A stretch of DNA of 64,000 nt from Octopus vulgaris. Taxonomy: Eukaryota. The position numbers were made by a program, and so were the translations under genes. Positions 1 to 64,000 of this stretch are shown in pieces. The stretch is from positions 92,132,001 to 92,196,000 of the forward strand of contig OX597818.1 in the NCBI GenBank assembly GCA_951406725.2, read 5' to 3'. Each line of letters opens with the position of its first letter. Positions within the stretch are counted from its first letter, which is position 1. The notes beneath the pieces were generated by a model. That model made no database searches, had not been told where the DNA came from, and saw only the letters and a program-made list of their open reading frames with translations.

Positions 1-117
1 AAACTGGCCCTTATGAACCAGGTGTGGCTCGAGAAGCAACAATCATACAGCTTATTTCAGCTTTCCCGTGCTTGCAATTTCCATCTCTTTCTATATTTAC
101 ATTGCAACACCTCACTT

Positions 118-343
118 TATTTACTTTTACTTTTACTTGTTTCAATCATTTGACTGCGACCATGCTGGAGCATCACCTTTAGTCGAGCAAATCGACCCCA
201 GGACTTATTCTTTGTAAGTCTAGTACTTATTCTATCCATCTCTTTTTCCGAACCACTAAGTTACGGGGGCATAAACACACCAACATCAGTTGTCAAACAA
301 TGTTAGGAGGACAAAAAAGACACACAAACATACACACACGCAC

Positions 344-375
<32 letters not shown>

Positions 376-537
376 GACGGGCTTCATTCAGTTTCCATCT
401 ACTAAATCCACTCGCAATGCTTTTGTCGGCTCGAGGCTATAGTAGAAGACAGTTGCCCATGGTGCCACGTAGTAGGACTGAACCCGGAACCATGTGGTTC
501 GTAAGCAAGCTACTTACCACACAGCCACTCTTGTGCC
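118..537 (-). mobile_element. tRNA-derived SINE, family A (octopus-type, internal CA/TA microsatellite)
   Basis: Reverse complement gives the head ggcacaagagtggctgtgtggtaag...ggttcagtcc (A/B-box-like), the body, an internal (TA)n/(TG)n tract and the tail gaaacaagtaaaagtaaaa. The same element recurs more than 10 times in the window. Confidence 0.85.
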
Positions 538-1280
538 CTAAAATAATTTCTGCAATTATTTTAACTCGATTAATGGCCTTTTAAACCCAGCACTGCCAGT
601 GACACAATTAGTACTTATATAGCGTCTCAGTTGTTTACGCCAGAGGATGAATCTTCTGTCCATGGTACACGTGTCCAATGAGACTAAAGTTAGTTTTCAC
701 CTTATAACATTTATAGCAACACCTAATATGAAAAGAGAAGTCAATATGTGAAGACGTGAGTTTATTATTGTTATTGTTAGTGGCAGTAGATGTGGTGGTA
801 GAGGTGGTAGTGGTGGTGGAGGTGTGTAGTGGTGTTTGTTAATCTCAGTTTAACCTTGATACAGTGGACCTTTTATGTAAGTTTCAGTTTTGACCATCCG
901 ATCTTTTTACTAGGTGTCAACCTCAGAAGTTTCGAAGAGGTTACGTAGAACACTATCAGGTATATTTCCTGCAGACAAAACCAATACGAAAAATCTAAAA
1001 AAGATTGCATTTCTTATTATATCGTTTCATTCAAGAACTCAGAAACTAGTCTCTGGTTGCAGGCTTAGCTGGATGGAGGTGCTTGTCTCCCCCTTGTAAA
1101 CATAAGGACACAGGAAAAGTGTCAAGGCCGACTGGAAGCGTTGATGCTACCTATAAATAGCAGTGGTGTGATTCCCTTCATGGGACTGTCACATTAAGTT
1201 GACAGTATACAACTACTCTATCGTACCACTACTGCTTATATCTCTCTGACATATTTAGAAATATAAAATTCATATATATA

Positions 1281-1319
1281 CAGAGAGTGAGAGAGAGAGA
1301 GAGAAAGAAAGAAAGAAAA

Positions 1320-1402
<83 letters not shown>
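1281..1402. repeat. (GA)n/(GAAA)n microsatellite
   Basis: Direct tandem repeat; source of the spurious FFLS and KKER ORFs. Confidence 0.95.
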
Positions 1403-1404
<2 letters not shown>

Positions 1405-2171
1405 GTGTGTCTTTGCACCTATTTGTCTCACTACCACCACCGCTTGACAACCGTTGTTGGTTTGTTTACGAAATGTACCTTAGCAGTTCGATAAACAAAT
1501 GCTGATAGAATATTACCAGATTTAACTAAACAAAAATACTGTTGTCGATTTGTTCCACTAAAACACTTCAAAGCAGTACACCAGCATGGCCGCAGTTCAA
1601 AGACTAAATCAAGCAAAAGAAAAAAATATTCACAATTTTGTTATACTCATGTACGGAAAGAAATAATTTATTTTACAGATTTTTCCTTTTTTTTTTTTTT
1701 TGTACTTTAAAATAAAATCTTGTTTTAATTCTCATACGAAGCACTCTAGTAATTTTTTTTGAATTTCACTCCCCAGGGCATCAGTACGTTTATTAATTGA
1801 ACCTCTGGTGTTCCGATAATAATTATTTATTTAATATCCTCTACGCCACGCAGCCAAAAAAGTGAGAACTACTGAATAGAAATTAATTTAGTTGTCGTGC
1901 TTAAGGGTCGGGGTTACTTTTGTAAATAATGATTTCTGGTTGAGACACACGGCTAGCAATTTTAAGGGAAGGAATTTAGTCGATATATATCTTATTTTAT
2001 CGATTCCAGAAGTACGAAAGGCAAAGTTGACTTCGGTCGGATTTCAGCTCAAAACGTAAAGAGCCGGAAGTCGACTTAGACACATGGACAGAAATTTCAA
2101 GGGCGAAGAGATTTCTTAATACTATTTACCGCAGTATGGGAACGGGGTTTTATTGTAACCATGTGCCAATA

Positions 2172-2385
2172 TTCTTTTCTACTCTAGACACAAGGCTCAA
2201 AATTTTGAGGAAGAGGGCCAGTCGATTACATCGACCCCAGTACGCAACGGGCACTTAATTTATGGACCCGGAAAGGATGAAAGGCAAAGTCGACCTCGGC
2301 GGAATTTGAACTCAGAACGTAAAGACAGACGAAATACCGCAAAGCATTACGCCCGGACTGCTAACATTTCTGCCAGCTCGCCGTC
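2172..2385 (-). mobile_element. tRNA-derived SINE, family B
   Basis: Reverse complement gives ggcgagctggcagaaatgttagc...ctgagttcaaattccgccgaggtcgactttgcctttcatcctt. Other copies at about 14492-15230, 26700-26845, 50413-50627 and 54579-54804. Confidence 0.8.
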
Positions 2386-2937
2386 TTACCGTGTGCCAAT
2401 ATTACCGTTGCGCAGGCAGCGATCTGGCAGAATTGTTAACAGTCCGGGCAAAACGCTTTTCGTCAGTCTTTACATTCTAAAGGTCTGATGGTCTGATGGA
2501 GGTGATTGTAGTAGGAGATGGTGATCTCGACAACTACCACAAACACGGCGGCGACGAAGAAGCGGCATCTACAGCGACATCGGCGACATCAGCGGCGGGG
2601 GCGGCAATGACAAAGACAAGGGGAACAACGACGAGGACGACGGCGGCGGCGGTCACGACGACGACGGTGGTGGCGGCGACGATGCTCAGATGCGACGACC
2701 ACGATGCCGACGACGTTGATGGCGAAGATGACGATGATGGCAATGGAGATATTGATTTTGATCATTGTGTTTCTATGATGATATTAACGCTGGTCCTGAT
2801 AGGGGTGATTCTGACAGTGACAAACTAATAATCATCATATAACACCGTAGATTAGTGGTGATTGCCTAATATGTAGCATACATTTATACATACATACAAT
2901 TATACACATATACACATGTGTATATATATACATACAA

Positions 2938-3012
<75 letters not shown>

Positions 3013-3037
3013 TGTGTGAGTGTGTATGTTTGTGTGT

Positions 3038-3283
3038 GGAGGGGCGTGGTTTAGTGGTTAGGGTGTCAGCATCATGAGCGTAAGATTGTGGTTTCGATTC
3101 CTGGACCGGGCGACGCGTTGTGTTCTTGAGCAAAATACTTCATTTCACGTTGCCCCAGTCCACTCAGCTGACAAAAATGAGTAACTCTGCGATGGACTGG
3201 CATCCCGTCCAGCTGGGGAACACATACGCCATTGAAACTGGGAAACCGGGCCCATAAGCCTGGCTAGGCTTTAAAAGGGCGTA
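3038..3283 (+). mobile_element. tRNA-derived SINE with CORE-like and V-domain-like segments
   Basis: Head ggcgtggtttagtggttagg...ggtttcgattcc, then tgtgttcttgagcaaaatactt and gcgatggactggcatcccgtccag. Domain names are from recall. Confidence 0.7.
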
Positions 3284-3290
3284 TTTATTT

Positions 3291-3337
<47 letters not shown>

Positions 3338-3339
<2 letters not shown>

Positions 3340-3849
3340 GTAGATCCTCGAGTATAGTCCGCCTTTAAGTATAATATGCAGGGGACCTGTACCTCGGAAA
3401 AACCTAAGCCTTGTGTATAATACGCACCCTTTCTCTAACTTGAGACAAGGAGGTCTATATAACGTCCTTGGTTTGTAAAAATGTATACGGTAACGTCCTT
3501 TATTATTATAGTTCATATAATATAATGCAAACGTGTAGCTTTTTTGTGCATTTTGTTTGCAGAAAATAAAGAAATAACAGTAATAACAGTAATAACGTTT
3601 AATAAATGTTGCTTACTGCAAATTATGGATGATTCTTTTATGATTTCATTGCTTTCAGGCTTAGCTTAAGGTATTTTCGCGCCCGACATCACAAAATGAG
3701 TCTGAATAAACATTGCCGGTCAGCAAATAGAGACTTGGACATTGCTTAGAAAATAATTTTCTTTTTTAACCTCGTATATAGTACGCACTAGGGATTTTAA
3801 CCGTTAAATTTTTTGGGGAAAAATGCGGATTATAGTCGAGGATTTACGG
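3338..3849. mobile_element. pogo/Tigger-like MITE (Tc1/mariner superfamily)
   Basis: Terminal inverted repeats ccgtagatcctcgagtatagtccgc / gcggattatagtcgaggatttacgg with TA on both sides. Confidence 0.8.
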
Positions 3850-4074
3850 TATATATGGAACAAAAACGCAACAGAGAACAATAAAACATTCGGACAGATA
3901 GACTATACAAAGACGGACAAGAGAAACAATACGACATATCTGTTGTGTAATCCGTGTAAGTTACATAATTGATGCCACTTCATCCGTTACACATAACATG
4001 AATATATATGTGTGTGTGTGTGTGTGTACACATTCATACACACACACACACACACACACACATACATATATAAA

Positions 4075-5642
4075 AATAATTAAGAGGAGGTGAAAGGATG
4101 AAAGGAAAAACGTTCATTCATACATGTTGGGGATATAGTGCCAAGATCAACTATGAGACGTTGCTCCTTCGTCTTCCTTTCCTAGAGAAGAGGGGGTCCG
4201 TGGCGCAAGGCCATACCATACACTGATAAATCTGCAATAGAATGATTCACAGTGTAGAAGTGGGTGGCGACAGATTGGCCTGGCATACAAAGCATTATGC
4301 TTCTGATGTGATCGCCAAAGCGATCCCCAAGGCGTCGCCTTGTTTCTCCAATGTAAAGAGCAACGCAGAGTTTGCATATGATGCAATATATGAGATTCGC
4401 CGAAGTGCAACAGAAGTTGTGTGTTATGTGATATTGCTTCTTGGGCCCCGTGATGGTGGTAATATTGTTGGTGTAGGAGCGAAAACATTAAAAGTTCCTG
4501 TGTTGTGTGGAGCTGGGAGCTGTGAAACTTCTAAGAAAGAAATTTCTAAGACACCAATTTTTTTAAAAGATAGGAGACGTGGTGTGGAAAAGATAGGGGC
4601 GGTTGTTGGGTCAGAAAGAAGAATGCGAAAGTTGTAGATGCGTTTATGGTTTGGAGGAAGGATGGACGGGTGGTAGGTGAGAGAGAGTGAGATACGGTCG
4701 GTGGAAGTGCGTAAAGATGGTAGGAGAGCTGTGGTGTGGTCGATGGCTTGGGATCGGTAGAGTGCGGAGTTGACAACTGATGGAGGATATCCTCGATTTA
4801 GAAAAAACTGTCGCATCGTTTTGCAATGGAATTCGAAATCCGAATTGATGCTGCAAAATCGTAGAAGGCGAAGAAATTGAGAGAAAGGTATAACAGATTT
4901 AATGTGATTGGGATGAGAGGAAGACTAGTGGAGGTAGGTGTGGGAGTCAGTAGGTGGAGTCAGTAGGTGGAGTCAGTAGTAGTGGAGAGGTGGGTATTGT
5001 GTTTCTTGGCGGAGATGTCAAGAAAACAAACAGAAGTATCAGATATGGTGTGGGTGAATTCCAAGGCTAGGTGAAAGGTGTTAACAAAAGAAATAAAATC
5101 GTTGAGCTGTTGTCTGTTAAGGCTTGTGGTACCAATGCAGTGGCCTATGTAACGACCATAAAGCTCTGGGATGGGTCCAGGGAAGTGAGCAAAGATTTGC
5201 TCCTCTATATAACCTATAAAGAAGTTGGCATAATTGGGGCCCATCCTGGTGCCCATAGCAACACCACCATAGAATATACCTGAGAAGGAAAAAGAAGTGA
5301 GTGTTAAGACGAGTTCAGCTAGGCGGAGGAGTGTATTAGTGCTGGATTCAGGTACAAATCGACGGTCTAAGAAGTGTTTGAGTGCTAGTAGACCGTCACT
5401 GAGAGGGATGACTGTGTACAAAGATTTAATGTCCATGGTGAAAAGCAGTTTGGATTCACCAGGCAGAAAAGAGAATGCGTTGAAGAAGTGTAGTGCATGG
5501 TTAGTGTCTTTTATATTTGAAGGTAGAGCAGTGACGAGAGGAGATAAAAGTTTGTCGAGGCAGGAAGATAAAGGTTCTGTGGGACAATTGCACAACTACA
5601 AGCAGAGACAATAGGGCGGCCTAGATTATCTTGTTTATGCAT
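4075..5642 (-). pseudogene. Penelope-like retroelement, degenerate RT and GIY-YIG endonuclease
   Basis: ORF 4960-5595 carries PLE RT motifs (MDIKSLYT, GVAMGTRMGP, YGRYIGHC for YxDD, FLDI). Downstream frames give FLNRGYP and SLTYHP. Many frameshifts. Confidence 0.9.
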
Positions 5643-6213
5643 TCACCCAGTGAATTTGACGCTGGTGCCAATATAGAAAGTTTCCCTCCGTCAAATCCAA
5701 CTCAGGGCATTTTTCTACCACAGAAACCCAGTTTCTCCAATTAAGGACGACTTTACCACACTCAAAAAGCGTTTCTCCAACTGGACACCAAACCCAGGAT
5801 TACACCGTTCATCGGTAGATGTATTCATTAAGAAATGCCGTTTGACCTCGGTACCTTCAATTTCGATAGAAAATCAAGGATTTCGAACCTTCCCCAATCG
5901 GAACTGGATGCCCTCCGGAAGCTCCGCCAACGCAAGGACATTGTTATCAAGCCTACCGACAAAGGGAGCGCTGTTGTTGTTTGGCGAGCCGACCTTTACA
6001 GAAAAGAAGCACTCCGCCAACTCAACGACCCAAGATACAACATGAAGATACCAAATGATCTTACCAAACGTTACTAGTGGAATATTTCGACCACTGTACG
6101 TCAGCTGATCTCTTCTGGTTCACTGCCACGCACTGCCACCAATCTCATTGTCACCACTATCTATTTCGTCCCTAAAATACTTAAACAAGACAATTCCGGC
6201 CGCTCTATTGTCT
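5643..6213 (+). pseudogene. Inverted 5' segment of the same Penelope-like element
   Basis: ORF 5835-6077 (NLPQSELDALRKLRQRKDIVIKPTDKGSAVVVW) is the typical pre-RT PLE motif. The segment ends at PKI-KQDN-GR-IV, where the minus-strand part begins. Confidence 0.85.
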
Positions 6214-6219
6214 GTGTGT

Positions 6220-6264
<45 letters not shown>

Positions 6265-6597
6265 AGTGCGTTTGCGTATATGTGTGTGTACTTTTGTGCA
6301 TTACACTATGCATATATTCCAAAATATAAGAGGGTATATGTCAATATAATTTAATGCTTTATCGGCGCCGAAAGTAGAATTCATTCCAATGTTTCAACGA
6401 TAAAATATTACTACTGTTACGTTTCTGTTTAGTTAACTTTGTCTTATTTCTGATTAATCACTATGGTTGATTACTAGTTCGCACAAGTAATTATTTAAAG
6501 AATTACGAATTAATTGTGAAATGTGTGCGCGTGTATGTATGTATGTGAGTATATATATATGTGTGTGTGTGTGTATAAATATATGTATATATATATT

Positions 6598-6677
<80 letters not shown>

Positions 6678-6712
6678 CATATATATATATGTATGTATGT
6701 ATGTATATTCCA

Positions 6713-7227
6713 AGAAAGTTAGACGTTGTGAATCCAACCAACTAAGGGATAACATCTATCCAATATACTGCTGGTAGAATACCCAATTATTAATATACAA
6801 GTGTTTTTTATTGAATTGCAGTTACATTACCGAGCGTACTAGATGGATGAGGGTAATGAGTTATTTTACCATTAATTTATAGAGCAATAAGAAAATGGAG
6901 GGGATCAATAGATGGTTCATCAACTTTTAGACATTATATTATGTCAATTTATTTATTCATTTACTAAAATGACGATTACAAGAATATACATACATGTATA
7001 GCATATTATGCTTTAGATATAAAATATAGAAATATACCAGTAATTATTTCCTGTATGTTATATTTTAATAATTACTGGTATCTTTATATGTTTTATATGT
7101 AAAGCATATGTTATACATGTACGTATATTCTTGAAATGGTCATTTTGGTAAATAAATAAATAAGTTGACATAATATAATGTTTAAAAGTTGATGAATCAC
7201 CTATTGATCCCCTCCATTTTCTTATTG

Positions 7228-7230
<3 letters not shown>
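6713..7230 (-). mobile_element. Fold-back PLE-like terminal repeat (arms about 6881-7047 and 7068-7230, unpaired tail of about 170 nt)
   Basis: Imperfect inverted repeat bounded by agagcaataagaaaatggag / ctccattttcttattgctct and flanked by microsatellites. Related to 14102-14456 and 21910-22168. Confidence 0.7.
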
Positions 7231-7311
<81 letters not shown>

Positions 7312-7320
7312 ATATTTATC

Positions 7321-7487
7321 GGATCAGGACAATTACCCTACTAGAACAGTTACTCCCCACCCCATAGGACAATTCTCTCCGACAAAACCCTCCCCAATAT
7401 ATTAAGAAGTTTTAAATCATCATCTGTTCTTCTCAGAGTAATTGTACTTGGGAGGGTTATTGCCATGGAGGGTAAATGTCCTAGACT
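7321..7487. mobile_element. Degenerate short MITE
   Basis: TIR-like ends aggacaattaccc / gggtaaatgtcct with internal subrepeats. Confidence 0.5.
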
Positions 7488-7646
7488 TATATATATATAT
7501 ATGTGTGTGTGTGTGTCTGCGTGTGTGTGTGTGTCCTACAATTCTATATATATATATATGGTGGGGTATGTGTCTTTATGTTTGGATATGTTTATGTTTA
7601 TATATGTATATATACAGACATACTTATATATAAATATATATGCATA

Positions 7647-7815
7647 GGCGTAGGAGTGGCTGTGTGGTAAGTAGCTTGCTTACCAACCACATGGTTCTGT
7701 GTTCAGTCCCACTGCGTGGTACCTTGGGCAAGTGTTTTCTACTATAGCCTCGGGCCGACCAATGCCTTGTAAGTGGATTTGGTAGACGGAAACTGAAAGA
7801 AGCCCGTCGTATATA

Positions 7816-7894
<79 letters not shown>

Positions 7895-8109
7895 TTGTGT
7901 GTCCTGTGTTCCCCCGCCCCCAACATCGCTTGACAACCGATGCTGGTGTGTCTCCGTAACTTAGCGGTTCGGCAAAATTGACCGATAGAATAAGTACTAG
8001 GCTTACGAAGAATAAGTCATGGGGTCGATTTGCTCGACTAAAGGAGGTGCTCCAGCATGGCCACGGTCAAATGACTGAAACAAGTAAAAGAGTAAAATAG
8101 TAAAAGAGT
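7647..8109 (+). mobile_element. SINE family A, full length
   Basis: Runs from head ggcgtaggagtggctgtgtgg to tail gaaacaagtaaaagagtaaaa. Confidence 0.85.
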
Positions 8110-8812
8110 ATGTATGTACGTATGTATGAACGTATGCATGTATGTGTGTATGTATGTATGACTGTATGTATGCATGTATATATATATGTATCTCTGATTT
8201 TTAACTTAACTTACTCCGACTGAATATAAATCTATGTATAATTTAATTAATTCATTTTTAAATTGATTATTTCGTCACCATTAATATTATCCAGCACTAT
8301 CAACTTTACGTGACCTTACACACAGGCCAACACCTCTTCAGACACACTGGCACATGCATGAGTTATAGCAACACTCCCACACACATAAATGCACACACAC
8401 ACACACACACACACATGAACGTACACACTAAGAGTAACACATTGCAACACATGACAGGCTCACTGGCATACATAGATTACCAGACAGATATATCGATATA
8501 CACACACATACAGAGGTGTATATTCGCAGTCACACACAATTCCATTGTTGACATACTATATGTACATTAGCACTCATGATTTAATAAATACTCATCTGTG
8601 TGTATATATATATATATAAACATAAGTTAATACATGTCAACACACCATATATACAATGGTTAACATTACAGATACAGGTTAACATTACAGATACACGAAC
8701 GTGTATATATACATACATCTAATGACCACACAGAAGTTGAAAACACATGAAGGTCAACATGTTAACCCAATACAGACTCACTGACGCACAGAAGTTAACA
8801 ACAGAAATACAC

Positions 8813-8848
<36 letters not shown>

Positions 8849-8971
8849 AATCCCAAAAAATGAGAGACAATATATATATGTATGTGTGTATGTATGTATG
8901 TATGTATGTATGTATATACCTATCTATCTATCTGTATATATATATATATAGTAAATCCCAGAAAATGAAGG

Positions 8972-9014
<43 letters not shown>

Positions 9015-9230
9015 ATGTATGTATGTATGTATGTATGTATGTATGTATGTATGTATGTATGCATGTATGTATGTATGCATGTATGTATGTATGTATGTAT
9101 GTATGTATATACCTATCTATCTGTCTGTATATATATATATAGGGAGAATTTACGAAAAAAAACAAAATTCGAAGACAGTGGTGTACAAAACAAACAGATG
9201 TATTAGTATAACACTCAGGAATAGAAAATG

Positions 9231-9268
9231 CCTTTTACGTTTCGAGCCTACGCTCTTCTACAGAAAGG
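9231..9268 (-). ncRNA. Minimal type I hammerhead-like motif with A6U core variant, in a PLE-like terminus (9141-9345)
   Basis: Reverse complement: ccuuu CUGUAGA a gagc-guag-gcuc GAAA cg UA aaagg. Confidence 0.55.
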
Positions 9269-9550
9269 GACACAGAAAAAAAACAAGGAGAGAAACTTGG
9301 AGAGGAAAAAACGTGTGTAGTGGCTAACGATCTATCATGGCGACTATATGTATATATATATATATGCAAATGTCCACGTATGCCAACTTACCACACAGAC
9401 TTTTGACACGCAGAAGTAAGCACCTTACAGATACGCGTATACAAAAACGTTTACAGGTTCACACCACCCAAACATATAATATATATTGTTTATTTCTTGG
9501 CTACTTAGAGTGTAAATTACAATATTGACAATTAGGAGAATGAAGAATTC

Positions 9551-9724
9551 GAACATTCAAAGTTTGTTTATTTCTTGTTAGTTTATTCATAGTAACTGTC
9601 CGTCACGTGTTTCGATCGCATTAACTGCATATTGTTGCATGTATTCAGTTAATGCGATCGAAACACGTATCGGACTAGTATTGTGAAGAAGCTAACTCGA
9701 AATAAACATAGAGCTTGAATGTTC
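9551..9724. repeat. Imperfect palindrome of about 175 bp (fold-back/MITE-like)
   Basis: Perfect core acgtgtttcgatcgcattaactg / cagttaatgcgatcgaaacacgt, extending out to gaacattcaa / ttgaatgttc. Confidence 0.8.
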
Positions 9725-9759
9725 ACCTTTTTCAGTCTCTTTATCATATTATTTTATTC

Positions 9760-10231
9760 TTTTATTTGCTTCAGTCATTTGACTGCGGCCATGCTGGAGC
9801 CCCCGCCTTTAGTCGAGCAAATCAACCCCAGGACTTATTCTTTGTAAGCCTAGTATTCATTCTAACGGTCTCTTTTGCCGAACCGCTAACTTACGGTGAC
9901 ATAAACACACCAGCATAGGTTGTCAAGCGATGTTGGGGGAACAAACACAGACACACGAACATATACACATACATACATACATACATACATACATACATAC
10001 ATACATACATACATACATGCATACATACATACATACTCACATACATACATACATACATACATACATACATACATACATACATACATACATACATACATAC
10101 AGTTTCCATCTACCAAATCCTCTCACAAGGCTTGGTCGACCCGAGGCTATAGTAGAAGGCACTTACCGAAGGCGCCTCGTAGTGCGACTGAACCCGGAAC
10201 CATGTGGTTAGTAAGCAAGCTACTTACCACA
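9760..10231 (-). mobile_element. SINE family A with expanded internal (TACA)n
   Basis: Family A body and tail; the head is cut after tacttaccacac. Confidence 0.8.
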
Positions 10232-10324
10232 CTATATATATATAGTCAAAATGTGACCGCGTGTGTACCGTTGGCGATTTCCTTTTCCTCCGTCTTCCCT
10301 TCTTTGGTTCTTTCCTTTTCTTAT

Positions 10325-10359
10325 GTTTCTTACGAAGAGCTCCGCTCGAAACGTTAAAC
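10325..10359 (+). ncRNA. Mutated minimal hammerhead in a PLE-like terminus (10245-10461)
   Basis: guuu CUUACGA a gagc-ucc-gcuc GAAA cg UU aaac; the G5U change should inactivate it. A truncated sister copy lies at 20457-20535. Confidence 0.55.
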
Positions 10360-10459
10360 CCTCCTTCTTTCCTTCTTTCCTGAGCGTCCAGTAACACTAT
10401 ACTTGTTCCACGTCCTCGAGTTGCTGTGTTTTCTCTTTGTGTTTTCATGTTTGGATTAA

Positions 10460-10497
<38 letters not shown>

Positions 10498-12599
10498 TTG
10501 GCGCAATTAATCTTCCCCCTTTTGAGCATCAACTTTAATGGGAAATATCTCTCCTGTGTATAAATTTCGTTAATTGAAATAGTAATCATGCATTTTCAGT
10601 GAATCGGATTTTTAGTCGCTATTGAAACAACCAAGGATTGTAACACCAGCGCCACCACCATCGCTATAACTACCACTGTCATCGCTACAAATGTAGTAGT
10701 TGTTTAAATCATTGTTCAAAATTTAAACAAGTTTTGTCAAAATACTGCAATATTAAGAATTGCACACTGCAAAAAAAGGAAAAAAAGTACAGAACGTTTC
10801 ACTTCATAAAATAATAGAAACCCTAGAAGATTGTGTTTCGGTAAAGAAGAGTTTTGCAGGATATACTTGTTGAGACTATAAACAGGATAAATAGAAGCAT
10901 GGCAACTTATCGATCCATAAATAATGAAGACAGGTAAAATCAAATTGCTCATACATGCACAGGTATAACAATGTCTGGAATTTGTAGTGAGGTGGACAAT
11001 TTGGCGAAGTTGATGTAAATTACAGTATAGAGGACGAAGTGAGCGTCATTTATTCACGCGATTTAAGCGTCAGGATTTCTTCCTCGTACCGAATTATATG
11101 GGAAGACGAAGTTGGGTTTGAGACGTCTTGGCACAAACGTTTTGGTGCCACTTCTTTGACGTTGCTGATTTGACTCCGACTTATTCGACATCAGACCTCT
11201 TAATGTTTCTCTCCTCTCTCCTACTTCTCTCTATTTATGTGTGTGACCATATTTCTCTTTATATGTATAAGGAGAAAGACCATGTGTATGTCAGTCGTGT
11301 TCAATGAATAAATTATGCCTCTGCCTTTCTCTATATTCCTCTGTCTAGCTTCATGTGTATATTTCTGCGCACGCACGTATGCGCGCGAGTGTGTGTGGTG
11401 GGGTACCTCCAGCGCCAATGCGTATCGTAGCCAAAACAAGCTGAATGTCCACTTAGCCATGGCAAATCCTTATCGTCCAAACAGCTGCACCCATTCACCT
11501 CTGGTAGCTGTGGGCAACAATTTTACTCTCAGAAGTTGAAACAAATATCCTGGAATTGAAATTGAAAATGTAATTGATGGGGGTGGTAATATAGAGTTCT
11601 TGTTTCAGGCTAAACAGAGCATGATAAAAGTCATACCTGACATATTTCACATAACAGACGAAGCTCAGCAAATTATGAAGTCTAGAAGAGAAAGCCCAGG
11701 AGCCATTTTTTTTTTATGGCACCAATAAGTTAATTGCTTTCAGACGGTGAAAAGCAGAAGACCCTCCCTGCTACAAACACTTTAGACACAACAGTAACCA
11801 CAACATCAACAGCATGTAAAGCAGAAGCAAAATTTGAAACAGTTGATATAGAGGTGCAGCCCCAACTACAGTACCAAAATCTACAACTGCAACAACTTCA
11901 ACAGCAGCAATAACTACATCAAAAGGTGCCCTAAAAGCAACAGCAGATCCCAATACAATACCTCCACTAAATGAAAACTTCTCGACAATTCCATCAGCGC
12001 ACATCACAGAAAAAACACAAATACACACACAGTAAATCTTACAAATGTGCAATCGAAACTAAAGAATCTAAACTAAAAAGGTTTGTGACTGAGGGTAGTG
12101 GATAGTAAGGAAAACCTCTCCCAAACGAGAAGTCGATATTCTTCTAGCACACGCGACAGCTAATGTAGCACCACAATCTGAAACTGCAACGAGAACAATA
12201 ACAATTTAAATGAAACTCTCAACCAGAAGTTCAACCACAATCACTGTAAAATGACCAGACAAGATAAACAGCAACAAAATCAAAACTAACAAGAAGACAA
12301 CTTCCTGAACTTCACTGTTATACAAATATACAATATTGAATTTACAGAAACGGTAATAAACGACAAAATATTGCTGCTAATGGAGAAGATTTTGAAGAGT
12401 TCTTCCCTAAAACTCATATGAACAGATTTTTATCATAAACTGAGAGATGCTCAAGGAAATATTTTCTTTTGGGGTTGGACTTTTTAGAAAAATACCCAAT
12501 AGAAATACTTCACAAAAGTCTTTCAAAACATCTTTCTTAATCAACAAGGAGACAAGATCAATCTACTGTCTCGAGGACCAATGTGGTTGACTACTCCCA

Positions 12600-13190
12600 T
12601 TTTATTTTCTCCAATAGACATCGTTATTCACAATGTCGTATGTTCAAATGTATGCAACTTGGGCTCAGCATGGAGACAAGGACCCTAGATATACATATAA
12701 TAATCAGCAGCGAGATCGGGTTCTCTCGAACGCACATACTTGGACCTATTTTTGATGACAATGATATATTCTCATCTCGTAGTCTATAGGTATCGGTTGA
12801 TGTGGTTGTAGTATTATTCCCCAAATCCTTCGATCTTACAATATAGGTAATATTCACGGACCTGACCATAAGTCAATGGTTTTGAATGTGACCGGCAGCG
12901 AACGCAGTGCTTTTAGACTAGTAGTGCCCCAACATGAGTAGAACAGCTAGAGTTTTTCAGACGTTGGAAGCATTCCTGGGAATGTCCCGATCACTATTAC
13001 AAGTGGGAAACTGGAACTGTATTTTAGATTCTCAAAACAATTCTGTTGGGCTAACGCGTAGAAGACGGTTCAAGAATCTCGTAAACCTGCTTAGATATTT
13101 CCCAATGTTTGACAAGTATGACAGAATTTCCTTAAGGGGCCCTGTTTATCCTCTTTATATCAAAACAGAGCATTTGTAAGGTCAGAGGAC
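12600..13190 (+). pseudogene. Degenerate L1/Tx1-like LINE, APE endonuclease remnant (probable ORF1 remnant upstream from about 11400)
   Basis: ORF 12934-13179 FQTLEAFLGMSRSLLQVGNWNCILD matches the APE GD(F/W)N motif region. Confidence 0.6.
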
Positions 13191-13763
13191 AGGAACTCAC
13201 AACGTTAAAATTCGAAAGAATTACTGCGAAGCATTCTTTTTCTGACACTTCAAAATTATATGAATAAGATAAAACAGAATTAGCAGCCATATCATTCATT
13301 TTGCTTCGCTATGATGTTGGACAAGATCTAAAAACATTTTCAGTTTTTGAAAAGAATTACAAATATTTTGCCTTTTTTCTTTTTCTCATCACACCTTTCC
13401 CAATAGGGCAACTCTTGTGACAAACATCAAATGATTAATTAATCTTTAAAAATAGAATAATTGAAAAACTAGATGAGTGTGTTTTGATCACTTGACCTTG
13501 TAAAATTAACCATCAAATATCCATCACTCTTCTCTACTCTCTAAAATAGATAAATAAATAAACAAAAGAGAACGGAAACACAAGCGCCTGCATCATCAAA
13601 GAAATATTGATAAATTCGCTGTTGTAATTGTTGATATTGGTTTAGGTCAAAGGCATTCCAGCCATGGCCAATTCATCTTCATTGCAGAACCCTTTGCCAG
13701 CACGAGCTTTAGATGTGTGTGTGTGTACGCACATGCATAGATGTGTGCATGTGTGTGTGTGTC

Positions 13764-13798
<35 letters not shown>

Positions 13799-14023
13799 GT
13801 CTGTCTGTGTTTGTCTGCCTCCATGGCTTGACAACCGATGCTGATATGTTTATGTCCCCGCAACGTGGTCAATAAAACAGTTCGATAGAATAAGTGCCAA
13901 GCTTTAAAAAAATAGATACTAGGATCTATTCGTTCGACTAATATCTTTCAAAGCAATACTCCAGCACGGCCGCAGTCTAATGGCTGAAATATATATGTAT
14001 GTATGTATGTAATATGCATATGT

Positions 14024-14101
<78 letters not shown>

Positions 14102-14104
<3 letters not shown>

Positions 14105-14451
14105 AATTGAGATAGGGGTTGTAAATGCAACCCTCCATGAGATAACATATATCTAATATACTGCTAGTGAAGTACCCAACAAAGTTTATGCATAAATGTT
14201 AAGGATTGCGATGCAATCGATGCATTTACTGTATTATATGGGCAAAGGTAAAATGATTTACCACAAATTACTAATACAAGATAAGAAAATGGAGAAATAC
14301 ATCTAAATCAAATATCAATTACCAGATAATACTCAATCACATACTTTATTAAACCACCACATCTCTTATGTGGTGGTTTAATAAAGTATGTGATTGAGTA
14401 TTATCTGGTAATTGATATTTGATTTAGATGTATTTCTCCATTTTCTTATCT

Positions 14452-14456
<5 letters not shown>
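14102..14456 (-). mobile_element. Fold-back PLE-like terminus with perfect 89-bp arms (14274-14362 and 14368-14456)
   Basis: Perfect inverted repeat with a 5-nt loop (ctctt), an unpaired tail of about 170 nt, and (TA)n on both sides. Confidence 0.8.
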
Positions 14457-14491
<35 letters not shown>

Positions 14492-14494
<3 letters not shown>

Positions 14495-14706
14495 CATCGA
14501 AGTCGACTTTGCCTTTCATCCTCTCGGGGTCGATAATTAAGTACCAGTTACGCATTGGGGTCGATGTAATCGACTTAATCCGTTTGTCTGTCCTTGTTTG
14601 TCCTCTGTGTTTAGCCCCTTGTGGGTAGTAAAGAAATAGGTATTTCGTCTGCCGCTACGTTCTGAGTTCAAATTCCGCCTAGGTCAGCTTTGCCTTATTC
14701 AGGTAC

Positions 14707-14765
<59 letters not shown>

Positions 14766-15230
14766 CATCGAAAAATTTCCCAAAGATACCTGATGAAGGC
14801 TAGAGGGTGTATCAGCCGAAACGTTGTGTTAACAACAAACAAGATGAGGTCAAATATCCGTCAAATGTAAGTAATGTACATAATTTCTCATCTCTTAAAT
14901 ATAGAACTGGTACTTAATTTATCAACCCCAAAAGGATGAAATGCAAAGTCAACCTCGGCGGAATTTGAACTCAGAACGTAAAGACAGACGAAATATCTAT
15001 TTCTTTACTACCCACAAGGGGCTAAACACAGAGAGGACAAACAAGGACAGACAAACGAATTAAGTTGATTATATCGACCCCAGTGCGTAACTGGTACTTA
15101 ATTTATCGACCCCGAAAGGATGAAAGGCAAAGTCAACCTCAGCGGAATTTGAACTCAGAACGTAGCGGCAGACGAAATACCGCTAAGCATTTCGCCAAGC
15201 GTGCTAACGTTTTTTACCAGCTCGCCGCCC
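14492..15230. mobile_element. Cluster of SINE family B fragments in both orientations
   Basis: gtcgactttgcctttcatcc on the plus strand at about 14501, and two tandem minus-strand copies at about 14910-15230. Confidence 0.7.
14785..14830 (+). ncRNA. Minimal type I hammerhead ribozyme (canonical core) in an (AAT)n-anchored short repeat (14765-14905)
   Basis: gauac CUGAUGA a ggcu...agcc GAAA cg UU guguu, with palindromic stem III (AACGUU). Confidence 0.7.
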
Positions 15231-15534
15231 TAATGTCAACAGTTTCTGAAGATACTAAGTTTGTATTTGTGAAATATTTGCCTCTAGTTTCTAACAAGTC
15301 GAGCTACCACCGAGACTCTTTCCCTATCTTTAGTTATCATTGTTGTTGCTTTTGTTGTTGTTGGCAGTGGTGGTAGTGTGCTGGAGGTAAGAATGGTGAT
15401 GGTAGTTATGGTTGTGGTTGTGGTCGTTGTGCTGGCATTTGGGACAGTTGTGGTGCAGTTATGGTAGCAACCGTTATAGTAACGGATGACTTTCTTTTAT
15501 TGTCCACAAGGAGCCCGTCACAGTAACGGAGCAC

Positions 15535-16030
15535 TGTGGTAGTGGTAGTGGTATTTGGGGTAGTGTTGGTTGTGACGGTGGTGGCGGTGGTGGTGGTGGT
15601 GGTGGTGGTGGTGGTGGTGGTGGTGGTGGTGGTGGTGGTGGTGGTGGTGGTGGTGGTGGTGGTTGTTATCGTGGTGGGGTTGCCGGCGCTGGTGTCGGCA
15701 GTGGTGCAGGTAGCAGTGGTATTGTAACGGAGGTAGATTTTTTGTTATTGGTGTTAGTGGTGCTGGTGATAGTAATGCTGGTGGTGGTGGTTATGGTTGT
15801 TGTCGTGGTGATGGTTGTGGTTGTGTCGGTGGTGGTTGTTGTTCAGGTGCCAGTGGCTGTAGCTATTATTGTAATGGAAGTAGGTATGATGGTGTGAGAT
15901 GTCTTTATTATTGTTGTTGTTGTTGTTAGTGGCGGTGGTGTTGGTGGTCGTCGTCGTGGTATGGTGCAGGTGGTAGTACCCATTAGTATCAGTAATGGAG
16001 ATAGGTATGGTATTGTTGTTATTGTTGTTA
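15535..16030. repeat. (GGT)n/(GTT)n low-complexity tract
   Basis: Trinucleotide repeats; the poly-V ORF is an artefact. Confidence 0.9.
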
Positions 16031-16048
16031 TTGTTTAGGCATAAGTTA

Positions 16049-16307
16049 GATACTACTTAAGAAGAGTAGTCCCGGTGCGCGTACTCGCGCATCCACGCTA
16101 GCTAGTCGTGACTAGTCGATCCTACAACGATTCTCTAGCAAAGTAAATAAAACACAAAATAAATATTTTTTTTTTACAGAAAGAGAATAAATTTTTTAAA
16201 CCAAAATAAAACATAAAAGCACAAAGGATCGACTAGTCACGACTAGCTAGCGCGGATGCGCGAGTAGGCGAGTGCGCGCACCGGGTCCACTCTTCTTAAG
16301 TAGTACC
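16049..16307. mobile_element. Merlin-like MITE
   Basis: TIRs of about 75 bp (gatactacttaagaagag / ctcttcttaagtagtacc) and a 9-bp TSD cataagtta at 16040-16048 and 16308-16316. GG..CC ends with an 8-9 bp TSD fit the Merlin superfamily. Confidence 0.75.
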
Positions 16308-16368
16308 CATAAGTTAGAGATAATCGAACAGACCTATGATTTGATATACTCCAGTTGTGACCATCCCA

Positions 16369-16766
16369 GGCGCAGGAGTGGCTGTGTGGTAAGTAGCTTG
16401 CTAACCAACCACATGGTTCCGGGTTCAATCCCACTGCGTGGCATCTTGGGCAATTGTCTTCTGCTATAGCCCCAGGCCGACCAATGCCTTGTGAGTGGAT
16501 TTGGTAGACGGAAACTGAAAGAAGCCTGTCGTATATATGTATATATATATATATGAGTATGTGTTTTTGTGTCTGTGTTTGTCCCCCTATCATTGCTTGA
16601 CAACCGATGCTGGTGTGTTTACGTTCCCGTCACTTAGCGGTTCGGCAAAAGAGACCGATAGAATAAGTACTGGGCTTAAAAAGAATAAGTCCCGGGGTCG
16701 ATTTGCTCGACTAAAGGCGGTGCTCCAGCATGGCCGCAGTCGAATGACTGAAACAAGTAAAAGAGT
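16369..16766 (+). mobile_element. SINE family A, full length and young
   Basis: Nearly identical to the copy at 23742-24158. Confidence 0.9.
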
Positions 16767-17155
16767 ATCCCGTCTACTCATATGTTCAAAGAACCTAGGT
16801 TTGCCTTTCCCAAAGTGTCCTCCAATAAAACAATAGACTGTGATTTAAAGGAGATTTGGTTGTTATTTCTTGTATGTTGAGCAACAATGGAGAAGTTCCC
16901 TCTTTAATTGGTGGTGGCAGTTATTTTTCTGTTGCAGTAATGACAGCATCAAAATCAAAGATAAAGAGAGATGGGAGGAAGGAAGGGAGAGAAGATGACA
17001 GGTAGACGGACTGATAGGCGGACAGACAGGTAGACGGGCAAATAGGCAGACGAACGGACAGACAGTGAGAAAAAGAAAGTAGTGAGAATCAGGAAAGAAT
17101 GATAGACAGGTGGTTTCTGTGAGAGATGCTTAATGGGTGGATCTGTCTGTATGTA

Positions 17156-17188
<33 letters not shown>

Positions 17189-17335
17189 AAGAGAGAGAGA
17201 GCGGGAGAGAGAGAAGGGGAGAGAAAGACAGCGGGGGAGAGAGAGAAAGAGAGAGAGAGAGCGGGAGAGTGAGGGAGTCGGGTATAGAGATAACCGATGA
17301 ATGAAAGTGAAGCAGGGAACAAAGCGACAGAGAGG

Positions 17336-17420
<85 letters not shown>

Positions 17421-17452
17421 GGAGGGAGAGAGAGAAAGAGAGAGAGAGAGAG

Positions 17453-17491
<39 letters not shown>

Positions 17492-17620
17492 GCGTGTGTG
17501 TGTGCGCGTGTGTTTTACGTGAAAATGATAGGCAAGGAAGCAGGCAGCGATTTCTATAGAGCAAATGAGGGTGGCAGTCGGAGCATGAGGGAACACGGAG
17601 AGATACAGGAAGCGAGAAGG

Positions 17621-17671
<51 letters not shown>

Positions 17672-18801
17672 CAGGGAGAAAGAGTAACTTTGAGCAAAAG
17701 ATGAATATAGTAGCAGTGGGAGGTTGGTTGAGAGAAAGATTTAGAAATTAAGCTGTAGAAAGAGAGTGTGAGAGAGAGAGAAGGGAGAGAGAGAGAGAGA
17801 GAGAGAGTGAATGAGAGTAAGAGCAGGTTGGAAGAGAGAATGTATGTGGGTGTGTATGTTTGTGAGTGTTATAAGGCTTCTCTTTACACAGCATCTCGCT
17901 GCAGTGTGAGAGAGAAGAGCCAATTGTTATGATGGGACCACATCAGTTTCGGATTGCCTTACTGTGGATTATCTATGAAATATGTATGATGTTTACATTT
18001 ACTAAAGGTAAGCACATTGTATTGTATAGGCATATAAATACACGGACACACGGACACACGGACACACACATTCACTAAAGCAAGCACATTGTACTGTATA
18101 GGCATAAAAACACGGGCACACACATTCACTAATGTAAAGCACATTGTATTGTTTTGGCATATATTTTATATACACGCGGACAAACACACGCACAAACACA
18201 AACATGCACACACACACTCACATACACGCACACACACATTCACATACACGCACACACAATACAAACAGGCACTCAGACATGCACTAATACACGCATTCGC
18301 ACACGCGCACACAGACACATGCAAGCGTACGCCCATAGACAGACATACGCACAAAAATGTTTAACACTTTTGCGTGAATCCATGCGCATACAAGCAAATC
18401 TATGTGTGTGTGTGTAATTGTGTATGTGTGTTTGTTTGTGTGCGTATGTGCGCGTGCGCGTGAGCGTGTGTGTGAGTGTGTGTGTATATGCAAAGCTAGT
18501 TAGTATGTATGAATGCATGCATACAAAAAAAGTAGAGCTAAAAAGTAGAGCTAAAATTATGTAAATTAATGTAAGGATAATACAAGATATACACCTAAAA
18601 CAAATAAGCTAGTTCGACTGTAGATATACATACATACTTTTTATATATATATATATATAAATGCATTTGTACATATATACATACATACACAGATACATAC
18701 ATACACACACACACACACACATGTATACACTACAGACACATGTATGCCTGCGCATCGATGTATGTGTCTGAGTACTTTTAAGTAGAATCTTTGCGTTTAG
18801 A

Positions 18802-18943
<142 letters not shown>

Positions 18944-19023
18944 ACGGGAAGCTTTATGAAAATAAACAAAAGACGAAGGCAGGTGGAAAACAAACGAACA
19001 ATTGTATTAGTATGTATATATAC

Positions 19024-19100
<77 letters not shown>

Positions 19101-19103
<3 letters not shown>

Positions 19104-19273
19104 CGGAGATGTACTTGCATAGTAAGTGATTTGATCTGAGATCGTGTGCTGAAACGAAAACAATTGCAGCGTGGAAGGTGTTTTTAAGCCATTTAAGAAA
19201 CACACAAAACTGTTAGATTCACTTCAACATTTAAGTTTAATTTGTCAAATTAAACCTTCCACGCTGCAATTGT
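19101..19273 (-). mobile_element. Short fold-back PLE-like terminus (same family as 35450-35803)
   Basis: Starts acggagatgtacttgcatag, has the inverted arm accttccacgctgcaattgtt, and is embedded in (TA)n. Confidence 0.7.
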
Positions 19274-20065
19274 TATATATATATATATATATATATATAA
19301 GTAAAATCTGCGTGTCTATAATACACACACACACACACACATAAACACAAGACAGGGGGACAGACTGATAGACGATGCTGAGCGTTACCTATGATAGTTT
19401 TCAAACAACTGCAAGCACGTGTGCACGGACACGGATAAGCGTACACGCGTCATAGCATGTCTGCCTTGTATGTTTGTGCGTGTGTGTGTTGTCTGGCTGC
19501 GTGTCTGGTTGTGTGTGGTTATCTGTGTGGTCTGCATGCCTTTATGTATATAAGTATGTCTCTGTATGTGCGTGTGTGTGTGTGAGTGTACATGCAAACA
19601 CACACATATGCACACATACACACACACACATGCACACAGAATCGTACACATAGATACAGGGTGAGTGAGAGATAGAAAGAAAGAGTTCATACAAAATTCT
19701 TGCCGTTTTGTCACACCCTTTCAGCATCTATAATTACATACAAACATGAAATTTTTTTTATACAAATGCGTGCACACACACTCATACACACACATACACA
19801 CACATACACACGCATGCATACAGAAATACACATATATACACACACACACGTTTATACTCATATGCGTGCATACATACAATTAAATTGTAGCTAACACACA
19901 AACACTGAGTTTGTTTATGTTTTATCGAAGCAAAACAGCGGGTCTCTCTGCCTAGGCTCATGCCTTCTATGATTTATATAGCTTAGCAGCATTTCTCCTA
20001 CGATGTAGTCTTCTTTGAGGTTTTCTGTTCCTATTTACATATATAAATCTGACTACTTTACTTTA

Positions 20066-20197
<132 letters not shown>

Positions 20198-20297
20198 ACC
20201 TTCATTTCTTTCTATGCATGCCTACCACTCAGTGTGCCACTCTGTTTACTTGTATATATAGATGTGTGCATAAGTATATACTTACGCGTGTGTAAAT

Positions 20298-20337
<40 letters not shown>

Positions 20338-20398
20338 TCACATACACACAAACTTACTAATGTGTGTGCGAGTCACTGTTCGCAAGTGTATGTGACGC

Positions 20399-20461
<63 letters not shown>

Positions 20462-21039
20462 ATCCAAACAAGAAAACACAGAAAAAAACACAGCAACGCG
20501 AGGACGTGGAACAATTAAAGTATTATTTGACGACTCAATGCACACACACACACACACACACATTCATATATATATGTGTGTGTGTGTGTGTATTATATAA
20601 TGTTGCGTAAACATCTGTGTATCAATTGATATATAATATATGTGTTTATGTGTGTGCTTGTTCGTACGTGTTAAGCAGTGGTGCGTGTGTGTGTGTGTAT
20701 ATATGATTGTGTATATGTGTATGTATTTGTGTGTGTATGTGTCTGTGTGTAAGTATGTGTGCGTGAGAGAATAAGTGACAGACAGACAGACAGACAGACA
20801 CCCAGACAGAGTTTTGGGTCTGTTATAAACGTGGTTAAGAAGTTTATTTCACAGCCACGTGTTTTGCGGTTTCAGTCCTACACAATGGACTCTTGAACAC
20901 GTGCGTTCCTTTAGTAATTGAATCATGAATTGAATAATTCTTTGAGAGTGAAATTTGGTGGACAGAAATCCCATCTTGTGTCCCATATATGTGTCCATGC
21001 TATCGCGCGCGTGGAAACCTATACTCTTATTATACACTT

Positions 21040-21254
21040 TTACTTGCTTCAGTCATTTGACTGTGGCCATGCTGAAGCACCGCCTTTAGTCGAGCAAATC
21101 GCCCTCAGGACTTTATTCTTTGTAAACCTCGTACTTACTCTAACGGTCTCTTTTGCCGAACCGCTAGGTTACGGTGACGTAAACACACCGGCATCGGTTG
21201 TCAAGCGATGTTGGGAGACAAACACAGACACACAAACATACACACACACACACG

Positions 21255-21302
<48 letters not shown>

Positions 21303-21464
21303 TTTTTGCTTGTCCTGTTCCTTGGTTTGTGTCTATGTTTTTCGTCTCTCTATGTGTTCGACGTCTTTTTGGTGTCCTGTACACATATATGCGTGTATAT
21401 GTACATGTAGAGGTAGGTACGTACATATTTGTTTATATATACGCATATGTTCTATTTTATTAAC

Positions 21465-21515
<51 letters not shown>

Positions 21516-21690
21516 GTACATATATACGACGGGCTTCTTTCAGTTTCTGTTTACCAAATCCACTCACAAGGCTTTGGTTGGCCCGAGGCTATAGTAGAAG
21601 ACACTTGCCCAAGGTACCACGAAGTGGGATTGAACCCGGAACTATCTGGTTCGGAAGCAAGTTACTTACCACACAGCCACTCCTATGCCT
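21040..21690 (-). mobile_element. SINE family A with a foreign insert (21298-21465) in its internal (TA)n
   Basis: The SINE halves flank the insert, which resembles the reverse complement of 3858-3930. Confidence 0.75.
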
Positions 21691-21909
21691 ATATCTTTAA
21701 TATTTTACTTGTTTCAGACACTGGACTTGTACTCATTTTATCGATCACTTTGGAAGAATAGCTACGTTAAGCGTAAACAAACCAACACCGGTTGTCAAGC
21801 GATGATGGGGGATAAATACAAACACAAAGCGACACAAATTGTACACACACACACACACACACGCACACAAATACATACCTACACACACATATATATGTAA
21901 ATATATATA

Positions 21910-22168
21910 TCGTCAACGTATCATATATCTGAAAAAGAAATACACTCTAATAACAGACTAAGGGATAAAATATCCGTATATACTTTCATTATCCATTACC
22001 CGTATTATCCCCGGACATTGGTGTGCAGACACACTATGCACGTAGAGGGCAGGTAACACCAGGATGAACAAGCGTTTATCAGGAACCAATCCAAATGATC
22101 AAAAAATGGAGAAAATAATCAGATATCGATGTGTTTGTTAATCTGAGGTTTTCTCCATTTTCTGATTT
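21910..22168 (-). mobile_element. PLE-like terminus with a short fold-back
   Basis: Shares actaagggataa and aaaatggag motifs with 6713-7230; arms aaaatggagaaaataatcagat / atctgaggttttctccatttt. Confidence 0.55.
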
Positions 22169-22395
22169 TATATATATATATATAAAACTTAGATGACCAA
22201 AGATTGATCCAGGCCATGTCTAAATTAATAGTACTACCTGATAGGATTATCTAAATCTTTTTTATGTCAAGTTTTGTGGTTTCATGGTTCATTCGAGTAG
22301 GGAGTTCTTGTTTAGTGAATTGTATCCAGGTATTGGTGGCTTATCTGGTATTCCTTGAAGAAATTTGTCCAGATTCCGTTTAAAGGTAATAGGAT

Positions 22396-22463
<68 letters not shown>

Positions 22464-22954
22464 TAAACGTTAAAAAAACACAAACTGGGACAAGAACGTG
22501 AAACATTTTGAAGACGGCAAAAAAACACACAGACGGGACTTTCGAAGCTCTCAGTCATCAGTCAAGAATCAGATCATCTTCGCAATTTCGGCTGATTAAT
22601 CTTGAGATTGCTCCAATCTGGGCAGCCTGCCAAGGGAAATCTAAGCCAATCGCATTAGATTCCTTGGAAGAAAACCTCGAAAGTATACAACACGGTGACG
22701 GAAAAACGGACGATGTTACTCGAAAAAAAAAATTCAAAAATACGTAAAATATATATACAAAATAAGAAAATGGAGGAATAGATTCCTTTCACTCATCAAC
22801 TTACAGATAATACCAATTCATATAATTTATTAACTAATTAAATAGGAACATCGAAATCCAACAGAATAAAACAGAATAAAACAATATACATCAATAAGTA
22901 AGATAATATATAATATACATGTACTTACATATAAGATAAAGGGTACGTACGTCG

Positions 22955-22994
<40 letters not shown>

Positions 22995-22996
<2 letters not shown>

Positions 22997-23380
22997 TTGT
23001 TTGTCATTTGACTGCGGCCATGCTGGAGCACCGCCTTTAGTCGAGCAAATCGACCCCGGGACTTATTCTTTGTAAGCCCAGTACTTATTTTATCGGTCTT
23101 TTTTGCCGAACCGGGTACGTAAACACACCAGCATAGGTTGTCAAGCAATGCTAGAGGGACAAACTCAGGCACACAAACATATACACACACATACATATAA
23201 ATATATATACATATATACGACAGGCTTCTTTCAGTTTCCGTCTACCAAATCCACTCACAAGGCATTGGTCGGCCCAAGGCTATAGAAGAAGACACTTGCC
23301 CAAGATGCCACGCAGTGGGACTGAGCCCGGAACCATGTGGTTGGTAGGCAAGCTACTTACCACACAGCCACTCCTGCGCC
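22995..23380 (-). mobile_element. SINE family A
   Basis: Full head-to-tail match; lies head-to-head with the plus-strand copy at 23742. Confidence 0.85.
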
Positions 23381-23604
23381 TATATGTAAAAAAAATACAA
23401 ACTGGGACAAGAACGCAAAACACTTAGAAGACGATACAAAAAACACGGACGGGACATTCGAAGCCTTTAGCCGAAATTGCGAGGATGATCCGGTTCTTGA
23501 CTGGAGATTGAAGGCTTCGAATGTCCCGTCCGTGTTTTTTTGTATCGTCTTCTAAATGTTTTGCGTTCTTGTCCCAGTTTGTATTTTTTTACATTTATAT
23601 GGCG
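23381..23604. mobile_element. Fold-back of a TA-associated repeat family (related copies at 22462-22747 and 42213-42340)
   Basis: Arms of about 85 bp: aaaatacaaactgggacaagaacg...cgaagcct / aggcttcg...cgttcttgtcccagtttgtatttt. Confidence 0.7.
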
Positions 23605-23741
23605 GTGCCCCAGCATGGCCACAGCTCGTGAGCTGAAACTAGATAAAAAGAAAAAAAAAATATATATATATATATTTTTAAAGGATCATGTCAACCTCGG
23701 TTCTTTTATTGCAATCTGTCAACTATGTTATCCTATATATA

Positions 23742-24158
23742 GGCGCAGGAGTGGCTGTGTGGTAAGTAGCTTGCTAACCAACCACATGGCTCCGGGTTCA
23801 GTCCCACTGCGTGGCATCTTGGGCAAGTGTCTTCTGCTATAGCCCCGGGCCGACCAATACCTTGTGAGTGGATTTGGTAGACGGAAACTGAAAGAAGCCT
23901 GTCGTATATATGTATATATATATATGTGTGTGTGTATGTATGTGTGTTTGTGTGTTTGTCCCCCTAGCATTGCTTGACAACCGATGCTGGTGTGTTTACG
24001 TCCCCGTCACTTAGCGGTTCGGCAAAAGAGACCGATAGAATAAGTACTGGGCTTACAAAGAATAAGTCCCGGGGTCGATTTGCTCGACTAAAGGCGGTGC
24101 TCCAGCATGGCCGCAGTCAAATGACTGAAACAAGTAAAAGATAAAAGAAAGATAAAGA
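23742..24158 (+). mobile_element. SINE family A, full length and young
   Basis: Consensus-like head, body and tail. Confidence 0.9.
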
Positions 24159-24543
24159 TATATATACACACACAAATATCACAAATTTAGATGCATATAC
24201 ACTACTTCTCCACAGTTTCCATCAACTTAATTCCCTTACAAGACTTTGGTCGCGTAATAAGACTAAAGATGTGGTTTCAAAGCAAGCTTCCTAACCATAT
24301 AGCCATACCTTCGTATTTAATTTTCCCGATATGAAGTTTGCATCTCTTCGTATCTGAACCGGCTTCTTTATCGTATTACAGACCTCGATAACATAGTTGT
24401 CAGATTGCAATAAAAGAACCGAAGTTGACATGATCCTCAGAAATATCTTAAGGCCTTTTACTGATCTTATTCTAGTATAGCTGCCAATATCAACAATATA
24501 GCCGTGTGTGTGTGTGTGTGTGTGTGAAGGGATCCGGCCTCGC

Positions 24544-24978
24544 GGATCCTTTCGGTTTGAACGGCAGTTTTTTTTTAATAATTTCCACGTAACTAAACAC
24601 TTTAAACATTTGTATACTGGTAGAATGTGTTTATAAAACATCTTTTTCCCTTGGCTTTATTGAGAAAATTCAATAGTTTGTAAGATATTTGTTGTTGTTT
24701 TTCTTCAATTTCTGCAATTTCAACCAATCAATGACGTCTATTGAGGTAAAAAACACTCTGTGCCGTATGAATATATCCCTCGTTTAAGAAACAGATTGGG
24801 TTTATTTACATTTGTGAAGAAAAAAAAGATACCCTTTCCCCACCCCTAACCCTAATCCTAACTAACCCTAACCCAAAAACAGATTGAAATGCAATAGATC
24901 AATACTAGGGTCATAATTATGGGTGACAATTTCATATGACACCGCTAGAAAAATCTGCCGTTCAAACCGAAAAGATCC
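24544..24978. mobile_element. Merlin-like MITE with internal telomere-like repeats
   Basis: 24-bp TIR ggatcctttcggtttgaacggcag / ctgccgttcaaaccgaaaagatcc, 8-bp TSD ggcctcgc (24536-24543 and 24979-24986), and (CCCTAA)-like units at about 24843-24874. Confidence 0.8.
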
Positions 24979-25545
24979 GGCCTCGCTGTGCAGTATTGTA
25001 AGTCAGTAACTTCGTTGTTTTAAGATTTTTGCTAGAAAATTTCTGCTGAAATGCACTGCTTTTGTGTCAACTATTTTTGACAATTATAAAGAATTCAGTA
25101 AAATAACTTTGTCACGATGAACCCGGTGTCTGGAACATAAATTAACCTGAAATTTTCATGGAATATTTTAATTTGGATCATTTCAAAACAAGAAGTTACA
25201 TCGTAGGACCAACATCCGTCTCAGGGATTTTGGTATGAAAACGGTTAATACATTTAAGAACACTCATATTAATATCTTACTTTCTTTCCCCCTTCTCTCC
25301 CTCTCTTTCTTTCTCACTCTGTTGCGTCCGTTTTCTCTGTTTCCCTCTATTCGTGTATTTGTGTATGTGTGTGAATATGTGCGTGTGTGCGTGTGCATGT
25401 GTACATCCGACGTGCGTAAACAAAACAACCCTCCATACGTACACACACACACACATATGTGCGGGTCTGTATTTGTATCCCAAAATGTGCTTAGCTTATA
25501 TTTACTGTAAAAAAACGTTTTGTGTGTGTCTGTGCGTGTGTGCGC

Positions 25546-25596
<51 letters not shown>

Positions 25597-25881
25597 TGTG
25601 TATACATTTATATGGATTTATACTTACACGTGTGCAGATGCAACAAGCAGTTAATGCCATCGAGTGATAAGAGATTAGTGTTTCAAGCTTACGCAGAGAA
25701 GATAATTTCAATCTGCTTTTAATTTTTTTTTTTTTTTATAAATTTGTTTAATATCCTGTTAGTTCCGATGAGAAAGACGTGTAATGAAAGCCATGACTAT
25801 CCCATGTTTTTTCTTCTTTGGTGAGTCAAGTAGCTCGTATGATTCGCTTTTTAACGGCAAAATCAAATGGTACGTTCGTCG

Positions 25882-25923
<42 letters not shown>

Positions 25924-26150
25924 TCTTTTACTTGTTTCAGTCATTTGACGGCGACCATGCTGGAGCACCGCCTTTAGTCGAGCAAATCGACCCCGGGACT
26001 TATTCTTTGTAAGCCCAGTACTTATTTTATCGGTCTCTTTTGACAAACCGCTAAGTGACGGGGACGTAAACACACCAGCATAGGTTGTCAAGCAATGCTA
26101 GAGGGACAAACTCAGACACACAAACATATACACACACATACATATATATA

Positions 26151-26270
26151 TATACATATATACGACGGGCTTCTTTCAGTTTCCGTCTACCAAATCCACT
26201 CACAAGGTTGATATGCCACACAGGTACATACATTCTCAAGAGCACACCCATACGTATGTAAATACATCGT

Positions 26271-26358
<88 letters not shown>

Positions 26359-26600
26359 CAGAGATGAGACATATCTGCATGCATATGTATGTATTTGTAT
26401 ACATATATATATATATATATCTTTACTGTCCATAAGGGGCTAAACATCGAGGGGACAAACAAGGACAGACAAAGGGATTATATACATATATACGACGGGC
26501 TTCTTTCAGTTACCGTCTACCAAATCCACTCACAAGGTTGATATGCCACACAGGTACATACATTCTCAAGAGCACACCCATACGTATGTAAATACATCGT

Positions 26601-26698
<98 letters not shown>

Positions 26699-26759
26699 TC
26701 TTTACTGTCCATAAGGGGCTAAACATCGAGGGGACAAACAAGGACAGACAAAGGGATTA
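26151..26759 (+). repeat. Direct tandem duplication (about 26151-26480 and 26481-26759)
   Basis: A SINE A fragment, unique sequence, (GATA)n and a SINE B tail are repeated twice; the second copy lacks about 60 bp. Confidence 0.85.
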
Positions 26760-26841
26760 AGTCGATTACATCGACCACAGTGCAAGACTGGTACTTTATG
26801 TATCGACCACGAAAGGATGAAAGGCAAAGTCGACCTCGGTG

Positions 26842-26888
<47 letters not shown>

Positions 26889-27312
26889 CATAAATACATA
26901 CATACATACATACATACATACATACATTCATATACATGCATACATAAATACATACATACATACATACATACATACATAAATACATACATACATACAAACA
27001 TACATACATACATACATACATATACATATATATGTGTGTGTGTGTGTGTGCGCGCGCGCGCGCGTGTGTGTGTGTGTTCAAGCATATCAGTTCAAATATT
27101 TTTAGATCAGTTCAAATGTTTCGGGAGAACCATTCCGATTTGGCAAAGAGGACATTCTCATTTGAGGCAACAGGTGTTTTTACAAGTCAGTTATGTCCTA
27201 AACATATTTGAACTCATCCGAAAATTTGTTTAATTCCCATCACTGCTTCGTGTATCAATTACATAAGGTATATATAAACATATATATCTATATATATATA
27301 TACATTCTTATA

Positions 27313-28556
27313 TCAGGCTGTGTAAAAAGTAAGCAACATTTTGAAACATGAAATTCATCACAATATGTTTCAACAATGCAGAAATTTTGTTCATCAAAGT
27401 ATGTACCATTACAATCAACACATTTTTGCCAACGAGTTACAAGTTTGCTTAGTCTGGTAACATAAAAGTCTGGAGTTTTGGAGCAGTTGAACTCTTTGAA
27501 CGCATTTTCAGCATCGTTTTGATTTTTGAACTCCTCTCGCAGGAAGCCATCAAGGTACTTGAAAAAGTAGTAGTCGGTAGGAGAAAGGTCTCGGGAATAA
27601 GCTGGGTAGCCAAGTTCGCAGCCAAGTTCCCTCAACTTCTGGAGCGTCATTAGTAAAACGTTTGGTCAATCATTGTCATAGAGGTTGATTGGCCCTCTTC
27701 TGTTGAGCAGTCTGGGATGGAGGAGTAGCAGTTTTTCGTTCATTTTGGCAATTTCATGGCAATATGTTTCTGCAGTAATGGTTTTTCCAAATTTTAAGAA
27801 GTTATAGTGGACGAGTTCAGTAGTACACCACCAAAAAGTCACCATAACCTTCTTTTTGAGGAGATCAGGTTTTAGGGAGGTTTTTGGCGCTTCATTTTGG
27901 TCCAGCCATTGCGAAGAACGTTTTTTATTATTGTACAGAATCCACTTTTCATCGCAAGTTACAATACGGTTGAGAAATGGATCAGTCTGGTTACGGAATA
28001 GAAGCGACGAGCAAATTTCATATCTGTACTGTTTCTGATTTTCATTCAAATCTTGTGGTACTCATTTGTCGAACTTTTTTGGCTTTTCGATCGCATGCAA
28101 GTAGTTACAGGCAGCTTTCTAGTTAACTTGAAGTTCTTTTGCCAGTTCTCGCGTAGTTTTACGTGGATCTTTCTTAATGACGGTCTTTAATTGACCGACA
28201 TCGATGACAGATGTGCGTCCACTACGCTCACGATCTTCAAGGCTCATGTCTCCACTGCGAAATCGTTTAAAACATTTTCAAGCTGACAACTCACTGATCA
28301 TTTCCCCACCAAACGTTTCGTGATATCGCGAGCAGTTTGAGATGCTTTACGTCCTTTTTTGAAGTTGAATAGCAAAATTGCTCAATTATCACGCTTTAAG
28401 AGTTCCATTTCAGATGTTGTAACAACGGTGAAAAAAATATCAGTGTTAATTTATTGATACATTTGGGCAAGTCTATGTCTTTATTATCAGACAATTGCAA
28501 AAATCCGGAAGAAATTCCTCATGCTTCAAAACGTTGCTAAATTTTACTCAACTAGA
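27313..28556 (-). mobile_element. Full-length degenerate mariner (D,D34D) transposon
   Basis: Transposase motifs IVTCDEKW, YDND (for HDNA), YSRDLSPTDY and RWQKCV, with stops and frameshifts. TIRs tcaggctgtgtaaaaagtaagcaacattttgaa / ttcaaaacgttgctaaattttactcaactaga, with TA flanks. Confidence 0.92.
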
Positions 28557-28778
28557 TACATAGACACATAAGATAGTATGTGAAATTATATATATATATC
28601 TGTGTGTGTATGTATGTGTGTGTGTGTGTGTGTTTGTGTGTGTGTATGTGATCATACATACGTATATTTTTATATATGTATGTATATATATATAGTTTTA
28701 TTTAAATATATACATACATACATATACTCATATGTCCGTATATAAATACGTATGTGTATATATGTGTACACACATACC

Positions 28779-28825
<47 letters not shown>

Positions 28826-29519
28826 TCATATATATTCATATATATTCATATATATCGATACCCGTCTATCAAGTTCTCTTATAAGCCTTGGCTTTGGTCG
28901 TTCCATGCCTGTAGTTTGATGACACTTGCCCAAGGTCCACTCAATGGGACTGAACACGAACCCATGTCTTGGGAATCAAGACTAGTTTAAGCATTATGAG
29001 TGCATACTCTATTAGCACAACATCGACTTTCCGTGCAAGAAGGACCAGGAACCTCTTATAATCCGCGTTAATTTCCACTAACTTATAAGCACCTGCATTT
29101 CATTTAATTAATTAAAGTTAATATTTGTTAATTTAGTGTGAGTTGATCAAGGTGAGCACGCCTGCTTTGGGAAAACCAATAATCTGAAATGACTTTAGGA
29201 TCAAAGTTTAGGGAAATCGATGTTGTAGGTCTATAGTTTATTTGTTGCCTACTTGTGTGCAAATCTTGGATCTTATAAATTCATTCCAAGCACCAGATTT
29301 TTGCCAGTTTTCTATTCTGATATAGCTTAGCATTTCGATGACGAAAATACTATTCATATGCTCAAAAAAGTTAATAATAAACATAGTAACGGTCTCTAAA
29401 ATGATATCATTTTGTTATTTTCAAATTCTTCCCCAAAAAATACGGGTGCCTTGAATTTTTTTTTTTTAATTTCGACTTTTTGTTAAATTTGTGGTATATT
29501 GGTGAATATACATTCTGAG

Positions 29520-30627
29520 TTTCGAATGAATCTTTGCTAAGTTTGAATGTAGTGACGTGTGAATTTTTGCTAAAATTGTACTGCAGCGGTGAGCAAATCT
29601 TTTCGAAGTTTGCAGTGTTAATGAGCGAAACTTTACTAACGTTGTTCTGTATTGGTACGCGAATCTTTGCGGAGCCTGAATGTAGTGACGAGTAATTCTT
29701 TGTTAAAGTTGTATTATATTGTATTATGTGGAGGCGCAATGACCCAGTGGTTAGGGCAGCGGACACGCGGTTTCGATCCCCAGACTGGGTATTGCGAGTG
29801 CTTATTGAGCGAAAACACCTAAAGCTCCACGAGGCTCCGGCAAAAGGTGGTGGTGAACCCTGCTGTACTCTTTCACCAAAACTTTCTCTCACTCTTCCTT
29901 CCTGTTTCTGCTGTACCTGTATTTCAAAGGGCCAGCCTTGTCACACTCTGTGTCGCGCTGAATCTCCCCGAGAACTATGTTAAGGGTACACGTGTCTGTG
30001 GAGTGCTCAGCCACTTGCACGTTAATAAGTGAGCTGCGACGTCACTGGCGCCAAGCTGTATCGGCTCTTGCCTTTCCCTCGGATAACATCGGTGGCATAG
30101 AGAGGGGAGGCTGGTATGCGTGGGCGACTACTTGCCTTCCATAAACAACTTTGCCCAGACTTGTGCCTCGGAGGGTAACATTCTAGGTGCAATCCCATGG
30201 TCATTCATGACCGAAGGGGGTCACAACAATATTATATGTTTTTAGACGTTTGCAGTGTGCTAGTGAGCGAGACTTTACTGAAATTGTACTGTAATAATGA
30301 GCGAATCTTTCCCATAATTATTTTGTATTAATAAACGAAATTTTAAGGATATTATACTGTATTGATGAGCGAATCTGAGCAAAGTTTGTATTTAGTGATG
30401 AATGGTCATTTGTTAAAATTGTACTATATTGGTGAGCGAATGTTTAATCAATTTGTAATATGTTAGCGAGCGAATCTTTACTAAGTATGTAACATGTTAG
30501 CGAGCGAACCTTTACTCAGTTTGTAATATGTTAGCGAGCGAATCATTACTCAGTTTGTAATATGTTAGCGAGCGAACCTTCACTCAGTTTGTAATATGTT
30601 AGCGAGCGAACCTTTACTCAGTTTGTA

Positions 30628-30630
<3 letters not shown>
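29520..30630. repeat. 34-bp minisatellite, degenerate at left and homogeneous at right, interrupted by a SINE
   Basis: Unit gtttgtaatatgttagcgagcgaacctttactca occurs about five times at 30451-30630; decayed units lie at 29520-29722 and 30245-30450. Confidence 0.8.
29727..30222 (+). mobile_element. tRNA-derived SINE family D (tail type 1)
   Basis: Head tggaggcgcaatgacccagtggttagggcagcggac...ggtttcgatcccc; the body is shared with 37932-38208. Confidence 0.75.
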
Positions 30631-30672
<42 letters not shown>

Positions 30673-31061
30673 TGTGTGTGTGTATGGTGTGTATGTGTGT
30701 GCATATGTTTGTGTGTCTGTGTTTATCGCCCCCCCCCAACATCGCTTGACAACTTATGCTGGTGTGTTTACGTCCCCGTAACTTAGTGATAGAATAAGTA
30801 CTAGGCTTACAAAGAATAAGTCCTGGGGTCGATTTGCTCGACTAAAGGCGGTGCTCCAACATGGTCGCCGTCAAATGACTGAAACAAGTAAAAGAGTAAA
30901 AGAGTGTACATAAATACATATATGAATACATGCATATATAGATGCATACATACAATTAAAAGATAAAAGATATGTGTCTATATTTTACTTGTTTGAGTCA
31001 TGAGTGCTTGAGTTATAGGAGTCAAAGGACAACACTTGAAATTGACGACAGAAGGAGGGAA

Positions 31062-31110
<49 letters not shown>

Positions 31111-31481
31111 GTGAGTGAGAGAGACGACTGAATTCCACTATGAAATTTCCGTCTACTAAATTCACTCACGTGGCATTGAGCAACCTATGGATTTAGTGGG
31201 TTTAGTTGAAGATACTTGCCCAATGTACTGTACAGTGAGTTAGACAGAACCAGAAATCATGTGGTTGCAAATTGAGCACCTTAACCACAGAGCCATACCT
31301 TATATATATATGCGTGTGTGTTTGTGTGTGTGTGTGTATGTGTGTGTGTGTGTGTATACATATACCTATATATATATATATAGATATCTATATTTATACA
31401 TGTGTATATGTACATATATATTATCATTACCATTATTATTATCATCATTATTATTATTATCATTATTATTATTATTATTAT

Positions 31482-31690
31482 TCAGTAGTTTTATTTTTAT
31501 AGCGTGCTTTCACTTCACTACCGAGCGCAGCTCTGTGTGCCTTGGGTATGTGCTGTGATTTGTTGTGATGCTCTGATGGTTATTGTATGGAAAGTGTTCT
31601 GCGTAGGATGTGTGCAGTGCCTAGTAGTGCAATTTTCTGTATGTTATATGTGTTTGTAAGTCCTGGTGTTTTTGTTATGTATTTGTCTGA

Positions 31691-31692
<2 letters not shown>
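31482..31692 (-). mobile_element. 3' end of an R4/Dong-like element in (TAA)n
   Basis: Reverse complement translates SDKYITKTPGLTNTYNIQKIALLGTAHILRRTLSIQ*, homologous to the C-terminus of ORF 61683-62978. (TTA)n lies on both sides. Confidence 0.8.
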
Positions 31693-31788
<96 letters not shown>

Positions 31789-31969
31789 GGTGGCTAATTG
31801 CAATTTACAACCGAAAGGCAACAATTATAGCCGATACTAAAGAGCCGGAGGGTGCCAGTGAGCACCGGCATTGCTACAAAATAAGAGTCAAAATAACTCT
31901 TAGCCACTTGAGGGCACCTTCTATTGACTGACAAAGGAGACAAGCTCCCTCCCTGCAACAACTGAGATA

Positions 31970-32019
31970 GATTCATATCAACGTTGATTTCAGATTTGAC
32001 TAATCTTCATCAGTGACCC
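31970..32019 (-). ncRNA. Type I hammerhead ribozyme, canonical core
   Basis: Reverse complement: ggguca CUGAUGA agauu-aguca-aaucu GAAA ucaacguuga UA ugaauc, within a PLE-like terminus at about 31788-32125. Confidence 0.75.
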
Positions 32020-32150
32020 ATTACTTCGTCACCGAGGATTAAAGAAGTTAACCCACCCTGTCAGCCTCATGAAGGACACCATAAGAAACATTAACTGATT
32101 TTGAAATTGGTGAAGTGAGAATTATGTATACGTATGTATATGTGTGTGTG

Positions 32151-32228
<78 letters not shown>

Positions 32229-32251
32229 TAGATAGATAGATAGATAGATAC

Positions 32252-32320
<69 letters not shown>

Positions 32321-32425
32321 CCTGCTCGCTTAGCCAGTGGGGTGGCGTCATTTAAAGGCTAAAACGATGCGAAGCGCATTGTGACCAGCGATGTGTAGCA
32401 ACATCTGATGGTCTGGTCGGTCACG

Positions 32426-32481
<56 letters not shown>

Positions 32482-32550
32482 GGACAATTCACAAAAAAAA
32501 ACAAAGACGAAGACAGGTGTGATAGACAACAAACAGATGTTATGTATATA

Positions 32551-32596
<46 letters not shown>

Positions 32597-32815
32597 GTGT
32601 ATGTGTGTGTATTATATATATACGAGATCCGATCAATATAAGTAAAGATAAATATAGATATGTTTTTATATATTCATATATATGTACATATATATATATA
32701 TGTATACACATACACGCACACAAACGCACACATATATATAAGATATGGCTCTGTGGTTAAGGAACTAAGTTTGCAACCACATGATTTCTGGTTCCGTCTC
32801 ACGCACTGTACAGTA

Positions 32816-33644
32816 CAGTTGCCATAGTAACGACACTAAAATACGCAGTGTAACACCGCTTGGCAAAGATTGACCTTGACCTCTGCTGTGCATGCGCACT
32901 AAATTTTAACGCTCTTGCTCACTCGTGCTATTTACAGCTGAGCTTAGACTGAAGGTGTGCAGCGTTTAATTGCTGCATTGACTATGACAGAGAAAGTTGT
33001 TATGGCGACACCTGCTCAGGGATCTCCGCAAATTTGCAGAAAGTGTATGAAGTGGGGTGCTTGAGCCGCACACAAGTACGAGTGGTTCAGACGTTTCCAG
33101 AATGCCCGAAAAAATGTCAATATTGACGAACGTTCTGGGAGTCCCGCAATCAGTAGAACTGAGAAAAACATTGCAGGTGTGAGGGAAAATCGTCGAATCA
33201 CCACCCGTGAGTTATCAGAGGATGTGCAGATTAGTTACGGTTCAGTTTAGTCCATTATAATTGAATACTTGTGTATGAGACGCGTGTCTGACAAATTTGT
33301 GTTAAAACTGCTTTCAGCTGACCAAAAAGGACACTCGAGTTTCAGTTACCCAAGACCTCTTTAATTGTTCGAGAACGATGAAAACCTTTTGAAAACTGTG
33401 CATAGGTCTCTGAGAAGGGATCGCCAAGCTTTTGGAAAAATTTGAGGCCGATTCTCAGCTTACATTTCTCTGTCATGGTCAATGCGACGATCACACGCTA
33501 CACACCCTCCTTCCAAGCATTGCTGTAAACAGCGGAAGTAAGCTAAAACGCTAAACCTCATTATGCATGCACAGCAGAGTTCAAGTTCAATTTATGCCAA
33601 GCAGCTTCACTCTGCGAGTTTTAGCTTCGATACTATGGCAACAG
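32816..33644 (+). mobile_element. Internally deleted mariner with TIRs of about 125 bp
   Basis: TIR cagttgccatagtaacgacactaaaatacgcag / ctgcgagttttagcttcgatactatggcaacag. N-terminal transposase remnants YEWFRRFQNARKNVNIDERSG and MRRVSDKFVLKLLSADQK. Confidence 0.8.
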
Positions 33645-33680
33645 TCCATATAATTATTGATCAGACCACGTATAAATATG

Positions 33681-33743
<63 letters not shown>

Positions 33744-33793
33744 GCGATGATAGATCGCTAGCCACTACACATTCTTTATTTTCTCTCCTTCTT

Positions 33794-33831
33794 TCTTTCT
33801 GTGGAAGAGTGTAAGCTCGAAACGTTAAAGA
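33794..33831 (+). ncRNA. Minimal hammerhead-like motif with A6U core variant, in a PLE-like terminus (33742-33922)
   Basis: ucuuu CUGUGGA a gagu-guaa-gcuc GAAA cg UU aaaga; same family as 9141-9345. Confidence 0.55.
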
Positions 33832-33930
33832 CTTTCTCACTTCCCGAGCGTTATACTAATACATATATTTGTTGTCTACACCACCTGTCTTCGTCTTTTG
33901 TTTTTTGTTTGTGAATTCTCCCCATGTATA

Positions 33931-33967
<37 letters not shown>

Positions 33968-33970
<3 letters not shown>

Positions 33971-34554
33971 GGTGGCCCAAATGTAGGTTTGCAGTTATCA
34001 CGTAAGCACTTTAAATTTCTTTTAAAACATTTTATTACATTTAAATTTCTATATTACAATCATAGTGTTTACGCACATCTTAAACAAACAATGTTTATTT
34101 AATCTCTCAGATGCTCAAAATGTCCGCCTTCAGCATTGCAGCATTCTTCAAACCTCTTCAGAACATTCTGACACGCAGGGTGGTACAAATCCAACCTCCA
34201 TCAATTTCAGTGGATGCGTCAGAAGTGTAATATTTCAATTCATTTACTGTTTTGGGATTCTTCTCATAACCCTTTTTCTTTACAACACCCTCCAAAAAGA
34301 AATCTGTTTGTATCAGGTCAGGTGAACGTGGTGGCCATTTGATGCTGCTCCCTCTTCGAAATCAACGCTGTGGAAAGGAAAGGGAAACTAAAAAGGGAGC
34401 TTGACAAAATTAACTAAATTAGCGTAGAATAATGGTTTCATTAACTGCCTTTTTTATATTTAAGATCTAAACTGTTTTTATAATTAAGATCTAATCTTTT
34501 AATATATGAATGCGAAAGTTAAATAACTGTAAACCTACATTTGGACCAACCCTA
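33968..34554 (-). mobile_element. Tc1/mariner deletion derivative
   Basis: TIR cagggtggcccaaatgtaggtttgcagttat / ataactgtaaacctacatttggaccaacccta; remnant KWPPRSPDLIQTDFFLEGVVK on the minus strand. Confidence 0.8.
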
Positions 34555-35449
34555 TATATGTATATATTTATATATATACAAATATATATAGATACATATA
34601 CACACAAATATATATAGATACATATACATATATAGATGCATATATATATATACATAAATATATATATACATATATATGTATATAAATGTACACACACACA
34701 CATATCTATATATACATCTAACATACATAAGCAAATGTGGGAGGTACAATGGGAGCTGCACATAATGTGATAATGAGAGAAAATGTTGACATAGGCAAAA
34801 TATATTGTTTCATGCATTGTTACTGTGTCAACTGAGATCCCAGTTGACAGGCCCCTGATATTAAATAGTTAACACTTACGGTATGCAAATCAGTAGCCCC
34901 AGTTATCTGTATTTACCGTATTTCTTGAGCAGAAATAATAATGGTTGTTTGTTGCGCTGAGTTTGATCAAATTAAGATAAACGCCTTTGATAAGAACCTA
35001 TTAAGGCTCGAGAATCGATTAAGGTTGTTAAGGTTGTCTGTCATTTCTTCAATCTACTGAGAAACTAGTTAAATATACCCTTTTAATTACACACTCACAC
35101 ATACACACAGACATACATACACACATACACGCATGCACGTATATATATATATATAAATATGCGTGTGAGCATGCATATGTACGCGCTATGCATATATGTA
35201 TATATGCATATATGTGTAAGTGTATGTGTTTCTGGAGAGAGAGGGAGGAAGAGAGGGGGAGAGAGAAAGAGAGAGAGACAATATATGTTATGCTATGTAG
35301 TGGGGTTACATTTTACAGTATGGAACATTTTAATGAATACGGTATCGTATATGATATAGTGTGTATGGTATCTTATATTTTATACCATTGTTTATGCCAC
35401 GCTGTGGTATAGGCTCTGACGTGGGTTAATATGTTATAATATAAGCTCT

Positions 35450-35803
35450 TACGGAGATGTACTTGCATAGCAAGTGACCTGATCTGAGATTGTGTGCTGG
35501 AACGGAAACAATTGCACTGAGTAAGGTGTTTATAAGCCATTTAAGAAACACACAAAATCCGTTAGATTCACTTCAACATTTAAATTTAATTTGTCGAAAT
35601 ATTTTCGTCGCTTTAAGACCGCGATCTGTTCACTGACAATATTCTGTGCTGCATCTGAGACTTTCTCAGATGCAGCACAGAATATTGTCAGTGGCCTCAA
35701 AGCGACGAAAATATTTTGACAAATTAAATTTAAATGTTGAAGTGAATCTAACGGATTTTGTGTGTTTCTTAAATTGGCTTATAAACATCTTTCACGCTGC
35801 AAT
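35450..35803 (-). mobile_element. Fold-back PLE-like terminus with target-site duplication
   Basis: Inverted arms meet at gcatctgaga-ctt-tctcagatgc (35661-35663). Direct repeat aatataagctct at 35438-35449 and 35801-35812. Confidence 0.8.
35591..35639 (-). ncRNA. Type I hammerhead motif with G3:C8 swapped core
   Basis: Reverse complement: uuguca GUGAACA ga ucgc-ggucuuaaa-gcga c GAAA auau UU cgacaa. The other arm has ugacaa, which restores a 6-bp stem I. Confidence 0.6.
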
Positions 35804-36631
35804 ATAAGCTCTCATATACATCTATTCTCGTTTCTCTATCATACCAAATTATCACCTCCAAACAGTTTTTTTTTAACTTACATAATGATAGTATTTCATG
35901 TTTGGAAAAATATTTAAAGAAAAATTTAATAAAATTTGATCTGTTAATAGTAAAATATATAACTGGAATAAATCAAAATAAGTAGTCTTTGACTAATTGC
36001 CGATCCGTGTTATCACCGATCAGTTCGTGATAAGCGTACCGTGGTTCGCAATTGGGTGTACCATGTCATCTCGGACCGGTGATGTATGAATCGGTAATAA
36101 AGTATATAGATGTACTGAACATTTCCCAAAACTTAGCATCCGAAGGTCGGAGGTCAAGTCTACTGCCTGGATATTTAGTGTTCATAAATAAACAACATGT
36201 GTGTTGCTATGGTACAGTTGGATACCTATTTAACATAACACCATGTTGATTACTTTAGTATTATATGTTACATAGATAACATATTATCGGTTATATATAT
36301 GAGACAATGCCTGCTGTTATGGCTCAACGTAGATAAGAATATATAAATATACATACACGACACACCCACATAATCATCTGAATGAAGTAAGGTATTATGC
36401 TTTGCTACCTTCAGTGTAGACATGGTTGAATGACTAAGAATTTAGCTACAAGCATTCACGTTCAATTCCACTGCGTTTCATCGTATGTGACTCCTACTAT
36501 GTTCACGATTCATTCAAACTCTTGTAAGTGAAATTCCATCCTCAAAAAAAGGGCTATAGACGACGCTTTTCCTTTCTTTTGACTCTTTAACAATGAGTAT
36601 GTTGTTGTTGTTGTTGTTTTAGTAGTAGTCG

Positions 36632-36664
<33 letters not shown>

Positions 36665-36665
<1 letters not shown>

Positions 36666-37256
36666 AGCGGTTCGGCAAAATTGATCGATAGAATAAGTAC
36701 TTGGCTTACAAAGAATAAGTCCTTCAGTCGATTTGTTTGACTAAAAGCGGTGCTCCAGCATGACCACAGTCAAATAACTGAGACAAGTAAATGAGTAAAA
36801 GAGTAAATAAACGAAAGCAAAGATAAGATATTTTGTAAGACTCCAATAGTAATAAAGAAAATTAATAATTGAGGAAATTCGAAAATTCGATGTTCTACAG
36901 AATCTAGCAGTCTCCTATCGAGAGGAATCTTTGGACGGCGACAATGCATGAGATCTGTAAGAGATGATGTGTTTGGAAACTAAGAATCAAAGTTTCGACA
37001 TCAGGTGTGTGAGGTGATATCCATTTTTATTGCCACAGCTGGCCATACAGATAATGTTTATTGCAAGTATTATGTCTTCTATTTCAAGAATCCTCTGCGT
37101 GATCAGCATTAGATACTTGCGAACCTCTAAATATAAACAGAAGGCAATGACATCACTACTCTTAGTGCCCGCACACATACATGCACACAACACACACAAC
37201 ACGCACATGAACACACATTAACACATACATGTATGTCTGTATGTATGCATACAGAT
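36665..37256 (-). repeat. 592-bp inverted copy of 46960-47551
   Basis: Identical by eye, and the ORF track gives identical peptides at 36987-37214 (-) and 47002-47229 (+). Confidence 0.95.
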
Positions 37257-37416
37257 TTTTTTGATTGCTGTGTCGCCATTTTTCGGTGTATTTCAGCCAG
37301 AAAAAATGTTCGCTTAAAGAGAATAACAAGCTACATAATGCACATTTTTTGCTTTTCAAAATTTCCAATTCTAAAGGGTCGAAACAAACCCGAGCAACGC
37401 CGGGCGATACTGCTAG
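37256..37416 (+). mobile_element. Helitron 3' terminus
   Basis: Hairpin cccgagcaacgccggg a few bases before CTAG followed by T, the canonical Helitron 3' end. Confidence 0.7.
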
Positions 37417-37931
37417 TATATATACGACGAGCTTCTTTCGATTTCCTTGTTCCAAATTCATTCGCAAGGTTATGGCAGAAGACGCTTATTATATGCACAA
37501 TTTCTAAAAGAGCTACTAATACTTCATTGCTTTAAAGATACGATAAACTGGCAGATTTATATATGTCATGTATCTCCAAGCAATCTTTCAGCTCAATGCA
37601 TATCGTTAGACATATTTAGAAACCAAGATGCTGGCTTATGAAGAAACTGGGGGGAAAACGAGAAAAGGAAAACGCGAAAAAGGTTGATGCGAAAGGTGGA
37701 ACGATAATAAAGAAAAGTAAGAAAACCGAAATCGTTGTCCACTTTGTCTGCTGTAATGGTAAATGAATGCTGATATATATGAAGTATATTCTTTGTACAT
37801 ATGCACACACGTATATATTATGTTCGTTTATATATGCATATTATCTTTATATGTATATATATATATGTGGAGTGGGGTTGGTATATACGCGTAGATATGC
37901 ATATGTATATATATATATATCTAATAAATAT

Positions 37932-39769
<1,838 letters not shown>

Positions 39770-39771
<2 letters not shown>

Positions 39772-41808
39772 TAAGAAAGTTTGTTTGGTAAAGCACGTGG
39801 GTGAATATATAAGAAAATAGTAAAGTGTGAAAAAACGACAGAAGGCTTAAATGTTAAAAGATATATATATTTGTGTCAAAATGTCTGGAGAATATTGAAA
39901 AATTTTTTTTTCCCCCTTTCCTTAAAATGACAATTTTTAAATTTTTAAAGAAATACCGGTTTGTGTAGCTTTTCAAATTTCTTGTGACGTTATGTTTATA
40001 TTGCATGGATTTATCGTTGTTTTTATTTCAGGAGATTTCTAAATAAGGGGAGGTAGTGATTTTTTCGGTGTAGGGAGATAATCGCTTAAAAAATTTTTTC
40101 CCATTTCCTTGTTAATTTCTCTGTGTCGTATGTTCGGATGGTTGAGTCTGGGTTTGTACTTTTCAATGAAGAACTTGTTCAGTCTCATTTGTGTTGATGA
40201 TCCGAAAGCACATTGGTAAAATGGGAAGATTAGAAATTGTGGCAAGTTGCTTTGGCATTTTCAATGTGCTCACTGTATCATTCTATATTCTGGGAATGCA
40301 ATCTGTTGTCGATGCAGTGTGCATCTGCGCCTAGTGATAGTCCCGTGGAACCCACGTAGTCTTGGTGGCAGCCCGAGCATTTATATATATGTTTTAGTTA
40401 TTTGATCTTAAATTTCTGTCCTTCTTTAAAGAAGAATTCTGATCCTTCCAATAGGTTAGGACATGTTATCGATCTACCACATTTTTTTACTTTTATCCGT
40501 AATTTTAGAAGACAATTTTGCCTTTGTGAGAATCTTTTAATGATTTAGGCTGTTTGTAGCTTTTAATGATTTGGTGTATGTTTAGAACTTAATTTTGGGT
40601 TTTTATATATTGGTAAATTCTGGGTGATGATGGTGAACTGGGGTTGTATGTAGATATGTAAGGTAGTATTTTCGGGGAAGGTGTGTTGTTGTGTTGAACT
40701 TTTCTAAAGTTTCACGTCTGATCCCATCCTCTATGAGTTGAGCTGGGTAATGTCTGTCAATTAGGGTGTTTTTGAGTTCTTGCAGTCTAAAGTTCCTGGT
40801 ATTTTGTTCTGACACTATTGTGCATATCCTTCTTGCAAGGTTGAAGGGTATGTTTGTTTTAGTGTGTCTTGGGTGGCATGAATTAAAAAGAAGGTATTGT
40901 TTGGCGTCTGTGGCTTTGTAAAAAATGTCTGTTTCTATTTTAAGGTTAATTTTTTTAATTATATATCCAAGAACGGAGCTCCTTTTGGTTGTATTCCATT
41001 GTGAACTGTATATTTGGGTTTATGCTGTTCAATAGGTTTTTAAATTTTAGTTTATCTATGTTTTATTCCAGAGAATGAAACAATCGTCTAGAATCGTTTC
41101 CAATTCTCTTTTATGTATTAAGGACAAAGATTGATAGAGACTGTAAATATTAATGTATCCCATTGTTAACAATGACTGGTGCTGCCCTTGTACCCATAGC
41201 AATTCCGGATTTTTGAGTAAAATGTATTGTCAAACATGAAGTGGTTATTGTGTAGGATGAATTCAATTGATTTAGTAATGAATTCCTTACTGATCCTTTT
41301 GGTATTTCTTCCGGAATATAGAATGATACCTTTTAGTGAGCACATTGAGAAATGCGCAAAGCAACTACTGCCACAATTTTTAATCTTCCCATTTTACCAA
41401 TGTGCTTTCGGATCATCAACACAAATGAGACTGAACAAGAAACATTCTTCATTGAAAAGTACAAACCCAGACTCAACCATCCGAACATACTGACACAGAG
41501 AAATTAACAAGGAAATGGGAAAAAATTTTTAAGCGATTATCTCCCCTACACCGGAAAAATCACTCACTACCTCCCTTATTTAGAAATCTCCTGTAAAAAC
41601 AACGATAAATCCATGCAATATAAACATCAAGAAATTTGAAAAGCTACACGCGAAACCGGTAATTTCTTTAAAAATTTAAAAATTATGTCATTTTAAGGAA
41701 AGGGAAAAAAAAAATTTTTCCAATATTCTCCAGACATTTTGACACAAATATATATATCTTTTAACATTTAAGCCTTCTGTCGTTTTTCACACTTTACTAT
41801 TTTCTTAT
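39770..41808 (-). mobile_element. 5'-truncated Penelope-like element with an inverted terminal repeat at its 5' end
   Basis: Minus-strand remnants SGIAMGTR, LDDCF, FLDI, YKATDAKQYLLFNSCHPRHTKTNIPFNLARRICTIVS and HYVGSTG (GIY-YIG). About 39807-40290 is mirrored at about 41315-41808. Confidence 0.88.
41629..41668 (+). ncRNA. Minimal type I hammerhead with U3:A8 core
   Basis: aagaaau UUGAAAA gc-uacac-gc GAAA ccgg UA auuucuu, with a perfect 7-bp stem I. Confidence 0.65.
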
Positions 41809-41883
41809 ATATATATATATATATACATATATACATATATATATATACACACATATATACATATATATATATATACACATATA

Positions 41884-41928
<45 letters not shown>

Positions 41929-41931
<3 letters not shown>

Positions 41932-42199
41932 TAAACACATAAATGTGAAACAAGGTGGAAAAAGAGTACTCGAATACCAATGGTAGAGTAATATGCTTTA
42001 TTTAAAGCAGCAGAAAATTCAACAAAACCTGTTACTCTGAGTTTCCCGTTGCCGTTCATGACAGCATGCGCACTAAATTTTAACGCTCTTGCTCACTCGT
42101 GCTGTTTACAGCTAGAATCTAGCAAAAACTGTCCGATGAACGGCAACGGGAAACTCAGAGTAACAGGTTTTGTTGAATTTTCTGCTGCTTTAGATAAAG
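41929..42199 (-). mobile_element. Short fold-back of the 38346 family with a captured mariner-TIR spacer
   Basis: Same tail and arm end as 38346-39699. The right-arm HHR core reads CCGAUGA. Spacer 42064-42113 matches 32890-32939. Confidence 0.8.
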
Positions 42200-42491
42200 T
42201 ATATATATATATGTAGGGGCTGGCCAGATTGGAGCAATCTCAAGATTAATCAGCCGAAATTGCGACAATGATCCGGTTCTTGACTGAGGATAGAAAGCTT
42301 GTTTTTTTTGTATCGTCTATCTGAATGTTTTGTATTACCTAGTTGTCCGGATGTAATAAATATACATATTACGCCTCTCTCTCTGTTTCTCTCTCCCTTT
42401 ATATATATATCTATGTATGTATGTATGTATGTAGTGTGTGTGGATGTATATATGTATGTATGCTTATCTGTATATAAGTAGATATATATAT

Positions 42492-42526
<35 letters not shown>

Positions 42527-42652
42527 AATATATATAAGTATATATGTATATATATATATGTATATATGCATATATACATATATACATATATATATTGATA
42601 CACACACACATACAGTATATACTGCATGTGTGTATAATAATTTCATATATAC

Positions 42653-42699
<47 letters not shown>

Positions 42700-42794
42700 T
42701 GTGTATCTATCTATCTATTTATTTTTTTATCTCTCTTTCTCTCCCTGTACACATACAAACACACACACACATATGCATTTACATATACATATAC

Positions 42795-42852
<58 letters not shown>

Positions 42853-43812
42853 GAAGATTGAGAGATAATATAGTTCGCTCAAAATTATGCGAGAACACCA
42901 TCCCGTAAAATAGAATTTAAACAGAAACTGCATAGCTTTTGGTGCTGTTACTTCTATAAACCAAGGATTGGAAAACAAATTATCCATAAGAATGACTGAA
43001 GAGAAATTAAACCTATGACGGAACAGAAACGTCTTTGTGATACACGTTTCGAAAAAGAAATGCAATAACATTATGGGAGTACATCTGGTAACTAATATAG
43101 TATACTTCTCATAATGACACAGAGTGGAATATCATCAAAAGGTCTAATCCTCACAAGAGTAGAAGCAAAGGAAAATTTTGACTTTTGTGCAGAAGTAAAG
43201 AGAAAGACCCTACAAATTTTACATAATTATAAGATCTATTTAACACCTGATCAGAATAATCGAGAAATACAAGCACTATGGAAAGTATCCCTTACTGAAC
43301 TGAGTCACACTTCCTTTATCTGACTAGCTCAAAAGCACAGACATATCATGTGCTTTCCCTTTGCTTTTCTTCGTATTCCTGCATATTCTTATCCTTTTTC
43401 TTTGCCGTTTCTTTTCTGCACATATTTTTGCCTACTCACAATATGTTTACTCGCCACTAATCTTATTCATGTACCGAGGTATCTAAAATCTGCAATTTTT
43501 CATTTTTCTATGTTCTCATCTTTCATCTTGCATTCGCATCGGCAACCTTGTAGAGAATACATCATAGCTTGTCTACGTAGGAGTCGTGCTAATTATCGGA
43601 TGTGAAAACGTTTTAGTTGTATTTTTATAAAATACACTTTTTTTAATTTTTCTAATCACGACTGAAAGAGCTTTTAAAGTTGAAACTAAATGCAGTCCAT
43701 CTGGGTGGCCTGCAATTCGTATTACCACCCGTAATTCATTATATACTACTTAATACATTTGTATCAAACATGGGTGTGCGCGTAAGTATGAATGTGTGTG
43801 TATGTGTGTGGT

Positions 43813-43845
<33 letters not shown>

Positions 43846-45002
43846 AGTGCATATATGCATATATTCATATATATATATACATGTATGCATATATATATAT
43901 ATATACATATTTATATATATATATATATTTACATATTGGTGAATTGAAGAAATGGAGCTGAACGCAGATTGAACAGAAATCGTTTTATTTCATTCTACAC
44001 GTGTTTCGAAAGGCACAAATTACCAAAATCCGATGGAATAATGGGACCATATTGTGTCTTTCTCTTCAGGAAGAAAATAGGAAATCCGTTGGAAAAACAA
44101 AAACAGAACAGAGGCGGAGCAAAAACAAATCGAACTATGCTCCTAAGAGCCCATGGCGAAACTGTTTATCAGTGTATGTTGAGAACCGGTGGCTGAAGAA
44201 TTCAACGGGTCAAGCATCGGTCAATCATGTGGGTGAGGGTGCGTAGATGTTCTTTGTGACCGAGAATAAAGTTCTGACTATTTAAAGAATATTGGATGTT
44301 TTATAAGGGGCGAGAAAAAATTTACTTAGAGACGTGTGTGTGTGTATACTGTTCTATATATGTGTGTGTTGGCGTAGGGGTAGAAAACATTTTTTGTGTA
44401 CGTGTGTGCGTTTGATCGTTCGGCTGTCAGTGGCTACTGCCGTGATAACCGTTGAGTGGCAGAAAAAAAATATATATATATCATGTTTTATGTGTGTGTA
44501 TGTTTTCATCTAAGCCTGTCTTGTCAAGGAAACCCCCCGCTGTGAAAAAACCAAGCCCCGTTTGTCTTACAGGAGTAATTCCCCTTGCAGTGGTTAATCG
44601 TAGATATCTTAAAGGCTATTTCATAATTTGTTACCAAGGGCTATGGGTGCCGGTATTATTTATAAACGCTATTTAAAAGCCAGATAAGTGTAACGCCGCC
44701 AATGGGGGCATCGAAAAGCCGACTGTAAAAGCCCGTTTACCATCCGGCCTCTGGCAAACAAAATATGGAAGAGTTCGGAGACACAAAGGTTGCACTGCCT
44801 TCTGCCCCTATCAAATGGGAGGGCCACCGACAAAATGGACCATTCCAGCCTGTAGCTTAAGTTCGTATCCTTCAGTCGCCATATTAGCTTACTGAGTCCC
44901 GTGGTCTGGCGCTTGTTCATGTCCCGAAAAGTTGCGTAATGGTTGGAGACACGCAAAGACAATCTTGAGGATGAGGCCCCTACATAAGTGAACTCAGATG
45001 TC

Positions 45003-45326
45003 TTCACTTATGTAGGGGCCTCATCCTCAAGATTGTCTTTGCGTGTCTCCAACCATTACGCAACTTTTCGGGACATGAACAAGCGCCAGACCACGGGACT
45101 CAGTAAGCTAATATGGCGACTGAAGGATACGAACTTAAGCTACAGGCTGGAATGGTCCATTTTGTCGGTGGCCCTCCCATTTGATAGGGGCAGAAGGCAG
45201 TGCAACCTTTGTGTCTCCGAACTCTTCCATATTTTGTTTGCCAGAGGCCGGATGGTAAACGGGCTTTTACAGTCGGCTTTTCGATGCCCCCATTGGCGGC
45301 GTTACACTTATCTGGCTTTTAAATAG
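45003..45326 (+). pseudogene. C-terminal GIY-YIG endonuclease fragment of a PLE (mirror at 44669-44992 on the minus strand)
   Basis: YVGAS..R.S.H..TF...TGLSK.IW.LK...W.IL...CNLC..E...CPH is the PLE endonuclease C-terminal pattern. The frame is open to the stop and lacks its N-terminus. Confidence 0.8.
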
Positions 45327-45916
45327 CGTTTATAAATAATACCGGCACCCATAGCCCTTGGTAACAAATTATGAAATAGCCTTTAAGATATCTACGATTA
45401 ACCACTGCAAGGGGAATTACTCCTGTAAGACAAACGGGGCTTGGTTTTTTCACAGCGGGGGGTTTCCTTGACAAGGCAGGCTTAGATGAAAACATACACA
45501 CACATAAAACATGATATATATATTTTTTTTTTCTGCCACCCAACGGTTATCACGGCAGTAGCCACTGACAGCCGAACGATCAAACGCACACACGTACACA
45601 AAAAATGTTTTCTACCCCTACGCCAACACACACATATATAGAACAGTATACACACACACGCGTCTCTAAGTAGATTTTTTTCTCGCCCCTTATAAAACAT
45701 CCAATATTCTTTAAATAGTCAGAACTTTATTCTCGGTCACAAAGAACATCTACGCACCCTCACCCACATGATTGACCGATGCTTGACCCGTTGAATTCTT
45801 CAGCCACCGGTTCTCAACATACACTGATAAACAGTTTCGCCATGGGCTCTTAGGAGCATAGTTCGATTTGTTTTTGCTCCGCCTCTGTTCTGTTTTTGTT
45901 TTTCCAACGGATTTCC

Positions 45917-46010
45917 TATTTTCTTCCTGAAGAGAAAGACACAATATGGTCCCATTATTCCATCGGATTTTGGTAATTTGTGCCTTTCGAAACACGTGTA
46001 GAATGAAATA
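45917..46010 (+). ncRNA. Type I hammerhead ribozyme with extended stem II (mirror at 43986-44079 on the minus strand)
   Basis: uauuuucuuc CUGAAGA gaaagacacaa-(33 nt)-uugugccuuuc GAAA cacgug UA gaaugaaaua. Confidence 0.8.
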
Positions 46011-46229
46011 AAACGATTTCTGTTCAATCTGCGTTCAGCTCCATTTCTTCAATTCACTAATAATGTTCTAATTTCAATTATCCGCACCAACGCACGGTTG
46101 CAACACCATATGGTTGTACCTCCAACCGTGCTGTTTTACTGCTGTGATTTTTGCTACTAAGGTATCGGTTAAACTTTTGATTAATCTACTACAAGATTAT
46201 TCATCTTTCTATTTCACATTATATATATT

Positions 46230-46275
<46 letters not shown>

Positions 46276-47651
46276 TATATATTCATATATATATGATACA
46301 TATGTGTGTATATGTATATATTTATGTATGTATATATCTATGAGTGCATATATCTATGAGAGTGTTTATGTGTATGCATGTAGGTATGTATGTATCAATA
46401 ATGAATGTATGTATATTTGTATCCGTATATAAATATATAGATACATATGTGTGCTTGTCTGTATGTCCGTGTGTGTCTCGAAATCTAATGTACATAATAG
46501 CGAAAATATATTTAACGTAGTGCAAATATTACCTGATAATATGAAACTGAATATGGTGAGTAGAGAGGATGATGTGTTTTTATTTTTGTATCAGAAGTTA
46601 ACAGTATAATCAGATTTCTCTCCAGGCCTGGCTGTTAATGACAGTTGTGAGCAGACCATCCCAGAATGAAGCTATGGATAGGCTGTCAACTCATGATATA
46701 AAGTCATTGATATTTGTGTATGTGTATGTGTTTGTGTATGTGTGTGTTTGTGTGTGTGAGAGAGAGAGAGAGGAGAGAGACAGAAAGAGACTGACAGTCA
46801 GATTGATGGTCAGAAAATATTTAAGTAGATTTATATAGTTTTATACAAACACATATATCCATGTATATATATACGCATATGTAGGTATTTATACATACAC
46901 ACACATATTTATGTGCACGTTATGTAAATACATATTTCTGTATGTATACATATACATATATCTGTATGCATACATACAGACATACATGTATGTGTTAATG
47001 TGTGTTCATGTGCGTGTTGTGTGTGTTGTGTGCATGTATGTGTGCGGGCACTAAGAGTAGTGATGTCATTGCCTTCTGTTTATATTTAGAGGTTCGCAAG
47101 TATCTAATGCTGATCACGCAGAGGATTCTTGAAATAGAAGACATAATACTTGCAATAAACATTATCTGTATGGCCAGCTGTGGCAATAAAAATGGATATC
47201 ACCTCACACACCTGATGTCGAAACTTTGATTCTTAGTTTCCAAACACATCATCTCTTACAGATCTCATGCATTGTCGCCGTCCAAAGATTCCTCTCGATA
47301 GGAGACTGCTAGATTCTGTAGAACATCGAATTTTCGAATTTCCTCAATTATTAATTTTCTTTATTACTATTGGAGTCTTACAAAATATCTTATCTTTGCT
47401 TTCGTTTATTTACTCTTTTACTCATTTACTTGTCTCAGTTATTTGACTGTGGTCATGCTGGAGCACCGCTTTTAGTCAAACAAATCGACTGAAGGACTTA
47501 TTCTTTGTAAGCCAAGTACTTATTCTATCGATCAATTTTGCCGAACCGCTAAGTTGCGGGGACGTAAACACACCAGCGTCGGTTGTCAAACGATATTGGG
47601 GGGACAAACACAAACACATAAATACATACACACAAACACACACACACACAA

Positions 47652-47715
<64 letters not shown>

Positions 47716-47719
<4 letters not shown>

Positions 47720-47989
47720 TAGAAGAAATGAGGTAATCAGAAGATTACCTCATCGTTCATATTTATAGATATTTATTTATATATTACATTTTTTACATAT
47801 ATATATCATATCATTCAGATCATATCATTCAGATTATTAGCGCTTTCTCCCATTCTAGTGGGGTTTTCAAATCAAATTAATTCCTTTGTGGGGAATTTAA
47901 TCATTTTATAGAGTTTCGTAGTTGTGGGGAGGAATAAGACAGTACAAGAGGGTGAAGTTGATGAGGAGGAAGTGAGAGAGAGAACATGT

Positions 47990-48034
<45 letters not shown>

Positions 48035-48642
48035 TATCTTAGGCTAAAGAGAAAGAGGGGAAGCGAGAGGGAAGAAGAAGGATTTCCTTTGGTCTGCTGG
48101 ACCCCCAAGGGAGTTCTAAGAATTTTAGCCATTTGTCTATTTTGGTGTCACTGAGTGTGTGTTGGTGGGTAGGCAGGCCATAAATTACACCTTTTATGAT
48201 TTTGAGGATGGTCAAATACCTCTTCTACTTTGTATGATCGTTTTATGGAGGTGTGTGTGTGTCTCTGTGTGTCCGTGTGTGTTTGTGTGCGTGTGTGTGT
48301 GTGTCTCTGTGTGTTTGGAGAAGAGGAGAGAGACAAAAAGAGAAAAGGGAAAATAAAAATAAAAATAAAAATAAAAATAAGGGAGGAAATGGAGAAGAAA
48401 AAAAAATTTTTTTGTGTGTTGATATTTATACCACTACATATATATACACAGACTTATACATAAAATATTGGAAAAAAAACCTTTTATCGGTTCAAAATGA
48501 ACAACCAAATTACACCATCTTGAAAATTGTATATCATAGGAAAGTTAAATTTAAAGTGACAATTAAAAAGTAAAGATGGAAGTAAATTATAAAGATAATA
48601 ATATAATGTATATAACAGGCAATATATATATATACATACACA

Positions 48643-48693
<51 letters not shown>

Positions 48694-49094
48694 AGACATA
48701 TACTAAATGTTCTACTATATTAGATTGTAAATCGAAAGATGCGTCCTTCAATGTCACTATATATATATACATGCTTACACATGAAATATTTAGAAAAAAC
48801 CCACCTTCTATCGAATCAAAATGAACAATCAAATTACACCATCTTGAAAATTGCATATCATAGGAAGGTTAAAATTAGAATGACAATTGGCAAGTAAAGA
48901 TCAAGTAAATTACAAAAACAATATAATGTATATAACAGGTAACATATATATACACACACACCTATATCTTTACTTGCCAATTGTCATTCTAATTTTAACC
49001 TTCCTATGATATGCAATTTTCAAGATGGTGTAATTTGATTGTTCATTTTGATTCGATAGAAGGTGGGTTTTTTCTAAATATTTCATGTGTAAGC

Positions 49095-49141
<47 letters not shown>

Positions 49142-50195
49142 CATTGAAGGACGCATCTTTCGATTTACAATCTAATATAGTAGAACATTTAGTATATGTC
49201 TGCATGTGTATATATATATATATATATATATATGTCTGTGTATGTATATATATATATATATATTGCCTGTTATATACATTATATTATTATCTTTATAATT
49301 TACTTCCATCTTTACTTTTTAATTGTCACTTTAATTTTAACTTTCCTATGATATACAATTTTCAAGATGGTGTAATTTGGTTGTTCATTTTGAACCGATA
49401 AAAGGTTTTTTTTCCAATATTTTATGTATAAGTCTGTGTATATATATGTAGTGGTATAAATATCAACACACAAAAAAAAATTTTTTTCTTCTCCATTTCC
49501 TCCCTTATTTTTATTTTTATTTTTATTTTTATTTTCCCTTTTCTCTTTTTGTCTCTCTCCTCTTCTCCAAACACACAGAGACACACACACACACACACAC
49601 GCACACAAACACACACGGACACACAGAGACACACACACACACCTCCACAAAACGATAATACAAAGTAGAAGAGGTATTTGACCATCCTCAAAATCATAAA
49701 AGGTGTAATTTATGGCCTGCCTACCCACCAACACACACTCAGTGACACCAAAATAGACAAATGGCTAAAATTCTTAGAACCTCCTTGGGGTCCAGCAGAC
49801 CAAAGGAAAACCTTCTTCTTCCCTCTCCCTTCCCCTCTTTCTCTTTAGCCTAAGATACAAACACACACACACACACATACACACATACACATACACACAT
49901 GTTCTCTCTCTCACTTCCTCCTCATCAACTTCACCCTCTTGTACTGTCTTATTCCTCCCCACAACTACGAAACTCTATAAAATGATTAAATTCCCCACAA
50001 AGGAATTAATTTGATTTGAAAACCCCACTAGAATGGGAGAAAGCGCTAATAATCTGAATGATATGATCTGAATGATATGATATATATATGTAAAAAATGT
50101 AATATATAAATAAATATCTATAAATATGAACCATCCGATCTTGTGATTACCTCATTTCTTCTAATATATAATACCTGTACATCATCTCCAAACCT

Positions 50196-50200
<5 letters not shown>
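47716..50200 (+). mobile_element. Fold-back of about 2.45 kb (arms about 47716-48901 and 48966-50165) inserted in the internal (TA)n of a SINE A
   Basis: Mirrored sequence and ORFs, with a tail of about 35 nt on the right only. SINE halves lie at about 47410-47640 and 50271-50412. Confidence 0.88.
50009..50053 (+). ncRNA. Hammerhead-like motif with U3:A8 core and weak stem I (mirror at about 47833-47878)
   Basis: uugau UUGAAAA c ccca-cuagaa-uggg a GAAA gcgc UA auaau. Confidence 0.45.
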
Positions 50201-50267
<67 letters not shown>

Positions 50268-52050
50268 TCATACGACGGCCTTCTTTCAGTTTCCGTCTAC
50301 CAAATCCACTCATTGGTCGGCCTGAGGTTATAGTAGAAGACACTAGCCCAAGGTACCACGCAGTGGGAATGAACCCGGAACCCTGTGGTTGGTAAGCAAG
50401 CTACTTACCACATTCTTTTCTATTCTAGGCACAAGGCCCGAAATTTTGGGGGAGGCGGCCAGTCGATTATATCCATCCTAGTATGCAACTGATATTTAAT
50501 TTATCGACCTCGAAAGGATGACAGGCAAAGTCGACCTCCGCGGAATTTGAACTCAGAACATAAAGACAGATGAAATTCCACTAAGCATTTTGCCCGGCGT
50601 GCTAACGTTTCTGCCAGCTCGTCGCCTAATTTATTAACAGCTTCACCAAACAATGTGAAGGCGCGTGGCTTAGTGGTTAGGGTATTGCGTTCTCGATCAT
50701 AGCATCAAAGATTCGATTCTCGGTTCGGATGGTGCGTTGTATTCTTTTATTTGTTTCAGTCATTTGACTGCGGCCATGCAGTCACTTACCACACAGCCAC
50801 TCCTGTGCCTGTATTCTTAAATAAAAGTTTTCACTTTACGTATGTATGTATGTATGTTTCGAGTGTTAGAAGTGGTGTACAAACAGGTTGTTCATTTATA
50901 TAAATCGCGATTTTTTTTTCAGAAGAGAACATTATTTTTGTTTGTCTTTTTGTTTTTGTTTAAAAAAAATAAAAACAATATTCTCGTCACCGTCGTCGTC
51001 GTCGTCGTCGTCGCCGTCGTGGCCTTGATGGTGGTAGGGAAAATTATTGGAATGAAAGGGACACTAATGCGGATGAGGGGGAAGAGAAGGAGGCTGATGA
51101 AAATGACGACGATGTTAATGAGGATGAGGACGAGGACAATGACGATGATGATGATGATGAGGATGATGACGACGACGATGACGACGACGATGACGATGAC
51201 GACTATGACGTCGACGTTTTTTGTAATGCGGAGGATGATGACGGCCAAAGCAACATCTACAATAAAACACAAGTCGAGCACCTTGCATACAGCTATACAT
51301 ATTCTCAAGTCACCCCATAGAACCTAATCCACCCGTAACTTATGATCAGTAACTGCACTAAACCTCTCATTAAAAAAAAGGGATTTACAATTATAAACCA
51401 CTATTTAAAGCAATTACCACTTCAATTGGCATTTCAAATATTTCAATAATCACTAATCCATTCTAATCCGTTATATCTGTCGTACGGTATGTTAATCGTC
51501 TCAATTGCATTAATTGAGGCACAATTATCGTCCGATTAAAATACCCTTAGCCTTAATTCACACATTCATATATATCAATACACACAAACACACGCACACG
51601 CACACACACACACACACACACACATACACACACACACACGCACACTCACACACACACACACTAAGCATGCGTAATATACTCGTGTATGAATGGAAAATAT
51701 GCTAGAAATGAATACATATATACATACTTACATATTTGTGTGTGAGTGTACATATATGTGTGTGTGTGTATGTGTTTTCGTGTGTGTATGTATATACATA
51801 TATTTAAAGAGAGAGGAGGTGAGAGAGAGATGGCTGTGTGATTTTATGCGTATATGCATTTGCACACCTAGAATATATAAGTATACACTAATATTCTCTG
51901 TATGAAAACACACGATACACCCAAGTCTATCTGTTGCTCGATGTCTGTGTGTGTGTGTATTGTTTGTGCGTGTGTGTGCATGCGTGTGTGTGCGTGCGCA
52001 TGTGTTTGTGCATGTGCATATGTATACAAATGTACACAGCATAGCATAGC

Positions 52051-52198
<148 letters not shown>

Positions 52199-52204
52199 AG
52201 ATAT

Positions 52205-53150
52205 ATAAACTTTGCTTTCCGATGGTTGCTTATCCCATTGCAGAAGATGGTCTCCAGTTGGTTGCTTTCTGAGTTTCGTCGACCGTGGCAAATCTCATAA
52301 ACCATGTTGCAGTGGTCCAAATATGTGATAGTCGAAAGGGGCGAGATCTGCATTGATAGTCAGAAGGGGCAAGATCTGCACAGGGTATTCCAGAAACTCA
52401 AACCCAATATTTTTTGCAATGGTTTCAACAAAGTGGGTGCCAATAAACCTCGGCGTTTGGTTTGAGATTGTCGATCAGCATTTCAGTGTCGCATAACATG
52501 ATGACTTTAGATTCATTTAAAAGTTAATGTCCAGTAAAGCCCTTTTTGCGTCCCCAAAAAACAGTTAGCTTCACTTTTTCTCCGAAAAGGTAGGTCTTCA
52601 AATTATTTTTGGCTGGCAATTCTGGGTGTTTACAGTCCTTTCTCTGACTTTTGGATTCTGACTCAAAGTGATGGATCCAAGTCTCATCTCATGTAACTAT
52701 TCTCTGCAAATGACCTTCGCTTTCATTGTTGTAGCAGTCGAACATGCGGTGACATGATTGCACTTGTACACTTCGGTAAACTCTCTTGGTAACAATCTCG
52801 CAGACTTTACGAAAGCCAAGATTGGGGATGATTTTGAATGCAGAAACATGGCTAATATACAGAGAAACTGACACCTCATTGATGGCCACTCGTCGGTTCG
52901 CCAGAAGCATCTCTCGAGCTTTCAGTGATGAAAGTAATTGGTGTCCTGCTTCTTCTTCACGCTTCTTGTGCCATCTTCATCCACTCATACACACATCTAC
53001 GCGTTGTAAACCTATCCCTGCATTGTACTGAAAACTTACGATGAATTAAAGCCCCTGACACACCCTCAGACCTGAAATATTGGATCACCGATCTATTTTT
53101 CCATAGTGTACTGTTAGCGGAGCGGTCATGTTTATTCTGTAACATAAGAA
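52205..53150 (-). pseudogene. Degenerate mariner transposase
   Basis: Remnants RSVIQYFRSEG, VYEW, LANRRVAINEVSVSLYISH, LGFRKVC and RIVT*DETWIH. Confidence 0.8.
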
Positions 53151-53619
53151 AGAAATCTAGAGCGATCAGGGCGAAACCCCGGTTCCCAAACAAGATAGTA
53201 CACCTCTTCTAGCACGCGAGCACTAAAGGCAGAGAGATCAATCGAAATAAATTATGCCGAAATTACGGAAACAACTTGCAAATATAATTGGGGACCTTCA
53301 TCTTGACGATATTATTGCGCACCGGCCCTCATCATAAGACCCTACTTGCTGGCTCTACAAGTTGCTAAGCTTTCTTCAATACCATTAAAGGCATTGCTAA
53401 TCCTCTCTTTTTAAAAAGATTCCAGTTGCTTGGCGTTTCCACTGTAGCCTGGATGTCGCTTGTGATGATATTTGTTTTACGTTGGATTAGACCTAGCTAA
53501 AACAACCATCATTTTATACTGCTTTCAATGAATCATCTGCCTCCGGTCTCGATTGGATAATGCACTGTTTTTCAGCCCTTGTCTTCACGTTCCTTGAGAT
53601 CTTTATAACGGTTGATCTA

Positions 53620-54100
53620 TGGAGTCCGAGCAGCGCCCACGTTATTTTCATGAAGAACCGTCAACTCGACTAGATTTACCACTATTTTTTCTACATGCCA
53701 TATGATACCTGGTTTTTGTATGTATTGGTAGATAGATAGACCACGGAGTAGCTCCCTCCAAAGATACAATGACCAACTGAAAGCAACATTAAAAGCTACT
53801 GGAACTGAGCCTAAATCTTTTGAAACACAAGCCTGAGACCGTACCAAGTGGCGGTGCTCCATCACCAACGGATCCAAAAACTTCGAAGCTATCACAAGAG
53901 AAAGGGAAGAAATCAAACGAGAAGAGGGAAAGGTTATCAAAATCAACCTTGTCCTACACCAACATTATTATGCTGTCAAAGCCATCGACTCTTTTATGCA
54001 AGAATTGGTCTACAGAGCCATCATCGCCATCAAAATAAAAGGAGCTCTTAACAAAGAAGAAACTAAATTCTCAGATACAAGATAAAGCAGACTACAACGG
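53620..54100 (+). pseudogene. 3' fragment of an RTE-clade LINE
   Basis: LQRYNDQLKATLKATG...A*DRTKWR and a terminal C2H2-like stretch CP...C...FYARIGLQSHHR. Confidence 0.7.
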
Positions 54101-54132
54101 TAGATTTATATATATATATGTATGTATGTATG

Positions 54133-54165
<33 letters not shown>

Positions 54166-54441
54166 ATATATATTCCTCGAGGAAAAATGTACGCAGGTGA
54201 ATGCGTAGGTGTATACGTGTGTGTATGTGGGTGCGCATGCGTGTGCTTATTTACGCAAATTAAAGCCCAAGGTTATGTTTAACTTCGCTTGACCATACGC
54301 ATCAGCGGGTTGGGAACAAATACTAATATTTGTCTGTATAACTAAACGATTCCTGAATTTACGACTGTTGGTCAATTTTTATGTCTTCGTATCACTGCAC
54401 AAACGCTGTGTATAAATATATATTAACATTATAAGTAGGTT

Positions 54442-54523
<82 letters not shown>

Positions 54524-54550
54524 CAGACATATAGACAGACAGATAGATAG

Positions 54551-54940
54551 GCGCAGGAGTGGATGTGTGGTAAGAAGGTGGCGAGCTGGCAGAAACATTA
54601 GTACGCCGGTCGAAACACTTTGCGGTATTACGCCTGCCGTTACGTTCTGAGTTCAAATCCGCCGAGGTCGACTTTACCTTTCATCCTTTCGGGATCGATA
54701 AATTAAGTACCATTTACGCACTGGGGTCGATGTAATCGACTTAATACCTTTGCCTGTCCTTGTTTGTCCCCTCTATGTTTAGCCCCTTGTGATCAATAAA
54801 GAAATAAGAAGCTGGCTTCCCAGCCACATGGTTCGGGGTTCACTCCCACTGCGTGGCATCTTGGGCAAGTGACTTCTGCTAGAATTTCGAGACACCCTTG
54901 CGAGTGGATTTAGTAGACGGAAACTGAAAGGAGCCTGTCG
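54551..54940 (+). mobile_element. SINE B nested in the head of a SINE A-like element
   Basis: Direct repeat taagaag at 54572-54578 and 54805-54811 flanks the SINE B copy. Confidence 0.75.
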
Positions 54941-55954
54941 TGTATATACAGATGTGTGTTTACGTGTATATATAGATGTGCGTGTACGAGTGTATACGTG
55001 TAAATGTGCATACGTATATGCGTATATGCATGTATTTATGGGTATACGTGTGATAGGCATCCAATATCGGCGTATATGTATATACGTATGCGTGTATATA
55101 TATGTATGTATACGCAGGCCTATATAATAATGCATACATACACACATATATGTAGATACATGCGCGGGTGCGTGTATCGATATACACTTTTTTCCTTCTT
55201 TCTTTCTCTCTGGTTCCTCTACTCACACTATCACATTAGCCAGTAGAATAAGCACATTTATAAAAACTTGACCATTCTTAATATTCTTCCCTTCCGTTCT
55301 GTGGCTTACTACTCACTTTAGAAAACCTACCTCCTATACCTTTTTACTGTATCCATCCCTTAGTGCCATTCTAACATCACCCCCACCTCACATACCTCGC
55401 ATACATCATTACTTACATTCTTATCTCTTCCTACTCGTCCCCTACTCCTCTCCCATCCCTCCTCATAATAACTTGATCACCAACTAACACACCTTTTCCA
55501 TATTTTTCCACTTGCACTTTTTTCATTTTGTCTTCCCCTTTCCTTCTTTTTTCTCAGCTTTTCCCTTGACCTCTCTCTTCATTTTAAGATACACATCACT
55601 TCTCCCCTCTCTATCCACTAAATACTACCACTATATCCTCAAATTTTCATTCACACCACAAGACACCTTTGAATGAACAGCACATGGAATCTACGTCTCC
55701 ACACTTTCCGTTTGTGATGACAAAATATGAACTCCTATTGGAATTTACATACCACGGTCAAGTAGCATTCCTAATACTTCTACACACCCCTTTCCTTGGA
55801 TAATGGAACTGCGACTATAACATCTTTATATATTTATATTTTATTTCTACATACATTCTCCTGTTTCTCTATATACTCCTTATTTGCTTCCTTTTCCAAA
55901 ATAACTCCTTATATTGAACTCTACTATTTCCCTCTATTCAACCATCTCACATCA

Positions 55955-55999
55955 TCTCTGATGTAGGGATACCCGTAGTTCCCAGAAACAGTTGTAAGA
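55955..55999 (+). ncRNA. Degenerate hammerhead in a pyrimidine-rich PLE-like 3' region (about 55250-56075)
   Basis: ucu CUGAUGU aggga...uccc a GAAA caguug UA aga. A second decayed motif lies at about 56190-56274 on the minus strand (CCGAUGA gauuca...ugaauc AAAA cagcug UC). Confidence 0.45.
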
Positions 56000-56081
56000 C
56001 TAATTTTATCTATATAAATGTCCTGAAAATTCCATACAGCCTTGGCTTTGTTGTCTCATTTTATTTAACGCACAAATACAA

Positions 56082-56127
<46 letters not shown>

Positions 56128-56370
56128 AAAGAAAATAGAGATAAATTAATAATTATTCATTATGTACAAAATTTTCATTATGTACATCATCTCTGACAGC
56201 TGTTTTGATTCAAAACTTCAGAAATTAATTAGGATATTTAAGAACATTTTAAAGCTGAATCTCATCGGTGATTGAAAAAGATATACCATTACATTTTCAT
56301 ATTATTGTGTGCTGAGTGTACAGAGCAAATCATATACACACATACATACATACATACATACATACATACA

Positions 56371-56402
<32 letters not shown>

Positions 56403-56410
56403 ATATATAT

Positions 56411-56441
<31 letters not shown>

Positions 56442-56703
56442 AATAAATATACAGTCAGTCAGTCAACAGATAAGGTTTAGACGTTCAATATAGGGAACAC
56501 CTAGTACTGCTCAAATTATTTAGACTTTAACTCTGAAATCATTATCGAGGATTAGGCCCACGGGGCAACGTGGGGTTACCAGAAGAATCCAGGTGAGCTG
56601 ATATGGAGCTAGTGATAAAGATGAACACGAATAAGCTTGATATAAATAAATATACATACATATATATCTATACACATATAGAAATTTATAGATACATATA
56701 GGA

Positions 56704-56753
<50 letters not shown>

Positions 56754-56830
56754 TCAAAACTAAATATATTCAGAAGATAAAGATACAGGTACAAGCATGT
56801 AGACGCACACACATACATACATACATACAC

Positions 56831-56908
<78 letters not shown>

Positions 56909-57265
56909 ATATATGTATATATGTATGTATATATATATTGACAAATAAATTTCTTTATCAAGTTAAGAAAACCGTGCATTCTTCCCTAAGGTTCTCTATT
57001 TTTCCTAATCCATCTAAAAGTAAATTTCTTTGTCAATATATAATTAAAAACCTACATTCTTGTACATAGTTGTTTATCCCCTGCATATATTTAGATGTTG
57101 CATGTCTATACACTTTTCTACTTTTACACTTTTACACTTTTACAGTCGCTCAAATGTAGACAATATAGAAGAAGACCATATTAACTATCTTTCTATCTAT
57201 CTACCTACTTATCTATCAATCTCTCTCTCTCTCTCTCTCTCTCTCTATGTATGTGTGTGTGTGTG

Positions 57266-57302
<37 letters not shown>

Positions 57303-57521
57303 ATGTCTGGGAAGAGTCATTCTCTTTTGGAGCCTTATCATTTAACACACTCACCGGTAAAGTTTCTACTCATTTACTTATTTATTTAGCGGTGAGTGTG
57401 TTAAATAATAAGGCACTAACAGAGAATGACTCCCCCCAGACACAACAAAATATGTTTAAACACACTAAATCACATAAAGAATCTTGCAAACCAAATCCCA
57501 AAATGACATATATACATAATC

Positions 57522-57558
<37 letters not shown>

Positions 57559-57909
57559 ATCAAAATAAGCAACAGGATATCCAGAGGTAATGCAATACGA
57601 TCGTTTAAAGCGACTCCATTTAATTGCACAATGCAAACATTATATCAATTTAAATGCAGAGCAATCCTCAGTTGCATAAATACATAGAATTAAATTAAAA
57701 CAGATAGACACATTTGTATAATTATACCTAAAAACCCCAAGAAAGTAAAGAGATAGACAAAGAACATGCTGTCTTCACTTCAGCTTAGAAGCTACTAAGG
57801 TATCAGGAAGAAAGACTTGTTAGAGATCTAGCTTACCTCCAAAAAACAGTGACAAGCTAGACCTCTAACAAGTCTTTCCACGGTATTGTGGACCGTTCTT
57901 GCCCATGAT

Positions 57910-58018
57910 ACTACGCTGTGGGTACGAACGCGGAATCAATGATAAGAAATTTGCCTCCTAACAATATGATTCCGCGTTCGTACCCACAGCGTAGTGTTAG
58001 GAGGCAAATTTCTTATCA
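57910..58018. repeat. Interleaved inverted repeats A-B-A'-B'
   Basis: A 57910-57938 pairs with A' 57967-57995 (29 bp) and B 57940-57963 pairs with B' 57995-58018 (24 bp); both are perfect. Confidence 0.9.
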
Positions 58019-58027
58019 CATTGCCAC

Positions 58028-58134
<107 letters not shown>

Positions 58135-58210
58135 CATGCATACATACATACATACATACATACATACATACATACATACATACATACATACATACATACA
58201 TACATACATA

Positions 58211-58856
58211 CAGGGTGGCCATAAAGTTACGCATCATCATGCAATATGTGAAATCGCTAACATTCTCTTTTTTAATCCCTTTTCACAAGTGTCGATATTA
58301 CTCACAAATCAATCCTCATTGGATGGAGGCAGATAATCATCAGGAGGGGGGGCAAGGTATTGGTGTGGTATGGGATATGGCACAACCAAGTAATTCGGTC
58401 AGTATCCGCACATGCTTGGCAACAAAATGATGCTTCATGTATATTTATTTGGAAGTGGAAATCCTGTCTGGTTTCAGCAGGATGGGGATCTGTCCCACTG
58501 TGCATTACAGGTTCGTGATTTTCTGAATGAACATTTTCCAGAGAGATGGCTCGAGCATCGCGGGCCAATAGAAAGAGCACTACAGTTAGCAAACTTAACT
58601 CACATGAACTATTTCTTCTGGGGCTACATTAAATCCTTTGTGTGTTCTGAAAATATTCGTGACCAAGAAAATCCTCTTGAAGCGTGCCAATAAGTCAACG
58701 GCAATGAAGAGCTATTTGAGAGGGTCCTTCGCAATTTCATATTCTGAATGAACACTTGTTTAAAGCTACGTGGCCAACATTTGTAATGGATTACCTACTT
58801 CATTACTAATAAAACATATTTGATATCACCCATGGGACGTGACTTTGTGGACATCG

Positions 58857-58860
<4 letters not shown>
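58211..58860 (+). mobile_element. Tc1/mariner-superfamily remnant (maT/rosa-like)
   Basis: Starts with TA plus cagggtggcc; ORF 58412-58693 reads WFQQDG..H....VRDFLNEHFPERW...YFFWGYIKSFV. Confidence 0.75.
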
Positions 58861-58921
<61 letters not shown>

Positions 58922-60291
58922 CCTCGCTGTTTTACGTTCACGTGATAATATATTATTTCATCTAATGCTGTAAACAATTCTTCCAGTCCACTACCTTGGA
59001 CTAGCACTGTATATATTAACACCGAAAAAATGAAAAGTAAATTTGTTCCCTTTGAGTTTGAACTCAGAACGCTGATTATTGAATATGAATACCGTAAATC
59101 ATTTTATCCTTAACGACTATACCACTTAACGACTGTGAAGTTTATATATTATCTCGCATATAATCCAAGACATTGCTACAATCCACTTCGCTATAAATAG
59201 GTTTCATTGTGGATACCGTCAACTAAGACGGATACATTCCACTTGACTCTGCTTAAGTACGATAGAATGATGATGATGGGGAGGATGAGGTTGAGGATGA
59301 GAATGAGGATGATAGCTGGGTCTCTGGATATATGTCTTTACTAAGAACTGAACATCATCACCATCAGTATCATCATCCATCTTTCCTGCTTGCATGAGTC
59401 AGACGGAATTCGTTGAGGCTGATTTTCTATGAACGGAGGCCAATGTTACCAGTTTCCAAACAAGGCAATGTTTCCCTTCAGCTATACATGTCTTCACAGA
59501 AAATTGAGAATAAACAACGCCGTCTGTATGGCGGTGAGTCTTGTTTACAACTGCCGCGCGATGTCATAAAGAAACGCAAACACACATACGCGTGTACATT
59601 ATTATAATTTGCAAATCACCAAACGTAATAAGTTTTTATGCTTTTTCGCTATTTGAATTTAAAATCAGACCAGATTAATGTATCGTTAACATCTCACCAC
59701 GATCACTAAAATATGTGCTCTATCTACGTAATGGTTTCAGTTTAATTTCACTATATTAAACACGCTTCTCACATTACATGCCTTGTGCTTTGTGCTTAAG
59801 TGGGAATTAATATACAAGCGAGAGCATACTCCTAACACAAATAAACAGAATAAATGTGAAATGTGTCAGACCAGCATCGCTTACAGCAGATCTCAACAAG
59901 ATTTTTTGTAAAAATGCTGACGTTGTTTCACAAGATATTCGCATTAATTTAGGTTGTAAACAAAAATATGGTGGAATTGGAGTGAGGTCAAAGATAAATA
60001 GAACTTTATCTTAAACATTGAAGAATTATGTATCAATTTTCTGCAAATGAGGATTGTCACAAATAAACACATACGCACAATTAGACAGTCTTGTGAGCTC
60101 GCCTAAAATGTGTGTGTGTGTGTGCATGTATGTGTACGTGCGTGTACACGTATGTTATACATTATATATACACGAGTATGGACAGACAGACAAGCAGGCA
60201 GACAATCAATCAGTCAGACAGTCAGACAGACAGACAGACAGACAGATAGATAGACACATACATACATACATACATACATAGACAGACAGAG

Positions 60292-60370
<79 letters not shown>

Positions 60371-60391
60371 CAGACAAATAGACAGATAAAC

Positions 60392-60468
<77 letters not shown>

Positions 60469-60684
60469 TTTCACGCCAGTGCGACCATCAAACGTGAAAC
60501 ACGAGTCGCAAGACTGTTAACACTATCGTATGAGGGAAAAGCTATGTGGTGATTTGACCGTCTAAAAATAGCAACCAAATCACACTTGTATTTTTGACCT
60601 TTAAAAATGTGATGGACACTTTGATTTATAATGTTATGATGTATTGTTTGAAAATAACTGACTAAGTGGTCCTGACTGGTTTGC

Positions 60685-61012
60685 CTTTACTCTTTTACTT
60701 GTTTCAGTCATTTGACTCCGGTCATGCTGGAGCACCGCCTTTAGTCGAAAAAATCGACCCCAGGACTTGTTCTTTGTAAGCCTAGTACTTATTCTATCGG
60801 CCTCTTTAGCCGAACCGTTAAGTTACGGGTACTAAACACACCAGCATCGGTTGTCAAGCGATCCATTCACAATCCGTCTATCAAATCCACTCACAAGGCT
60901 TTGGCGGGCCCGAGGCTATAGTAGAGGACACTGGCCCAAGGTACCACGCAATGGAACTGAACCCGGAACTATGTGGTTGGTAAGCAAGTTACTTACCACA
61001 GAGCCACTCCTG
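60685..61012 (-). mobile_element. SINE family A lacking the internal microsatellite
   Basis: Tail, body and head match family A. Confidence 0.8.
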
Positions 61013-61193
61013 GGCCTGCAGGAGTGGCTTTGGTCATAAATCTAGATCAAGCTTGATGACACATACACATACACACGAATACATGCACATTCATACACAC
61101 ATGCATACACACACATACAATGATATTGACAGAGCCATACAGATACTCACAACCGTAGACAGAATCACACTCACATACACACTAACACACAGG

Positions 61194-61244
<51 letters not shown>

Positions 61245-61360
61245 CGTACTCGTATATTTTGGGGGATTTTCTGCGAGAAAATATTTTTGTAGCAACTTCT
61301 AGAGATATTATTTACGTTATTTACAATTGACGGATATTTGTCCTCATCTTGTTTGTTCTT

Positions 61361-61406
61361 AACACAACGTTTCGGCTGATATACCCTCCAGTCTTCATCA
61401 GGTGTC
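61361..61406 (-). ncRNA. Minimal type I hammerhead (canonical core) in an (AAT)n-anchored repeat (about 61295-61455)
   Basis: Reverse complement: gacac CUGAUGA a gacug-gaggguauau-cagcc GAAA cg UU guguu; same family as 14765-14905. Confidence 0.7.
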
Positions 61407-61484
61407 TTGGGAAATTTCGAACCTGGGTTCTCATTCCTAAGGTATTTTTCGATATTGTCATTATTATTATTCACGTCACTGCCA

Positions 61485-63211
<1,727 letters not shown>

Positions 63212-63212
63212 C

Positions 63213-63360
<148 letters not shown>

Positions 63361-63370
63361 GTAATAATAA

Positions 63371-63930
63371 ATGCCCTGATGCAGTAACAGACAGTGGCTC
63401 TCATGGCTTCTAATCTTAACTGATTGGAAGTGTTATCATGTACACTGTTTTGTCTTGGTTTTAAAGATGGGCTACAGCAAATATTCTGCTCAATACCACA
63501 GATTTGCTTGTCAGTTGTTTGACCGTAACCAGTTGAGAGCATGTCCCTTAGTGGCTGACGATATGTGCATCTCTGATCACGAGCAGAAGTAGTGGGCGAG
63601 TATCATAGCCGTGTGTTGAAAGGGATTTTTGGGGGTTTGAATAATTCACCTCTGGAAACATGGGTGGTTCGTTCAACATCCTTAAACAATCCTTATTCAG
63701 GGACCTGTTGAGCGGGATAGGCTACTCGACCAGAATAAAATTCTAACTGGGGCCCACCTGCAAGGTCATGTGCTGTTTATCTTGATATGAGATCACCATG
63801 TCGCGCACATATGGTTGCGATGCATGTTCCTTGTGTACCCTTAGCAAACGGGTAGTCATGATAGGTATATTGGGCTTCGTATATTTTATCCCAGTGCCAC
63901 TTTAATGACATACACGGCTCTCTCACTCAA
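63371..63930. mobile_element. Non-coding element of about 560 bp bounded by (AAT)n on both sides
   Basis: Complex sequence with sharp borders inside a TAA tract; family not identified. Confidence 0.4.
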
Positions 63931-64000
63931 TAATAATGAAAAATAATAATAATAATAATAATAATAATGATGATGATGATGATGACGATAACATCGAAAA

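Follow-up and report, generated by a model that had tools for sequence, protein, structure and literature searches.

Does a hammerhead ribozyme carried by a retrotransposon cut its own RNA in the octopus, and has the cut left a mark in the genome? The question is raised by a locus in a 64,000-nucleotide stretch of Octopus vulgaris DNA, here called the window. The original prediction placed a hammerhead with a G3:C8 pair at 35591-35639 and held that a sister copy at 19101-19273, which ends close to the predicted cut, was reverse transcribed from a self-cleaved RNA.

In the accessible parts of PMC4209133 and PMC11167929, the hammerheads of animal Penelope-like elements (PLEs) have low activity in vitro and no evidence of activity in vivo, and in one element the hammerhead has no effect on insertion. 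If the proposal were true, run-off insertions would be a genomic record of the minimal hammerhead of a metazoan PLE working in vivo during retrotransposition. Since copies are many and the start of reverse transcription lies 146 nt from the predicted cut, the question can be tested from assemblies alone: every insertion made from a cut template must have one and the same length. Without a peak of breakpoints, the finding shrinks to a modest entry in the catalogue.

The motif lies on the minus strand and has the form of a minimal type I hammerhead (35591-35639). The 5' strand of helix I (35639-35634) is followed by the catalytic core GUGAACA (35633-35627), in which G3 is 35633 and C8 is 35628. 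Then come helix II, GAAA (35606-35603) and helix III (35603-35598), whose strand AAUAUU is short and self-complementary and is predicted to pair only in a dimer, with a duplex energy of -0.2 kcal/mol. Hammerhead numbering puts the predicted scissile bond after U17 (35597), between 35597 and 35596. The parts that define the core class, N3-U4-G5-A6-N7-N8-A9 with a Watson-Crick 3:8 pair, GAAA and UH, are all present from 35633 to 35597. The canonical identity C3:G8 is absent from this copy, which has G3:C8, and the predicted anatomy is borne out.

A hammerhead descriptor matched three times in the window, against 0.01 times per shuffle in 100 dinucleotide shuffles, none of whose matches had G3:C8; the descriptor was composed after the motif had been seen, which makes this a loose control. 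The fold is weak. Its helices amount to -5.9 kcal/mol, and a folding program finds nothing unusual in the stability of the motif (z -0.01). A search of Rfam gave 253 matches, and the 150 listed contained no hammerhead model, only noise from microRNA models, driven by microsatellites.

Two private mismatches affect this copy, so that 5 of 6 pairs are formed in helix I and 4 of 5 in helix II. The first is at 35596, which is G on the plus strand; the predicted 3' product thus starts with C, and an A.C mismatch stands at the base of helix I. The product had been said to start with U. That is wrong for 35591-35639 itself and right for the inverted right arm of the same locus, as well as for 97-100% of the contig depth of the family. 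The second mismatch, in helix II, falls in the 35624-35625 region (35625).

What is private and what is common can be told from the contigs of four public runs, matched to 35421-35663 at 80% likeness. Three DNA runs with three organism labels gave 14818, 10876 and 6953 matching contigs. The fourth, X9, gave 182, and its RNA nature is only guessed. The family letter at 35596 gives U1.1, and the family letter at 35625, found in 98-100% of contig depth, completes helix II. Since both letters are near-universal, both mismatches are private to the copy at 35591-35639, and in the family form helices I and II are paired. A variant at 35594, which turns a U-A pair into U.G, is common in the family (16-40%).

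A canonical G8 would appear as G>C at 35628. Places with at least 1% of G>C number 1, 1, 0 and 0 in the four runs, and the sole such place is 35565. C>G occurs at one place (35517) in three runs, with one further place in X1 beyond those listed. By these transversion counts C3:G8 stays below 1% in all four runs, with 38 further rows that could include transitions at both bases. Because canonical G8 never reaches 1%, G3:C8 is the state of the family and no decay of a single copy. The original prediction had spoken of a rare core variant; the G3:C8 core is there, and it occurs family-wide across three organism labels. The persistence of G3:C8 with intact pairing across these labels suggests selection for the predicted activity. 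It would be a natural case of a swap that the literature searched gives only for engineered mutants. A descriptor restricted to CUGANGA passes over such a core.

Pattern scans for copies of the family elsewhere gave none in viral contigs and none in prokaryote genomes; in metagenomes 23 loci were found, none of them family-like beyond the motif (best E 0.016).

The likely nature of the element that carries the hammerhead is read from a short piece of protein. The first 30 codons of its open reading frame (ORF) lie at 35540-35451 on the minus strand, and the element ends exactly at codon 30. They match the N-terminus of P0001, a protein labelled Octopus bimaculoides (81% over 26 amino acids, E 4e-4, the sole match), and the first 30 residues of P0002. 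The frame is extended by P0003, with which 29 proteins of 680-1222 amino acids, 28-55% identical to it, were found; P0002 aligns with one of these (E 4e-24).

Long relatives are thus linked to the locus through a chain from the 30 codons over P0001 and P0002 to P0003, and by their motifs they carry a reverse transcriptase (RT), a linker with cysteines and an end that resembles GIY-YIG. YVDD or YIDD is present in 29 of 29, CX2-5CxxC in the second half of 25, and the motif YxGE(T/S) in 24. In Pfam, 10 of the 29 gave one match to RVT_1 and one to GIY-YIG, both weak and below the cut-off. A PDB search with P0008 gave no informative match, and no relatives turned up for another frame, of 43 codons, that spans the hammerhead. 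These motifs point to an EN+ Penelope-like element, and the linker in the relatives points to one of Neptune or Nematis type, a clade named by motif and not by a tree. P0002 itself is a gene model that joins the ORF start of the family to a methyltransferase domain, and may reflect either faulty annotation or a chimeric transcript that really exists.

The form of the copies agrees with a terminal repeat of such an element. Hammerhead and ORF start lie together in the repeat, the end falls inside the ORF, and the tail is one-sided: the inverted arms end at family 35508 in the sister and 35511 in the locus, which gives a tail of 57-60 nt. Both copies have inverted partners, the sister sits in a (TA)n run, and the consensus flank at 35449 is AT-rich. 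This flank is carried by 202, 216 and 153 contigs in the three DNA runs, counts that are not copy numbers, and 35449 is the top place for loose ends in each run.

A non-LTR retrozyme was also considered. Such elements are head-to-tail tandems of non-coding units with a hammerhead in each (bioRxiv 2026.07.22.740005, in its accessible part). It was rejected: the copies here are single or inverted, form no tandem units and contain an ORF start.

The first arm of the locus (35451-35660, minus strand) is a pseudo-LTR fragment with 5' leader, hammerhead and the 30 codons, and it extends 64 nt beyond the predicted cut; it was therefore likely copied from uncut RNA. The inverted second arm (35664-35803, plus strand) also crosses the cut site, and carries the U form. 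An 11-nt deletion has removed most of its core. At the apex (35661-35663), the inverted arm reaches 3-4 nt farther into the family than the first arm, and only 1 nt is common to both; the family continuation past 35660 was taken from the loose-end consensus at 35660. The join looks like two cDNAs placed end to end. A 12-nt direct repeat, likely a target-site duplication, frames the insertion, with its left copy at 35438-35449 and its right copy at 35801-35812, the latter overlapping the end of the arm by 3 nt.

Directly upstream of the hammerhead, the sense strand (35654-35663, with the loose-end consensus at 35660) has the look of a splice acceptor, with branch point, pyrimidine tract and an AG ending at 35655. 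An intron adjoins the Penelope hammerhead of D. virilis, and the stretch upstream of 35639 resembles that arrangement.

The sister copy has a first arm at 19249-19103 on the minus strand, 89% identical to the first arm of the locus, and an inverted part at 19246-19273 on the plus strand. The inverted part begins with 10 nt complementary to 19235-19244 and then jumps to a copy of 19160-19177, a second jump that has already cost it about 75 nt. As had been described, the sister keeps to the family sequence as far as 19249 (family 35598) and then turns back close to the predicted cut, which lies after 19247.

The position of the break can be fixed only within five positions (19245-19249, family 35594-35598), because TTTG-T-CAAA is self-complementary; the four nucleotides CAAA fit both arms. 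A fold-back after a stop at the cut, 1 nt beyond it or 2 nt beyond it would give an identical junction. On a GTC loop these three stops would form 1, 2 and 3 pairs, with DNA hairpin energies of +3.1, +2.1 and +0.9 kcal/mol. Of the 147 positions in the sister arm, 11, including 19249, allow a snap-back of at least 3 bp, and 83 allow one of a single pair.

Two readings of this junction have to be weighed above all. One is that a minority of templates was cut by the G3:C8 hammerhead, that the RT reached the 5'-OH end 146 nt from its start and ran off it, and that the run-off end was closed by fold-back or by a second cDNA, with the sister as such a product. Strand, direction and position all agree with it: with reverse transcription likely starting 146 nt downstream of the cut, the cDNA of a cut RNA would stop at precisely the sister's end point. 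The other is that the sister most likely came from uncut RNA, its cDNA passing the predicted cut by 1-2 nt and then folding back on a TTT-GTC-AAA hairpin. Both arms of the 35451-35803 locus cross the predicted cut, and the ambiguous junction of the sister is open to this reading as well. A small hairpin at the cut likely accounts for the sister's stop at least as well as cleavage does. All three hairpins are unstable, however, which speaks against read-through, and the apex of the locus, joined on 1 common nucleotide, shows that junctions of the family can form with so little and that a cut end needs no hairpin.

If the cut were a preferred stop, other copies should end there. A hand tally of the window took in 15 arms from five families with hammerheads: 11 run past their own cut, 3 stop 25-34 nt short and 1, the sister, ends at it. 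The tally omits the 22462 family (four pieces, in which no core was located), a single match at 32013, and the palindromes 43934-46062, 47717-50166, 9536-9739 and 57298-57448. Under a flat model, one arm in 15 ending within 2 nt of the cut has a 26-40% chance of arising. The fit of the sister to a self-cleaved RNA in strand, direction and position is thus matched by a junction that read-through would also produce and by a tally at chance level.

The truncated copies at 18945, 20457 and 32478 had been said to stop farther away, and they do, 25-34 nt before the predicted cut of their own family. These three copies (18953-19013, 20458-20537 and 32481-32540) belong to two other families and share a similar stopping distance. 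Their likeness hints at stops linked to structure, as would be expected if the RT paused at a folded helix I or III of uncut RNA and then switched template. A fold as weak as this one, with helices of -5.9 kcal/mol and a z of about 0, makes such a stall highly improbable for the sister.

The contigs allow a wider view. Most of their depth runs through the cut site: the ratio of depth at 35609 to depth at 35594 is 0.95, 0.84, 0.66 and 0.69 in the four runs, where depth is no measure of copy number and drops near the private letters of the 35591-35639 copy. The positions 35594-35598 are not among the six loose-end places listed for each of the three DNA runs. If the listed rows are the best supported, the cut region accounts for at most 37 of 1222, 44 of 1314 and 29 of 882 partly matched contigs, a ceiling of about 3% of these contigs and about 20% of the count at the element end. 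With 668 more loose-end rows and 33 more joints beyond those listed, a stop enriched as much as about tenfold over a flat background could escape notice. The loose-end peaks at 35516, 35523, 35546 and 35639 were not counted, since their places are private differences and their consensus continues the family. A listing of places where many molecules end was empty, a measure to which contigs do not speak. The missing dominant stop argues against a cleavage footprint.

Long pieces give a more mixed picture. Among 32 that were listed, 19 reach at least 35599, which agrees with read-through as do the 11 window arms; 5 end at 35594 and 8 earlier. Thirteen of the 32 have at least 20 unmatched letters on the ribozyme side, and their breaks are at 35541, 35594 (twice), 35610, 35611, 35612, 35619, 35650 (twice), 35651, 35653, 35656 and 35660, on the assumption that the coordinates of each record run in the record's own orientation. 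Five of these, at 35650-35656, lie beside the acceptor-like stretch.

The two breaks at 35594 (X11 record 9 and X9 record 25, with 35 and 368 unmatched letters), together with three further contigs that end 2 letters beyond 35594, favour cleavage over read-through. Pieces that start at the element end and have a break include two at 35594 and one orthologous-looking pair at 35610-35612. The binomial probability of two in 11 breaks within a 5-nt window is 0.03-0.07, where 35610 and 35612 were merged as one probable locus, 35660 was dropped (the family continues there) and the list was itself selected for length. Against cleavage, the breaks read 35594 and not 35595, and the reference's private G at 35596 collects nearby ends at one place. 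The peak of breakpoints that the original prediction called for is not seen as a dominant stop among the places listed, and a minor stop at the cut is possible.

Joints between two parts of the family are informative as well. Of 15 listed, 9 switch strand and three touch the cut region, joining 35592 with 35638 or 35639 and 35595 with 35656, the last in two runs. In each of the three, the partner arm extends past the entire core, as read-through would have it; the 35595-35656 joint can also be counted for cleavage. The complementarity of helix I would, for its part, pile junctions up at the cut without any cleavage. The joints fit either reading.

The sister might also have lost its centre later. 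It would then once have been a long palindrome like 35511-35803, from which the middle was deleted between the direct repeats TTTGTCAAA and TTTGACAAA. These near-identical 9-mers do lie on the two arms, in direct orientation in an intact palindrome; the inverted arm of the sister is already short by about 75 nt, and the right arm of the 35451-35803 locus has an internal deletion of its own. The event is nonetheless unlikely: two deletions are needed, and long near-perfect palindromes survive in the window (44315-45680, 99%).

Taken together, read-through of uncut RNA with a turn-back on a micro-hairpin is the best explanation, held with about even confidence. The course of events would be as follows. 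The RT-endonuclease would nick AT-rich DNA and prime inside the ORF at codon 30, with a second priming start about 57-60 nt farther into the ORF. On the model of PAc, the Poseidon element of Anolis carolinensis (Frangieh et al. 2024, PMC11167929), the cDNA would start at 35451 and meet the predicted cut after 146 nt. A ribozyme that is slow and depends on a dimer or on protein would leave most templates uncut, and cDNAs would end at scattered places, to be closed by an inverted second arm via 1-4 nt of microhomology. Selection for activity, as the conserved G3:C8 pairing suggests, weighs against read-through as the whole account. A cleavage footprint at the sister is less probable than read-through, though a serious contender. 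The broader proposal, that the G3:C8 hammerhead cuts its RNA in the germ line and that a minority of 146-nt insertions, the sister included, are run-off copies, is more doubtful again and can be put forward only tentatively.

A second PLE-like family in the window (9263, minus strand, and 33799, plus strand) has one copy with the core CUGUAGA and one with CUGUGGA, both reading U at position 6; upstream, the two copies stop at a shared point next to (TA)n. A third (38346-39699 and 41928-42199) combines the canonical core CUGAUGA with a helix III of greater length, and 4 of its 4 arms cross the cut. Further canonical C3:G8 motifs are found at 14790 (plus), 61401 (minus) and 32013 (minus), the first two forming one family next to (TAA)n runs.

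Two large inverted repeats, 43934-46062 (2.1 kb, 99%) and 47717-50166 (2.5 kb, 88%), are likely fold-back insertions, and 6881-7231 and 14277-14453 are short palindromic, MITE-like elements with related terminal inverted repeats. ORF remnants lie at 61623-62978 (plus), 4424-5595 (minus), 40603-41019 (minus) and 27288-28061 (minus). They include a 451-codon frame with a weak match to zf-RVT; Pfam and PDB searches of the other remnants gave no informative matches. Among the last three are two frames that we take, by eye, to be pieces of PLE RTs, and presumably a remnant of a mariner-like transposase.

The literature searched held no natural G3:C8 hammerhead; it included part of the supplementary text of PMC4209133, but neither Lunse et al. 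2017, reportedly the large survey of PLE hammerhead variants, nor Arkhipova et al. 2017, which makes this a weak negative. Beyond a remark on RNA-seq for PAc, it held no comparison of breakpoints with cut sites. The accessible main text of PMC13282606 does not mention ribozymes, and the supplements of PMC11167929 gave no text matches.

An example of the class to which the octopus element belongs is provided by the pseudo-LTRs of metazoan PLEs, which carry minimal type I hammerheads (Cervera and de la Pena 2014, PMC4209133; this and the following comparisons draw on the accessible parts of the sources). The octopus hammerhead shares their type I topology, the extra nucleotide after A9, the short palindromic helix III, the common U17 and, in its family form, the G10.1-C11.1 pair. 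Those elements, too, are mostly single truncated copies, with pairs on opposite strands 100-700 bp apart. Metazoan minimal hammerheads cleave poorly in vitro, even as dimers (PMC4209133; PMC6765202), which favours read-through. Their cores in PMC4209133 are C3:G8 with U3:A8 as the only natural variant, unlike the G3:C8 of the octopus family. U3:A8 is likewise the natural covariation in Perreault et al. 2011 (PMC3088659), whose core variants share a compensatory change at 3:8 and differ in its letters. Engineered hammerheads with G3:C8 are described in PMC11167929, PMC8495972 and PMC3884650. The cysteine linker CX2-5CxxC is described for the Neptune and Nematis EN+ PLEs (Craig et al. 2021, PMC8557442); in the octopus it is seen in relatives of the family and not in a full-length copy of its own.

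PAc is the closest parallel in mechanism (PMC11167929). There, reverse transcription begins at two sites within the first part of the ORF, and both strands of AT-rich DNA are cut. The octopus family likewise has an element end inside its own ORF start, two probable RT starts with a tail at one end, an AT-rich target, and a hammerhead shortly before the RT start. The measures differ: the predicted cut precedes the start codon by 56 nt in the octopus family, where the cut of PAc follows it by 26 nt, RT probably starts 90 nt into the ORF against 111-118, and the tail is about 57-60 nt against a usual 30-40. The cysteine linker of the octopus family's relatives is absent from Penelope/Poseidon.

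The main template of PAc in vitro is uncut RNA, and RNA-seq gives no reads that end at its cut, a negative result that speaks against a cleavage footprint. PAc cuts only with protein, in line with the slow, dependent ribozyme of the read-through account. Its C3G/G8C mutant keeps partial activity, no more, which can be counted for either reading. What is engineered in PAc is natural in the octopus family. That PLE terminal repeats hold hammerheads and that truncated copies occur inverted is already known; by the literature searched, the natural G3:C8 core is a new variant of these hammerheads.
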